Assembly: GCA_903889815.1 (NCBI GenBank)
Contig: CAISYX010000016.1
Location: 3,494 to 67,493, forward strand
DNA from: an uncultured Gammaproteobacteria bacterium
Lineage (GTDB): Bacteria; Pseudomonadota; Gammaproteobacteria; Pseudomonadales; Pseudohongiellaceae
Direction: 5' to 3'
DNA: 64,000 bases
In this document: one piece after another, positions 1 to 64,000 of the stretch
Layout of the letters: each line of letters starts with the position of its first letter
How positions within the stretch are numbered: the first letter of the stretch is position 1
Notes under the pieces: generated by a model
The model's database searches: none
Seen by the model: the letters and a program-made list of their open reading frames with translations, nothing else
Told to the model about the DNA's origin: nothing
Program-made: the position numbers and the translations under genes

Positions 1-2358
<2,358 letters not shown>

Positions 2359-2413
2359 TTATATCTCTTTTTTTGGGCTGGAAGCCTTTGAGCGTTCGCT
2401 TGTGGGGCTCGCC

Positions 2414-3499
2414 TTAAACTGGCCTTATTTTACCATGTTCCACGTGGAACTTTCTTGGACATATGCTTGAAGGCCAAGCGTCATCCAAGTCCGAAGCGTC
2501 AACGCATGTCATAAATACCTGGCTCTCCAGCTGGCAGAGAAGCTCACAGACACGCTTCCTGTTGTTTTTGTCCAGCTCAGATGGGAGATCATCAACAAGA
2601 AATAAAACCTTTGTTCCCGTCAACTCAGACAACAAAACTCCTTGTGCTACCTTCAGTGCAACTACCACAAGCTTTTGCTGGCCCCGTGAAAGAATCTCGT
2701 CCGCTCGGCTCTTGCCGATTCTGATTTGCAGGTCGGCCCTGTGGGGCCCTGTCTGTGTGGCGCCGTAACGCACATCTCTTTCGAGAGAAGCGTTGAGAAC
2801 ATCTACGAGCTCAGCGCCGTCTTCCCATCCTCGGAAATACTTGACTGCCAAGCCCGGTATTCCAATCAAACTTGAAAGCGTTCTTTCGAATACTGGCAGA
2901 AAAAGCGTTATGTAACTTCTGCGCGAACAATCAATTCTTGCGGCATAGGAGCCTAGCTCTGCACCCCAAGCTTCCAGCTGTTGCTTGTCCGGAGTTCGCT
3001 GCTTTAAAAGTAGATTTCGTTGCGCAAGGCACTTTGCCGCACCTCTCCAGTCTCCGGAAAAATCATGTTCCACGTGGAACACACCCCAATCAAGAAATTT
3101 GCGCCGAGTCTTTGAGCTGCCCTCAAGAAGATCAAAACTATCAGAATTGAGAAGTTGAAGGGGTAGTTGTCGGGCAGTGGGCAGCCAATTACTTTGTCGC
3201 TCACCCATTAACTTCAAAATGTGATTGCCCGATCGGCCTTTCGTAACACCAATCGTGGCACCAGAGAACAGCTCAGAAAAAACAGTTATTTCATCTAGAC
3301 CAGTCTGTATCACTGACTCAACACGCTGACTTCTAAACGAGCGCCCGAGACCCGTGTAGTAGACTGCCTCCAGCAGGCTGGTCTTGCCGCTGCCATTGGC
3401 GCCAAAGAAGATATTTACCCCCTCTCCGGGTAGCAGCTGAACATTCGAAAGATTACGTAATCCGAGTACATCAATACGTCGAATTGCAGTCATAGTCAC
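2414..3499 (-). CDS. recF: DNA replication/repair protein RecF
   Basis: 361-aa ORF with N-terminus IDVLGLRNLSNVQL..FFGANGSGKTSLLEA (Walker A). dnaA-dnaN-recF-gyrB synteny. Confidence 0.95.
   Translation of the reverse strand: MTMTAIRRIDVLGLRNLSNVQLLPGEGVNIFFGANGSGKTSLLEAVYYTGLGRSFRSQRVESVIQTGLDEITVFSELFSGATIGVTKGRSGNHILKLMGERQSNWLPTARQLPLQLLNSDSFDLLEGSSKTRRKFLDWGVFHVEHDFSGDWRGAAKCLAQRNLLLKQRTPDKQQLEAWGAELGSYAARIDCSRRSYITLFLPVFERTLSSLIGIPGLAVKYFRGWEDGAELVDVLNASLERDVRYGATQTGPHRADLQIRIGKSRADEILSRGQQKLVVVALKVAQGVLLSELTGTKVLFLVDDLPSELDKNNRKRVCELLCQLESQVFMTCVDASDLDDAWPSSICPRKFHVEHGKIRPV
2436..2451. promoter_or_regulatory. parS-type centromere-like site, TGTTCCACGTGGAACT (15/16 palindrome)
   Basis: Matches the ParB-binding consensus TGTTNCACGTGNAACA. 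Lies inside the recF 3' end, where it encodes F-H-V-E-H (aa 351-355). parAB are present in the window. Confidence 0.7.
3066..3081. promoter_or_regulatory. parS-type centromere-like site, TGTTCCACGTGGAACA (perfect 16-bp palindrome)
   Basis: Perfect palindrome matching the parS consensus. Lies inside recF, where it encodes F-H-V-E-H (aa 141-145). Confidence 0.8.
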
Positions 3500-3517
3500 C
3501 GTAGATACGAGATTCGA

Positions 3518-4627
3518 TCAAAGGCGCATTGGCATCACGACATACAACGCATCAGACTTGCCATCAGAGGCCTCGAGCAACGCGCTGCTGTTGGAATCAT
3601 GAAGAGTGATCTTTACCTTGTCAGACACAAGGACGGAAAGCACATCGACGAGATAGCTAACATTGAATCCTATTTCCAATGACTCTCCACGATAGTCTAC
3701 AGACACCGACTCTTCTGCCTCTTCCTGATCAGGATTGTTTGCAAGTATCCGAATCTCGCCGTTTGAGAGCAGCAAGCGAACGCCCCTGTACTTTTCGTTT
3801 GACAGAATAGATGCTCGCGAAAAAGCTTGCTTAAGCTCTTGTCGATCGCCGACTACGTGTTTGTCGCCCCCTTTGGGAAGCACTCGGTTGTAGTCAGGAA
3901 ACTTGCCATCCACAAGTTTCGAAGTGAAGGTAAAGTCCTGTGTTTTTGCCTTGACATGATTACGCCCGAAAACCACCGAAACATTCTCTTGGTCACCAGT
4001 AAGCAACCTGCCAAGTTCGATGACGCCTTTGCGGGGGAGAATCACCTGGATCGGAGCATCAATTTGCAACTGTGACGGCATTGTTTGCATTGCGAGTCGA
4101 TGTCCATCAGTCGCAACGACACGGAGATAACCGGCAGACAACTCGAAAAGCATTCCATTCAGGTAGTAACGAACATCCTGCTGGGCCATTGCAAATGAAG
4201 TGCCTTCAAGAAGAGATTTGAGAGCACTTTGAGAAAGAGTCAATTCACAAGTGCCGGGCTCTTCTTCGGTAACTGGAAACTCAGTTGCTGGAAGTGTAGC
4301 CAAGCTAAATCGACTGCGCCCTGACTTGATAACCATTTTGTTCTCTTCGACTGAGAACTCGAGCACAGACTCCTCTGCAAGTGACTTGCAAATATCAACA
4401 AGCTTTCTTGCTGGAACAGTTATATCTCCCGGTCGAGAAGGGCCGGAGATTACCATCTTTCCAAGAAGCTCTACCTCAAGGTCCGTACCGGTAATGGATA
4501 GTTGGGAATTCGCGTCCAAAGACAACAACACATTGGACAGAACCGGCAAAGTTTGTCTACGCTCCACAACACCTGTAACCAGTTGAAGTGGTTTGAGAAT
4601 GGCTTCCCTTGAGGTTGAAAAATACAT
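3518..4627 (-). CDS. dnaN: DNA polymerase III beta sliding clamp
   Basis: The track ORF 3518..4738 has an implausible N-terminal extension. The internal ATG at 4627 gives MYFSTSREAILKPLQLVTGVVERRQTLPVLSNVLL, a typical DnaN start, and 369 aa. Confidence 0.93.
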   Translation of the reverse strand: MYFSTSREAILKPLQLVTGVVERRQTLPVLSNVLLSLDANSQLSITGTDLEVELLGKMVISGPSRPGDITVPARKLVDICKSLAEESVLEFSVEENKMVIKSGRSRFSLATLPATEFPVTEEEPGTCELTLSQSALKSLLEGTSFAMAQQDVRYYLNGMLFELSAGYLRVVATDGHRLAMQTMPSQLQIDAPIQVILPRKGVIELGRLLTGDQENVSVVFGRNHVKAKTQDFTFTSKLVDGKFPDYNRVLPKGGDKHVVGDRQELKQAFSRASILSNEKYRGVRLLLSNGEIRILANNPDQEEAEESVSVDYRGESLEIGFNVSYLVDVLSVLVSDKVKITLHDSNSSALLEASDGKSDALYVVMPMRL

Positions 4628-4694
4628 GCTTTTGCACTCTATCCTAATGTAGTTGTCGGCGGCTTTAACCCTGCGAAATCTATTGCATTCCGCT

Positions 4695-6176
4695 TCAGGT
4701 TGCCAGCGCTCTGAGCAGATTGTTGTAGTCTTCCGCAAAGTCGAGAGAGATGCTTCTGAGATTCTTCACTTGCTTGCAGGCATGCAACACAGTCGTATGA
4801 TCTCGACCTCCAAATGCATCACCAATCTCTGGAAGACTATGGTTGGTCAGTTCCTTGGAAAGACACATAGCCATCTGACGTGGACGCGCAACTGAGCGAT
4901 TGCGTCGCTTGGAAAGCATGTCAGACATCTTGATCTTGTAGTACTCAGCAACAGAGCGCTGAATATTGTCTATGGTAACGAGTTTGTCGTGCAGTGCAAA
5001 AAGATCCTTCAACGCTTCCTTTACAAGCTCAAGATCTATAGGGCGTCCCACAAACTTGGCATGCACGATGACCTTCTTCAATGCACCCTCAAGCTCTCGA
5101 ACATGTGAGCGCAGACGCTGTGCGATGAACATTGCCGCATCTGCCGGCAAATCAACATTGCTTTGCTCCGCTTTGTTGATAAGGATGGCTGCTCGCGTTT
5201 CCAACTCTGGGGGTTCTACCGCCACAGAAAGCCCCCAGCCAAAACGCGACTTGAGCCTCTCTTCCAAGCCATTGATTTCTTTATGATATTTATCACTGGT
5301 AAGAATGATTTGCTGACCACCTTCCAACAGCGCGTTGAAAGTATGGAAAAACTCTTCCTGCGATCGCTCTTTACCCGCGAAGAATTGGATATCGTCAATC
5401 AATAACGCATCAACCGAGCGGTAGTATCGCTTAAACTCATTAATGGCATTCAACTGAAGAGCGGTAACCATCGTCGCCACGAAAGTTTCCGAATGCAAAT
5501 AGACTACTTTTGCATCAGGCTTTCGCTCTACAAGATAATTGCCTATAGCATGCATCAAATGAGTCTTGCCCAGTCCGACCCCGCCGTAGATAAATAGTGG
5601 GTTGTATGCGCCTCCCGGATTCTCGGCAACCTGCATCGCCGCAGCTCTCGCAAGCTGGTTGGATTTCCCCTCAATGAAATTGTCAAAGGTATTCTCTGGG
5701 TTCAAACTTCCCTTGTGTCGAAGCTTTCCATCGATAATGACTTCCATATTGCGAGAAGTCCGGCGAATCAAAGAAGTCTTGGAGAATGGAGAAATTGGCG
5801 GGGGGACACTAACGGCTCCAGCGCGGCTCTCGGCCTGTGACTTGTGAATCGGCTCAATGCGCGCGCTTGCCAAATCTCGCGCATTGAGGGAACTGACTTG
5901 CATGGGCGAAGATTCGGGGCGATCGATTTGACCCTTGTCACCAACTTCGAAAATCAACTCTACTGACCGATCAGGAGAATGCTCTTTGAGAAGCTCCTTT
6001 ATTCGGGCAAGAAACTTGTCTCTTACCCAATCCAGAATGAATCTGTTGGGGGCATACAGTCGAAGTTCATTAGAACTGGACTCAGCTTGCAGAGGCCGGA
6101 TCCAGGTGTTGAACTGCTGGGAGGGAAGCTCACTTTTGAGACAATTGACACAGGTTTGCCAGTTTACCGAATTCAC
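4695..6176 (-). CDS. dnaA: Chromosomal replication initiator DnaA
   Basis: Contains [25 protein letters not shown], the AAA+ Walker [11 protein letters not shown], and the C-terminal DNA-binding domain DHTTVLHA. The start is placed at GTG 6176 (VNSVNWQ...) with GAAGGG upstream. The longest ORF would start at GTG 6254 but then overlaps a perfect DnaA box. Confidence 0.9.
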
Positions 6177-6231
6177 TCTTTTCTTACCCTTCGTGGATCT
6201 TCTTGTACTAGATTGGACACAGATTCTAGCG

Positions 6232-6240
6232 TGTGAATAG
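6232..6240 (-). promoter_or_regulatory. DnaA box, 8/9 match (TGTGAATAG)
   Basis: One mismatch to TGTGNATAA, the reverse complement of TTATNCACA. Confidence 0.45.
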
Positions 6241-6244
6241 ATAC

Positions 6245-6253
6245 TTATCCACA
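6245..6253 (+). promoter_or_regulatory. DnaA box, perfect TTATCCACA
   Basis: Exact consensus 9-mer just upstream of dnaA. Confidence 0.75.
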
Positions 6254-6383
6254 CACATGGTTGAGTTCCGCACCTGGTTTGAACAAAATTTTTTATTTTT
6301 AAATCAACGGGTTAGTTTTTTAATGGCGGGTTTGACGCTGAAAATGCTGCAGATTTCGCCCTGGCGATCAATGCGGAACTACC

Positions 6384-6392
6384 TGTGGATAA
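6384..6392 (-). promoter_or_regulatory. DnaA box, perfect (TGTGGATAA on + strand)
   Basis: Exact reverse complement of TTATCCACA. Confidence 0.75.
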
Positions 6393-6485
6393 CTTGTTGT
6401 CAACCCCGTATAGCTTAATGGACCAGAAAAAACGCGAGAAACTGCAAGCCAAACTGGATTAACAAGTTTTCTCTTGGCTTTGCAT

Positions 6486-6514
6486 TTGCAATGACTTCTC
6501 TAAACGACTAGAAT
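6486..6514 (+). promoter_or_regulatory. Sigma70-like promoter for rpmH-rnpA
   Basis: TTGCAA, 17-nt spacer, TAGAAT. Lies about 50 nt upstream of the rpmH ATG. Confidence 0.5.
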
Positions 6515-6566
6515 TCGCGCTCGGTTTGAAACCGACTTATCTTTAAAGACCACATTGGAATTCATC

Positions 6567-6701
6567 ATGAAAAGAACCTTTCAGCCAAGTTTGTTGAAGC
6601 GCGCACGTACTCATGGTTTTCGTGCTCGTATGGCGACCAAAGGCGGCCGATTAGTAATCAAGAGACGCCGTGCTTGTGGCCGTGCGAAACTCACAGCGTA
6701 A
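6567..6701 (+). CDS. rpmH: 50S ribosomal protein L34
   Basis: Too short for the ORF track. Translation [44 protein letters not shown] (44 aa) is canonical L34. Confidence 0.95.
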
Positions 6702-6745
6702 GCGATTCAATCCTCAAGCCAGCAGCACTCACACAAGTAGATTCT

Positions 6746-7126
6746 GTGTCTGAATTCAGATTCGGCAAAAAGCGACGTCTACTTGGCGCTTCGGACTTTC
6801 AACCTGTTTTCAAGAATGCTCGCTTCAAGGTCTCCTGCCAGCACCTACTTGTGCTGGCGGTACCTGGCAATCTTGTATGCCCACGACTGGGCTTGGTGAT
6901 CGCCAAGAAAAACATCTCAAGAGCTGTCGACCGAAATCGAGTCAAACGCATACTTCGAGAGTCCTTCAGGCACAATCAAGGTTTGCTCCCTGCTGTAGAC
7001 ATCGTTATCCTAGCGCGCAGCGGAATCGGCTCCCTGGGCAAACATGTCATTCGATCAAAGATCGAGAAACTCTGGCAGGACTTGATACAGAAATCCGGAC
7101 GCCCCTTGTCACACGAGGCGAACTAG
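6746..7126 (+). CDS. rnpA: Ribonuclease P protein component
   Basis: FGKKRRLLGASDFQPVFKNARFKV...VIAKKNISRAVDRNRVKRILRE. The start at GTG 6746 (126 aa) is preferred to the track's TTG 6674, which overlaps rpmH. The exact start is uncertain. Confidence 0.85.
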   Translation: MSEFRFGKKRRLLGASDFQPVFKNARFKVSCQHLLVLAVPGNLVCPRLGLVIAKKNISRAVDRNRVKRILRESFRHNQGLLPAVDIVILARSGIGSLGKHVIRSKIEKLWQDLIQKSGRPLSHEAN

Positions 7127-7378
7127 ATGTTGAGTAAACTGGCCATCAAGCTGATTACTGTCTACCAGCTCACTTTGAGTTTGTTGATCGGTCGTCAATG
7201 CCGCTTTTACCCTTCGTGTTCTCACTACACACAGGAGGCCATTGAGAAACATGGCCTCGCTCGCGGCATTAAACTGGGAACGAAACGAATTCTAAAGTGT
7301 CATCCTTGGCATGAAGGCGGTATTGATCTCGTTCCAGACGTTTGTCATTCACGAAAATCCTCCAGCTTACCGAGATAG
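7127..7378 (+). CDS. yidD: Membrane protein insertion efficiency factor YidD
   Basis: CRFYPSCSHYTQEAIEKHGLARGIKLGTKRILKCHPWHEGGIDLVP. Confidence 0.9.
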   Translation: MLSKLAIKLITVYQLTLSLLIGRQCRFYPSCSHYTQEAIEKHGLARGIKLGTKRILKCHPWHEGGIDLVPDVCHSRKSSSLPR

Positions 7379-7390
7379 CATTCAAAGAAA

Positions 7391-9070
7391 ATGGAATCCT
7401 TAAAATACCTCATCATCGGTGGCCTCGCGGTCGTGTCTTATATGCTTCTGCTTGCGTGGCAGGAAGATTATCCAAGGGTTGCAGTCTCTGAACCTGTTAC
7501 TGCGCAAGTCGCGCCGGCAGCCATTGACACGCCGACTGCGCCAGCATCAGCTGCGGCCGTTTCAAGTTCAGACGTGCCAAATGTTACTTCACCCAGCACT
7601 TCGCCGTCTCCGCAGGTCGGCGACACTCGCATCATCGTTTCAACTGACGTATTGCACGTAACTTTGGATAGAAACGGTGGAGATATTCTCGAAATATCTT
7701 TACCACAGTACAAGCGCCAGATTGATGTTGAGAATGACCCCTTCATTCTCCTCGAAAGCAATGCTCAAAGAACATATGTTGCCAAGAGTGGCCTGGTCGG
7801 ACGCAACGGCATAGACAATACCACTCGCGCACTTTACTCTGCATCCTCAGACAGTTTCACATTGAGTGACTCAGCCGACTTCATCGAGATCGACTTGCTG
7901 CATGTTGCCTCCAACGGGGTGCAAATAACCAAGCGATTTACATTTGAGCGAGGCAGCTATCTTGTCAAGCTCAGTTACATCGTGAACAACACGACAAGCA
8001 GTGTCTGGCAGGCCAATCTGTTCGGTCAGATCAACAGAACAACATTTCCAGACCCCAGCAGTGCTGGTGGGGTGGGGATGTCATCATTCATGGGTTTCGC
8101 CGCCACCTCTCTCGATGACCCCTACTACAAAGTAGATTTTGGCGATGTCAACAACGGCATACCGCCACATGAGCTGACTGGCGGGTGGATCGCCATGAGC
8201 CAGCATTATTTTCTGTCCGCCTGGATTCCGTCCGGTGATGCGCTTCATACTTTTTCCATACGCAGAAGCCCGCAAAACCCAAGCGAGTACATAGCAGGGT
8301 TTACCGGACCTGAATTTACCGTAGCGCCCGGTACTGAATTGACCCAGCAAGTGTCCTTTTATGCAGGCCCAAAGGATCAATACGTCCTCAAGGAAATTTC
8401 ACCAAATCTCGATCTGACGATAGACTACGGGTGGCTTTGGTTTGTTGCTTCGCCCATTTACTGGTTGCTGACAAAAATCAATGCGCTCGTCGGAAACTAC
8501 GGGTGGTCCATTCTCCTTTTGACTGTCACTGTCAAAGGACTGTTCTACAAATTATCTGCAACCAGCTACCGCTCAATGGCGAACATGCGTCGCGTTATGC
8601 CCAAGATGGTCCAGCTCAAGGAACGTCACGGCGATGACAAAATGAAATTGCAGAAAGCGACGATGGAGCTTTATCAAAAGGAAAAGATCAATCCCTTCGG
8701 TGGTTGTCTACCCATGCTGGTGCAAATGCCGGTGTTTATCGCTTTGTATTGGGTATTGATGGAAAGCGTTGAATTACGACAGGCACCTTTCATTCTCTGG
8801 ATCAACGACCTTTCAGTAATGGATCCATTCTTTGTACTGCCATTGCTGATGGGCATATCCATGTATGCACAATCTCTGCTGAGCCCGGCACCTGCAGATC
8901 CCATGCAAGCGAAGATAATGCGATTCATGCCTGTCGTAATGACGGTCTTCTTCTTGTGGTTCCCTGCCGGACTAGTACTGTACTGGCTTGCCAACAGCGT
9001 ACTCGGGATCATGCAACAGTGGTACATCACGCGGAAAATCGACAAGGAGTACGAGGCCAAAAAAGCCTGA
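7391..9070 (+). CDS. yidC: Membrane protein insertase YidC
   Basis: 559 aa. N-terminal TM segment, a large periplasmic domain, and the conserved C-terminal core GCLPMLVQMPVFIALYWVL...WFPAGLVLYW. Confidence 0.95.
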   Translation: MESLKYLIIGGLAVVSYMLLLAWQEDYPRVAVSEPVTAQVAPAAIDTPTAPASAAAVSSSDVPNVTSPSTSPSPQVGDTRIIVSTDVLHVTLDRNGGDILEISLPQYKRQIDVENDPFILLESNAQRTYVAKSGLVGRNGIDNTTRALYSASSDSFTLSDSADFIEIDLLHVASNGVQITKRFTFERGSYLVKLSYIVNNTTSSVWQANLFGQINRTTFPDPSSAGGVGMSSFMGFAATSLDDPYYKVDFGDVNNGIPPHELTGGWIAMSQHYFLSAWIPSGDALHTFSIRRSPQNPSEYIAGFTGPEFTVAPGTELTQQVSFYAGPKDQYVLKEISPNLDLTIDYGWLWFVASPIYWLLTKINALVGNYGWSILLLTVTVKGLFYKLSATSYRSMANMRRVMPKMVQLKERHGDDKMKLQKATMELYQKEKINPFGGCLPMLVQMPVFIALYWVLMESVELRQAPFILWINDLSVMDPFFVLPLLMGISMYAQSLLSPAPADPMQAKIMRFMPVVMTVFFLWFPAGLVLYWLANSVLGIMQQWYITRKIDKEYEAKKA

Positions 9071-9077
9071 TACTGCC

Positions 9078-10481
9078 ATGTCGTTATCAATAGACAGCGA
9101 CACCATCTGCGCAATTACTACACCGCCAGGAAAAAGTGGCGTCGGTGTAGTCCGGGTTTCTGGTCCCCTTTGCTTGCAAATCGCAAAGGGTATTCTCGGT
9201 TTTTCTCCGATCCCTCGTCATGCACATTACTCCGCATTTCTTGACCAGAATGGCGAGCCAGTGGACAAAGGAATTGCTCTCTATTTTGCGTCACCGAACT
9301 CCTTTACCGGCGAAGACATACTGGAACTCCAGGGCCATGGTGGTTACTTCATCCTTGATTTGTTGGTGAAGGAAGTCATCAAGTATGGAGCAAGAATTGC
9401 AAGACCTGGCGAGTTTTCAGAACGAGCTTTCCTTAACGGAAAAATAGATCTGGCACAAGCCGAAGCGATTGCTGATCTTATTGAGTCCAGCAGCTCCGCT
9501 GCAGCAAGGAGCGCTGTTCGGACTTTACAGGGAGACTTTTCAAAACTGATTTACTCGGTGACAGAGTCAATTGTTGAATTGCGAGTATTCATTGAAGCTG
9601 CAATTGACTTTGCCGATGAGGAAATCGACTTCCTTACAAAAGGTCGAACGGTAGCAAGACTGAGTGAGATCATTGCATCTCTAGACGATATTTTCAGCCG
9701 CGCCAAGCAAGGCAGCATTCTGCGCGAAGGTATGTCTGTCGTTATTGCTGGAAAGCCAAATGCTGGAAAGTCCAGCTTGTTGAATGCTCTTGCTGGTAAA
9801 GATACGGCGATAGTGACCGAAATTGCCGGGACTACTCGTGACACCCTTCTTGAACACTTGAACATTGATGGCATGCCGTTACATGTAACAGATACGGCAG
9901 GATTGCGAGAAAGCAACGATCCTGTCGAGCGAGAAGGCATACGAAGGGCCTTGAGCGCGATTGACCAAGCCGATCGCATTCTGCTTGTTGTTGATTCTGT
10001 CAATGACTCACTGGACGCTTCGTGCATTCAGGAGTACCTCGAAAGCATGGAACCCTTCTTCAAGACTACCAGTCTGGATCCAGCACGAATAACCATCATT
10101 CAAAACAAAATTGATCTGCAGATGAAAGCGCCTGCTTTGGAAACCCATCCAATTGCCGAAAATCAGTCACTAACCACTGTTTACTTGTCGGCAAAGCACA
10201 AGAAGGGCATCGATATCCTGCAACAGCACCTGAAATCCTGCATGGGCTTTCAGGCGTCCGAAGAGGGCTGTTTTACAGCAAGGCGAAGGCACCTTCAGGC
10301 GCTGGAGTCCTCGCGTAACCACCTTCAAAGGGCACATGATCAGCTTTCATTTCAAAGATCCTCCGAGCTGGTTGCAGAAGATCTGCGCTTGGCGCACCGG
10401 TATCTTGGAGATATAACCGGAGAATTTACCGCTGATGACCTGCTGGGTAGAATTTTTTCCAGCTTTTGTATTGGAAAATAA
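9078..10481 (+). CDS. mnmE: tRNA modification GTPase MnmE
   Basis: The internal ATG at 9078 gives MSLSIDSDTICAITTPPGKSGVGVVRVSG. G-domain GKPNAGKSSLLN and DTAGLR. C-terminal CIGK. Confidence 0.93.
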   Translation: MSLSIDSDTICAITTPPGKSGVGVVRVSGPLCLQIAKGILGFSPIPRHAHYSAFLDQNGEPVDKGIALYFASPNSFTGEDILELQGHGGYFILDLLVKEVIKYGARIARPGEFSERAFLNGKIDLAQAEAIADLIESSSSAAARSAVRTLQGDFSKLIYSVTESIVELRVFIEAAIDFADEEIDFLTKGRTVARLSEIIASLDDIFSRAKQGSILREGMSVVIAGKPNAGKSSLLNALAGKDTAIVTEIAGTTRDTLLEHLNIDGMPLHVTDTAGLRESNDPVEREGIRRALSAIDQADRILLVVDSVNDSLDASCIQEYLESMEPFFKTTSLDPARITIIQNKIDLQMKAPALETHPIAENQSLTTVYLSAKHKKGIDILQQHLKSCMGFQASEEGCFTARRRHLQALESSRNHLQRAHDQLSFQRSSELVAEDLRLAHRYLGDITGEFTADDLLGRIFSSFCIGK

Positions 10482-10861
10482 TGCTGTGTATCAAGCTGTG
10501 ATTAACAATGGAAAACCATATCCATAACCGGTGGATCAAAATCCCAGTAAAATCTCGAATGTATAAAGTCCCCCTTTGAACACAGGAAGTTCACGGCTTG
10601 CAAAGAGCTTAAACCACACTAGTCAACAGACTTATTTTTTCACAACAATATGATTTTTATAAAAAATATACACTTTTCAACAGAAAGTGCTGTCGCCATA
10701 ATTAGTAACATCATTAAGTACTTATCTTAAACATTTATATTTAGAGATATGTTTTTGTTTGTTTGTATAACTGCAACAGGCTGTTTTTTATAGCTTCAAA
10801 TTTCAATTTGAGGGCTTATACTGTCCCACCCTTGATCCTTGGCTCATTCACCGGGTAAATA
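10482..10861. other. 380-nt AT-rich mnmE-mnmG spacer (alternative oriC/DUE candidate or long mnmG leader)
   Basis: Hand counts of the three 60-nt lines 10621..10800 give about 20-28% GC. 12-bp palindrome TTTTTATAAAAA at about 10655..10666. One 8/9 DnaA-like box TTTTTCACA at about 10637..10645, and several 7/9 boxes. No ORF. Confidence 0.4.
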
Positions 10862-12772
10862 ATGATCTTTTCGAAAGAATACGACGTCATCGTGGTCGGT
10901 GGCGGACATGCCGGCACGGAGGCAGCACTTGCTGCTGCCCGCATGGGTGTTCGTACCTTGCTGATTACTCATAATATCGAAACACTGGGTCAGATGTCCT
11001 GCAATCCTGCAATTGGCGGTATCGGCAAGACACACCTTGTCAAAGAGATTGACGCTCTGGGTGGTGCGATGGCACGAGCCACGGACCGAGCGGGAATACA
11101 ATTCAGAATTCTCAATAGCAGCAAGGGTCCTGCCGTGCGCGCTACGCGAGCACAGGCAGATCGTGCCTTGTACAAGTCAGCTGTCAGAAGCATCCTGGAA
11201 AACCAGCAAAATCTTGACATTTTCCAGCAAGCGGTCGATGACCTTGTTGTGAATCACGGCAAAGTGGCTGGTGTAGTGACACAGATGGGATTACGTATCA
11301 TGGCCGGGCGGGTTGTTCTCACCACAGGCACTTTCCTGGGCGGCAAGATCCATATCGGACTTGAAAACAGCGCAGGCGGCCGGGCAGGTGATCCACCATC
11401 CATTGCGCTGGCAAGAAGACTTCGAGAGTTGCCTTTCAATGTCGGACGACTCAAGACAGGGACCCCACCTCGAATTGATGCGAGATCTGTGGATTTTTCT
11501 GTCATGCAGGTACAGCCAGGCGATACACCAACGCCAGTAATGTCCTATCTCGGAAATGTTGAAGAGCACCCACGCCAGATCAATTGCTACATCACCAATA
11601 CCAATGAGCGTTGCCACGACATAATCCGTGGTGGTCTGGACAGATCGCCCATGTACACGGGGATCATCGAAGGGCTGGGACCACGGTATTGCCCATCAAT
11701 TGAAGACAAGGTAATGCGTTTTGCTGACAAGACATCCCACCAGATATTTGTCGAACCTGAGGGGCTCAGTACGCACGAGCTCTACCCCAATGGCATTTCA
11801 ACCAGCCTTCCATTTGATGTTCAGCTGGCATTGGTAAGAGAAATCAAGGGGTTCGAGAACGCCCACATCACCAGGCCGGGTTATGCGATCGAGTATGACT
11901 TCTTCGACCCTCGAGATCTGCATTACTCACTCGAAACCAGATTCATCGAGGGCCTTTACTTTGCAGGTCAGATCAATGGCACTACCGGTTACGAAGAAGC
12001 AGCAGCACAGGGCTTGCTTGCAGGGTTGAATGCAGGGCTGGCAGCACAGGGCAAAGAGCACTGGTGTCCTCGCAGGGATGAGGCCTATATCGGAGTACTG
12101 GTTGACGACCTTATCAGTCTTGGCACCAACGAACCGTACAGAATGTTTACCAGCCGAGCGGAGTATCGTTTGCTCTTGAGAGAAGACAACGCTGATCTGA
12201 GACTTACCAGTATTGGTCGAGATCTTGGACTTGTGGATGACAAGCGCTGGACACTTTTCAACCGCAAGCGTGATGCTATTGACGCTGAATTGGCAAGGCT
12301 GCGTACGGTCTGGATCCAACCAGAAACTGAAAAGGCTTTTAAAATCAATGAAATGATAGAGAAGCCCATTTCAAGAGAATACAGCCTTGCTGATTTGCTC
12401 GCCAGGCCGGAAGTGCGCTACGAAAATCTGCTGAACGCAATTTCTGAAAAGGAAAGACACGGCACAGAAGGGCCCGAAATCGCCAGACAAATCAATGAGC
12501 AGGTAGAGATACACATAAAATACCAAGGCTATATTGATCGGCAGGAAGAAGATATCAAGAAGTTGAAGCGACAGGACAACACAATCCTGCCCCAGGATTT
12601 TGATTATTCTCAGATGCAGGGCTTGTCTAACGAGCTCAAACAGAAGTTGCTCAAGGCAAGGCCAGAGACCATAGCCAGGGCCACTAGAATTCCTGGAATG
12701 ACTCCCGCAGCGATTTCCTTGTTGCTGATCTACCTCAAAAAGTACGACGCAATTCGCAAGAAGTCGGCTTGA
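10862..12772 (+). CDS. mnmG: tRNA uridine 5-carboxymethylaminomethyl modification enzyme MnmG (GidA)
   Basis: 636 aa. [26 protein letters not shown] motif. Full-length GidA architecture. Confidence 0.95.
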
Positions 12773-12792
12773 TCAAGGCGGGTAGCATCGGT

Positions 12793-13455
12793 ATGGAAAA
12801 GACTGGATCACATTACCGAGCGGAACTACGCAGTGGGACGAATGCCTTGGGGCTTTCGTTGAGAGATCACCAAGTCAACCAGCTCGTCGACTATCTTGAA
12901 TTGCTGCTCAAATGGAACAAGACGTTCAATCTTTCTGGAATCAAGGATTCTTCCAGCATGCTATCCAGGCATCTGCTGGACAGCCTGACACTTGTGTCCA
13001 TGATTACCGGTCGCTGTATTCTTGATGTTGGCACGGGGCCTGGGCTGCCGGGAATACCACTGGCGATTTGCTACCCGGAAAAAACCTTTGTGCTTCTCGA
13101 CAGTAATGGAAAGAAGACGCGGTTTGTCTTTCAAGCCAAGGTGCAACTGGGGCTTGCCAATGTAGAAGTGCGCAATCTTAGAATAGAGAACTTCCAGGAG
13201 CTGCTTCCAATCGACACTATTGTTACCAGGGCGTTTTCTTCCCTTGAGGATCTGGTGAAGCTCACGCAGCATCTTTTCAAGAGCGAAGCTCAGGACATGC
13301 AGCCAAGGATTCTGGCAATGAAGGGCGTGCTTCCAGCAGAGGAGCTCGCCCAGCTACCAGACAACGTAGCGATTGGAAGAGTCGTAAAAGTCAGTGTTCC
13401 TGGCTGTGACGGTGAGCGTCACATCATTGAACTGCTTGCAAAGAAAGCGGAGTAA
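12793..13455 (+). CDS. rsmG: 16S rRNA (guanine527-N7)-methyltransferase RsmG (GidB)
   Basis: LLKWNKTFNLSGIKD...ILDVGTGPGLPGIPLAI. ATG 12793 is preferred. The track's TTG 12769 overlaps the mnmG stop. Confidence 0.9.
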   Translation: MEKTGSHYRAELRSGTNALGLSLRDHQVNQLVDYLELLLKWNKTFNLSGIKDSSSMLSRHLLDSLTLVSMITGRCILDVGTGPGLPGIPLAICYPEKTFVLLDSNGKKTRFVFQAKVQLGLANVEVRNLRIENFQELLPIDTIVTRAFSSLEDLVKLTQHLFKSEAQDMQPRILAMKGVLPAEELAQLPDNVAIGRVVKVSVPGCDGERHIIELLAKKAE

Positions 13456-13462
13456 AGACGAA

Positions 13463-14242
13463 TTGGCCAAAGTAATCGCTGTTGCGAATCAGAAGGGTGG
13501 TGTTGGCAAAACAACAACCTCCGTCAATCTAGCTGCCTCACTGCGCGCCACGAAACGGCGCACTCTCCTGATAGATCTAGACCCGCAGGGCAATGCAACG
13601 ATGGGAAGCGGAATCAACAAGGGTGATCTGTCCTTGTCAGTTTATGAAGTACTTATGGGCGAGGCAGTACTGGCGGATGCACTGTTGACTACGGCTGCTG
13701 GCGTAGACATCTTGCCCGCCAATGGTGATCTCACAGCAGCTGAAGTGGCCTTGTTGCAGAGGGATGGATCTGAAGGTCGACTTAAATCCTTGATAGCAGA
13801 CGTTGCTGATAAATACGATTTCATTGTCATAGATTGCCCACCGTCACTCAACATGCTGACTGTAAACGCGCTAGTGGCCGCACACGGCGTGATTATTCCG
13901 ATGCAGTGTGAGTACTACGCGCTGGAAGGGTTGTCGGCATTGGTTGACACTATTCAGGCAATTGCTTCCGCCTTGAATCCTGGTCTTAAGATCGAAGGCA
14001 TTCTGCGGACAATGTATGATCCTCGCAGCAAGTTGACCCTCGAAGTCTCCAACCAGTTGTTCACACATTTTGGCGACAAGGTTTATCGCACAGTAGTGCC
14101 ACGGAATATTCGACTTGCAGAAGCACCAAGTTATGGCATGCCAGTGCTTCAGTACGACAGGCAATCACGTGGTGCAGTAGCTTACCTTGCGCTGGCAGGT
14201 GAGATGTTGAGGCGTCAGGAGCAGGCGGCACTTGCACAGTAA
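13463..14242 (+). CDS. parA: Chromosome partitioning ATPase ParA (Soj)
   Basis: TTG 13463 with GGAG about 10 nt upstream gives (M)AKVIAVANQKGGVGKTTTSVNLA, the deviant Walker A. Confidence 0.9.
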   Translation: MAKVIAVANQKGGVGKTTTSVNLAASLRATKRRTLLIDLDPQGNATMGSGINKGDLSLSVYEVLMGEAVLADALLTTAAGVDILPANGDLTAAEVALLQRDGSEGRLKSLIADVADKYDFIVIDCPPSLNMLTVNALVAAHGVIIPMQCEYYALEGLSALVDTIQAIASALNPGLKIEGILRTMYDPRSKLTLEVSNQLFTHFGDKVYRTVVPRNIRLAEAPSYGMPVLQYDRQSRGAVAYLALAGEMLRRQEQAALAQ

Positions 14243-14285
14243 CCAGGCATATCCCACCCAAAGAGTTCAGGAAAGTGGAACAAAC

Positions 14286-15182
14286 ATGACGGCCAAGAAA
14301 AAATTGGGCAGAGGGCTCGACGCGCTTCTGAGTGCCAGCAAGAGCCAGTCCTCTTCAAGCCAGGACGGGGCTGCGGATGCCTTGGTGCCTGTTGCAGACA
14401 AAGACGGAGAAATGCGCAACATCCCGATAGAGTTGATTCAACGAGGCAAATACCAGCCAAGAACAGATATGCATGAAGAGGCTCTTCAGGAGCTTGCAAG
14501 CTCTATCCGCGCCCAAGGTGTAATGCAGCCCATCGTAGTCCGGCCGATTTCAGATACACGATATGAGATCATTGCTGGCGAGCGCCGCTGGCGCGCCAGT
14601 CAGATTGCCGGCCTCGACAAGATCCCTGCGATTATCAAGCCAGTCTCTGACGAGTCTGCCATAGCCATGGCGCTAATCGAAAACATTCAGCGAGAAGATC
14701 TTAATCCTATTGAGGAGGCTATGGCGCTCAAGCGCCTTCAAGAAGAGTTTGAGTTGACACAACAAGAGGTCGCAGATGCGGTTGGCAAGTCGCGAGCGAC
14801 AGTCACCAATCTCCTCCGCCTTATTGCTCTGAATCCTGATGTTCGCTTGATGTTGGAACATGGCGACATCGAAATGGGTCATGCCCGCGCACTGCTCGCC
14901 CTCTCAGATTTGAAACAGACGGAAGTGGCAAAATTGGTCGCTGGAAAGGGTCTTTCCGTTCGTCAGACCGAGTCATTGGTACGCAGAATACTGGTAGCCG
15001 CACCTGACAAGAAGGCGAGTGAACTGGTGAGCGATCCCGATATTCGCAGGCTGGAAGAAAGACTTTCCGAGACACTTGGCGCTCGAGTCCAGATACAACA
15101 CACGCCCAAAGGGGCTGGTAAATTGACATTGAAATACAACAGCCTGGATGAGCTGGATGGCATACTGGCTCATATAAAATGA
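14286..15182 (+). CDS. parB: Chromosome partitioning protein ParB (Spo0J)
   Basis: ATG 14286 gives MTAKKKLGRGLDALLS. Also GKYQPR, IIAGERRWRA, and the HTH QQEVADAVGKSRATVTNLLRL. Confidence 0.93.
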   Translation: MTAKKKLGRGLDALLSASKSQSSSSQDGAADALVPVADKDGEMRNIPIELIQRGKYQPRTDMHEEALQELASSIRAQGVMQPIVVRPISDTRYEIIAGERRWRASQIAGLDKIPAIIKPVSDESAIAMALIENIQREDLNPIEEAMALKRLQEEFELTQQEVADAVGKSRATVTNLLRLIALNPDVRLMLEHGDIEMGHARALLALSDLKQTEVAKLVAGKGLSVRQTESLVRRILVAAPDKKASELVSDPDIRRLEERLSETLGARVQIQHTPKGAGKLTLKYNSLDELDGILAHIK

Positions 15183-15195
15183 AGGCGTTTTGGAG

Positions 15196-15224
15196 TTGAT
15201 TAGAACTACCAATGTCCCTATAAT
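15196..15224 (+). promoter_or_regulatory. Sigma70-like promoter for the atp operon
   Basis: TTGATT, 17-nt spacer, consensus TATAAT. Lies about 48 nt upstream of the atpI start. Confidence 0.55.
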
Positions 15225-15271
15225 GCTCTGCCTTTCAAGGCATTGGATGCTGCTGGAAAGCTGAACGAACT

Positions 15272-15658
15272 GTGTCAACCATAAAAGCTCCTCCAATCCA
15301 AAAAATAATTGTCAGTCAGTTCATCACTGCAGTTCTTCTTGCAGTTGTCGGCTACGGGACACAGGATTTGGTAGTGGCTTATTCTTTGCTGTCTGGTGGC
15401 TTAATCTGCGCCATACCGAACGCGTACTTCTCTATAAAGGCGTTTCAGCACAGAGGCGCCAGAGCAGCAAAGAAAATCGTCAAAGCGTTTTATGTCGGTG
15501 AAGGAATCAAGATCTTATTGACCTGCGCCGGTTTTGCCTTGGTCTTTGCATACGTAAAACCTTTGAGCACGCCAGCGCTTTTTTCAGGTTTCGTAGTTGT
15601 ATATTTGACAGGCTTGGTCTCGTTGATCGTGATGGAAACGAAGAAGCGCGGAATTTAA
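15272..15658 (+). CDS. atpI: F0F1 ATP synthase protein I
   Basis: 128-aa hydrophobic protein at the first position of the atp operon. GTG start. Confidence 0.8.
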   Translation: MSTIKAPPIQKIIVSQFITAVLLAVVGYGTQDLVVAYSLLSGGLICAIPNAYFSIKAFQHRGARAAKKIVKAFYVGEGIKILLTCAGFALVFAYVKPLSTPALFSGFVVVYLTGLVSLIVMETKKRGI

Positions 15659-15692
15659 GTCCCCCAAAATTTACTTTTATATAGTTTAATTC

Positions 15693-16541
15693 ATGGCAAA
15701 TTCACACGAAGTTGTAGAAACCGCACAAACGGCGTCAGAATACGTACAACACCATCTAGGGTTCCTGACCTATGGCCAGCACGCTGATGGTACATGGGGA
15801 TTTGCCCATTCAACTGAAGAAGCTGCAGAAATGGGCTTCTGGGCCATCAATGTAGACTCAATGATGATATCCCTTCTCTTGGGCGTATTGTTCCTTGGTC
15901 TTTTCCGCTTCTGCATTTCCAAGGCAACTTCCGGCAAGCCAGGTGGCTTGCAGAATTTCATAGAAATCATTGTCGAGATGGTGCAAACCAACGTCAAGAA
16001 CACTTTCTTCGGCAAGAACGATCTCATTGGCCCTCTCGCACTCACAATTTTCTGCTGGATCTTCCTGATGAACACAATGGACTTGATCCCGGTAGATATT
16101 ATACCGCTGTTCGCGCAATGGGTTGCCGGCGATCCGCATCTCTACTTCAAAGCAGTGCCAACAACCGACCTGAACATCACAGCCGGCTTTGCTATCGGCG
16201 TTTTCTTTCTGATTATTTACTACAGTATCAAAGTCAAAGGCCTCGGTGCGTTCCTCGGTGAATTTGCGTTCCATCCGTTCGGCAAGTGGGCTCTTCCTCT
16301 GAACCTGTTGCTGGAGTTGCCTGGATTCTTTGCGAAATTTGTTTCACTTGCTTTGCGACTCTACGGCAACTTCTTTGCCGGAGAGGTGATCTTCCTCGTG
16401 ATCGCACTTTTGGGCTACTGGCAGTTACCGCTGCATTTTGGCTGGTCGGTATTCCACATTCTGGTGGTCACATTGCAAGCCTACCTGTTCATGATGCTGA
16501 CCATCGTGTACATGAACCAGGCTCATCAGTCGAGTCACTGA
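15693..16541 (+). CDS. atpB: ATP synthase F0 subunit a
   Basis: 282 aa, polytopic. LALRLYGNFFAGEVIF motif with the conserved Arg. Confidence 0.95.
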   Translation: MANSHEVVETAQTASEYVQHHLGFLTYGQHADGTWGFAHSTEEAAEMGFWAINVDSMMISLLLGVLFLGLFRFCISKATSGKPGGLQNFIEIIVEMVQTNVKNTFFGKNDLIGPLALTIFCWIFLMNTMDLIPVDIIPLFAQWVAGDPHLYFKAVPTTDLNITAGFAIGVFFLIIYYSIKVKGLGAFLGEFAFHPFGKWALPLNLLLELPGFFAKFVSLALRLYGNFFAGEVIFLVIALLGYWQLPLHFGWSVFHILVVTLQAYLFMMLTIVYMNQAHQSSH

Positions 16542-16589
16542 TACAAGTTAACAACGCTCTTTTAATTTTAGTAAACCTTGGAGATAAAA

Positions 16590-16832
16590 ATGGAAACTAT
16601 ACAAGCCTTTTCTTTGCTCTCAGCGGCAATAATTTTCGGCATATGCGGCGCCGGAACCGCAATCGGTTTTGGTAGCCTGGGCGGCAAGCTGATAGAGAGC
16701 TCTGCTCGTCAACCAGAACTGACGCCAAAACTGCAAACCCAGTTCTTCCTGGTAGCAGCATTCGTGGACGTAATCTCCATCATCGGCGTAGGTATGGCGT
16801 TTCTGTTCATTTTTGCAAACCCCTTCATCTGA
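16590..16832 (+). CDS. atpE: ATP synthase F0 subunit c
   Basis: ATG 16590 after GGAGA. Hairpin protein with ARQPE loop and FVDVISIIGVG. Confidence 0.93.
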   Translation: METIQAFSLLSAAIIFGICGAGTAIGFGSLGGKLIESSARQPELTPKLQTQFFLVAAFVDVISIIGVGMAFLFIFANPFI

Positions 16833-16906
16833 TCGACAGGGCGGATAGCCAGGCATTTGGTGGTTAGACCGATGTTGACTACAAATCTTTATTTTGGGGT
16901 ACTTGC

Positions 16907-17377
16907 ATGAATCTCAACGCAACCATAATTGGGCAACTTATTGCGTTCGCAGTATTTGTCATGTTCTGCATGAAGTATGTCTGGCCGCCCATCACCGCGA
17001 TCCTGGAGGAAAGACAAAACAAAATTGCTGACGGACTTGAGGCAGCAGAGCGAGCCCAGCGCGATTTGAATCTTGCACAGAACAAGGCCGCAGACGAGTT
17101 GCGCGCAGCGAAACAGCAGGGCGCTGAGCTGATTGAGCTGGCCAACAAGCGCGCGAATCAGATAATCGATGAAGCGAAAGACAAGGCTCGACTCGAAGGC
17201 CAGCGTCTGATTGCAGCCGCTCAAGCCGAAATCACCATGGAAACGCAAAGAGCCAGAGAAGCATTGCGAGCACAGGTTGCTGCAATTGCAGTGGCAGGCG
17301 CAGAGAAGATTCTGGAATCCACGATCGATCAAGCCGCCAATGAAGAGCTTATTAACAAGCTCGCAGCAGAGCTATAG
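16907..17377 (+). CDS. atpF: ATP synthase F0 subunit b
   Basis: 156 aa. N-terminal TM segment followed by a long charged helix. Operon position. Confidence 0.92.
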
Positions 17378-17387
17378 GCGATAAGCA

Positions 17388-17924
17388 ATGGCAGAGTCAA
17401 TTACATTAGCCCGACCATACGCGAAAGCTTCTTTTGAAGTAGCGCTTGCGGCTGGTGAGCTGAGCCCCTGGTCTCAGTCACTCAAATTGCTTGCAAGTGT
17501 CGCTGCGAATGACACTGTTCGCAAAACCATGCTGTCGCCAGCACTGACGGCGGCGGAACAAGCCAGCATGCTGATCAATCTGTGTGGCAACGAGCTGATG
17601 CCGAAGGCTGGGAATCTCATCCGCTTGCTGGCAGAGAACAAGCGATTGCAATTGCTGCCCGAAATTTCCGAACTTTTTGAAGCGCTCAAGGCCAATCAGG
17701 AAATGACAGTGGACGTGGAGCTGTCGACCGCGTTCGAGCTCAATAAAGACGTAGTTAAAAAGATTACTCAGGCACTTCAGACTCGCTTGAACAGAGAGAT
17801 CAAGTTGCACACCCGTGTGGACAAACATCTGATAGGTGGCGCCGTAATTCGAGCGGGCGACACAGTCATCGACAGTTCCGTCCGGGGAAAACTGACCAAA
17901 TTAGCCGAAGCAATGAATTCCTAG
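17388..17924 (+). CDS. atpH: ATP synthase F1 subunit delta
   Basis: 178 aa. [15 protein letters not shown] start. Operon position. Confidence 0.92.
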
Positions 17925-17949
17925 TACGACTGGGAATGAGGGAAAAAGC

Positions 17950-19494
17950 ATGCAGCAACTGAATCCATCAGAAATCAGTGAAATCATCAAGCAGCGTATC
18001 GAGAACCTCGATGTTTCCGTGCAAGCGAAGAATGAAGGCACGATCGTCAGCGTTTCCGACGGTATCATCCGCATTCACGGCCTCGCTGACGTCATGTATG
18101 GCGAGATGATCGAGTTCGACGGCGGTATTTTCGGCATGGCACTGAACCTTGAGCGTGACTCAGTGGGTGCCGTTGTTCTCGGTGACTACAAGTCTCTCGC
18201 AGAGGGGCAGACTTGCCGCTGCACCAAGCGCATTCTGGAAGTGCCGGTCGGACCAGAACTCGAAGGCCGTGTAGTGGACGCGCTTGGCAAGCCAATTGAT
18301 GGCAAGGGCCCGATCAATGCCAAGCACAGTTCGCCAGTAGAGAAAGTGGCTCCAGGCGTAATTGCACGTCAGTCAGTGGACCAGCCGGTACAGACGGGTC
18401 TGAAAGCCATTGACGCGATGGTGCCTATTGGCCGTGGCCAACGTGAGCTGATCATTGGCGACCGCCAGGTAGGCAAGACTGCTGTCGCTGTCGACGCGAT
18501 CATCAACCAGAAGGGCAAGGGCGTTAAGTGTATCTACGTGGCCATAGGACAGAAGCAGTCGTCCATCGCCAACGTCGTGAACAAGCTGGAAGAGCACGGC
18601 GCGATGGAGTACACCATCGTCGTTGCAGCCAGTGCATCTGATCCCGCGTCCATGCAATTCATCGCCCCGTATGCCGGTTGTTCAATGGGCGAGTTCTACC
18701 GTGACCGTGGCCAGGACGCCCTGATCATTTATGATGACCTGACCAAACAGGCATGGGCGTATCGCCAGATTTCCCTGCTGCTGCGCCGTCCGCCAGGCCG
18801 TGAAGCATACCCCGGCGACGTGTTCTATTTGCACTCCCGTCTGCTGGAGCGCGCATCACGCGTGAACGCCGAGTATGTAGAGCAGTTCACCAATGGTGAA
18901 GTGAAGGGCAAAACCGGTTCCTTGACCGCTCTGCCGATCATCGAGACGCAGGCGGGTGACGTATCTGCCTTCGTACCGACCAACGTGATCTCCATTACTG
19001 ACGGTCAGATCTTCCTGGAGAGCAACCTGTTCAACTCCGGTATCCGTCCTGCAATCAATGCCGGTCTGTCGGTGTCACGAGTAGGCGGTGCAGCACAAAC
19101 CAAGATTATCAAGAAGCTGGGCGGCGGTATCCGTATCGCTCTGGCACAGTACCGTGAACTGGCAGCATTCGCGCAGTTCGCCTCTGATCTCGACGAAGCG
19201 ACTCGCGCGCAACTCGAACACGGTCAGCGTGTAACAGAACTGATGAAACAGTCTCAGTACTCTCCGCTGTCTGTCGCCCAGATGGCACTGGTACTTTACG
19301 CAGCCAATGAAGGCTTCCTGAAGGATGTGGAGCTGAACAAGGTCGTGGCTTTTGAACGCGCCTTGCTGTCCTATGCCAACAACGAGAATGCAGCGCTGCT
19401 GGCAAAGATCAATGAGAAAGGTGACTACAACGATGACATCGCCGCGCAAATGAAAGCAGCGATTCAGAAGTTCAAGGTAACACAGACCTGGTAA
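17950..19494 (+). CDS. atpA: ATP synthase F1 subunit alpha
   Basis: 514 aa. Walker A GDRQVGKT. Canonical alpha-subunit sequence. Confidence 0.97.
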
Positions 19495-19515
19495 TTGACA
19501 GGAATACGGTGAGTT

Positions 19516-20376
19516 ATGGCTGTCGGCAAAGAGATTAGAACCAAGATCTCCAGCATCAAGAACACGCAAAAAATTACCAGTGCGATGGAGATGGTTGCGG
19601 CCAGCAAGATGCGCAAGGCCCAGGACCGCATGGCGCTGGGACGACCCTATGCAACGCGCATGCGGGAGGTAATCGGACACGTTGCCAACGCAACGCCCGA
19701 ATACCATCACGTGTACTTCTCCGAAAGAGAAGCCAAGCGTGTTGGCTATATAGTTGTCTCATCTGACAGAGGGCTGTGCGGTGGACTGAACGTCAATGCG
19801 TTCAAAGCCGCATTGCGCGCAATGTTGGTCTGGAAGAAGGACAATGTCGGCACCGAATTCTGTGTTATCGGTGCAAAGGCCGCTTCCTTCTTCAACAATT
19901 TTGGCGGCAATGTCGTTGCGTCTGTCCGCGGAATTGGCGACACACCGAAAGTGGACGATGTGATCGGCGCCGTGAAGGTGATGCTGGATAAGTTTGCTGC
20001 AGGGCAAATCGACCGCCTGTTCATTGTCAGCAACACATTCGTGAACACAATGACGCAGACCCCGGTTGTCGCGCAACTTCTGCCGCTGCAGGCTTCTGAA
20101 AACAAAGAGTTCAGGCACCATTGGGACTACATCTACGAGCCAGACGCCCAAGAGCTTCTTGATTCTCTCCTTGTTCGCTACATCGAATCGCAGGTGTACC
20201 AAGCTGTTGTAGAGAATATCGCCTGCGAGCAGGCTGCCCGAATGATGGCGATGAAGAATGCCACCGACAACGCCGGTGATCTGATCAAGGATCTCGGCCT
20301 GATCTACAACAAGGCGCGTCAGGCATCGATAACGCAGGAACTGTCAGAAATCGTGGGTGGCGCGGCTGCGGTATAA
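19516..20376 (+). CDS. atpG: ATP synthase F1 subunit gamma
   Basis: 286 aa. [32 protein letters not shown] and C-terminal [15 protein letters not shown]. Confidence 0.96.
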
Positions 20377-20449
20377 GCCACACGAACAGCGCCTGGCCAC
20401 GCGTGCGCAGGCAAATCAGACAAGCAAGATTCTGGAATTCAGTACTTAA

Positions 20450-21859
<1,410 letters not shown>

Positions 21860-21902
21860 TCCGACACTGTCACTGGAATCTGTAAACAGAGAGCAATGAT
21901 TT

Positions 21903-22316
21903 ATGGCCATGACTATGCACTGTGACATTGTGAGCGCTGAGGAGAAAATCTACTCCGGGCTCGTGGAATTGCTGGTTGCCACAGGCACGCTGGGAGACCT
22001 GGGTATAACGCCGGGTCACGCACCGCTGCTGACGGCACTGATTCCTGGACCGGTACGTGTTGTGCTGCAGGATGGGTCTGAAGAGATCTATTACGTGTCT
22101 GGCGGATTCCTGGAAGTGCAAAGCGGCGTCGTTACAGTACTCGCAGATACGGCGTTGCGCGCCGATGACGTCAATGAGGCGGCAGCTTTGCAGGCAATAC
22201 AAGACGCCAACGACGCCATATCCAACAAGGACGCAGAGTTCGAGTATTCGCGCGCAGCCGCTCAGCTTGCCGAGGCTGCTGCCCAGCTGCGCGCGCTAAG
22301 GCAGCTGCGCAAGTAA
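21903..22316 (+). CDS. atpC: ATP synthase F1 subunit epsilon
   Basis: 137 aa. [19 protein letters not shown] resembles the E. coli AtpC N-terminus. Confidence 0.93.
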
Positions 22317-22340
22317 GACAGCAGGCTTGGAGTACAGAGA

Positions 22341-22367
22341 AGGGCGGCGCGAGCTGCCCTTTTTTTA
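22341..22367 (+). terminator. Rho-independent terminator of the atp operon
   Basis: AGGGCGGC-gcga-GCTGCCCT stem (one G-U pair) followed by TTTTTTT. Lies 25 nt after the atpC stop. Confidence 0.75.
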
Positions 22368-22439
22368 TGCCCCACAATCCCTGTCGAAGCAATCTCAGTT
22401 AAGATAAGCCCCTGTTCGGTCATCCAGAATCCCTTCGCC

Positions 22440-23819
22440 ATGAATTCATTGCATCAGCCCCCCCTCGAAGTTGTCATTCTCGCTGCCGGAAAAGGCAAGC
22501 GCATGTTCTCCGACACGCCGAAGGTGCTGCACAAAGTGGCTGGACGGCCCTTGTTGCAGCATGTCGTCGACACCGCTCTGTCGCTGGAGGCCAGTGCTGT
22601 ACATGTCGTCATAGGACATGAGGCGCAGCAGATAGAGGACTGCCTTCAGAAGACCCCTGTGCTATGGGCAATGCAGGCTGAACAACTGGGGACAGGACAT
22701 GCCGTCGCCCAGGCGATGCCACATGTCCACGACAAAAGTATCGTGCTGGTTCTTTACGGGGATGTCCCGCTGATTCAGGCGGACACGCTTCAGGCGCTTG
22801 TGGCCCTGGCGCATTCTGGCGGGCTGGCTATTCTGACACTGAACAGCAAGGATCCATCAGGACTTGGTCGAATCATTCGCGACGCCAGCGGTCGCGCGAT
22901 CGCCATCGTGGAAGAGAAGGACGCAAATACCCAGCAGAGGAAGATCACCGAAACCAACACCGGAATACTGGCAGTGCAGGCTTCGCATCTCCAGCACTGG
23001 TTGGGACAGCTCAAAAATGACAATGCACAAGGGGAATATTACCTTACAGACATCGTGGCACTGGCCGTGCTACAAGGAGTGGACGTTGCAACTCAGATAG
23101 TCGATGACGAGCTCGAAGTGCTCGGAGTGAACAACAAAGTACAGCTTGCGCAGCTCGAAAGGCACTATCAGGGACGTGTAGCACTGCAACTCCTCGAGAG
23201 CGGAGTCACGCTTGCCGACCCGTCTCGCATTGATGTGCGTGGCGAATTGTTGTGTGGAAGAGATGTTGAGATCGACATCAACTGCATTTTTGAAGGCAAG
23301 GTTGCAATAGGCAATCGCGTACGCATCGGCCCCAATGTGTGCATCAAGAATGCAATCATTGGAGATGACTCAGTGATTCATGCCAATTCGCATGTTGATG
23401 GAGTCACTATTGGAGCAGCATGTGCCGTCGGGCCCTTTGCAAGATTGCGTCCAGGCACTGTACTGAACACTGGTTCTAAAATTGGCAATTTTGTCGAAAC
23501 CAAGAAAGCGATCATCGGGCATGGTTCCAAAGTGAGTCACCTGAGCTATGTCGGCGACGCAACTATCGGGCGCGATGTGAATATCGGTGCCGGCACTATC
23601 ACCTGCAACTACGACGGCGTGAACAAGTACGAAACACTGATTGAAGACAATGTATTTGTGGGGTCCAACACCGCGCTCGTGGCGCCTGTGACGATCGGCG
23701 AGAATGCCACGATCGGCGCGGGCTCCACCATCACCGGTGATGTTCCGGGCAGGCATCTCGCCATCGCACGCGGACGTCAGCGCAACATCGAAGGCTGGGA
23801 GAAACCAGTCAAGAAATAG
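22440..23819 (+). CDS. glmU: Bifunctional UDP-N-acetylglucosamine pyrophosphorylase / GlcN-1-P acetyltransferase
   Basis: 459 aa. ILAAGKGKRM N-terminus and C-terminal hexapeptide-repeat region. Confidence 0.95.
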   Translation: MNSLHQPPLEVVILAAGKGKRMFSDTPKVLHKVAGRPLLQHVVDTALSLEASAVHVVIGHEAQQIEDCLQKTPVLWAMQAEQLGTGHAVAQAMPHVHDKSIVLVLYGDVPLIQADTLQALVALAHSGGLAILTLNSKDPSGLGRIIRDASGRAIAIVEEKDANTQQRKITETNTGILAVQASHLQHWLGQLKNDNAQGEYYLTDIVALAVLQGVDVATQIVDDELEVLGVNNKVQLAQLERHYQGRVALQLLESGVTLADPSRIDVRGELLCGRDVEIDINCIFEGKVAIGNRVRIGPNVCIKNAIIGDDSVIHANSHVDGVTIGAACAVGPFARLRPGTVLNTGSKIGNFVETKKAIIGHGSKVSHLSYVGDATIGRDVNIGAGTITCNYDGVNKYETLIEDNVFVGSNTALVAPVTIGENATIGAGSTITGDVPGRHLAIARGRQRNIEGWEKPVKK

Positions 23820-23907
23820 TCCAGCACTGTTGTGCAGTCAGGAGTGGCACAGAGCTCGGCTCGCGATCGCCAACCCTGACGCTAGGACGAATTCAAAGGA
23901 GCACCAA

Positions 23908-25746
<1,839 letters not shown>

Positions 25747-25766
25747 CAGGCAAGGCTACAAAAGGG

Positions 25767-26645
25767 TCAGGACTTGTAGGTTCGCAGCGTGCGCAGGCTC
25801 TTGTTCATCCGCTTGAGATGATCCTTCAGCAATGTCTTGCGGGAGCGCGCTACTCCCATGGCCAGCACGTCGATGACCAGAAGGTGCGCAATGCGCGACG
25901 ACACCGGAGTGAACTCGTGCTGGTCCTCCTCGACATTCACATGGATGGCGATGCTGCAAAGCTCACTCAGGGGCGTATTCTGCGGCGCAAGGCCGATGAC
26001 GGTGGCCCCGGCCTCAAGCGCCAGATTGACGCTCTGAAGCAAGGCCTTGGAGCGCCCGGATTGCGAGATGGCCACCACCACATCGTTTTCGCCCAGGGAG
26101 ATGGCCGACATCAGCTGAATGTGAGGGTCGGTATAGGCGGCGGAGGACACCTGCAGACGGAAGAACTTGTGTTGGGCGTCGGCTGCCACCGATCCGGAAG
26201 CACCAAAGCCATAGAACTCCACTCGGCTGGCATGACTGAGCCGCGTGATGGCCAGTTCCAGCACGGCGGGGTCCAGCAGGTCGCGCACCGTCAGCAGCGA
26301 GCCGATCGTCGAGTCGAACACCTTGTTGCAAAGATCTGCTGCCGTATCATTGTCGTCCACAGAGAATTGCGAATACCCGCTGTTTGCCCCCAGATGCTGC
26401 GCCAGCTGCAGTTTGAAAGACTGGAAGCCGTCATAACCCAGCGCCCGGCAGAAACGCAGCACGGTGGGCTCGCTGACTTCAGCACTGGAGGCCACATCGA
26501 CGATGCGCATATTGATCAGTGCAGCGCTGTGGTCAAGGATGTAATCCGCTACCTTGCGCTCGGATTTGCGCAGGTTGTCGCGGTGCTCCCTGATCTTGTT
26601 GATGGGGTTGTGCGGTTCCACGCGGTGTGTTCCTGGTTCACTCAT
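25767..26645 (-). CDS. MurR/RpiR-family transcriptional regulator (HTH + SIS domain)
   Basis: 292 aa. N-terminal HTH_6-type region KSERKVADYILDH...DVASSAEVSEPTVLRFCRALGYDGFQSFK, followed by a SIS domain. Confidence 0.85.
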   Translation of the reverse strand: MSEPGTHRVEPHNPINKIREHRDNLRKSERKVADYILDHSAALINMRIVDVASSAEVSEPTVLRFCRALGYDGFQSFKLQLAQHLGANSGYSQFSVDDNDTAADLCNKVFDSTIGSLLTVRDLLDPAVLELAITRLSHASRVEFYGFGASGSVAADAQHKFFRLQVSSAAYTDPHIQLMSAISLGENDVVVAISQSGRSKALLQSVNLALEAGATVIGLAPQNTPLSELCSIAIHVNVEEDQHEFTPVSSRIAHLLVIDVLAMGVARSRKTLLKDHLKRMNKSLRTLRTYKS

Positions 26646-26909
26646 TGCCGCAATATAGCAGGAAATACAGATATTTAACTACCGCTGGACTGGTCAGGCG
26701 CTTCTTTGTCCGTTACCGCTCGAACGGCTCGGCCGGGCGACTCGGTGTGGAAGTGCTGCAGTTCAATGCGCAGAGCGACATCTTCGCCGAAGCAGCGCAC
26801 TACTTCCTGGCAATTGAACCTGTCACCCCGTGATGCGCGGCGGGTTGCCAAGCCGCGGCCCCATGTCCAGAATGCCGCGAGTCGTTCATCACCGCAGGCG
26901 GGAAAATCC

Positions 26910-28079
26910 TTGGCAGCAGCATTCGAATTCACGTTTCACCCCTGCATTGCCGACATCGACGCGCGGCTCTGGGACACTCTCGCGGCGAACGCCAGTCCGT
27001 TTCTGCGCCATGCCTTTCTAAGCGCTCTGGAAGACACCGGCTGTGCCACGCAGGCCACCGGCTGGGAGCCGCAGCATCTGCTGGTGTTGCAGGAAGGTCA
27101 CCCCGCAGCAGCCCTGCCGCTCTACCTCAAACGGCATTCCTGGGGGGAGTATGTGTTCGACTGGTCCTGGGCCGATGCCTACCGTCAGCATGGCCGGGCC
27201 TACTACCCGAAACTGGTGACATCCGTCCCCTTCACTCCCAGCAGCGGCCCGCGCCTGCTTATGGCCACCGGCGTCGATCACGCCGCGCTGACAGGGGCCA
27301 TTGTCGGCGCCGTGACGGCCAGAGCGAAAGCGCTGGGCGCCAGCAGCTGGCATGTGCTGTTTCCAACCCCGGAGGAACATGCCCTGCTGAGCGAAGCCGG
27401 CCTGCGACCGCGCATCGGCTGCCAGTACCACTGGTACAACCGGGGCTACGCCTGCTTCGAAGACTTCCTGGCCACGTTCAATTCGCGCAAGCGCAAGAAT
27501 CTGCGCAATGAGCGCGATGCCGTGCATGGCGCCGGCATTCATTTCCGGCACCTCAGCGGCCGCGACATCACGCCCACTCTCTGGCAGACCTTCTATGGCT
27601 TCTACCAGAGCACCTATGAAGTACGCGGACAGCAGGGCTATCTGACGCCGGCCTTCTTCGAGCAGCTGGGACGGACCATGCCGGAGAGTCTGCTGCTGGT
27701 GCTGGCGCTGCACGAAGACACGCCCATCGCTGCCGCGCTGAGCCTGCGTGACGACACCACGCTGTATGGCCGTTACTGGGGCAGCCGCGCGGACTATCAG
27801 TTCCTGCATTTCGAGACCTGCTATTACCAGGGCATCGATTACTGCATCACCCACGGACTGCAGCACTTCGACTCCGGCGCCCAGGGCGAGCACAAGATCC
27901 AGCGCGGTTTTGAACCGATCATCACGTATTCGAACCACTGGATTGCCGACCGCCAGTTTGACGCGGCTATTGCTGATTTTCTGGTGCGGGAGGCGGACCA
28001 CATCCGGCAGTATCAGGGCGAGGCGGCAAAGATGCTGCCCTTCAGAATGGCAGACCCGGCGCAGGCACAGGAGCCATGA
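26910..28079 (+). CDS. FemAB-like / DUF482 GNAT-fold protein
   Basis: WDTLAANASPFLRHAFLSALEDTGCATQATGWEPQHL...GEYVFDWSWADAY...RKNLRNER is typical of this family as I remember it. Start set at TTG 26910 (389 aa). The Arg-rich extension back to 26706 is implausible. The start is uncertain. Confidence 0.7.
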   Translation: MAAAFEFTFHPCIADIDARLWDTLAANASPFLRHAFLSALEDTGCATQATGWEPQHLLVLQEGHPAAALPLYLKRHSWGEYVFDWSWADAYRQHGRAYYPKLVTSVPFTPSSGPRLLMATGVDHAALTGAIVGAVTARAKALGASSWHVLFPTPEEHALLSEAGLRPRIGCQYHWYNRGYACFEDFLATFNSRKRKNLRNERDAVHGAGIHFRHLSGRDITPTLWQTFYGFYQSTYEVRGQQGYLTPAFFEQLGRTMPESLLLVLALHEDTPIAAALSLRDDTTLYGRYWGSRADYQFLHFETCYYQGIDYCITHGLQHFDSGAQGEHKIQRGFEPIITYSNHWIADRQFDAAIADFLVREADHIRQYQGEAAKMLPFRMADPAQAQEP

Positions 28080-28219
28080 AATCCACCACCCACGAAGAGT
28101 GCTTTGCCGGCATTCCAGAACCCGCGCACCAGGGGGTATCGGGCCATTTCACTCCTGGCGGCCCTTCGCGGTAGACTGGCGCCCGACGCACTGCCCCAGC
28201 CAATACGGGAGACCCCGCC

Positions 28220-30187
28220 TTGAAAACAAGAACAACAGGCCCGACCACCGCACGGCTGCTGCTTGCTGGCAGTATTTTCAGCATCAGTCTCTTCGCCACT
28301 GCACAGCACGGCGTCACCGATGGCCAGTGGCCCACCTACGGGGGCGACGCCGGCTCCACCAAGTACACCAGCCTCAGCCAGATCAACGCCGACAATTTTG
28401 AACGCCTTGGCATTGCCTGGCGCTGGCAGTCGCTGGATGGGGCGCTGGATCTCACGAACGTGGGCCAGGAGGTCTCGTTCGGGCGCATGCAGGGCACGCC
28501 GCTGATGGTGGATGGCGTGCTGTACATGATCACCTCGCTGAACCAGGTGGCGGCCATTGATGCGGTGACGGGCGCGACGCTCTGGAGTTTCAATCCGCAG
28601 ATCTACTTGAGCGGCGCCCCCGTCGGCGCTCTTGGTTTCCACCAGCGCGGCGTGGCTTACTGGTCCGACGGGCAGAACAAGCGCGTGCTGGTGGCCACAC
28701 AGGATGGCTATCTGTTTTCCCTGAACGCGGAGGACGGTGCCATCGATACGGCCTTCGGGAATGGTCAGGTGGATATGACCGACGGCATTCCCCGCGCGGT
28801 CCGAGGCGAGCTGGACTGGCAGGGCGCGCCGCCTCTGGGCGCAGTGTCGCCGCCGATCGTGGTGGGCGACATTCTGGTGGTCTCGCAGATCACCTCCAAC
28901 CGGCCGCGCTTCAAGGAACGTCCGCCGTTGTGGATTCGCGGCTATGACATCCGTACCGGCGAAGTCGCCTGGACCTTCCACACCATTCCCCTGGAAGGCG
29001 AGTTCGGTAACGACACCTGGGAAGACGACTCCTGGCGCACGGCGGGCAATACCGGCGTGTGGTCCATGATGAGCGCGGACCTCGAGCTGGGCTATGTCTA
29101 CCTGCCGATGGAAGCGGCCACCGACGATTTCTATGGCGGTCACCGGCCCGGCGACAATCTGTTCAGCGAAAGCATCGTGGCGCTGGATGCCCGCACCGGC
29201 GAGCGCGTCTGGCACTACCAGACGGTGCATCACGGCGTCTGGGATCTGGACAACCCGGCGGCGCCCAATCTGCTGGACATCACCGTCGACGGACGCGTCA
29301 TCAAGGCGGTGGCGCAGGTCACCAAGCAGGGCTTCACCTATGTGCTGGACCGGGTGACCGGGGAGCCCGTCTGGCCCATCAACGAAACGCCGGTGCCCCA
29401 GGGCGGCGCATTGCCTGGCGAGCGCTTGTCCCCGACCCAGCCCATTCCCAGCAAGCCGCCTGCCTTCGCGCGGCAGGGCATGGAGCTGGATTTTCTGATC
29501 GACTTCACCCCGGAGCTTCGGGCCGAGGCCGAGGCGATTCTGCAGGAGTACACCTGGGGGCCGCTGTTCACGCCGCCGTCTGAGACCATCCAGGGAGGCA
29601 ATCGCGGCACGCTCATGCTGCCGGGTGCCGGTGGCGGCGCCAACTGGCAGGGGGCCGGTGTGGATCCGCTTAACAACATTCTGTTCGTGCCTTCCACGGA
29701 CAGCCCGAATGCGCCGCTGATGACCACGCTGGACCCGAGCGAATCCAACTTCAACTACGTGCGCCTGTCCAACCAGGCCGTACGCGGGCCCCGCGGGCTG
29801 CCTCTGCTGAAGCCGCCCTATGCCACGATCACCGCGTTCGACATGAACAAGGGCGAGATCCTCTGGCAGGTGGCCAATGGCGATGACTTCGCGGCAGTCA
29901 CCAATCACCCGGACCTCGCCGGCATCGATCTGCCCCCGCTTGGCGGCGGCGGCAAACATGCCGTCCTGGTCACGCCCACGCTGCTGATCCATGCCCAGAC
30001 CACGCTGGAAGGCGCGGTGCTGGTGGCCCGTGACAAGTTGACGGGCGCGCAGCTGAAGACGATTCCCCTGCCGGCCAATGCCGGCGGTGCACCGATGAGC
30101 TATGCGGTGGACGGTCGCCAGTACATCGCCCTGAGCATACTCACCAACCCAGTGCCAGAATTGCTGGTGCTCGCCCTGCCGGAGTAA
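28220..30187 (+). CDS. PQQ-dependent (quinoprotein) dehydrogenase, secreted
   Basis: 655 aa. TTG start with GGGAG 8 nt upstream. Signal peptide ...SLFATAQHG. Quinoprotein N-terminal signature DGQWPTYGGDAGSTKYTSLSQINADNFERLGIAWRW. Repeated beta-propeller W motifs. Confidence 0.85.
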   Translation: MKTRTTGPTTARLLLAGSIFSISLFATAQHGVTDGQWPTYGGDAGSTKYTSLSQINADNFERLGIAWRWQSLDGALDLTNVGQEVSFGRMQGTPLMVDGVLYMITSLNQVAAIDAVTGATLWSFNPQIYLSGAPVGALGFHQRGVAYWSDGQNKRVLVATQDGYLFSLNAEDGAIDTAFGNGQVDMTDGIPRAVRGELDWQGAPPLGAVSPPIVVGDILVVSQITSNRPRFKERPPLWIRGYDIRTGEVAWTFHTIPLEGEFGNDTWEDDSWRTAGNTGVWSMMSADLELGYVYLPMEAATDDFYGGHRPGDNLFSESIVALDARTGERVWHYQTVHHGVWDLDNPAAPNLLDITVDGRVIKAVAQVTKQGFTYVLDRVTGEPVWPINETPVPQGGALPGERLSPTQPIPSKPPAFARQGMELDFLIDFTPELRAEAEAILQEYTWGPLFTPPSETIQGGNRGTLMLPGAGGGANWQGAGVDPLNNILFVPSTDSPNAPLMTTLDPSESNFNYVRLSNQAVRGPRGLPLLKPPYATITAFDMNKGEILWQVANGDDFAAVTNHPDLAGIDLPPLGGGGKHAVLVTPTLLIHAQTTLEGAVLVARDKLTGAQLKTIPLPANAGGAPMSYAVDGRQYIALSILTNPVPELLVLALPE

Positions 30188-30193
30188 GCATTG

Positions 30194-30964
30194 ATGACGA
30201 TTCTGAAAGCCCCGTCCCGCCGTCTGCTTGTATTTGTATGGGCAGTACTCGCCTGCATGCACACGGCTGCCGCCCAGGATTACGTGGAGTGGAGCACCGA
30301 GAACCGCACCTCGCTCAGCTTTCAGGTAAATCAGGCGGGTGTCGTGCCCCTGCTTCCTGCCGGCTGGACACTGGTGCCCGTGGAAGGAGCGCCGGACAGA
30401 GCGGCGGTCTCCATCACCTTCATGGACCGGCATCTGGTGCTGGACGGGCAGGGTCAGGTGCTGCGCACAGGCACCAGCCGCTACATGGTGATGTCGGTGC
30501 AGGCGCGCAACGAGGCCAGCGGACAGGCGGGCACCATGCTCGTCAGCGGCATTTCGCCGGAAGGCCCGGGCGCCTACGAGGTGTATCAGCCGGCGTTGGT
30601 GGCCAGCGTCGACAAGCGCGGCACCGGTGAGGGCGAGGCCAGTGGTGAGACCCAGGAGACCTGGACGATGGAGGCGCAGAGCGGCGACCGTGTGCAGCTG
30701 AGCCTGGCCTACACGGAGGCTGCTCCTGTGCGCCGCGAGTCACGCATTGTGCTGCGCTCGGGCAAGCGGCCGGACTTCACCCGCACCTACCAGATCGACC
30801 AGGCCACCGATGCGCTGGGAAGTCCAGGCGAGCCCGGCAGCCGTATCAGCCAGCTGAGTTTCACGGCCGAGGGGCCGCTGTTTTCGCGCATCTTTGATGG
30901 CACGGAAGTGCTCACGGGGGTCACCGCGATCCCGTGGTACAGCCGGCAGATCTACATTCCCTGA
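30194..30964 (+). CDS. Secreted hypothetical protein (unknown family)
   Basis: 256 aa. ATG 9 nt after GGAG and 7 nt after the PQQ-dehydrogenase stop. Signal peptide LLVFVWAVLACMHTAAAQD. No Cys outside the signal peptide, so it is not a cytochrome. No motif I recognise. Confidence 0.6.
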   Translation: MTILKAPSRRLLVFVWAVLACMHTAAAQDYVEWSTENRTSLSFQVNQAGVVPLLPAGWTLVPVEGAPDRAAVSITFMDRHLVLDGQGQVLRTGTSRYMVMSVQARNEASGQAGTMLVSGISPEGPGAYEVYQPALVASVDKRGTGEGEASGETQETWTMEAQSGDRVQLSLAYTEAAPVRRESRIVLRSGKRPDFTRTYQIDQATDALGSPGEPGSRISQLSFTAEGPLFSRIFDGTEVLTGVTAIPWYSRQIYIP

Positions 30965-30975
30965 GCCACGGCGAG

Positions 30976-31026
30976 AGCACAGTGCTACCATAGCCCTACT
31001 TCATTCCAGACTGCACTGACAGTGCA
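30976..31026. promoter_or_regulatory. Pair of related palindromes upstream of iorA (possible operator or terminator)
   Basis: AGCACaGTGCT (30976..30986) and the perfect 15-mer TGCACTGaCAGTGCA (31012..31026). Both are built on GCAC/GTGC arms and lie 30-80 nt upstream of iorA. Confidence 0.35.
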
Positions 31027-31056
31027 CCCATTGCGATCACTCAAACAGGAGGGCAT

Positions 31057-31533
31057 ATGGCCTACCAACTGACCATCAACGGACAAACCCACGAAGTGGA
31101 CGTGGAAGGGGACATGCCCCTGCTGTGGGTCGTCCGCGATCATCTGAACTTCACCGGCAGCAAATTCGGCTGCGGCGTGGCCCAGTGCGGCGCGTGCACC
31201 ATGCAGATTGACGGCGTGGCCACCCGCACCTGTGTGCTGACCGTGGCCAATGCCGTGGGCCGGAACATCACCACCATCGAAGGGCTGCAGTCGCCCCAGG
31301 CCCGTGCCGTGCAGGCCGCCTGGGTAGAACTGCAGGTGCCCCAGTGCGGCTACTGCCAGTCCGGGCAGGTGATGTCTGCCACGGCCCTGCTGGAGAAGAA
31401 CAGCGCGCCGACCGACGCCGACATCGAAGCCGCCATGGCCGGCAACATCTGCCGCTGTGGCACCTACTCCCGCATCAAGGCCGGCATCCACATGGCCGCC
31501 GCGCAACTGAAGAACACTGGAGGAGCCGCATAA
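31057..31533 (+). CDS. iorA: (2Fe-2S)-binding small subunit of a molybdopterin oxidoreductase (IorA / aldehyde oxidase type)
   Basis: 158 aa. Two [2Fe-2S] cysteine clusters: GCGVAQCGACT and QCGYCQSGQ...CRCGTY. Confidence 0.88.
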   Translation: MAYQLTINGQTHEVDVEGDMPLLWVVRDHLNFTGSKFGCGVAQCGACTMQIDGVATRTCVLTVANAVGRNITTIEGLQSPQARAVQAAWVELQVPQCGYCQSGQVMSATALLEKNSAPTDADIEAAMAGNICRCGTYSRIKAGIHMAAAQLKNTGGAA

Positions 31534-33707
31534 TGAACATCTCCCGATTCCTGAAAACCCAGAACGTTGATCCCAGCCGTCGCAGCTTCCTGAAAGTCTC
31601 TGCCGGCACCACGGCCGGCCTGGTGCTCGGCGTCAACTTTGGCGGCATTGCTGCCCAGGCTCAGAGCGCCGCCGATGCCGCTCTCGAGTTCAATGCCTTC
31701 GTCAGCGTCACTCCTGACAACGTCGTCAAGGTGATGATCAAGCACCTCGAAATGGGACAGGGCGTCTACACCGGCCTGGCCACCTGCATCGCCGACGAGC
31801 TGGATGCCGACTGGGCCCAGGTGGTGTGTGAGCACGCCCCGGTGAACACCGAGAAGTACGCCAATCTCCTGATGGGTCAGCAGGGCACCGGCGGCAGCAC
31901 CGCCATCGCCAACAGCTTCATGCAGATGCGCCAGGCTGGCGCGGCAGCCAAAGCCATGCTGGTGAACGCAGCGGCCGCGCAGTGGAGTGTGCCTGCCAGT
32001 GAGATCCGCGTGTCCCGCGGCGTTGTCACCCACGGCACCCATTCCGCCACCTTTGGCGACCTGGCCACGGCGGCTGCGCAGCAGAGCGCGCCGGACGTCA
32101 CCGCACTGACCTTGAAGACGCCTGATCAGTTCACCCTGATCGGCCGCGATGACACTCAGCGCAAGGACACCGGCAAGCACGACGGCACGGCGATCTACAC
32201 GCAGGACGTCAAGCTGCCTGGCATGCTGACGGCCGTCGTCGTTCACGCCCCCCGCTTCGGTGGCAAGGTGCGATCCTTCGACGCTACTGCCGCACTGGCC
32301 CGTGCTGGGGTGGTCAATGTCTTTGCCATCGACACCGGCGTCGCCGTGGTAGCGCGTGATTACTGGAGCGCGACCAAAGGCCGCGAATTGCTGAAGATCG
32401 AATGGGATGACGCCGCTGCAGAGACCCGCGGAACCACGGACATTCTGGCGCACTATCATGAACTGGTGGAGACCGAAGGCGCGGTGGCCGCCTCCGTTGG
32501 CAATGTCTCAGACACCCTGAGCCAGTCCCGCGACGTGCAGACTCTGGTGTTCGAGTACCCCTACCTGGCCCATGCCCAGATGGAGCCCATGAACTGCGTC
32601 GCCAAAGTGGACGGTGCCGCCGCCGAGATGTGGTACGGCTGCCAGAGCGCCACGGGGGATCAGGCTGCCATTGCCCAGCTGCTGGGCACCGGCATCGAGA
32701 ATGTGAAGATCAATACCGTGTTCGCCGGCGGGGGCTTCGGCCGTCGCGCCAATCCAGCCTCGGACTATGTGCTGGAAGCCGTGCGCGTCGCCCGCGAAGT
32801 GCAGGGCACACCGGTGAAGCTGGTGTGGTCCCGTGAAGACGACATGCGTGCCGGTTACTACCGTCCTGCCTATGTCCACAAGCTGACAGCGGCACTCAAC
32901 GTCAATGGCCGACCCACCGCCATCCAGGTGCGCGTGGCCGGACAGTCCATCATGGCCGGCACACCCCTCGCGGCCATGATGATGGTCAACGGCATCGACA
33001 TTACCTCGGTGGAAGGGCTGTCCGATCTGGCCTACGAGATTCCCGAGCGGCAGGTGGAGCTGCACTCGCCCACCAATGGTGTGCCTGTCCAGTGGTGGCG
33101 CTCCGTGGGCCACACTCACACGGCCTTCAGCAAGGAAGTGTTCATTGATGTGCTGGCCCGCAAGGCTGGCGATGACCCGGTGGCTTTCCGTCTGGGGTTG
33201 CTCAAGAACAATCCCCGAGAAACGGCTGTTCTGCAACTGGCCGCCGAGAAGGCGGGCTGGGGCACGAAGGAACTGCCGGCTGGCTGGGGACGCGGCGTCG
33301 CAGTCCATACCTCCTTCGGGTCCACTGTCGCGGAGATCGTGGATGTGTCCGTGCAGGGCACCAGCTTCAAGGTGGAACGTGTCGTTGCTGCCATTGACTG
33401 CGGCATCGCGGTGAATCCGAACGTGGTGCGAGCTCAGGTCGAGAGCGCCATCGCTTACGGGCTGTCGGCAGCGCTGGGGGATGAGGTCACCATGACCGAC
33501 GGTACAGTGGATCAGGACAACTTCCACACCTACCGCGTACTGCGCATGGATGCCATGCCGGAAGTGGAAGTGCACATCGTGGCGTCCACCAATGCGCCTT
33601 CAGGCGTTGGCGAGCCGGGCACACCGCCCATCGCGCCGGCGGTGGCCAATGCGCTGGCGGCCATCACGGGACAGGTCATTACCCGCCTGCCCCTCAAGCT
33701 GGCTTGA
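31533..33707 (+). CDS. iorB: Molybdopterin-binding large subunit (IorB / aldehyde oxidase type), Tat-exported
   Basis: The ATG overlaps the iorA stop (TAATG). Twin-arginine signal SRRSFLKVSAGTTAGLVLG. 724 aa of xanthine-dehydrogenase-family molybdopterin domains. Confidence 0.85.
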   Translation: MNISRFLKTQNVDPSRRSFLKVSAGTTAGLVLGVNFGGIAAQAQSAADAALEFNAFVSVTPDNVVKVMIKHLEMGQGVYTGLATCIADELDADWAQVVCEHAPVNTEKYANLLMGQQGTGGSTAIANSFMQMRQAGAAAKAMLVNAAAAQWSVPASEIRVSRGVVTHGTHSATFGDLATAAAQQSAPDVTALTLKTPDQFTLIGRDDTQRKDTGKHDGTAIYTQDVKLPGMLTAVVVHAPRFGGKVRSFDATAALARAGVVNVFAIDTGVAVVARDYWSATKGRELLKIEWDDAAAETRGTTDILAHYHELVETEGAVAASVGNVSDTLSQSRDVQTLVFEYPYLAHAQMEPMNCVAKVDGAAAEMWYGCQSATGDQAAIAQLLGTGIENVKINTVFAGGGFGRRANPASDYVLEAVRVAREVQGTPVKLVWSREDDMRAGYYRPAYVHKLTAALNVNGRPTAIQVRVAGQSIMAGTPLAAMMMVNGIDITSVEGLSDLAYEIPERQVELHSPTNGVPVQWWRSVGHTHTAFSKEVFIDVLARKAGDDPVAFRLGLLKNNPRETAVLQLAAEKAGWGTKELPAGWGRGVAVHTSFGSTVAEIVDVSVQGTSFKVERVVAAIDCGIAVNPNVVRAQVESAIAYGLSAALGDEVTMTDGTVDQDNFHTYRVLRMDAMPEVEVHIVASTNAPSGVGEPGTPPIAPAVANALAAITGQVITRLPLKLA

Positions 33708-33724
33708 TACCCGAAGGAGTGCTC

Positions 33725-34507
33725 ATGCACAGGGTCGTCATGATCACCGGGGCGTCGTCTGGTTTCGGCGAGGCGGCTGCCCGGCGCTTTGCGCAGGACG
33801 GCTGCACCCTGATCCTGGCGGCGCGCAGTGTGGACAAGCTGCGGGCCCTGGCCGCTTCGGTGGCGGGGCAGTGCAGTGTCTACGCCGCGGCGCTGGATGT
33901 GACCCGGCAGGACTCCGTGGACGCGTTCTTCGCCGCGCTGCCCGACAGCCATCGTGACATCGACGTGCTGGTCAACAGTGCGGGGCTGGCGCTGGGGCTG
34001 GAGCCCGCCCATCGCGCCGACTTCAGTGACTGGGAAACCATGATCGATACCAATGTCACCGGCCTGCTGCGCGTGACGCGGGCAGTGCTGCCGGGCATGG
34101 TGGAGCGCAACACCGGCCATATCATCAACATCGGCTCCACAGCGGGCAGCTGGCCCTATCCCGGCGGCAATGCCTATGGCGCCACCAAGGCCTTCGTGCA
34201 GAACTTCTCGCGTGCTCTGCGCGCCGACCTGCTGGGCAAGCGGGTGCGCGTCACCAACATCGAGCCAGGCATGTCGGACACCAATTTCTCCACCGTGCGC
34301 TTCAAGGGTGACGCGGCACGGGCAGACAAGGTCTATGAGGGCACCAAACCCCTGAGTGCCGACGATGTCGCGCAGATCATCCACTGGGTGAACTCGGTGC
34401 CGGCCCACGTCAACATCAACACACTCGAAGTCATGCCAACCTGTCAGGCCTGGAGTGCACTGGGCGTCAACCGCAACATGGAGGCGGAGCAATCCGGAAC
34501 ACACTGA
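33725..34507 (+). CDS. ydfG: NADP-dependent 3-hydroxy acid dehydrogenase (SDR), YdfG-like
   Basis: GAAGGAG RBS. VMITGASSGFGEAAARRF...NSAGLALGLEPAH...INIGSTAGSWPYPGGNAYGATKAF...VNINTLEVMP closely parallels E. coli YdfG as I remember it. Confidence 0.88.
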   Translation: MHRVVMITGASSGFGEAAARRFAQDGCTLILAARSVDKLRALAASVAGQCSVYAAALDVTRQDSVDAFFAALPDSHRDIDVLVNSAGLALGLEPAHRADFSDWETMIDTNVTGLLRVTRAVLPGMVERNTGHIINIGSTAGSWPYPGGNAYGATKAFVQNFSRALRADLLGKRVRVTNIEPGMSDTNFSTVRFKGDAARADKVYEGTKPLSADDVAQIIHWVNSVPAHVNINTLEVMPTCQAWSALGVNRNMEAEQSGTH

Positions 34508-34788
34508 TGCACGCCTTGCTTCGCACACTGTTCGCGCCGCTGTTGAACATTCTCGAGAAGGGTGATGAACCCTATGGCTACAAGCCTTCGCACCGCAAGA
34601 TCCTGCTGGCTGTTGGTGCGCTGTTCCTGTTGCTGGCATGTGTATCGCTGTTCTTCGGCATGATTGCGGGGGGTGCCGGTGCTTTTCTGCCCGCCGCCGT
34701 GTTCTTTGTTGTCGGCGTGGTCTGCCTTGTCGTGGGTGCCGTGGGCAGCGAGCGGGCCGTGGCCAAACTGTGGGGCAGCCGGCCATGA
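34507..34788 (+). CDS. Small membrane protein (2 predicted TM helices)
   Basis: 93 aa. The start overlaps the ydfG stop (TGATG). The stop overlaps the next start (ATGA). Two hydrophobic stretches: LLAVGALFLLLACVSLFFGMI and LPAAVFFVVGVVCLVVGAV. Confidence 0.6.
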   Translation: MHALLRTLFAPLLNILEKGDEPYGYKPSHRKILLAVGALFLLLACVSLFFGMIAGGAGAFLPAAVFFVVGVVCLVVGAVGSERAVAKLWGSRP

Positions 34789-36296
34789 GCGCGCGGTACG
34801 AGGCGCTGCTGTCCAGGCTGCACACGCTTTCCGACATGCAAAAGTCTGTCGCTGTGCTGTACTGGGATCGCGAGACTTTCATGCCCGTGCATGGCAACAC
34901 TGGCCGCACACAGCAGATTACCACGCTCAACCAGCTGGCCCACGAGATGGCCACCAGCACGCAGATGGCCGACCTGCTGGCGGCGGCTGAGCAGGAGCAG
35001 TCCAGCGCTGCGTACGACAGCGATGTCGCGTGTCTGCTGCGCCATGTGCGCCGGCAGTTCGATGAAGACCGCTTGTTCTCGACAGACTTCGTGCGCCGGC
35101 GCAGCGAAGTCACCGGCGCAGCAGGGGCTGCCTGGGCCGAGGCCCGCGAGCGCAACGACTTTGCCGCGTTTCGTCTGCATCTGGAGAGCGCTGTCGAGAT
35201 TGCGCAGGAATCTGCAGAAATTCTTGGCTACGCCGACGAGAAGTACGATGCCCTGCTGAATCAGTACGAGCGCGGTATGAAGACGGCTGCCGTGCGCGAC
35301 ATCTTCGCGACGGTGAAGCGCGAGACAGTGCCCCTGATCCAGGCCATTGGCGAAAGGCTGGACGCTATTGATGACCGTGTTCTGTATCAGCCGTTTGCCA
35401 TCGACGCGCAGCGTACGTTCTGTCGTCAGGCGGCCGCCTCGATTGGCTACGATTTCACCCGTGGCCATCTTGCCGAAGTGCAGCATCCCTTCAGTACCAG
35501 CTTCGGGCGGGACGATGTGCGCATTACCACGCGCTACCAGCCCGACTTCGCCACGTCGGCGATTTTCGCGACACTTCATGAGTCCGGTCATGCACTCTAC
35601 GAACAGGGCATCGCCGACGCGCTGTCCCGCACACCGCTGGCGCAGGGCACGTCGTCGGGCATTCATGAGAGCCAGTCGCGCCTGTTCGAGAATCAGGTGG
35701 GTCGCAGCCTGGGTTACTGGCAAAACCACTTCACCTCCCTGCAGGCGCATTTCCCCGCCCAGCTCGGCAATGTGTCAGTGACGCAGTTTCACCGCGCGAT
35801 CAACAAGGTGCAGCCCTCGCTGATCCGTGTCGAGGCGGACGAGCTGACTTACAACATGCACATCATCCTGCGCTTCGAACTCGAGCAGGCCCTGGTGAAC
35901 GGCGATCTGCAGGTGGCCGACCTGCCCGGCGCCTGGCGGGACGGTATGCAGGCACTGCTGGGCATCACGCCGCCCGATGACACGCAAGGCGTGTTGCAGG
36001 ATGTGCACTGGTCCCAGGCGGCATTCGGTTACTTCCCCACCTACACACTCGGCAACCTTTACGCCGCCATGTTCATGGCCGCGGCGAAAGAGCAGGACAC
36101 CCACATTGCTGCCGATCTGGAGCGCGGGGATGTTGTCCGACTGCTGGCCTGGCTGCGTACCCACATTCACCAGCATGGCAGCAAGTTCGATGCGCCAGAG
36201 CTGTGCCGACGTGCCACTGGCCAGGAGCTGACCGCGGTGCCTTTCCTGCGGTACGCCCGCGAGAAGTTCGGCAGGCTGTACGGATTGTCCAACTGA
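34785..36296 (+). CDS. Carboxypeptidase M32 (Taq-type metallocarboxypeptidase)
   Basis: 503 aa from ATG 34785. HESGH zinc motif (TLHESGHALYEQG). DVHW and IRVEADELTYNMHI motifs typical of M32. Confidence 0.88.
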   Translation: MSARYEALLSRLHTLSDMQKSVAVLYWDRETFMPVHGNTGRTQQITTLNQLAHEMATSTQMADLLAAAEQEQSSAAYDSDVACLLRHVRRQFDEDRLFSTDFVRRRSEVTGAAGAAWAEARERNDFAAFRLHLESAVEIAQESAEILGYADEKYDALLNQYERGMKTAAVRDIFATVKRETVPLIQAIGERLDAIDDRVLYQPFAIDAQRTFCRQAAASIGYDFTRGHLAEVQHPFSTSFGRDDVRITTRYQPDFATSAIFATLHESGHALYEQGIADALSRTPLAQGTSSGIHESQSRLFENQVGRSLGYWQNHFTSLQAHFPAQLGNVSVTQFHRAINKVQPSLIRVEADELTYNMHIILRFELEQALVNGDLQVADLPGAWRDGMQALLGITPPDDTQGVLQDVHWSQAAFGYFPTYTLGNLYAAMFMAAAKEQDTHIAADLERGDVVRLLAWLRTHIHQHGSKFDAPELCRRATGQELTAVPFLRYAREKFGRLYGLSN

Positions 36297-36309
36297 GTGC
36301 CACACCGCC

Positions 36310-37167
36310 ATGAGCCTGCTGCCATTTCAGGCGCTGGCCTGCCCGCTCGACAGGCAAGCATTGCAACGCGCAGGGGCCAGTTTGCGTTGCCCGTCCGGAC
36401 ATAGCTTCGACATTGCCCGCGAAGGTCATACCTACCTGCTCCCGGTGCAGAACAAGCGCTCCCGGGATCCGGGCGACAGCAAGGAGATGGTGGCCGCCAG
36501 GCGACGCTTCTTGAATGCCGGGTACTATCAGCCGATCGCCGCCGCCGTTTGCGCGGCCCTGTTGAGGGATGTAGACGATGCGCCGGCCAATGCTGAGCCA
36601 CTGTCGTGCCTCGATGCCGGCTGCGGCGAGGGCTATTACCTGCGCGCGTTGGCGGCGGCCACCGGACATCCGCTGGCCTTGCTGGGTCTGGACATCTCCA
36701 AGTGGGCGATCCTGGCCGCCGCGAGGCAGGAACGTCTCGGCACCTGGGTGGTGGGCAGCAATGCGAACCTGCCCGTGCTGTCTCACTCTCTCGACCAGAT
36801 CCTGTGCATGTTCGGATTCCCCGTCTACCCGGAGTTTGCGCGGGTTCTGAAGCCTGGCGGCATTCTGCTGCAGGTGGACTCGGGCCCGGAGCATCTGCGC
36901 GAGTTGCGCGAGATCATCTACCCCACTGTGAAACCGGAGCGTGACAAGTCACCACAGGTACCGGAGGGGTTTGTCCTCCAGCAGGAAAGTGCTCTGCGTT
37001 TCGGGCTGTCCCTGAGCACTCCGGAAGCCATCGCCGATCTGCTGCTCATGACGCCCCATCTGTTCCGGGCCAGCGCAGAGGGCAAGGCGCACGCCGCCGC
37101 TCTGGAGAGGCTCGAGCTGACGGTGGATGTGCGTCTGCAGACTCTCGAAAGACTGGCGCTCGAATAG
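36310..37167 (+). CDS. rlmA: 23S rRNA (guanine745-N1)-methyltransferase
   Basis: 285 aa. N-terminal Zn-ribbon CPLDRQAL...LRCPSGHSFDIAREGHTYLLP, RRRFLNAGYY, and the SAM motif LDAGCGEGYY. Confidence 0.85.
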   Translation: MSLLPFQALACPLDRQALQRAGASLRCPSGHSFDIAREGHTYLLPVQNKRSRDPGDSKEMVAARRRFLNAGYYQPIAAAVCAALLRDVDDAPANAEPLSCLDAGCGEGYYLRALAAATGHPLALLGLDISKWAILAAARQERLGTWVVGSNANLPVLSHSLDQILCMFGFPVYPEFARVLKPGGILLQVDSGPEHLRELREIIYPTVKPERDKSPQVPEGFVLQQESALRFGLSLSTPEAIADLLLMTPHLFRASAEGKAHAAALERLELTVDVRLQTLERLALE

Positions 37168-37251
37168 ACACAATACCCGGAAACAGTCTGTATACTGCGC
37201 TCGCGCTCTCGCCCCAGGGAGCGCATCGGATGTCCAAGTCTCGAACCAGGA

Positions 37252-38358
37252 GTGTCCCTGAACATGCAACCTGTTTTCACCAACGTCGCAGTCGCTCGCG
37301 CGCTTCTGCTCTTCATTCTGGCGGCTGGTGTCTATTTCTTCATTGGGTTCCTCGTGCCGGTGCTGGCAGCGTTGATCATCTGTTTCGCGAGCTGGCCGTT
37401 GTACCAGCGTCTGCAGGTACGCTGTGGCGGCAGTACCACGGTTGCCGCGTCCATCGCCGTTATTGCCATGATCCTGTGCATTCTGATTCCTCTCGCGGTT
37501 GCCTTCACCTTCGCACTGGAGGAGATCGGCACGGCAGTGAACTGGATCACCCATGCGAATCAGGAAGGCGCGCCTGTGCCCGAGTGGGTCGCGGCCCTGC
37601 CACTGGCTGGAAGCTGGCTCGCCGAGCAGTGGACTGTGTATCTGGGCGAGCCGCAGCAACTGGGCGTCATCGTCAGCCTGGTAAGCGGCGAACAGATCAC
37701 GGGCATTTCGCGCTGGGTGCTCAACCTCGGCTGGGATACCGCCGGTCTGTTGCTGACCCTTCTGTTCATGCTGATTACGTTGTTCTTTCTGTACAAGGAT
37801 GGCCAGGCCCTGTCAGGTGAGTTGGACAATGTGGGCGAACGCGTCCTGCCGGAGCGCTGGAAACGCTATTCGCGGGTGGTGCCGGCCACGGTGACATCCA
37901 CGGTGATGGGCATGACGGTCATTGCCATTGGCGAAGGGGTGGTGCTGGGCGTGGCCTACTGGATTGCAGGCGTGCCGTCGCCTGTCGCATTCGGGGTGCT
38001 GACAGGCTTCATGGCTCTGGTTCCGGGAGGCGCACCGCTGACCTTCACGCTCATCTCGATCTATCTGGTGGGCACTGGCGACATCACTGCCGGCCTGGGT
38101 CTGCTGGCCTGGGGCACGGTTGAACTGTTCATTGTCGACAAGACGCTGCGGCCGAAGCTGGTTGGCGGCCCGGTGAAGCTTCCTTTTCTCCCGACCTTTT
38201 TCGGTCTGATCGGGGGCGTGAAGACCATGGGGATTGTGGGCCTGTTCATCGGCCCGGTACTCATGGCGCTGCTGGTGTCGATCTGGCGCGAATGGATCCG
38301 CGAGGCCGCCGTCGTCGAGGTGCCGGACCCCGCCACTGCAAAGACGCCCCGGCCCTGA
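37252..38358 (+). CDS. AI-2E family (PerM/YdiK-like) transporter
   Basis: 368 aa, polytopic. Characteristic ...FMALVPGGAPL... and ...FFGLIGGVKTMGIVGLFIGPVLMAL region. Start GTG 37252 or ATG 37264. Confidence 0.8.
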   Translation: MSLNMQPVFTNVAVARALLLFILAAGVYFFIGFLVPVLAALIICFASWPLYQRLQVRCGGSTTVAASIAVIAMILCILIPLAVAFTFALEEIGTAVNWITHANQEGAPVPEWVAALPLAGSWLAEQWTVYLGEPQQLGVIVSLVSGEQITGISRWVLNLGWDTAGLLLTLLFMLITLFFLYKDGQALSGELDNVGERVLPERWKRYSRVVPATVTSTVMGMTVIAIGEGVVLGVAYWIAGVPSPVAFGVLTGFMALVPGGAPLTFTLISIYLVGTGDITAGLGLLAWGTVELFIVDKTLRPKLVGGPVKLPFLPTFFGLIGGVKTMGIVGLFIGPVLMALLVSIWREWIREAAVVEVPDPATAKTPRP

Positions 38359-38364
38359 TTGCGC

Positions 38365-38958
38365 TCAGCGCTTTTGCCACACCAGCAATTGATTGTTGGC
38401 AGGCATTGGGTTGTCTTCCAGCAAAACCAGGTCCGCATTTTCCGCCAGTGCCAACACCGTTTCGATATCGCGCACGCCGCTGCGGGCATCATTGCCTTTG
38501 AGCCAGAGATCGAACTGGGCATTGCTTGGCGTCGTGAACTCCCCTCCATACTTGAACGGCCCGTAGACGCAGACAAGTGCGCCGCCGTTGAGCACCCGGG
38601 GCAGTGGCCGGAAGAAGTCCACCACCGCACTCTGCGGCATGATGTGCAGGCTGTTGGCGCTGAAGAGATAGTCGAAGCCCGCCACGGTCCAGTCCGGCTG
38701 CGTGACATCCAGAGACAGGGCCTGGGGCAGGTTGGGCAAAGCTGCCGCGCCAATGCGCACATTCAGGCAGGCAAGGTTGGCAGGGATATCCGTGCTCTGC
38801 CAGTGCAGCCAGGGCAGCAGCGAGGCGAAGTGCACCGCGTGCTGTCCGGTGCCACCGGCAATCTCCAGCACGCGGCCCGGTTTTGCAAAATGCCGCAGCA
38901 GCACTGCCAGAATGAAGTCCTTGTTGTTCTCACAGGCCTGACTGAAGGGGAGCTCCAC
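38365..38958 (-). CDS. DUF938-type class I SAM-dependent methyltransferase
   Basis: 197 aa. SQACENNKDFILAVL N-terminus and VLEIAGGTGQHAVHFA motif I. The opposite-strand ORF 38359..39447 is a shadow. Confidence 0.75.
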   Translation of the reverse strand: MELPFSQACENNKDFILAVLLRHFAKPGRVLEIAGGTGQHAVHFASLLPWLHWQSTDIPANLACLNVRIGAAALPNLPQALSLDVTQPDWTVAGFDYLFSANSLHIMPQSAVVDFFRPLPRVLNGGALVCVYGPFKYGGEFTTPSNAQFDLWLKGNDARSGVRDIETVLALAENADLVLLEDNPMPANNQLLVWQKR

Positions 38959-38961
38959 GAA

Positions 38962-39735
38962 TCAGTCCTCTCTGCGCAGAAAGACAGGAGTGTCTGCGGT
39001 CGAATCCTTCGCACTGTAGCAATACCCATCGACATCGAATGCCAGCAGATCTTCCGGCCTCTTGAGGCGGTTGCGGAGGATCCACGCGCTCATCAGCCCC
39101 CGGGCCTTTTTCGCAAAGAAACTCACGATTTTGTACTGCCCGTTGCTGAAATCCTTGAATACCGGGCTGATGACGCGGCCCTGCAACTGCTTCTCGCGCA
39201 CCACTTTGTAGTACTCAACCGAGGCCAGATTCACCAGCAGCGGATGGCGCTCCTTCAGCAGCAATTCATTGAGCGCGGCTGTGACGCGCTCGCCCCAGAA
39301 GTCATAAAGAGAGGTGCTGCCCAAAGCCTTGAACGTGGTGCCCATCTCCAGCCGGTAGGGCTGGATGAGATCGAGAGGACGCAGCAGGCCATAAAGGCCG
39401 GACAGAATCCGCAGGTGCTCCTGCGCATAGGTGATATCTGTCGCTGACAGTGCCGGAGCATCCAGCCCGAGATACACGTCGCCCTTGAAAGCGAAGAGCG
39501 CCTGCCGCGCGTTGTGCTTGTCGAAGGGGGTGTGCCAGGCGTTGAAGCGGTCGCGGTTCAGTTCGCCCAGTGCCGGGCTGATGCCCATCAGCGTCGAAAG
39601 TTGACCAGGGGTCAGATGCCGCAGCTTGTCGACAAGCCGCGAGGAGTCTTCCAGAAAGTCCGGCATGGTGGCTTTGCGAAGGCGCACCGGCGAATCAAAG
39701 TCGAGCGTTTTGGCGGGAGAAATGACAAGCAGCAT
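38962..39735 (-). CDS. yaaA: Peroxide stress protein YaaA (UPF0246)
   Basis: 257 aa. MLLVISPAKTLDF...AFKGDVYLGLDA...LRILSGLYGLLRPLDLIQPYRLEM. Confidence 0.92.
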   Translation of the reverse strand: MLLVISPAKTLDFDSPVRLRKATMPDFLEDSSRLVDKLRHLTPGQLSTLMGISPALGELNRDRFNAWHTPFDKHNARQALFAFKGDVYLGLDAPALSATDITYAQEHLRILSGLYGLLRPLDLIQPYRLEMGTTFKALGSTSLYDFWGERVTAALNELLLKERHPLLVNLASVEYYKVVREKQLQGRVISPVFKDFSNGQYKIVSFFAKKARGLMSAWILRNRLKRPEDLLAFDVDGYCYSAKDSTADTPVFLRRED

Positions 39736-39759
39736 CAGGGCCTCACAACAGCAGTTCGA

Positions 39760-40263
39760 TCACACCGGTGCGAGGAATTCCTGCCACCAGTCCAGAGGGG
39801 TCACGCCGTCAGCCGGGTCGTAGACATTGCCATAGTACCAGACGGTGCCGGGGAACTGGCCGACGACGCGGTCCAGCAGAATCTCGAGAGTCTGAAAGCC
39901 GATGGAGACGTGTATGCTGTACACCAGCAGCCGCAGAGTCTGCAGGTCGAGGGAGCCGTCGAGCAGCTCGAGCTCCGGCGACAGCACCTGCGCTACCGCG
40001 TCGAGATCGTCTTTGCGCAGCACGCGGATGCTCAGGTTGCCACTGCGCTTCAGCAGCTCGTAGCCCGCTTCGTTACGTGCGGGGAAGCGAATGCGATCGC
40101 CAGCGGCCAGTCCCCGCAGGAAGCCCGGGGACTTCAGAAGTCGGTACTCGTCGGCGCTCTTGGCGTCTGTCACAGGGTCAACAGAGAGACGCTCCATGAT
40201 GGCCTCGCCATCGGGGCGATACCCGGCAACAAGTGCAATGGTCGCTGGCGCGGAAGGGTTCAT
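39760..40263 (-). CDS. Hypothetical protein (167 aa), first gene of the apparent yaaA operon
   Basis: Balanced amino-acid composition, unlike the Arg/His/Gln-rich opposite-strand ORF. Ends 24 nt upstream of yaaA. No family recognised. Confidence 0.6.
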   Translation of the reverse strand: MNPSAPATIALVAGYRPDGEAIMERLSVDPVTDAKSADEYRLLKSPGFLRGLAAGDRIRFPARNEAGYELLKRSGNLSIRVLRKDDLDAVAQVLSPELELLDGSLDLQTLRLLVYSIHVSIGFQTLEILLDRVVGQFPGTVWYYGNVYDPADGVTPLDWWQEFLAPV

Positions 40264-40323
40264 TCGAAGGTCCGGAAAGGGTAGGCTTGCCGTATTCTAA
40301 CCTGCGCCGAGGACTGCCGCGCA

Positions 40324-40689
40324 ATGCTCGAACAAATGCAGGGACATGCCCGGCGCTGGCTGGCCTTGCGGCCAGTGCTGCTATTGGTTGCCGTGTTGGC
40401 CCTTGGTGCTGCCTTGCGCATCCTCCTGACGTCTGTTGACCAGGCCGGCGATGTCTATCTGATCCCGGCGCTCGTGCTGTTTCTGTGGTGCATCATGCTG
40501 CACGCGTTTCTCACCCTTTTTGCACAGGTGCCGCCGCCCGTTGTCACGACTTTGCCTTGGCGTCAGCGCATGCTGATGCGTTGCAGACGTGTTTCCTACT
40601 ACCTGTTTCTCGGACTTTTCGCCGTGCTCTCTGCGCTGTTGCTGCTCACCAGCTGGCAACTGGCAGGAGCCTGGCGCATGATGTACTGA
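40324..40689 (+). CDS. Hypothetical membrane protein (3 predicted TM helices)
   Basis: 121 aa with three hydrophobic stretches. Lies upstream of the thioesterase gene. Confidence 0.5.
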   Translation: MLEQMQGHARRWLALRPVLLLVAVLALGAALRILLTSVDQAGDVYLIPALVLFLWCIMLHAFLTLFAQVPPPVVTTLPWRQRMLMRCRRVSYYLFLGLFAVLSALLLLTSWQLAGAWRMMY

Positions 40690-40736
40690 CTCTGACAAGT
40701 GACCCGAAGCGACAAAGACAACAACAAGGAGCGAGC

Positions 40737-41153
40737 ATGAGCCTGAAGAAAGTGGACGATGCGGATCTCGACCCGGTACCCGTGGGCGAGCTGGCACTGC
40801 AGACGCTGGCAATGCCCAAGGACACCAATGCCAATGGCGACATCTTCGGTGGCTGGCTGGTCTCGCAGATGGACCTTGCCGCAGGCATCGCCACCAAGCA
40901 GGTGACCCGCGGCCGCAGCGCAACGGTGGCGATCAAGAACGTAGCCTTCCTCGCCCCCGTCAGTGTCGGCTCCATCGTCAGCTGTTACGCCGAGATCGTC
41001 GAGATCGGCCGCAGCTCCATGCACATCAACATCGAAGTCTGGATCTCCAACTCGCTGACCCACACGGGCCAGCGCAAGGTGGCCGAGGGCCTGTTCGTGT
41101 TCGTCGCAATCGATGCGAATGGCAGAACGCGGCGCATCGAGCTGCCCGCTTGA
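40737..41153 (+). CDS. yciA: Acyl-CoA thioesterase (hotdog fold, YciA-like)
   Basis: AAGGAG RBS. 138 aa. LQTLAMPKDTNANGDIFGGWLVSQMDLAAGI...FVFVAIDANGR. Confidence 0.82.
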   Translation: MSLKKVDDADLDPVPVGELALQTLAMPKDTNANGDIFGGWLVSQMDLAAGIATKQVTRGRSATVAIKNVAFLAPVSVGSIVSCYAEIVEIGRSSMHINIEVWISNSLTHTGQRKVAEGLFVFVAIDANGRTRRIELPA

Positions 41154-41180
41154 GCAGATGAATAGCTGGACGCGTTGAGC

Positions 41181-41597
41181 TTACTCGGTGACCGCAGGAT
41201 TGCGCAGTGCCTTGATGCGCCCGCGCAGCACCTTGCCTTCCACACGCCGGCGCTGTGAGGCGCGAGTTGGTTTCGTAGGGGTCCGATTCTTGCGGATGAC
41301 AGTGGCGTCGCGGATCAGGGTCTGCAGGCGGCTCAGCGCGTCCGCACGATTGAGTTCCTGCGTGCGGTGCTGCTGGGCCTTGATGATGACCACGCCGTCC
41401 TTGCTGATGCGGGAGTCCCGCAGATTCAGCAGACGATGCTTGTAGAAGAAGGGCAGGGACGACGCATGGATGTCGAAGCGCAGGTGAATGGCGGACGACA
41501 CCTTGTTCACGTTCTGCCCACCGGCGCCCTGTGCGCGAATGGCGCTCAGCTCGATCTCCTCGTCCGGAATCGAGACATTCAGCGAAACTTCCAGCAT
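41181..41597 (-). CDS. arfB: Alternative ribosome-rescue factor ArfB (peptidyl-tRNA hydrolase, YaeJ family)
   Basis: 138 aa. GGQ motif (RAQGAGGQNVNKVSSAI) and a basic C-terminal tail. Confidence 0.9.
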   Translation of the reverse strand: MLEVSLNVSIPDEEIELSAIRAQGAGGQNVNKVSSAIHLRFDIHASSLPFFYKHRLLNLRDSRISKDGVVIIKAQQHRTQELNRADALSRLQTLIRDATVIRKNRTPTKPTRASQRRRVEGKVLRGRIKALRNPAVTE

Positions 41598-41621
41598 GCG
41601 GACCTCCCGTTTAGAAAGTGG

Positions 41622-43811
41622 CTACAACACTTCCAGTTTGGCATAGGAAAGCACCAGCCACTTGCTGCCCACATCATGAAAGTTCACCTGCACACGCGCG
41701 TTGGGGCCGTGGCCCTCGCAGTTGAGCACCACGCCTTCGCCAAACTTGCCGTGACGTACCCGTGCCCCCAGCGCGATGCCGGTGTCCGGAATGTCCTCCT
41801 GCTGCAGCAAAGGCGCCGGTCGTCCGTAGAAGGCCGGGCGCGTTATGGTGGACTTGATGCGGACATGCTCGATGAGGTCGGCCGGGATCTCACGGATGAA
41901 GCGCGAGGGCCGCGTGATGTTGACCTCGCCGTGCATGCGCCGTGACTCCGCGTGGGTCAGATACAGTTTGGTACGCGCGCGGGTGATGCCCACGTAGCAA
42001 AGGCGGCGCTCTTCTTCCAGTCCGGCAATGCCGTCCATCGACATCTTGTGGGGAAACAGACCTTCCTCCATCCCCGCCAGAAACACCAGCCGGAACTCCA
42101 GGCCCTTTGCGGAATGAAGTGTCATCAATTGCACGGCGTCGTCAGATTCGCTGGCCTGCCCCTCGCCGGCATCCAGCGACGCCTGATCCAGAAAAGCTGC
42201 CAGAAATTCCCGTGACTCCACAGCCATCGCCTCTGCGTCAGGGTCCAGTTCATCGTAACTGCCTGCCGCGTTCACCAGTTCCTGCAGGTTCTCGATGCGA
42301 CCGGCGGCTTTTTCACCGCCTTCCTTCTCGTGATGTTCGATGATGCCGCTGTACGTGATGACATGCTCGACCTTCTTCGCCAGCGCGAGAGAATCACACG
42401 CGGCATCCAGCGCTTGAATCAGGTCGAGGAAACGCTGCACGGCACTCGCCGCACGCCCGGACAGCAGGCCGTGCTCCAGCGCCTTCGCGCTGGCAGCCCA
42501 CAGTGACACGTCTTCACTGCGTGCGATGCTTCGCAGTGTTTCTATGGTCTGATCGCCGATGCCGCGAGTCGGGACATTGATCACCCGCTCCATGGCCGTG
42601 TCGTCATGGCGATTGATCAGCAGACGCAGATACGCCAGGGCATTCTTGATCTCCAGGCGCTCGTAGAAGCGATGACCGCCGTAGATGCGGTAGGGCATGC
42701 CGACGCGCAGCAGGGCATCTTCCATCTCACGCGACTGGGCGTTGGAGCGATACAGAATCGCTGCTTCACTGAGGCGGTGGCCGGTGTTGAGCCATGATTG
42801 CAGGCGCTCGACAATGAAGCGCGCCTCGTCCTGTTCGTTGAACGCCTCGTACAGGGAAATAGCCTCGCCTTCTGTGTCCTGCGTCCACAACTCCTTGCCC
42901 AGCCGGCCCTGATTGTTGGCGATCAGCTTGTTGGCGGCCTTGAGAATGGTGGAGGTGGAACGGTAATTCTGCTCCAGGCGCACGATGTCGGCCCCTGGGA
43001 AGTCCTGATTGAAGCGCTGAATGTTCTCGATCTTCGCGCCGCGCCAGCCATAGATCGACTGATCGTCGTCGCCCACCACCATCAGGCAGTTGTCGCGGCC
43101 GGCCAACACCCGCAGCCAGGCATACTGCACGGTGTTGGTGTCCTGGAACTCATCCACGAGAATGTGGCGGAAGCGGCGCTGATAATGCTGCAGGATCTGC
43201 GGATGGTTCAGCCACAGCTCGTGGGAGCGCAGCAGGATCTCGCCGAAGTCCACCATGCCGCCGCGTTGACAGGCGTCTTCGTAGGCAGAATAAAGCGCGA
43301 CCAGATTGCGGGTGTATTCGTCGCCGAAATGTTCGATGTGCTGAGGCCGCAGGCCCTCGTCCTTTTGCGAATTGATATACCACTGGCATTGCCGCGGTGG
43401 CCAGCGCTCTTCGCTCAGCCCCATGTTCCTGCACAGGCGCTTGATCAGGCGCAGCTGATCGTCGCTGTCCAGGATGTGAAAGTTCTCGGGGAGATTCGCT
43501 TCGCGCCAGTGTGTGCGCAGCAGGCGGTGGGCCAGCCCGTGGAAAGTGCCTACCCACATCGGGCCGACGGGCTGTTCCAGCAGCTGTTCGATGCGGTGCC
43601 GCATCTCCCGCGCGGCCTTGTTGGTGAAGGTCACTGCCAGAATGGAGAAGGGCGAGGCGCCTTCGATCTGCATCAGCCACGCGATGCGATGCACCAGCAC
43701 GCGGGTCTTGCCGCTGCCGGCACCGGCCAGCACCAACAGATTGTTGGCGGGAGCCGCGACAGCCTGACGCTGGGGATCATTGAGGGAATCGAGAAGGTAT
43801 GAGACGTCCAT
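41622..43811 (-). CDS. uvrD: DNA helicase II UvrD
   Basis: The internal ATG 43811 gives MDVSYLLDSLNDPQRQAVAAPANNLLVLAGAGSGKTRVLVHRIAW and 729 aa. The track's 917-aa form is an upstream read-through. Confidence 0.93.
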   Translation of the reverse strand: MDVSYLLDSLNDPQRQAVAAPANNLLVLAGAGSGKTRVLVHRIAWLMQIEGASPFSILAVTFTNKAAREMRHRIEQLLEQPVGPMWVGTFHGLAHRLLRTHWREANLPENFHILDSDDQLRLIKRLCRNMGLSEERWPPRQCQWYINSQKDEGLRPQHIEHFGDEYTRNLVALYSAYEDACQRGGMVDFGEILLRSHELWLNHPQILQHYQRRFRHILVDEFQDTNTVQYAWLRVLAGRDNCLMVVGDDDQSIYGWRGAKIENIQRFNQDFPGADIVRLEQNYRSTSTILKAANKLIANNQGRLGKELWTQDTEGEAISLYEAFNEQDEARFIVERLQSWLNTGHRLSEAAILYRSNAQSREMEDALLRVGMPYRIYGGHRFYERLEIKNALAYLRLLINRHDDTAMERVINVPTRGIGDQTIETLRSIARSEDVSLWAASAKALEHGLLSGRAASAVQRFLDLIQALDAACDSLALAKKVEHVITYSGIIEHHEKEGGEKAAGRIENLQELVNAAGSYDELDPDAEAMAVESREFLAAFLDQASLDAGEGQASESDDAVQLMTLHSAKGLEFRLVFLAGMEEGLFPHKMSMDGIAGLEEERRLCYVGITRARTKLYLTHAESRRMHGEVNITRPSRFIREIPADLIEHVRIKSTITRPAFYGRPAPLLQQEDIPDTGIALGARVRHGKFGEGVVLNCEGHGPNARVQVNFHDVGSKWLVLSYAKLEVL

Positions 43812-43937
43812 GGCGACGCATTCTAGCCTGAATGGATAACCAGTACACGCGCAAATCCCCGCGGCCAGCCAGCTACTTAATGCCATGCCATGTTGATACC
43901 ATGCCTGCACCTCAGACAGCCGATCAGGGAGCCAAGC

Positions 43938-45125
43938 ATGTCCGCGAGTTCCGATTCCGCAAAATTCAACTGGCAGGACCCGTTCCTGATGAATGAGCTG
44001 CTCTCCGAAGAAGAGCGCCTGGTGCGCGATACGGCACGGCAGTACGCACAGGACAAACTGCTGCCCCGCGTGCGCGATGCTTATCGCAGGGAATACACGG
44101 ACCCAGCGATCTTCCGTGAGATGGGGGAAATAGGCCTTCTGGGAGCCACCATAGAAGGCTATGGTTGTGCAGGCGTGAATTATGTCTGTTACGGGTTGAT
44201 GGCCCGGGAAGTGGAGTCGGTCGATTCCGGATACCGTTCGATGATGAGTGTGCAGTCCAGCCTGGTCATGCATCCCATCTACAGCTTCGGCTCGGAGGCC
44301 CAGCGGCAGAAATACCTGCCGAAGCTGGCGACCGGCGAATACATCGGCTGCTTCGGCCTGACCGAGCCGGACCATGGCTCTGACCCTGCGGGCATGATCA
44401 CGAGGGCCCGCAGTGTGGACGGCGGCTACCTGCTTTCCGGCGCGAAGAACTGGATCAGCAACTCGCCGATCGCCGACATCTTCATGGTGTGGGCGAAGGA
44501 CGATGCCGGAGAGATCCGTGGCTGTATTCTCGAGAAAGGCATGCCGGGCCTGTCAGCGCCGAAGATAGAAGGCAAACTGGCCCTGCGCGCCTCTGTCACG
44601 GGCGAGATCGTCATGGACAATGTGTTCGTGCCAGCCGAGAACATGTTGCCGAATGTGCGTGGGTTGAAGGGCCCCTTCAGCTGCCTGAACTCCGCGCGGC
44701 TTGGTATTGCCTGGGGCGCGCTGGGCGCGGCCGAGACCTGCTGGAAGACGGCGCTGCAGTACACACTTGAGCGTCAGCAGTTTGGCCGGCCACTGGCGGC
44801 CAACCAGCTCATCCAGAAGAAACTGGCCGACATGCAGACGGACATCGCCATCGGGCTGCTGGCCTGTCTGCAGGGCTCGCGGTTGCGGGATCAGGACAAA
44901 CTGTCACCGCCGCTTATCTCGATGCTCAAGCGCAACTCCTGCCTGAAGGCGCTCGACGCCGCGAGGGCTGCGCGGGACATGCTGGGGGGCAATGGCATCT
45001 CTGACGAATACCCGGTGATGCGTCACTTGCAGAATCTCGAGGTGGTCAATACCTACGAGGGCACGCAGGACATTCACGCGCTGATTCTGGGCAGGGCGCA
45101 GACGGGCATCCAGGCCTTCAGTTGA
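43938..45125 (+). CDS. gcdH: Glutaryl-CoA dehydrogenase
   Basis: ATG 43938 gives 395 aa. [36 protein letters not shown]...[17 protein letters not shown] is the acyl-CoA dehydrogenase family, GcdH type. Confidence 0.88.
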
Positions 45126-45990
45126 ACAAGTAGTGCAGAAAGATTCCCGCGAACACCGCCGCGCCCACGCGGTGGTTGTTCAGGAAGGCTTCGAAACAGC
45201 CTTCGGGAGTGCGGCCACGGGTCAGGGTCTCCTGATGCACGAACAGGACTGTCGCCGCCACCAGGCCGCCATGGAAGAACATTCCGAGCTCGAACTGCAG
45301 TCCCGCAAGCAGCATCGCCATCAAGAACATGCCCTGCAGAGCGCCGATGATGACACGGTCAGCATCGCCAAACAGAATCGCCGTCGACTTGACCCCTATC
45401 TTCAGATCATCTTCCCGGTCCACCATGGCGTATTGCGTGTCGTAGGCCACTGTCCACAAGCAGTTCGCAACAAACAGCAACCAGGCCTGTGCTGGCACCT
45501 CGCCGCGCTGCGCCGCGAAGGCCATCAGAATACCCCACGAGAACGCGATGCCGAGCACCAGTTGCGGCAGATTCGTGAAGCGCTTCATGAACGGATACAG
45601 CGCGGCGATCATTACGGCAAAGAATGACAGCTGGATGGTGAGCGTGTTGGTAAACAGCAGGAGCACAAAGCCGAAGGCGCACAGTGTGCCGAACACAATC
45701 AGTGCTTCATGGCGCTTCACGGTACCTGCGATCAAGGGGCGAGTCCTTGTGCGCAAAACCTTGCCATCGAAGCGCGTATCGGCAAAGTCATTGACGGCAC
45801 AGCCAGCTGAGCGCATCAACGCAGTACCCAGCGCAAAGATGAAGAGCAGGTGCAGATCAGGAAATCCCTCGGCAGCAACCCACAGTGCACCAAGCGTAGG
45901 CCACAACAGCAGGTAGATGCCGATCGGGCGATTGAGCCGCGTGAGCTGAATGAAGGCAGGTATGCGCGCATGCGCCCGTGGAAACTGCAT
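45118..45990 (-). CDS. ubiA: 4-hydroxybenzoate polyprenyltransferase
   Basis: ATG 45990 gives 290 aa. [25 protein letters not shown]...[14 protein letters not shown] (NDxxD motif). The 3' end overlaps the gcdH stop by 8 nt (convergent). Confidence 0.9.
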
Positions 45991-46072
45991 GGCAAACCAG
46001 CGTTCGAGAATCGCCGTGCCGGCGACGATGCGAGACTTGAGGGAATCCTGCGGCTTTCTCACACGCGCCTCG

Positions 46073-47383
46073 TCATTTGAAGTTTTCAGCCATCTTCTTG
46101 ATATCTTCAGATGAGGCGATCACCTTGTCGATGGCGGCGGCGACTTTCATCGGATCCAGATCATGGCGCTGGTACAAAGACAACGGGATCTCCTCAGGGG
46201 GCACATCGCCGATGCCGTGGTGACGCAGAATGCGCATGGCGATGAAGATCAGATGCGCATACACGCAATGCTCCCCTTCGTAGTCGCTCTCGTTCTGGAA
46301 GCGCAGCGCCACGCTCACTTCCGGTGGCATGTTCCACAATTGCATCAGCCACGCCGAGATCTGGTCGCGCGTGACACCCAGCAGGTGATGATCGATGGCG
46401 GTATGGCTGATGTGAGGATTCGCTTCGACATACCGGCAGATGGAAGCAAAGTGTGGAGGGAAGGTGTGTGCCAGCACCAGATAGCCAAAGTTGTGCAGCA
46501 GGCCGCTGAGGCTGGCGAGCCCGACACTCGGACGCTTCGCGGGCGGCATCAGCTTCACCAGCGCCTCTACGGCGGTGGAGCAAAAGACAGACTGTTGCCA
46601 GTAGGGGGTAAACTCTGCCGGGTAGTCCTTCGGAATGGCCAGGCTATTGCCCAGTGCCATGCCCAGTGCCAGGTTGCTGACCAGATCAAGGCCAAGCACA
46701 CGCATGATGGCGTCCTGCACGGAGCGAATCTTGCTCGGCGCGGCATAGTAAGGTGACGACGCCCAGCTGACTACCTGCGCGGCGAGGCTGGCGTCCGCTT
46801 CAACAATCGCTGCCAGGTCGTTCACCGCCGCGTCCGGATTGGCGCGCAATGCGATGATGCGCTGCGCGGTCTGAGGCAGTGGCGGAATCTCCAGCGTCTC
46901 CTCAAGGCGCTGTTTGATGCGCAGCGTGGTGAAATTGCGAATGGAATTGAAGATCTGATCCAGGTCATTTGTGCTGGCCGGCGGTCGCAGTTGCAATTGT
47001 TCGCCGGGCACGGTGCAGCGAATGACGCGCACTCGGCAAGTGGATTTCCGCAGAGCCTCGCGCACAGTGCTGAGTGCCACCTGCCGACGCTCGATGCCGT
47101 CCACCGTGGCAATCTCGTACTGGCACTCCGCGTGTGCCGCAACTGCTTCGTCAAGGATGGTAGGCAGCACAAAGAATACCGGAGCACTCTCAACCTGCGT
47201 GAGCTTGCCCGCCCGTGTCAGTGCAACGATGTCGGCCTGCCGCATGGGCACCAGCTCACGCTCCACAAGGCTGTTCAGCAGTTTCAGATCCAGAAGGTGC
47301 GATACCGGGACCACCACCTGACCGCGTCCTCTGCCGTCATGCAGCACCACGACTCGCACCGGATTGGTGGGTTCGGAATACAT
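46073..47383 (-). CDS. HDOD domain protein with an N-terminal YbaK/aminoacyl-tRNA-deacylase-like region
   Basis: 436 aa. The C-terminal two-thirds carry HDOD-type motifs: [13 protein letters not shown]...[25 protein letters not shown]...[10 protein letters not shown]. The N-terminal domain call is from memory of homologues next to recG. Confidence 0.75.
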
Positions 47384-47532
47384 CTAAGCGGCCTTCTGTA
47401 TGGGCATGGTGTGCCTGCATCTTGTTGTGGAGTTGAAGGAGCGACCGCGCCGCATGCCGAGTTTCGAGGGAGTTGGAAGCGCGGGCATTATAGCTGTGCG
47501 AATAGTCTGCCGCCTACCCGCCAGTTCCCGGT

Positions 47533-49623
47533 TCAGACATTGCCGTAGAGTTCGCGCTCGCCCAGCCAGCGCCGGATCAGCGGCTCAACGTTAGCGGGAT
47601 AATCGCGCAGCAGGATGTCTGCGTTTTCCTTGACCAGGTCGAGCATGCCGGCATCGCGGCTGAGGTCGGCGATGCGGAAGCTCATCAGCCCCGTCTGCTG
47701 GGTGCCGAGCACCTGGCCCGGCCCGCGCAGTTCGAGGTCCTTTTCAGCGATCAGGAAGCCATCAGTGCTGTCCCTGAGAATGCTCAGGCGTTGCTGCGCC
47801 AGCGCGGACAAGGGCGCCTGATAGAGCAGCACGCAATGACTTGCCACCGCGCCACGGCCCACCCGGCCCCGCAGCTGATGGAGCTGAGCGAGACCCAGTC
47901 GTTCAGGATTCTCGATGATCATGAGGCTGGCGTTGGGGACATCGACGCCCACCTCGATCACGGTCGTAGCCACCAGCAGCTGCAGGTCGCCTGCCTTGAA
48001 GGCGTCCATGACTGCAGATTTGTCCCGCGGTTTCATGCGGCCATGCACCAGGCCGATGGCCAGGTCTGGCAGCTGCAGCCGCAGAGCCGCGGCGGTGGCT
48101 TCCGCCGCCTGACACTGGAGTGCTTCGGACTCTTCTATCAACGTGCAAACCCAATACGCTTGCGCCCCCTCTGCGCAGGCGTGATGAATGCGCGTGATGA
48201 TCTCGCCGCGCCGGGTACTGGAGATGACCAGGGTATTGACCGCCGTGCGCCCCGGCGGCAGCTCGTCGATGACACTGCAGTCCAGATCGGCATAGGCGCT
48301 CATTGCCAGGGTGCGCGGAATGGGAGTGGCTGTCATGACCAGTTGATGCGGGACGTGATTGCCTGTGGCGCCCTTTTCGCGCAAGGCGAGCCGCTGATGC
48401 ACCCCAAATCGGTGCTGCTCGTCGATGATGACAAGGCCCAGCGTCGCAAAGTGCACATGCTCCTGGAACAGCGCATGGGTGCCTACCACAACGTGGGACT
48501 CACCGCTGGCGACGGCCTGCAACTGAGAGTCGCGCGCACGGCCTTTGATCTTGCCGCTAAGCCAGCCAATCCGCAGGCCGAGCGGTTCCAGCCAGCGCGA
48601 GAAGTTCAGGTAGTGTTGCTCGGCCAGCAGCTCTGTCGGTGCCATGACGGCAGCCTGGAAGCCGCTTTCCACAGCTTGCAGAGCGGCCAGGGCCGCGACG
48701 ATGGTTTTGCCGGAACCCACGTCCCCCTGCAGCAGTCGCAGCATGGGCCTGCCGTCGCGCAGGTCCTGCAGAATCTCGCGGGTCACGCGACCCTGGGCGC
48801 TTGTGAGCTGGAAGGGCAGTGCGGCCAGAAAGGCGGCGCGCAGTTTGCCCTGGCCGGCAAGCACCGGTGCGTTGAGCATGTCAGCCTGTTCACGCAGGCG
48901 TCGCAGACAAAGCCGATGACTGAGCAGTTCTTCGAAGGCGAGACGGCGCTGGGCAGGATGCTGCCCGGCAGACAGACTGTGCAGTGTCGAGTGCAGCGCG
49001 CCACTCACCGGTGGCCGGTGAAGGAACAGCAGGGCGTCACTGAGTGACGCGAAGCCCAGGGCTCGGCGCAGGGGTTCGGGAATCCAGTCGGTAAGCTCCA
49101 TGGAGTCCGTGAGCAGTGCCAGCGTCTGCTCCACCATGCTGCGCAAGCGCGACTGCTGAAGACCATCTGTGACCGGATAAACAGGCGTGAGCCTGGTTTC
49201 CAATGGCTGGGCAATGTCACCCTTGAGCACCTGATACTCCGGATGGTAGAGCTCGGGACCCGTCTTGCCGCCGCGCACTTCGCCATAGCAGCGGATACGA
49301 GCTCCTGGCGTCAAAGCGTTTTTCTGGGCAGCACTAAAGTGGTAGAAGCGCAGTGTGATGATGCCGGTGGCATCCTTGATGCGGCACAGCAGGCTGCGAC
49401 GGCGTCCGAACGTGATGTCGCAGCCAAGCACTTCGCCCTCGAGCAACAGCTCGCTGCCGATGTGGCTGGCGGCAATGGGGGTGATGCGGGTGCGGTCCTG
49501 GTAACGCAGGGGCAGATGAAACAGCAGGTCCTGCAGTGAGTGCAGATGCAAGGCGGAAAGTCGCGCCGCCACGCTGGGGCCGACACCTTTGAGAACAGTC
49601 AGCGGAGCAAGCTCTGCGGTCAT
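47533..49623 (-). CDS. recG: ATP-dependent DNA helicase RecG
   Basis: 696 aa. LKGVGPSVAARL, wedge domain, GDVGSGKT, DEQHRFG, and the TATPIPRTLA motif. Confidence 0.95.
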   Translation of the reverse strand: MTAELAPLTVLKGVGPSVAARLSALHLHSLQDLLFHLPLRYQDRTRITPIAASHIGSELLLEGEVLGCDITFGRRRSLLCRIKDATGIITLRFYHFSAAQKNALTPGARIRCYGEVRGGKTGPELYHPEYQVLKGDIAQPLETRLTPVYPVTDGLQQSRLRSMVEQTLALLTDSMELTDWIPEPLRRALGFASLSDALLFLHRPPVSGALHSTLHSLSAGQHPAQRRLAFEELLSHRLCLRRLREQADMLNAPVLAGQGKLRAAFLAALPFQLTSAQGRVTREILQDLRDGRPMLRLLQGDVGSGKTIVAALAALQAVESGFQAAVMAPTELLAEQHYLNFSRWLEPLGLRIGWLSGKIKGRARDSQLQAVASGESHVVVGTHALFQEHVHFATLGLVIIDEQHRFGVHQRLALREKGATGNHVPHQLVMTATPIPRTLAMSAYADLDCSVIDELPPGRTAVNTLVISSTRRGEIITRIHHACAEGAQAYWVCTLIEESEALQCQAAEATAAALRLQLPDLAIGLVHGRMKPRDKSAVMDAFKAGDLQLLVATTVIEVGVDVPNASLMIIENPERLGLAQLHQLRGRVGRGAVASHCVLLYQAPLSALAQQRLSILRDSTDGFLIAEKDLELRGPGQVLGTQQTGLMSFRIADLSRDAGMLDLVKENADILLRDYPANVEPLIRRWLGERELYGNV

Positions 49624-49633
49624 CGACAGAGAC

Positions 49634-50029
49634 TCAGAGCGTGCCAGGGGCTGCCATGATCGCCTCCACCTCTATCGCCACGCCGCGTGGAAGGGCAGCG
49701 ACCTGAACGGTAGAGCGGGCGGGATACGGCGCGTCGAAGTAGCGTTTCATGGTCTCGTTGACAGCGGCAAAATCTGCAAGATCTGTCAGGAAGATAGTCA
49801 GCTTGATGATGTCCTGCAGCGAGCCGCCGGCCGCCTTTGCCACCGCACTCATGTTCTCGAGCACGCGAACCGCCTGCACTTCGATGCCGCCCTTCACCAC
49901 ATCCATGGTTTCCGGGTCCAGGGGAATCTGCCCGGAGAAGAACACCAGATCGCCATGGCGCACAGCCTGGGAATAGGGGCCGATGGCCGCCGGGGCGCTG
50001 GTGGTGCTGATGATCTGTTCTGGTGCCAC
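49634..50029 (-). CDS. ridA: RidA-family reactive intermediate deaminase
   Basis: 131 aa. APAAIGPYSQAV...FFSGQIPLDP...PARSTVQVAALPRGVAIEVEAI. Confidence 0.88.
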   Translation of the reverse strand: MAPEQIISTTSAPAAIGPYSQAVRHGDLVFFSGQIPLDPETMDVVKGGIEVQAVRVLENMSAVAKAAGGSLQDIIKLTIFLTDLADFAAVNETMKRYFDAPYPARSTVQVAALPRGVAIEVEAIMAAPGTL

Positions 50030-50074
50030 GGTGATATCCTTGCCTGCAAAGTGTGTAATGGTGGTGGGGGATAG

Positions 50075-52228
50075 TCAGGCTCTGGCGGGCTTGGCCATCT
50101 TGCGGCTCTTCACGCGCGAGACTTTGCTGACGGGCTTGATCAAGCGGATGCGCTTCATGACACGGGCCAGGTGTATGCGATTGCGCACGTTCAATGACAG
50201 ATTGACGATGCTGAAGCGGGCATCGCGCTCGACCGTGCTGATCTTCTCGATATTGGCCTCGGCGCCAGTGATGGTGGTGGCGAGCTTGGCGATGATGCCG
50301 CGCTCGTTCTCCAGCTCCACGCGGATCTCGACGGCGAACTCACCCTCGACGTTCGGGTCCCAGCGCACGGACACGCACTTCTCGGGATTGTCGCGGATCT
50401 CGGCGATGTTGTTGCAACTCTCGGTGTGAATCACCATGCCGCGGCCAGAACTGATGTGGCCGATGATGGGGTCGCCCGGAATCGGATGACAACACTTCGC
50501 GAAGCTCATCACCATGCCTTCCGAACCACGGATCGCCAGGGAGGTCTGCTTGCTCTCGCGACCGAACTCGGAGGCCGCTTCCGATTCGGCTTGACCTGGC
50601 ACCATGAGTCTTGCCACCACGTGTGCCATGCGATTTCCCAGGCCGATGTCCTCCAGCACGTTGTCCAGCTCTGCACTGTTGGTCTGCAGCAGCGCGGCCT
50701 TGATCTGGACCGGTGGAATCTTCTCGAGCTGGGTACCGTAGCTGCCCAGTACCTTGTTCAACAGGCGACGACCGAGCGCGACGGATTCCGAGTGGCGCTG
50801 GTTCTTGAGGAAGTGACGAATGTTGCTGCGCGCCTTGCCCGACACGACGAAACTCAGCCATGCCGGATTGGGTTGCGTGCCCGGAGCGGTGATGATCTCC
50901 ACCGTCTGGCCACTCTCCAGGGGTTCACTCAAAGGTGCCAGGCGCCTGCTGATGCGGCAGGCCACACAGGAATTGCCAACATCGGTGTGCACGGCGTAGG
51001 CAAAGTCCACAGCGGTCGAGCCAGCGGGCAATTCCATGATGGTGCCTTTTGGCGTGAACACATAGATCTCGTCCGGGAAGAGGTCGATCTTGACGTTCTC
51101 GATGAACTCCATCGAGTTGCCAGCGTTCTGCTGCATCTCCAGCAGGCCGTTCACCCATTGGCGAGCACGCACATGGGCGTTGCTGGGGGAATTGTCGTGG
51201 GACTTGTAGAGCCAGTGGGCCGCAATGCCGTTGTTGGCCATCGCTTCCATTTCTTCAGTACGGATCTGGATCTCGATGGGCACCCCGTGCATGCCGAACA
51301 GCGTGGTGTGCAGCGATTGATAGCCATTGGCCTTGGGAATCGCGATGTAATCCTTGAAGCGGCCAGGCACCGGTTTGTAAAGATTGTGCACGGCGCCAAG
51401 CACGCGGTAGCAAGTGTCGACTTTGTCTACCACGATGCGGAACGCATACACGTCCATGATCTCGGAGAAGGACTTGCGCTTGGAGCGCATTTTTTCGTAG
51501 ATGCTGTACAAGTGCTTTTCGCGGCCAAAGATGCGGCCGGGCATGCCCTCTCGCAGCAGACAGGCCTCCAGGGCCGTCTGGATCTGCTTGACGATTTCCT
51601 TGCGGTTGCCGCGGATGCTTTTTACTGCGGCATTGATGCGACGGGCGCGCATCGGGTAGAGCGCGTCGAAGCCGAGTTCCTCGAATTCGATGCGGATGGA
51701 GTTCATGCCCAGGCGGTTGGCAATGGGCGCATAGATGTCGAGCGTCTCGCGGGCCACGCGACGGCGCTTCTCGGGGCTCAGCACATCCAGCGTGCGCATG
51801 TTGTGCAGGCGGTCGGCCAGTTTCACCAGAATGACGCGGATGTCCTTGGCCATGGCGAGCGCCATTTTCTGGAAATTCTCGGCCTGCATTTCCGCGTGAC
51901 TGCTGAAGGTGATCTTGTTCAGCTTGCTGACGCCGTCCACCATTTCTGCGATGGCATCGCCGAACTGGCTTTTGACCGCCGCCTTGCTGATGCCGGTGTC
52001 TTCGATGACGTCGTGCAACATGGCCGCCACCAGACTCTGGGGGTCCATGTGCATTTCGGAGAGGATGCCGGCAACGGCAAGTGGGTGGGTGACGTAAGCG
52101 TCGCCACTGCGGCGGAACTGGCCATCATGGGCCTGTTCCGCGTAATAGTAGGCGCGGCGGACGAGATTGACCTGCTCCCCCTCCAGGTAGGTGGAGAGGT
52201 TGGTGGCGAGAGAGTCGATTGTAGTCAC
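50075..52228 (-). CDS. spoT: Bifunctional (p)ppGpp synthetase/hydrolase SpoT
   Basis: 717 aa. HD domain (HPLAVAGIL, HDVIEDT), synthetase domain, and TGS/ACT domains. rpoZ-spoT adjacency. Confidence 0.93.
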   Translation of the reverse strand: MTTIDSLATNLSTYLEGEQVNLVRRAYYYAEQAHDGQFRRSGDAYVTHPLAVAGILSEMHMDPQSLVAAMLHDVIEDTGISKAAVKSQFGDAIAEMVDGVSKLNKITFSSHAEMQAENFQKMALAMAKDIRVILVKLADRLHNMRTLDVLSPEKRRRVARETLDIYAPIANRLGMNSIRIEFEELGFDALYPMRARRINAAVKSIRGNRKEIVKQIQTALEACLLREGMPGRIFGREKHLYSIYEKMRSKRKSFSEIMDVYAFRIVVDKVDTCYRVLGAVHNLYKPVPGRFKDYIAIPKANGYQSLHTTLFGMHGVPIEIQIRTEEMEAMANNGIAAHWLYKSHDNSPSNAHVRARQWVNGLLEMQQNAGNSMEFIENVKIDLFPDEIYVFTPKGTIMELPAGSTAVDFAYAVHTDVGNSCVACRISRRLAPLSEPLESGQTVEIITAPGTQPNPAWLSFVVSGKARSNIRHFLKNQRHSESVALGRRLLNKVLGSYGTQLEKIPPVQIKAALLQTNSAELDNVLEDIGLGNRMAHVVARLMVPGQAESEAASEFGRESKQTSLAIRGSEGMVMSFAKCCHPIPGDPIIGHISSGRGMVIHTESCNNIAEIRDNPEKCVSVRWDPNVEGEFAVEIRVELENERGIIAKLATTITGAEANIEKISTVERDARFSIVNLSLNVRNRIHLARVMKRIRLIKPVSKVSRVKSRKMAKPARA

Positions 52229-52247
52229 AAGCCGACTCCTTCCTCTG

Positions 52248-52550
52248 TCAGAGGTCTTCGCCGAACGCGTCGTCGTCGTCGTTGTCGAGGATCTGGGGTG
52301 GTGGCGCCTTCAGTTCGTCACGGGACAGCGTGATGATCGGTGAGGAGGTACGGGCTGTCAGAATGCTGGCATCCACCAGACCTGCCGCGATCTCGCGAAG
52401 GGCGATTACAGTGGGCTTGTCGTTGTCAGCGGGAACCAGCGGGTCTTTGCCACCAGTCTGGATCTGACGGGCTCTCTTGCTGGAAATCATCACCAGCTGG
52501 AAACGATTGTCGACCATTGCCAGACAATCTTCGACGGTAATACGGGCCAT
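52248..52550 (-). CDS. rpoZ: DNA-directed RNA polymerase subunit omega
   Basis: 100 aa. [30 protein letters not shown]. Confidence 0.95.
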
Positions 52551-52669
52551 AGGAATACCTGTTGTTGAGACTTGGCTGTTGAGAAGACCGGCGATTCTAC
52601 TAAAAGAGCGTCTGCAATGCCTACTTTATTCTTCCCTGGTGCAGCATTTACAGGCCTTTTGGCGTTGTT

Positions 52670-53419
<750 letters not shown>

Positions 53420-53468
53420 TCAGCTTCTTCAATGACAATATTGACCAGGCAGGTTGGCCATCACTGAC

Positions 53469-55955
53469 TCAGCTCTTGCTCGGGCGCTTTTTGACCCGTG
53501 CAGTGGCCTCTGCCTGCAGAGGGTCTTCCGGCCATGGATGACGCGGGTAGCGTCCTCGCAGGTCCTTGCGCACTTCGAAGTAGCCGGTTGCCCAGAAGTT
53601 GGCCAGATCCCGGGTGACCTGCACCGGGCGTCTTGCGGGAGACAGCAGGTGCAGTACAACCTTGACCCTGCCGTTCACCACCATTGGCGTTTGTTGCTGG
53701 CCAAACATCTCCTGCAGCTTTACTGCCAGTACGGGCTCGTCGCCCGCGTAGTCCAGTGCGATGCGGTTGCCGCTGGCCACCGGGATGTGGGTTGGTGCCA
53801 GCTGTGCCAGCTGCTGTTGCAGCGACCAGTCCAGCGCTTCGAGCAGAAAACGGCCCAGCGGCAGTTTGTCTGCCTGCTCCATCCGGGAGATGCCCTGCAG
53901 ATGCGGTCCAAGCCATTCTTCCAGTGTTTCCAGCAGCTGGGTCTCAGACTGTGGCGGCCACGGTTCGCCCAATTCACGATGGAGCAGTCGCAGTCGTCCA
54001 AGCAGTTGCCGGTCTTCATCTGACCACATCAGTGTGCCACGCTGACGAATGGCGTCCAGAAGCCCCTGCCGCACAGCCTCGGGGGGGAGTGAGCGCAGTG
54101 GCCGTCGCTCCAGCACCAGAGCACCGATACCGCGCAATTCTTCGCCGATCAGGCGACCAGCGGCCATATCCCAAGTCACTTCCTGGCGCCAGCGAGAGGC
54201 CCGCGGGAAAGCGTTTTCCAGCTGCGTCTGACTGATCGCCACGGCGTGGAAGATTCGCGCGCCGCTGACATCGCCATCCAGCTCCACGGCAATCAGATAA
54301 TCCTGCTTCGCAAGAGCCTGGGTTTCGGACAGCAGGGCCTGTCCTCCGGAAACCAGTTTGAAACGCACGCGACCCTGATCGCTGGTCTGCCGCTGGTTCT
54401 GCGCCACCCGATCCGGGAAGGCACGGGCCAGAAGAGGCACCAGCGCATCCGCATTCGCGGCCTGCAACGAGCAGCCTGCCCGCGCCGCCCATTGGCGTGC
54501 CGCCCGTTTCCAGCGTTCGTCCGTCACTGCCCGGTCGCCACCGCTCAGCGCGCCGAAGACCACGGCCAGATCCAGCTCGGCCGCTCCGATGTTCTCTTCC
54601 AGCCAGGCGATCAGCCAGCAGGCCAAAGCTTCGGCATGCAGAGACCTCGCTGAATTCATGAGCACGGCCAGGCGCGGGTGAGCCGGCCAGCGTCCACACT
54701 GCCTGCCATGCGCGCTGAGACTGCCATCTGCCTCCAGCAGACCGAGGGCCGACAACAGCTGGCGGGCGCTTGCCAGTGCCGGTGCCGGCGGCGGCGTCAC
54801 CCAGGCGAGGGTCGCCGGGTTCTGCACGCCCCAGCGCAGCAATTCGAACACCAGACCGGACAGGTCGGCCTGGAGGATCTCCGGCTCGCGGTGCGCCGCC
54901 AGCATCTGCTCATCTGCCCACAGGCGATAACAGAGTCCCGGCGCTTCACGGCCAGCGCGCCCCCGCCGCTGGTCTGCGCTGGCGCGATTGACGCGGCGGG
55001 TATCGAGAGCCGTCAGGCCTGAGCGAGGTTGATAAACAGGTGCGCGTTCCAGGCCAGCATCGACCACGATGCGCACGCCAGGCACCGTCAGACTCGACTC
55101 CGCGATGGCAGTGGACAGGATCACGCGACGCCGGGTCTCATCGCGGGTTGGCCGAAGAACCGCCTGCTGCTGGGCCAGCGTGAGTTGTCCATGCAGAGGA
55201 TGGATTTCGACATGGCCGGGGACACTGCTTTCCAGTTCCCGCTGGAGCCGGCGGATTTCAGCCTGTCCAGGCAGAAACACCAGCACATCGCCTGCGTGGG
55301 CGTGCAGTGCTTCCCGCACAATCGCAGCCTGATGTCGCTCGGGTGCTTCGCGCAGAGGCGGCGAGCGGTGGATAGTCGTGACGGGCCACACCCGGCCGGG
55401 GCATTCAATCACGGGTGTCTGCGGGCCGAGCACCTGCAGCAGGGCACCGACATCCAGCGTGGCCGACATGATGAGCAGTTGCAGGTCTTCCCGAAGCCCT
55501 TGTTGCACATCCAGCGCCAGCGCCAGGCCAAGATCCGCTTCCAGGCTGCGTTCGTGAAATTCGTCAAAGATGATGCCTGTGACTCCTTCCAGGCCGGGAT
55601 CATCCTGCAACATGCGCGTCAGTATGCCTTGCGTGACAACTTCCAGTCGGGTGGCGGCACTGACCTTGGATTCGCCCCGCACGCGATAGCCCACCGTCTG
55701 CCCAAGCGCCTCGCCCAGCAGTTCAGCCATGTAGCCCGCGGCAAGACGAGCGGCTACCCGGCGCGGCTCCAGCAGCAACCAGCGCGAGTGTCCGGAGGGG
55801 TCTGCCCGCAGCAGGTCCAGGGGCACGCGGGTGGTTTTGCCGGCACCAGGCTGGGCCACAAGCAGACACCGGGAATGGGCAGTCAAAGCCGCCTGCAAAG
55901 CGGGCAGGGCTGCTTCGACAGGCAGGGCGGCAATGGGGGCGGGAGAAGCTGTCAC
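53469..55955 (-). CDS. hrpB: ATP-dependent DEAH-box helicase HrpB
   Basis: 828 aa. AQPGAGKTTRVP (motif I), FDEFHERS (DEAH), SATL, and the HrpB-type C-terminal domain ending ...RGRYPRHPWPEDP. Confidence 0.9.
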   Translation of the reverse strand: MTASPAPIAALPVEAALPALQAALTAHSRCLLVAQPGAGKTTRVPLDLLRADPSGHSRWLLLEPRRVAARLAAGYMAELLGEALGQTVGYRVRGESKVSAATRLEVVTQGILTRMLQDDPGLEGVTGIIFDEFHERSLEADLGLALALDVQQGLREDLQLLIMSATLDVGALLQVLGPQTPVIECPGRVWPVTTIHRSPPLREAPERHQAAIVREALHAHAGDVLVFLPGQAEIRRLQRELESSVPGHVEIHPLHGQLTLAQQQAVLRPTRDETRRRVILSTAIAESSLTVPGVRIVVDAGLERAPVYQPRSGLTALDTRRVNRASADQRRGRAGREAPGLCYRLWADEQMLAAHREPEILQADLSGLVFELLRWGVQNPATLAWVTPPPAPALASARQLLSALGLLEADGSLSAHGRQCGRWPAHPRLAVLMNSARSLHAEALACWLIAWLEENIGAAELDLAVVFGALSGGDRAVTDERWKRAARQWAARAGCSLQAANADALVPLLARAFPDRVAQNQRQTSDQGRVRFKLVSGGQALLSETQALAKQDYLIAVELDGDVSGARIFHAVAISQTQLENAFPRASRWRQEVTWDMAAGRLIGEELRGIGALVLERRPLRSLPPEAVRQGLLDAIRQRGTLMWSDEDRQLLGRLRLLHRELGEPWPPQSETQLLETLEEWLGPHLQGISRMEQADKLPLGRFLLEALDWSLQQQLAQLAPTHIPVASGNRIALDYAGDEPVLAVKLQEMFGQQQTPMVVNGRVKVVLHLLSPARRPVQVTRDLANFWATGYFEVRKDLRGRYPRHPWPEDPLQAEATARVKKRPSKS

Positions 55956-56073
55956 ACGGTTCGCTCAAGGGTCAGATTGACACCGTGGCATTGAAACATG
56001 CCGGACGGCAGGTCGCCAGCGCGCCCGATAGCCCGTATCATCGGGCTCCGATTCCTCCCTAGGACACCATCCC

Positions 56074-56691
56074 ATGAAAGCAGCGGCGCGCGCAAAACTG
56101 GCGCAGCTTGCCCAGCCACTATGGTGCGATCGCTATCTGGTAGACACCAATGTGTTGATTGCGGCCAGCGCGGCCATGGCCAGACAGCGCGGAGAGACCT
56201 TGCTTCCCCATCATCTGGAGGTCACGCCGGACGACCCGTTATTGCAGGCCCGGGTGCTGACCTGGCTGGAAGGTTTCGCTCGCAGTCCTGCGCGGCTTGT
56301 ACTGGACACCGCTGGCGCCATCAACATCGAGTATCACCGCAAGCTCGCCTTCAACGACTATGGTATCCAGGTACTGATGTGGAAACTGAGCCGGGACGAA
56401 GTCGACCGGGTGCAGATCGACTTCGACGCCGATGGCAACGGCATCGTTCCGCAGCCGCTTGATGACGTCGTGCACGACCTGGCCGACCGCAAGATGGTGG
56501 CCGCCGCCCTGCAGGCACTTTTGCTGCCAGGCAACAGTGCGATAGCCTTTGCAGGGGATACCGACTGGCACGACTGGGAGGCACAACTCACGCGCACAGG
56601 CCTGACCCTGCTGCCCCTCATCCCCGACTGGTCCAGAGCGCGCCACGCAGAGAAACAGCAACGACATCAAAAGGTGCTCCACCATGACTGA
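56074..56691 (+). CDS. PIN-like nuclease domain protein (putative)
   Basis: 205 aa. YLVDTNVLIAAS (Asp24 after a beta-strand). Later acidic positions sit in PIN-like contexts: NIEYH, HDLADRKMVAAAL, FAGDTDW. The stop overlaps the next gene by 8 nt. The fold call is from motif reading only. Confidence 0.6.
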   Translation: MKAAARAKLAQLAQPLWCDRYLVDTNVLIAASAAMARQRGETLLPHHLEVTPDDPLLQARVLTWLEGFARSPARLVLDTAGAINIEYHRKLAFNDYGIQVLMWKLSRDEVDRVQIDFDADGNGIVPQPLDDVVHDLADRKMVAAALQALLLPGNSAIAFAGDTDWHDWEAQLTRTGLTLLPLIPDWSRARHAEKQQRHQKVLHHD

Positions 56692-57364
56692 ATTCTTCCG
56701 CTTCCCTCACACCCATCATCTGATCTGGCTGGGGGACGGCGAGCCGCGCGGCGACAAGGTGCTGCCGGCCCATGAGGTCGAGGTGATGCTGCAGCATGAG
56801 CTGATCATCGAAGAGAAACTGGATGGCGCAAACCTCGGCATCTCGCTGGACAACGCAGGTGAACTGCAGGCGCAGAATCGTGGCAGTTACCTCGAGAGGC
56901 CCTTCAACGGGCAGTTCTCACGCCTGAATTCGTGGATCGGCCAGTACGAGTTTGCCTTGAAGAGCCATCTGTCCCCCGACGTCATCCTGTTTGGCGAATG
57001 GTGCGCGGCGCAACATTCCCTGGACTACCATGCCTTGCCGGACTGGTTTCTGCTGTTCGATGTCTATGATCGTTCAGAGGGGAAATTCTGGAGTGTCGCG
57101 CGGCGCAACGCTTTCGCTCAGTTGCTGGGGCTTGCTCTCGTACCCGAACTGGGCCGTGGCCAGTTCACACGCAAGTCGCTGACGCAGTTTCTGGAGCAGG
57201 CCACCAGCTGCTACCGTGCCGGCCAGGTGGAAGGTATCGTATTGCGACTCGACTCGCCGCTGTGGAATGAAGAGCGCGCCAAGTTCGTGAACAAGGGTTT
57301 CGTGCAGGCCATTGAAGAACACTGGCGCAGCAGGACGATGCAGTGGAACCAGGTCGCTCCCTGA
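56684..57364 (+). CDS. ATP-dependent RNA-ligase-like nucleotidyltransferase (minimal, single domain)
   Basis: 226 aa. Ligase motifs: I EEKLDGAN (Lys45), III LFGEW, IIIa FLLFDV, IV EGIVLR, V AKFVNK. No OB or C-terminal domain. Confidence 0.75.
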   Translation: MTEFFRFPHTHHLIWLGDGEPRGDKVLPAHEVEVMLQHELIIEEKLDGANLGISLDNAGELQAQNRGSYLERPFNGQFSRLNSWIGQYEFALKSHLSPDVILFGEWCAAQHSLDYHALPDWFLLFDVYDRSEGKFWSVARRNAFAQLLGLALVPELGRGQFTRKSLTQFLEQATSCYRAGQVEGIVLRLDSPLWNEERAKFVNKGFVQAIEEHWRSRTMQWNQVAP

Positions 57365-57420
57365 CGGGAGCAAACCGGCTGACCGAGACCAGTTTCGTCT
57401 TCAGGTCTGCTTCCACTTGC

Positions 57421-58287
57421 TCACTCGATATTCTGGATCTGCTCCCTCATCTGTTCGATCAAGACCTTCAAATCCACCGCGTTCAGCGTGGTTTCGGCGA
57501 CGATGGACTTTGACGAAAGGGTATTGGCCTCACGGTTCAGCTCCTGCATCAGAAAGTCCAGCCTGCGCCCGGAAGGCTCCGCCAGGCGCAGGACGCGCTC
57601 GACTTCGTTCAGATGGGTTTCCAGTCGGTCCAGCTCTTCATCAATGTCACACTTGTGGGCGTAAATCACGATCTCCTGCTCCAGTCTGGCAGGGTCGAGA
57701 TCGACCTTCAGGGTGTCGAGCCGGTCACGCAGCGCTTGTTGCTGGCGCGCCATGATGTCGGGCATGCGGATGCGGACGGAAGAGACAATTTCGCGTACTG
57801 CCTCGATGCGTTTGCTGATGAAGCCGAACAACTCCTGGCCTTCGCGCTGACGCGTGGCAATGAGGTCTTCAAGGGTGGCGCTGAAAAGTGCCAGAGCGAC
57901 TTCATCCAGATCTTCCGGCAGGGCGTCTGCCTCACGCAGGACCCCCGGCCATTTCAGGATTTCCATCACTGTCAGGGCGGGGCCGCCGCCGGTCAGTGAG
58001 AGGATCTGACCACTGGCTTCGTTAAGCCGGAACACGGCCTCCACATCGATCTGCAACGCCCCACTCTTGCGATCTTCCGATTCAATGCGCAGCTGGCAAT
58101 CGATCTTTCCGCGTGACAATGTTTTGCGCAGCGACTCGCGAATGGCCGGCTCCAGGGCGCGCAGTGCTTCTGGGAAGCGGAAAGCTGTTTCAAGATAGCG
58201 ATGATTGACTGACCGGATCTCCCACACCAGGATTCCGCGACCAAAAGGGATTTGCTTTCTTGCGAAAGCCGTCATGCTCTGAATCAT
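57421..58287 (-). CDS. yicC: YicC-family endoribonuclease / stress-induced protein
   Basis: ATG 58287 after AGGAG gives MIQSMTAFARKQIPFGRGILVWEIRSVNHRYLE (compare E. coli MIRSMTAYAR...). 288 aa. C-terminal EANTLSSKS and EQMREQIQNIE. Confidence 0.92.
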   Translation of the reverse strand: MIQSMTAFARKQIPFGRGILVWEIRSVNHRYLETAFRFPEALRALEPAIRESLRKTLSRGKIDCQLRIESEDRKSGALQIDVEAVFRLNEASGQILSLTGGGPALTVMEILKWPGVLREADALPEDLDEVALALFSATLEDLIATRQREGQELFGFISKRIEAVREIVSSVRIRMPDIMARQQQALRDRLDTLKVDLDPARLEQEIVIYAHKCDIDEELDRLETHLNEVERVLRLAEPSGRRLDFLMQELNREANTLSSKSIVAETTLNAVDLKVLIEQMREQIQNIE

Positions 58288-58459
58288 GATCAGGGCTCCT
58301 TGCTGCAAACTTCAATGGAACCCTCAGCGTACGGATCAGCTCCGGATTTCCTGCGGGTTGGAGACAGCATGGTACTCCAATATCCGGCCACTGACTCGCC
58401 ATCCCTGTGCTTATCAAGGATAATCGCGCCTCAATTCAAGAGACTTCCTGTGAGGCAGC

Positions 58460-59188
58460 ATGCAAGACCCGATTCGTCCAAGCCAGCGACATCCCGATCA
58501 ACTGCGCGACATCCGTATCACCCGTCATTACACCAAGCACGCGGAAGGTTCCGTGCTGGTGGAGTTCGGCGATACGAAAGTGATCTGCACCGCCAGCGTT
58601 GAGGATTCGGTACCGCGGTTTCTCAAGGGCAGTGGTACCGGCTGGGTCACGGCGGAATACGGGATGCTGCCGCGTTCGACCGGCTCGCGCATGGACCGAG
58701 AAGCCGTCAGCGGTCGCCAGGGAGGCCGTACTCTCGAGATTTCGAGACTGATCGGCCGTTCACTGCGCGCCGCGATGGACATGAAACTGCTGGGTGAACA
58801 CACCATCAAGATCGACTGTGACGTGATTCAGGCTGATGGCGGCACCCGCACTGCCTCCATTACCGGGGGCTGTGTTGCATTGCATGATGCAATCGGCACG
58901 CTGCTCCGCAGTGGCAAGCTCAAGGCCAATCCTATGAAGCAGCTGATTGCGTCGGTGTCGGTCGGCATTTTCAAGGGTGTGCCGGTGCTGGACCTGGATT
59001 ATGCCGAAGACTCCAATGCCGAGACCGACATGAATGTCGTGATGACCGAGCGCCTGCGTTTCATCGAGCTGCAGGGTACTGGAGAAGAAAATGACTTCGA
59101 CAACACGGAGTTGCAGGCCATGATCTCCCTCGCGCAGAAAGGCATCAGCGAATTGCTGCAGAAGCAGAGGGACGCCCTTGGCATCTGA
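58460..59188 (+). CDS. rph: Ribonuclease PH
   Basis: 242 aa. [51 protein letters not shown]. Confidence 0.95.
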
Positions 59189-59216
59189 TTCCTACACCCC
59201 TTGCAAAGGAGCGCCC

Positions 59217-59864
59217 ATGCAGGACTACCAGCGAGCTTTCATCGACTTCGTCATTCGTCACGAGATTCTGCGCTTCGGCAGTTTCACGTTGAAGTCCGGG
59301 CGCACCAGCCCGTATTTCTTCAACGCCGGCCTGTTCAATACCGGTGAAGCTCTGGCCTTCATCGGCAACAGCTACGCAGCAGCTCTGGCGGCTTCGGGAG
59401 TCGAATATGACCTGCTGTTCGGACCGGCATACAAAGGCATCCCGCTGGTAGCGGCCACGGCCACAGCCCTGGCGCAGCAGCACGGCATCAACAAACCCTA
59501 CTGCTTCAACCGCAAGGAAGCCAAGGACCACGGGGAGGGAGGACTGACTGTCGGTGCGCCCCTGCAGGGCCGTGTGCTGATCGTCGATGATGTGATCACG
59601 GCAGGCACGGCGATTCGCGAAGTGATGGACTTGCTGCAACGCACAGGGGCGACGCCAGCGGGCATCCTGGTGGCGCTGGATCGGCAGGAGCGCGGCACGG
59701 GGTCATTGTCTGCAATTCAGGAAATTCGCCAGCAGTACGGAATTCCGGTTATCTGCATCATCTCTCTCGAAATGATCGTCACCTATCTTGGGCGGCAGCA
59801 GGACCCTGCGCTGGCGCAGAGTCTGGCGGCTGTCGAGGCTTACCGGGAACAGTACGGGGTGTGA
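59217..59864 (+). CDS. pyrE: Orotate phosphoribosyltransferase
   Basis: AAGGAG RBS and ATG 59217. 215 aa. [31 protein letters not shown] and the PRPP motif [13 protein letters not shown]. Confidence 0.95.
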
Positions 59865-59874
59865 TTCAACTCTC

Positions 59875-59925
59875 TGTGGGAGCGGGCTTGCCCGCGAACA
59901 GCTCGCTTGCAAGCAAGCTCCCACG
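59875..59925. repeat. REP-like composite palindromic element / bidirectional terminator between pyrE and slmA
   Basis: ctGTGGGAGCGGGCTTGCCCGCGAAcagctcGCTTGCaaGCAAGCTCCCACgg. Outer 8-bp stem GTGGGAGC/GCTCCCAC enclosing hairpins GCGGGC-tt-GCCCGC and GCTTGC-aa-GCAAGC. The first half resembles Pseudomonas REP sequences as I remember them. Confidence 0.65.
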
Positions 59926-59940
59926 GCATTGAGAGAAGGC

Positions 59941-60540
59941 TCAGGCGAAGGGCGCCAGCATGTTGCGGGACAGGAATTCCCACTGTTCATCCCAATGCTC
60001 GGTTGGCTGTTTCTTGAATTCGCTGCGCACAAACTGCATCAGCCTGCCCTCTGTGCTGGCCATCAACAGATTGGCCATCACGGTTGGAGAGACGGCGCAT
60101 TTGAGAGTCTCGCGAATCTGCGCTTCCCGCAGTACCTGCTTGATCTGCGCCTCAAGGCGATCAAACAGCTGACTGATCCGGACGCGCAGGCGCTCGGTTT
60201 CCCCTTGCAGAGCATCACCCGTCAGCAGCCGGGTCATGCCGGGGTTCTTCTCGGAGAACGTCAGCACCAGGGTCAGGATCTTCTCACAGCGTCTCGCTGC
60301 AGATGGCTCGTCTTCCAGAATGCGCGTGATCCGCGTAAACAGCGTTTCCTCAATGAAGGCGATCAGGCCTTCAAACATCCGCGCCTTGCTCGGGAAATGC
60401 CGGTACAGCGCGGCTTCCGAAACGCCCACCTCCCGGGCCAGTGCAGCCGTGGTGATGCGCTCTCCCGGGCTGCTTTCGAGCATGCGGGCCAGTGACTGCA
60501 GAATGTGTTCCTTGCGTGAAATCCGGACTTCGGCTGGCAT
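59941..60540 (-). CDS. slmA: Nucleoid occlusion factor SlmA (TetR family)
   Basis: 199 aa. [55 protein letters not shown]...[13 protein letters not shown]...FVRSEFK closely parallels E. coli SlmA as I remember it. Confidence 0.85.
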
Positions 60541-60556
60541 GTGAGGGTCTTTATCC

Positions 60557-63009
<2,453 letters not shown>

Positions 63010-63073
63010 TGTTCGTGCTGGTCTGCAAATGAGTTCTGGCGCAAGGAGTATCCACCAGAACGCAGGCGGATGG

Positions 63074-64000
63074 CTATCGGAAATCCCCCTGCCTTGGCAG
63101 GGTATATCGCGTATGGATCAGGGCCAGCATCTGACGTGCAATCAACTGCTTGTTGCCTGGACCGAGCACACTGCGGCCCTGCGGCCAAAGGGCGATGGCA
63201 GAGATGTCGTCACTGCCAAACGTCGCGGTTGCATCATTCGCGAAAAGCATGTCCAGTTTCTTGCGCTGCAGCTTGGACAGCGCGAAAGTCTCAATATTGT
63301 GTGTTTCGGCGGCGAAACCCACCGTAAAAGGGCGATTGTCGAGTGCGGCGATGCTGCTGATGATGTCCGGGTTCGGCACCAGTGCGATGCTGAAGGCGTC
63401 TGATGACTTCTTGATCTTCTGTGTCTCGACAGCGGCCGGGCGGTAGTCCGCCACAGCAGCAACGCCGATGAAGATATCGCAATTCTGGGTAGCCACCAGA
63501 CTGGCTTCCAGCATGTCCCGGGCACTGACCACATCCACGCGCTGCACCCGCTCGGGCGTTTGCAATGCCACAGGGCCGCTGATCAGCGTCACGATCGCGC
63601 CTGCAGCGGCCGCTTCTGCAGCCAGTGCGAAACCCATTTTGCCGGAACTGTGATTGCTGATGTAGCGAACCGGGTCCAGAGCCTCCCGGGTGGGACCGGC
63701 GGTGATGCAGATCCGCAACCCCGACAGCAGTGCATCCTCGAACAGTCCCGCCGCAAGCTCAATGATTTGCTGCGGCTCCAGCATGCGTCCAAGCCCGGTA
63801 TCACCGCAGGCTTGCGGTCCGGAGTCCGGCCCGAAAATCAGCATGTCACGCGCGCGCAGCACCGTCAGATTGTCCTGGGTTGCTGCATTGCCCCACATGG
63901 CCTGGTTCATGGCTGGCGCTACAGCCACAGGGGCTGAAGTCGCAAGAATCAGGGTGCTGAGGAGATCATTGGCTTCTCCGGATGCTGCACGGGCCAGAAA
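63074..64000 (-). CDS. coaBC: Bifunctional phosphopantothenoylcysteine decarboxylase / synthetase (N-terminus beyond window)
   Basis: The reading frame stays open to the window edge (...ANDLLSTLILATSAPVAVAPAMNQAMW). CoaB part ITAGPTREALDPVRYISNHSSGKMG. The track shows only the 63074..63928 portion. Confidence 0.92.
   Translation of the reverse strand, partial: FLARAASGEANDLLSTLILATSAPVAVAPAMNQAMWGNAATQDNLTVLRARDMLIFGPDSGPQACGDTGLGRMLEPQQIIELAAGLFEDALLSGLRICITAGPTREALDPVRYISNHSSGKMGFALAAEAAAAGAIVTLISGPVALQTPERVQRVDVVSARDMLEASLVATQNCDIFIGVAAVADYRPAAVETQKIKKSSDAFSIALVPNPDIISSIAALDNRPFTVGFAAETHNIETFALSKLQRKKLDMLFANDATATFGSDDISAIALWPQGRSVLGPGNKQLIARQMLALIHTRYTLPRQGDFR

Follow-up and report, generated by a model that had tools for sequence, protein, structure and literature searches.

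Two overlapping genes on the forward strand of the 64,000-nucleotide stretch of DNA analysed here (the window) encode a predicted PIN nuclease and a predicted RNA ligase. We give an even chance to the reading that they form a coupled operon, derived from an ATPase-PIN-ligase cassette, in which the ligase reseals what the nuclease cuts. The PIN gene (56074..56691, + strand, 205 amino acids) and the ligase gene (56684..57364, + strand, 226 amino acids) are placed exactly as in the preliminary description of this DNA, and their 8-nt overlap, ATGACTGA (56684..56691, + strand), is as reported there: the ligase ATG occupies 56684-56686 and the PIN stop codon TGA 56689-56691, an arrangement that points to translational coupling. 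A Shine-Dalgarno-like AGGTG (56672..56676, + strand) is located within the 3′ end of the PIN gene, 7 nt 5′ of the ligase ATG. Position 56074 is the sole canonical in-frame start 5′ of the codon for Asp24 (56143..56145, + strand). The PIN start is separated by 118 nt from hrpB, which is encoded on the opposite strand, and yicC lies on the other side of the pair. Between the divergent hrpB and PIN genes, a consensus scan of the 118-nt gap picked out one candidate sigma-70-like promoter (TCGCCA-17-TATCAT, 56013..56041, + strand), a weak candidate with 9 of 12 consensus matches where 0.2 sites would be expected. The neighbours of the pair are housekeeping genes, with no mobile or defence genes nearby, and its GC content (0.58-0.66) resembles that of its flanks (0.55-0.69), which upholds, for this lineage, the earlier view of a resident chromosomal module.

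The downstream protein is, as judged by homology, a minimal Rnl-type ATP-dependent RNA ligase catalytic domain, with predicted activity. It matches the RNA-ligase profile PF09414 (E = 3e-35, 122.3 bits against a cut-off of 27) over residues 39-200, leaving only 38 and 26 residues outside the match and no appended domain, so that both its identity and its description as a stand-alone nucleotidyltransferase domain are borne out. The previously noted motifs I, III, IIIa, IV and V all fall on columns that are invariant among 30 homologues (E43, E44, K45, D47 and G48; F103, G104, E105 and W106; F125 and D126; E183, G184 and R188; R198, A199 and K200). Lys45 of motif I, EEKLDGAN, whose codon we place at 56816..56818 (+ strand) from the sequence, is the predicted nucleophile and adenylylation site. 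The family also has an invariant N-terminal motif of its own, FFRFPHTxHLxWLG...PRxDK. Foldseek comparison of the AF2 model (pLDDT 86.9) with the PDB gave 54 matches at E ≤ 0.001, of which ranks 1-40 are all RNA ligases, with DNA ligases appearing only from rank 41. The top matches include PabRnl (2vug, 3.5e-8), NgrRnl, TbREL1 and T4 Rnl2; entries among these RNA ligases are also 5cot (1.6e-7), 1xdn, 2hvr and 1s68. Identity to solved ligases is only 14-24%, and target-relative TM scores lie at only 0.3-0.56, low values that reflect the extra domains of the targets. The window ligase has the nucleotidyltransferase fold in common with the Rnl1-Rnl5 enzymes (T4 Rnl1 and Rnl2, the Rnl3 enzymes PabRnl and MthRnl, the Rnl5 enzymes NgrRnl and DraRnl, and TbREL1), as well as motifs I, III, IIIa, IV and V, but it lacks the C-terminal domains of Rnl1 and Rnl2, the N-terminal and dimerization domains of Rnl3, and the N-terminal OB domain of Rnl5.

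The upstream protein is best described, on the basis of profile comparisons, as a divergent PIN_3/VapC-like PIN protein that is homologous to the PIN effector of the HEC-03 defence system. The PADLOC HEC-03 PIN model PDLC04147 matches it with E = 2.3e-6, and hhalign aligns it with the HEC-03 PIN of P. cichorii over 139 columns (93.2% probability, E = 3e-7), at an identity of only about 23-29%. Among 37 relatives at 25-40% identity, 19 match Pfam PF13470 (PIN_3), with a best E of 2.7e-4, and further members match PIN, PIN_4 or PIN_2. The window protein itself has no match in Pfam or NCBIfam at E ≤ 1; sequence searches of the PDB with the single protein or with the PIN profile returned nothing relevant, and a PHROGs search returned nothing meaningful. 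A phage origin was considered and rejected: the two PIN peptides of highest conservation, searched against the viral contigs of IMG/VR, recovered no relative.

The PIN residues highlighted earlier occupy invariant or near-invariant columns of a 30-sequence alignment (D24/T25/N26, E86/Y87, D135/D138/K140 and D162/T163/D164/W165), and most of these columns also hold in relatives of only 25-40% identity. D24, the first PIN acidic residue (motif VDTNV), is invariant in the alignment and at least 90% conserved in the 25-40%-identity relatives; D24, E86 and D138 are kept down to 25-30% identity, and D162 is present in most members. The putative catalytic residues are therefore D24, E86 (or D78), D138 (or D135) and D162/D164. 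The AF2 model (pLDDT 90.9) has five main strands alternating with helices, which is consistent with a PIN-like three-layer fold. D24 is at the end of β1 (strand 20-23), E86 is in the helix after β2, D138 starts the helix carrying RKMVAAA, and D162/D164 follow β4, as placed along the secondary structure of the model. Foldseek searches of the PDB and BFVD with this model gave no match at E ≤ 0.001. The PDB matches of highest probability are VapC proteins (0.57-0.60, E above 0.1, target-relative TM 0.48-0.51), and the top BFVD match is a PIN-domain protein (probability 0.96, E = 0.015). PIN, NYN and VapC entries rank highest by probability, whereas TIM-barrel and Rossmann-type proteins rank above them by E-value. 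The PIN assignment is accordingly based on profile homology (PADLOC, hhalign and the PIN_3 relatives) and not on the fold search: the earlier PIN-like designation stands at the level of sequence profiles, but neither a Pfam or NCBIfam family nor a significant fold match was found for it.

The likeness to VapBC toxin-antitoxin modules extends to the VapC-like D...E...D...D motifs, the VapC fold matches, and the affinity of distant relatives to PIN_3 and PIN, but not to the partner gene. A classical VapB antitoxin was rejected: the 118-nt gap to hrpB contains no ORF, and the partner of the PIN protein is a 226-residue enzyme encoded downstream rather than a DNA-binding antitoxin encoded upstream.

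Genomic comparisons support a functional linkage of the PIN and ligase genes far beyond chance. Of the 79 PIN-anchored genome loci that could be tested, from several phyla, 77 have the ligase gene directly 3′ of the PIN gene on the same strand, and with a broad family HMM a PIN-superfamily ORF is found directly 5′ of the ligase in 69 of 73 ligase-anchored metagenome loci. Searching with the window PIN by tblastn had left 38 of 70 ligase loci apparently PIN-less, a reading that the broader HMM exposed as a sensitivity artefact. Overlaps of -4 or -8 occur in 33 of 78 related loci, and most of the others have gaps of 2-23 nt. Homologues number in the hundreds (the scans matched at least 470 metagenome stretches and at least 118 species-level genome stretches), and the pair is present in mesophilic Proteobacteria, cyanobacteria and other phyla. 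Neighbour-joining trees of the PIN and of the ligase recover the same major clades, and the ligases are still 55-63% identical where their partner PINs are only 23-25% identical. At two alphaproteobacterial loci another PF09414 ligase of 28% identity stands in for the usual one, at one of them in reverse orientation, which suggests that it is the ligase activity itself that selection keeps.

The functional linkage proposed for these genes is therefore upheld, but the idea that they constitute a free-standing two-gene module is not. Judged by homology and gene order, the window pair makes up the last two of the three genes of a widespread ABC-ATPase-PIN-ligase cassette, usually found in defence islands. 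Of the 79 genome loci, 62 encode an ABC ATPase directly 5′ of the PIN, as do 55 of 62 metagenome loci (about 80-90%). The remaining 7 of 62 metagenome loci were counted as ATPase-less by tblastn; an ORF-based count of 18 was discarded as a product of over-extended ORFs in GC-rich DNA. The cassette ATPase matches AAA_15, AAA_21 and DUF3696, the PADLOC HEC-03B model at 5e-86, and NsnB at E = 4.5e-59. Neighbours of the cassette include type IIG and type I restriction-modification genes, pAgo, GmrSD-like and HNH genes, and a DUF1156 methylase with an SNF2 helicase, and in 17 loci an HNH_2 nuclease gene is positioned 3′ of the ATPase-PIN-ligase genes. No kinase or phosphatase genes accompany the cassette in the neighbourhoods examined.

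HEC-03 is a P. cichorii phage defence system composed of a DUF3696 ABC ATPase and a PIN protein, both of which are required, and it is apparently toxic when induced (Payne et al. 2024 preprint, 10.1101/2024.01.29.577857). Besides having a homologous PIN, the relatives of the window pair show the same ATPase-PIN gene order and overlaps, their setting is likewise in defence islands, and one related locus has a Hma/DISARM-like methylase-helicase context. HEC-03 proper has no ligase, whereas the window has a ligase and no ATPase, and the window PIN is the longer of the two PINs, having an extended N terminus, an internal insertion and a His-rich tail. Phage defence has been demonstrated for the ligase-free ATPase and PIN of P. 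cichorii only, so a defence activity of the ligase-containing cassette is something we infer. Because HEC-03 proper defends without any ligase, the ligase is dispensable for ATPase-PIN function.

The window pair is a derived form that has lost the ATPase and become fixed between hrpB and yicC. A tblastn search of the 64-kb window for ATPase or HNH homologues found nothing better than E = 0.39. In the neighbour-joining trees the forms without the ATPase group into monophyletic clades that branch from within the three-gene forms. The ATPase has been lost at least three times. The pair keeps its position between hrpB and yicC in species whose PINs share as little as about 60% identity. Purifying selection continues to act on both window genes: pairs without the ATPase have dN/dS values of 0.03-0.14, in the same range as three-gene pairs, with values of about 0.1 for the PIN, 0.03-0.14 for the ligase and 0.03-0.17 across the genes computed. 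A ligase value above 0.5 at one locus (L003) was set aside, as it looks like a codon-alignment artefact.

How might such a cassette work? If other ABC-ATPase defence systems are a guide, the ATPase would probably be an infection sensor that licenses the PIN effector. The PIN protein, as a metal-dependent endonuclease, would probably nick an essential RNA (tRNA or rRNA are the likeliest targets, these being what VapC-type PINs cut), leaving 3′-OH and 5′-phosphate ends. The ligase translated from the same mRNA could rejoin these ends directly, so that no kinase or phosphatase would be required. Resealing would make leaky or transient PIN activity reversible, with the ligase acting as an enzymatic antidote or reset. 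In the sensor-less window pair, this might leave a self-contained, toxin-antidote-like module of damage and repair, or else a domesticated activity that cuts and rejoins RNA.

This logic of cutting and resealing is chemically coherent. Rnl-type ligases require a 5′-phosphate end, whereas the products of metal-independent RNases require end-healing partners. P2-OLD, a metal-dependent tRNase coupled to an ABC ATPase, leaves 5′-phosphate and 3′-OH ends, and a single P2-OLD nick is resealed by T4 Rnl1 and Rnl2 without end healing; doubly cut tRNA is instead converted by the T4 ligases into aberrant joins and circles. The analogies to RtcB/RtcA and Pnkp/Hen1 that were drawn previously are poor ones. 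Those systems repair 2′,3′-cyclic-phosphate and 5′-OH ends, a different end chemistry, and require end-healing enzymes, which are absent from the window module. PrrC (against which T4 deploys Pnkp and Rnl1), PARIS AriAB and P2-OLD resemble the cassette in combining an ABC ATPase sensor with a nuclease effector, but there the ligase is phage-borne and serves counter-defence, whereas here it belongs to the host cassette, and their effector folds are HEPN or TOPRIM rather than PIN. Several points weigh against this reading. HEC-03 proper manages without a ligase; a constitutively co-expressed repair enzyme seems to oppose an abortive-infection effector, unless its activity is conditional; and a PIN domain that accompanies an ATPase can lack catalysis and serve as an adaptor, as NsnC does in Menshen.

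Parts of this picture are already in the literature. A conflict system composed of a PIN_3 (COG1569) protein, an ‘ATP-grasp’ RNA ligase, an ATPase and an HNH nuclease, in which the ligase neutralizes the damage done by the nuclease, was proposed by Burroughs & Aravind 2016 (NAR 44:8525), as summarized in Matelska et al. 2017 (PMC5499597); ‘ATP-grasp ligases’ is the term of the Aravind group for Rnl1/Rnl2-type enzymes. The same four components occur in relatives of the window pair, the neutralizing logic proposed for them is the same, and from that summary the families appear to be those of the proposal. The window differs from the proposal, to the extent that PMC5499597 describes it, in lacking the ATPase and HNH genes and in having a PIN below the detection limit of Pfam PIN_3. 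A separate linkage of a PIN-like metallonuclease to an ATP-dependent RNA ligase is known for HARP, a PIN_5 protein-only RNase P, and Rnl3, for which both toxin-antitoxin and process-then-ligate hypotheses have been considered (Seshadri & Gopalan 2025, PMC12153264). Rnl3 is about 380 residues long and carries extra domains, in contrast to the bare 226-residue domain here, and the HARP and Rnl3 genes are mostly divergent and restricted to extremophiles, whereas the window-type genes overlap, run in the same direction and occur in mesophilic Proteobacteria, cyanobacteria and other phyla. Membership of the HARP-Rnl3 group (PIN_5 PF08745; TIGR01209/PF18330) was rejected: neither the PIN_3-like window PIN nor any of its 37 relatives matches PIN_5 (PF08745), and the window ligase scores 25.5 bits against the TIGR01209 (Rnl3) cut-off of 136.9. 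That the ATPase-less pair is a new type of self-sufficient toxin-antidote module working through enzymatic repair of the lesion, or a programmed bacterial cut-and-rejoin activity on RNA, is a tentative extension that we consider doubtful, though worth real weight.

Among the alternatives to a resealing operon, domestication fares best, although we judge it unlikely. Here the conflict role would be gone, and the pair would cut and rejoin, or circularize, a specific cellular RNA, for which the HARP-Rnl3 hypothesis offers a published precedent (PMC12153264). The fixed hrpB-yicC position across species, the purifying selection without relaxation after ATPase loss, and the lack of mobile or defence genes nearby all fit such a role, as does the fact that the neighbours HrpB (a helicase), YicC (an endoribonuclease) and RNase PH act on RNA. 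However, yicC-rph-pyrE is a common gammaproteobacterial synteny, and these genes are found together 3′ of the PIN-ligase pair at many related loci, which means that the proximity of genes acting on RNA may be a coincidence. The closest relatives of known context are defence-island cassettes, and the loss of the ATPase on at least three occasions is more readily explained by recurrent decay or simplification than by a single specific new function.

The ligase could instead face outwards, repairing host RNA cut by the nucleases of phages or competitors, or it could take part in the offence by turning PIN-cut RNA into aberrantly ligated or adenylylated products. The much stronger conservation of the ligase than of its partner PINs could mean that its substrate is independent of PIN specificity, HEC-03 functions without a ligase, and aberrant joins and circles do arise when the T4 ligases act on doubly cut tRNA. 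Set against these points are the almost obligatory two-way linkage and translational coupling to the PIN and the persistence of the pair as a unit after ATPase loss; moreover, repair of damage by foreign RNases usually requires end-healing enzymes, of which none is present. We regard an outward-facing ligase as distinctly improbable.

We think it very unlikely that the substrate is DNA, with the PIN-like protein nicking or trimming DNA or RNA:DNA hybrids in the manner of FEN nucleases and the ligase sealing the nicks. PIN-like nucleases do include DNA flap and 5′-3′ exonucleases, the BFVD matches of the PIN model include PIN_53EXO and 5′-3′ exonuclease proteins and its PDB list a DNA-bound plastid exonuclease, and relatives of the ligase are labelled ‘DNA ligase’ in some sources. 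Yet the sequence affinity of the PIN is to VapC-type PIN_3 and HEC-03 proteins rather than to FEN-type families, the best 40 structure matches of the ligase are RNA ligases, and the ligase has no OB or DNA-binding domain. There is equally little to be said for a pair devoid of cut-and-reseal chemistry, in which the PIN is a dead adaptor like Menshen NsnC (in Menshen, the predicted role of DUF3696-type ABC ATPases is to clamp PIN domains that are inactive, and the cassette ATPase matches NsnB) or the ligase neutralizes by binding like a type II antitoxin (tight translational coupling is typical of toxin-antitoxin complexes), given that the acidic residues D24, E86, D138 and mostly D162 are retained in this family and missing from Menshen inPIN domains, that a purely binding antitoxin would not require all ligase catalytic residues to be invariant, and that the exchange for a different PF09414 ligase points to ligase activity and not to a specific binding surface.

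Defence systems that couple an ABC ATPase to a nuclease (PARIS, Septu, Gabija, OLD and HEC-03) are being studied intensely, and how cells survive or reverse the action of their own effectors is a question for the whole field. A large HEC-03-like branch with its own RNA ligase is a natural test of whether repair is built into an RNA-targeting immune effector, and the lineage in the window has the simplest version, a nuclease and a ligase with no sensor, which reduces the antidote hypothesis to two genes. At 226 residues the highly conserved ligase is also about the minimum size for a stand-alone RNA ligase; it could find use as an enzyme and may help to explain how substrates are recognized without an appended domain. 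If the toxin-antidote reading is true, the PIN-ligase module would be an RNA counterpart of DarT/DarG, and growth arrest would depend on how far resealing keeps up with nicking, as governed for example by the ATP level, and would be fully reversible.

Two overlapping genes on the forward strand of the window, one for a PIN-like protein (56074..56691, 205 aa) and one for an RNA-ligase-like protein (56684..57364, 226 aa), constitute a real, conserved and functionally coupled pair. The preliminary description had placed both reading frames exactly and was right in its identification of the two products. The ligase gene opens (ATG, 56684) and the PIN gene closes (TGA, 56689-56691) within the octamer ATGACTGA, and an AGGTG can be read in the sequence 7 nt 5′ of the ligase ATG. 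No other canonical in-frame start is present between 56074 and Asp24 of the PIN protein, and a weak candidate sigma-70-like site (56013-56041) lies within the 118 nt that separate the PIN gene from its divergent upstream neighbour. The GC content of the pair equals that of its flanks, as had been proposed, and NCBIfam assigns housekeeping functions to the neighbours: spoT, rpoZ, gmk and hrpB upstream (all − strand), and yicC (−), rph and pyrE (+), and slmA and argB (−) downstream. Three of these genes belong to RNA metabolism, encoding the DEAH-box helicase HrpB (53469-55955, −), a YicC-family endoribonuclease (57421-58308, −) and RNase PH (58460-59188, +). This arrangement is probably ordinary gammaproteobacterial synteny, although it is worth keeping in mind should the pair serve a housekeeping function on RNA.

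The ligase matches Pfam PF09414 RNA_ligase over residues 39-200 (E 3e-35, 122 bits against a cut-off of 27), while its match to TIGR01209, the Rnl3 model, is weak and falls far short of the cut-off. When 30 homologues with 56-85% identity are aligned, all of the motif residues named in the preliminary description (K45/D47/G48, F103-W106, F125/D126, E183/G184/R188 and K200) are invariant. The AF2 model of the protein (pLDDT 86.9) has 54 matches in the PDB at E ≤ 0.001, of which ranks 1-40 are exclusively RNA ligases (Pyrococcus Rnl3, Naegleria Rnl5, trypanosome REL1, T4 Rnl2 and Rnl1, and fungal Trl1) and the first DNA ligase appears at rank 41. Because of this Pfam match, the invariant motifs and the structural matches to RNA ligases, the second protein is a bare RNA-ligase-type adenylyltransferase domain. 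It is indeed the catalytic domain alone, as had been suggested, with none of the additional domains by which Rnl1, Rnl2, Rnl3 and Rnl5 are defined.

The sequence of the PIN protein has no match in Pfam, NCBIfam or the PDB, although it is recognized by the PADLOC model PDLC04147 ‘HEC-03A’ (159 positions, E 2.3e-6), which represents the PIN component of the ATPase and PIN anti-phage system HEC-03. A family profile also aligns over 139 columns with the experimentally tested Pseudomonas cichorii HEC-03 PIN sequence, taken from the supplement of 10.1101/2024.01.29.577857 (93.2% hhalign probability, E 3e-7), and the two share the motifs xTNV, D..EY, D.sDRKf.A.A and DTDWH. An exhaustive search with the PIN profile recovered 322 representative clusters. 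Pfam PIN_3 is matched by 19/37 full-length relatives (25-42% identity) and PIN, PIN_4 or PIN_2 by others, all of these matches being sub-threshold but consistent. D24, E86 and D138 are kept throughout the set of relatives, and D162 is retained, together with D78, in most members. In the AF2 model (pLDDT 90.9), D24 is positioned at the end of beta1, E86 in the helix after beta2, D138 at the start of the RKMVAAA helix and D162 after beta4. A Foldseek search with this model gave no significant match, although VapC, NYN and PIN entries were highest in probability. We conclude that the first protein is a divergent VapC/PIN_3-like PIN domain with seemingly intact catalytic residues.

The linkage of the two genes was assessed in both directions. 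A scan anchored on the PIN profile, with one genome per species, yielded 80 loci from Gamma-, Beta- and Alphaproteobacteria, cyanobacteria, Acidobacteriota, Verrucomicrobiota and Desulfobulbales. The PIN gene is followed immediately, on the same strand, by the ligase gene in 77 of the 79 loci that could be tested, which bears out the expectation that the genes would co-localize. An 8-nt overlap of the two reading frames is seen in 16 loci and a 4-nt overlap in 17, and nearly all the others have gaps of 2-23 nt. Metagenome contigs scanned with the ligase as anchor yielded a further set of 80 loci, and a broad family HMM detected a PIN-superfamily ORF directly 5′ of the ligase in 69 of the 73 with room for one. 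The association is therefore two-way. Many of these metagenome loci (L099, L102, L111, L125, L131 and about 35 others) carry a second PIN subfamily (VVIDTNVLLVAN...VIDD...LGEY...DPPDRKF.AVA...AADCKW) whose identity to the window PIN is only 23-25%, whereas the ligases coupled to it share 55-63% identity with that of the window. The PIN thus evolves much faster than its ligase. The ligase is missing in a single case among the 79, that of Aeromonas cavernicola (L066:5995-6522 and downstream), where ATPase and PIN genes are present and no ligase is found within 6 kb.

Two alphaproteobacterial loci, in Rhizobium and Paracoccus genomes, combine an ATPase-PIN module with a different PF09414 ligase that is 28% identical to that of the window. 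These ligases, one upstream in divergent orientation (L044:3861-4520, −) and the other at L070:6717-7376 (+), have KMDGEN as motif I and are 65% identical to each other; they are a non-orthologous replacement. The window's ligase family has a further invariant segment before the Pfam domain, FFRFPHTxHLxWLG..PRxDK in the 30 homologues, corresponding to residues 1-27 (56684-56770; F4 F5 R6 P8 H12 W15 L16 G17 P21 R22 D24 K25) and modelled with moderate confidence only. A similar pattern, Y/F-x-R-T/F-x-H-L...DDK, is found in the unrelated replacement ligases, and the segment may for this reason be a substrate- or partner-binding element of minimal ligases.

Clustering of neighbouring ORFs identified a protein of about 430 aa encoded directly 5′ of the PIN gene in most loci. 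It is an ABC ATPase with AAA_15, AAA_21 and a C-terminal DUF3696, and it is recognized by the PADLOC model for the HEC-03 ATPase at 5e-86 and by those for PDC-M55A and Menshen NsnB at about 1e-59. The ATPase is present in 62/79 testable genome loci and 55/62 metagenome loci, and the same ATPase-PIN-ligase order was seen in independently fetched Denitrificimonas and Halomonas loci. Nitrosomonas europaea, Halomonas mongoliensis and Denitrificimonas caeni are examples of relatives with all three genes. PADLOC-DB labels the PIN model (PDLC04147) ‘HEC-03A’ and the ATPase model (PDLC04148, 458 positions) ‘HEC-03B’, the reverse of the preprint, in which HEC-03A is the ATPase and HEC-03B the PIN (10.1101/2024.01.29.577857), making mis-annotation easy.

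Surrounding these three-gene cassettes are type IIG/DrmMI-like enzymes, type I restriction-modification subunits, pAgo, GmrSD-like proteins, UvrD-like helicases and PDC-S18, with an HNH_2 nuclease just 3′ in 17 loci. On the Halomonas mongoliensis chromosome (L083:1-8493) the cassette is flanked by a DUF1156 methyltransferase and a 1256-aa SNF2-type helicase, and sits inside an Hma/DISARM-like system; HEC-03 itself was discovered through an embedding of this kind. The surroundings of the cassettes are defence islands. A short pAgo (PADLOC pAgo_I, E 2.6e-178) lies directly 5′ of the cassette in Comamonas kerstersii, a proteobacterial MAG and Pigmentiphaga daeguensis (L054-L056), in which an HNH_2 nuclease and a 570-aa gene, judged GmrSD-like by eye from its sequence, follow on the 3′ side.

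The 64-kb window contains no ATPase or HNH homologue, and the ATPase is likewise absent from 15 related genome loci (L001-L014 and L017). Where flanks are available, the pair in these ATPase-less loci always follows hrpB and often precedes yicC. In both the PIN and ligase trees they form one clade with the window, nested among three-gene forms, and a second ATPase-less clade (L069, L072 and L074) has a separate origin. As three further ATPase-less metagenome loci have PINs of the divergent class, the ATPase has been lost at least three times. The dN/dS of both genes is 0.03-0.14 in ATPase-less pairs, compared with 0.03-0.29 in three-gene pairs; purifying selection on PIN and ligase persisted after the loss. 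The window's version is a derived, reduced form of a known kind of system. PINs of its clade have a six-residue insertion after helix 1, and many are also extended by about 16 residues at the N terminus and end in a His-rich tail (in the window, PIN residues 1-20 and 193-205, 56074-56133 and 56650-56688, with the tail HQKVLHHD). The extension, which is poorly conserved and modelled as a low-confidence helix, and the tail occur in part of the ATPase-less clade and are absent from most PINs of three-gene cassettes. That these features make up for the missing ATPase would be speculation. The locus also occurs in four MAG records (L001, L002, L004 and L017) that bear a Klebsiella label and whose PINs are 63-90% identical to that of the window. 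The labels of their closest relatives read Pseudomonadales or unclassified Gammaproteobacteria, and their local gene order (argB by slmA, hrpB by gmk) is one that we take to be Pseudomonadales-like; the Klebsiella labels may be wrong.

HEC-03 is the closest experimentally studied relative, but HEC-03 proper, in Pseudomonas and Burkholderia, consists of ATPase and PIN without a ligase. The relatives found here contain exactly the four components (PIN_3, RNA ligase, ATPase and HNH) of the conflict system proposed by Burroughs & Aravind 2016, as summarized in Matelska et al. 2017 (PMC5499597), in which the ligase would neutralize the nuclease, and on that account the ligase-bearing relatives are very probably the same system. 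A separate linkage of a PIN-like protein with an RNA ligase, HARP-Rnl3, has been reported (PMC12153264), and differs from the cassette in both protein families and arrangement. No PADLOC 2.0 model matches the ligase. From these comparisons, the ligase-bearing branch has already been predicted, as a prediction only.

The components, their homology and linkage, the ancestry of the pair and the selection on it are established by these analyses, and the mechanism is inferred: most likely, the PIN would nick RNA and the ligase would reseal it. PIN domains are metal-dependent hydrolases that generate 5′-P/3′-OH ends, as is established for PRORP, SMG6 and FEN-type enzymes; for VapC, we found no direct statement of such ends in the literature searched. 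Rnl-type ligases require a 5′-P end, and repair of damage by metal-independent RNases additionally requires kinases and phosphatases, no genes for which accompany the cassette. The tRNase P2-OLD, which is metal-dependent and coupled to an ABC ATPase, leaves 5′-P/3′-OH ends, and its single nick is resealed by T4 Rnl1 or Rnl2 without end healing. HEC-03 provides phage defence that requires both genes and is apparently toxic on induction (10.1101/2024.01.29.577857). In the three-gene form the ATPase would gate the PIN, and the related Menshen system, in which the ATPase is predicted to clamp a PIN-like domain with its DUF3696 tails, suggests how.

The replacement by an unrelated PF09414 ligase and the invariance of all catalytic residues point to ligase activity, not binding alone, as what counts. 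An antidote within a defence effector could serve as protection against leaky activity, allow reversible dormancy, or depend on a ligase whose activity varies with the ATP level or is disabled by phage. The idea in the preliminary description of coupled RNA cleavage and repair is reasonable, though neither new nor proven. The ATPase-less, chromosomally fixed PIN-ligase pair appears to be undescribed in the literature searched, and its main value is as a minimal natural system in which to test the repair-based neutralization of an RNA-targeting effector.
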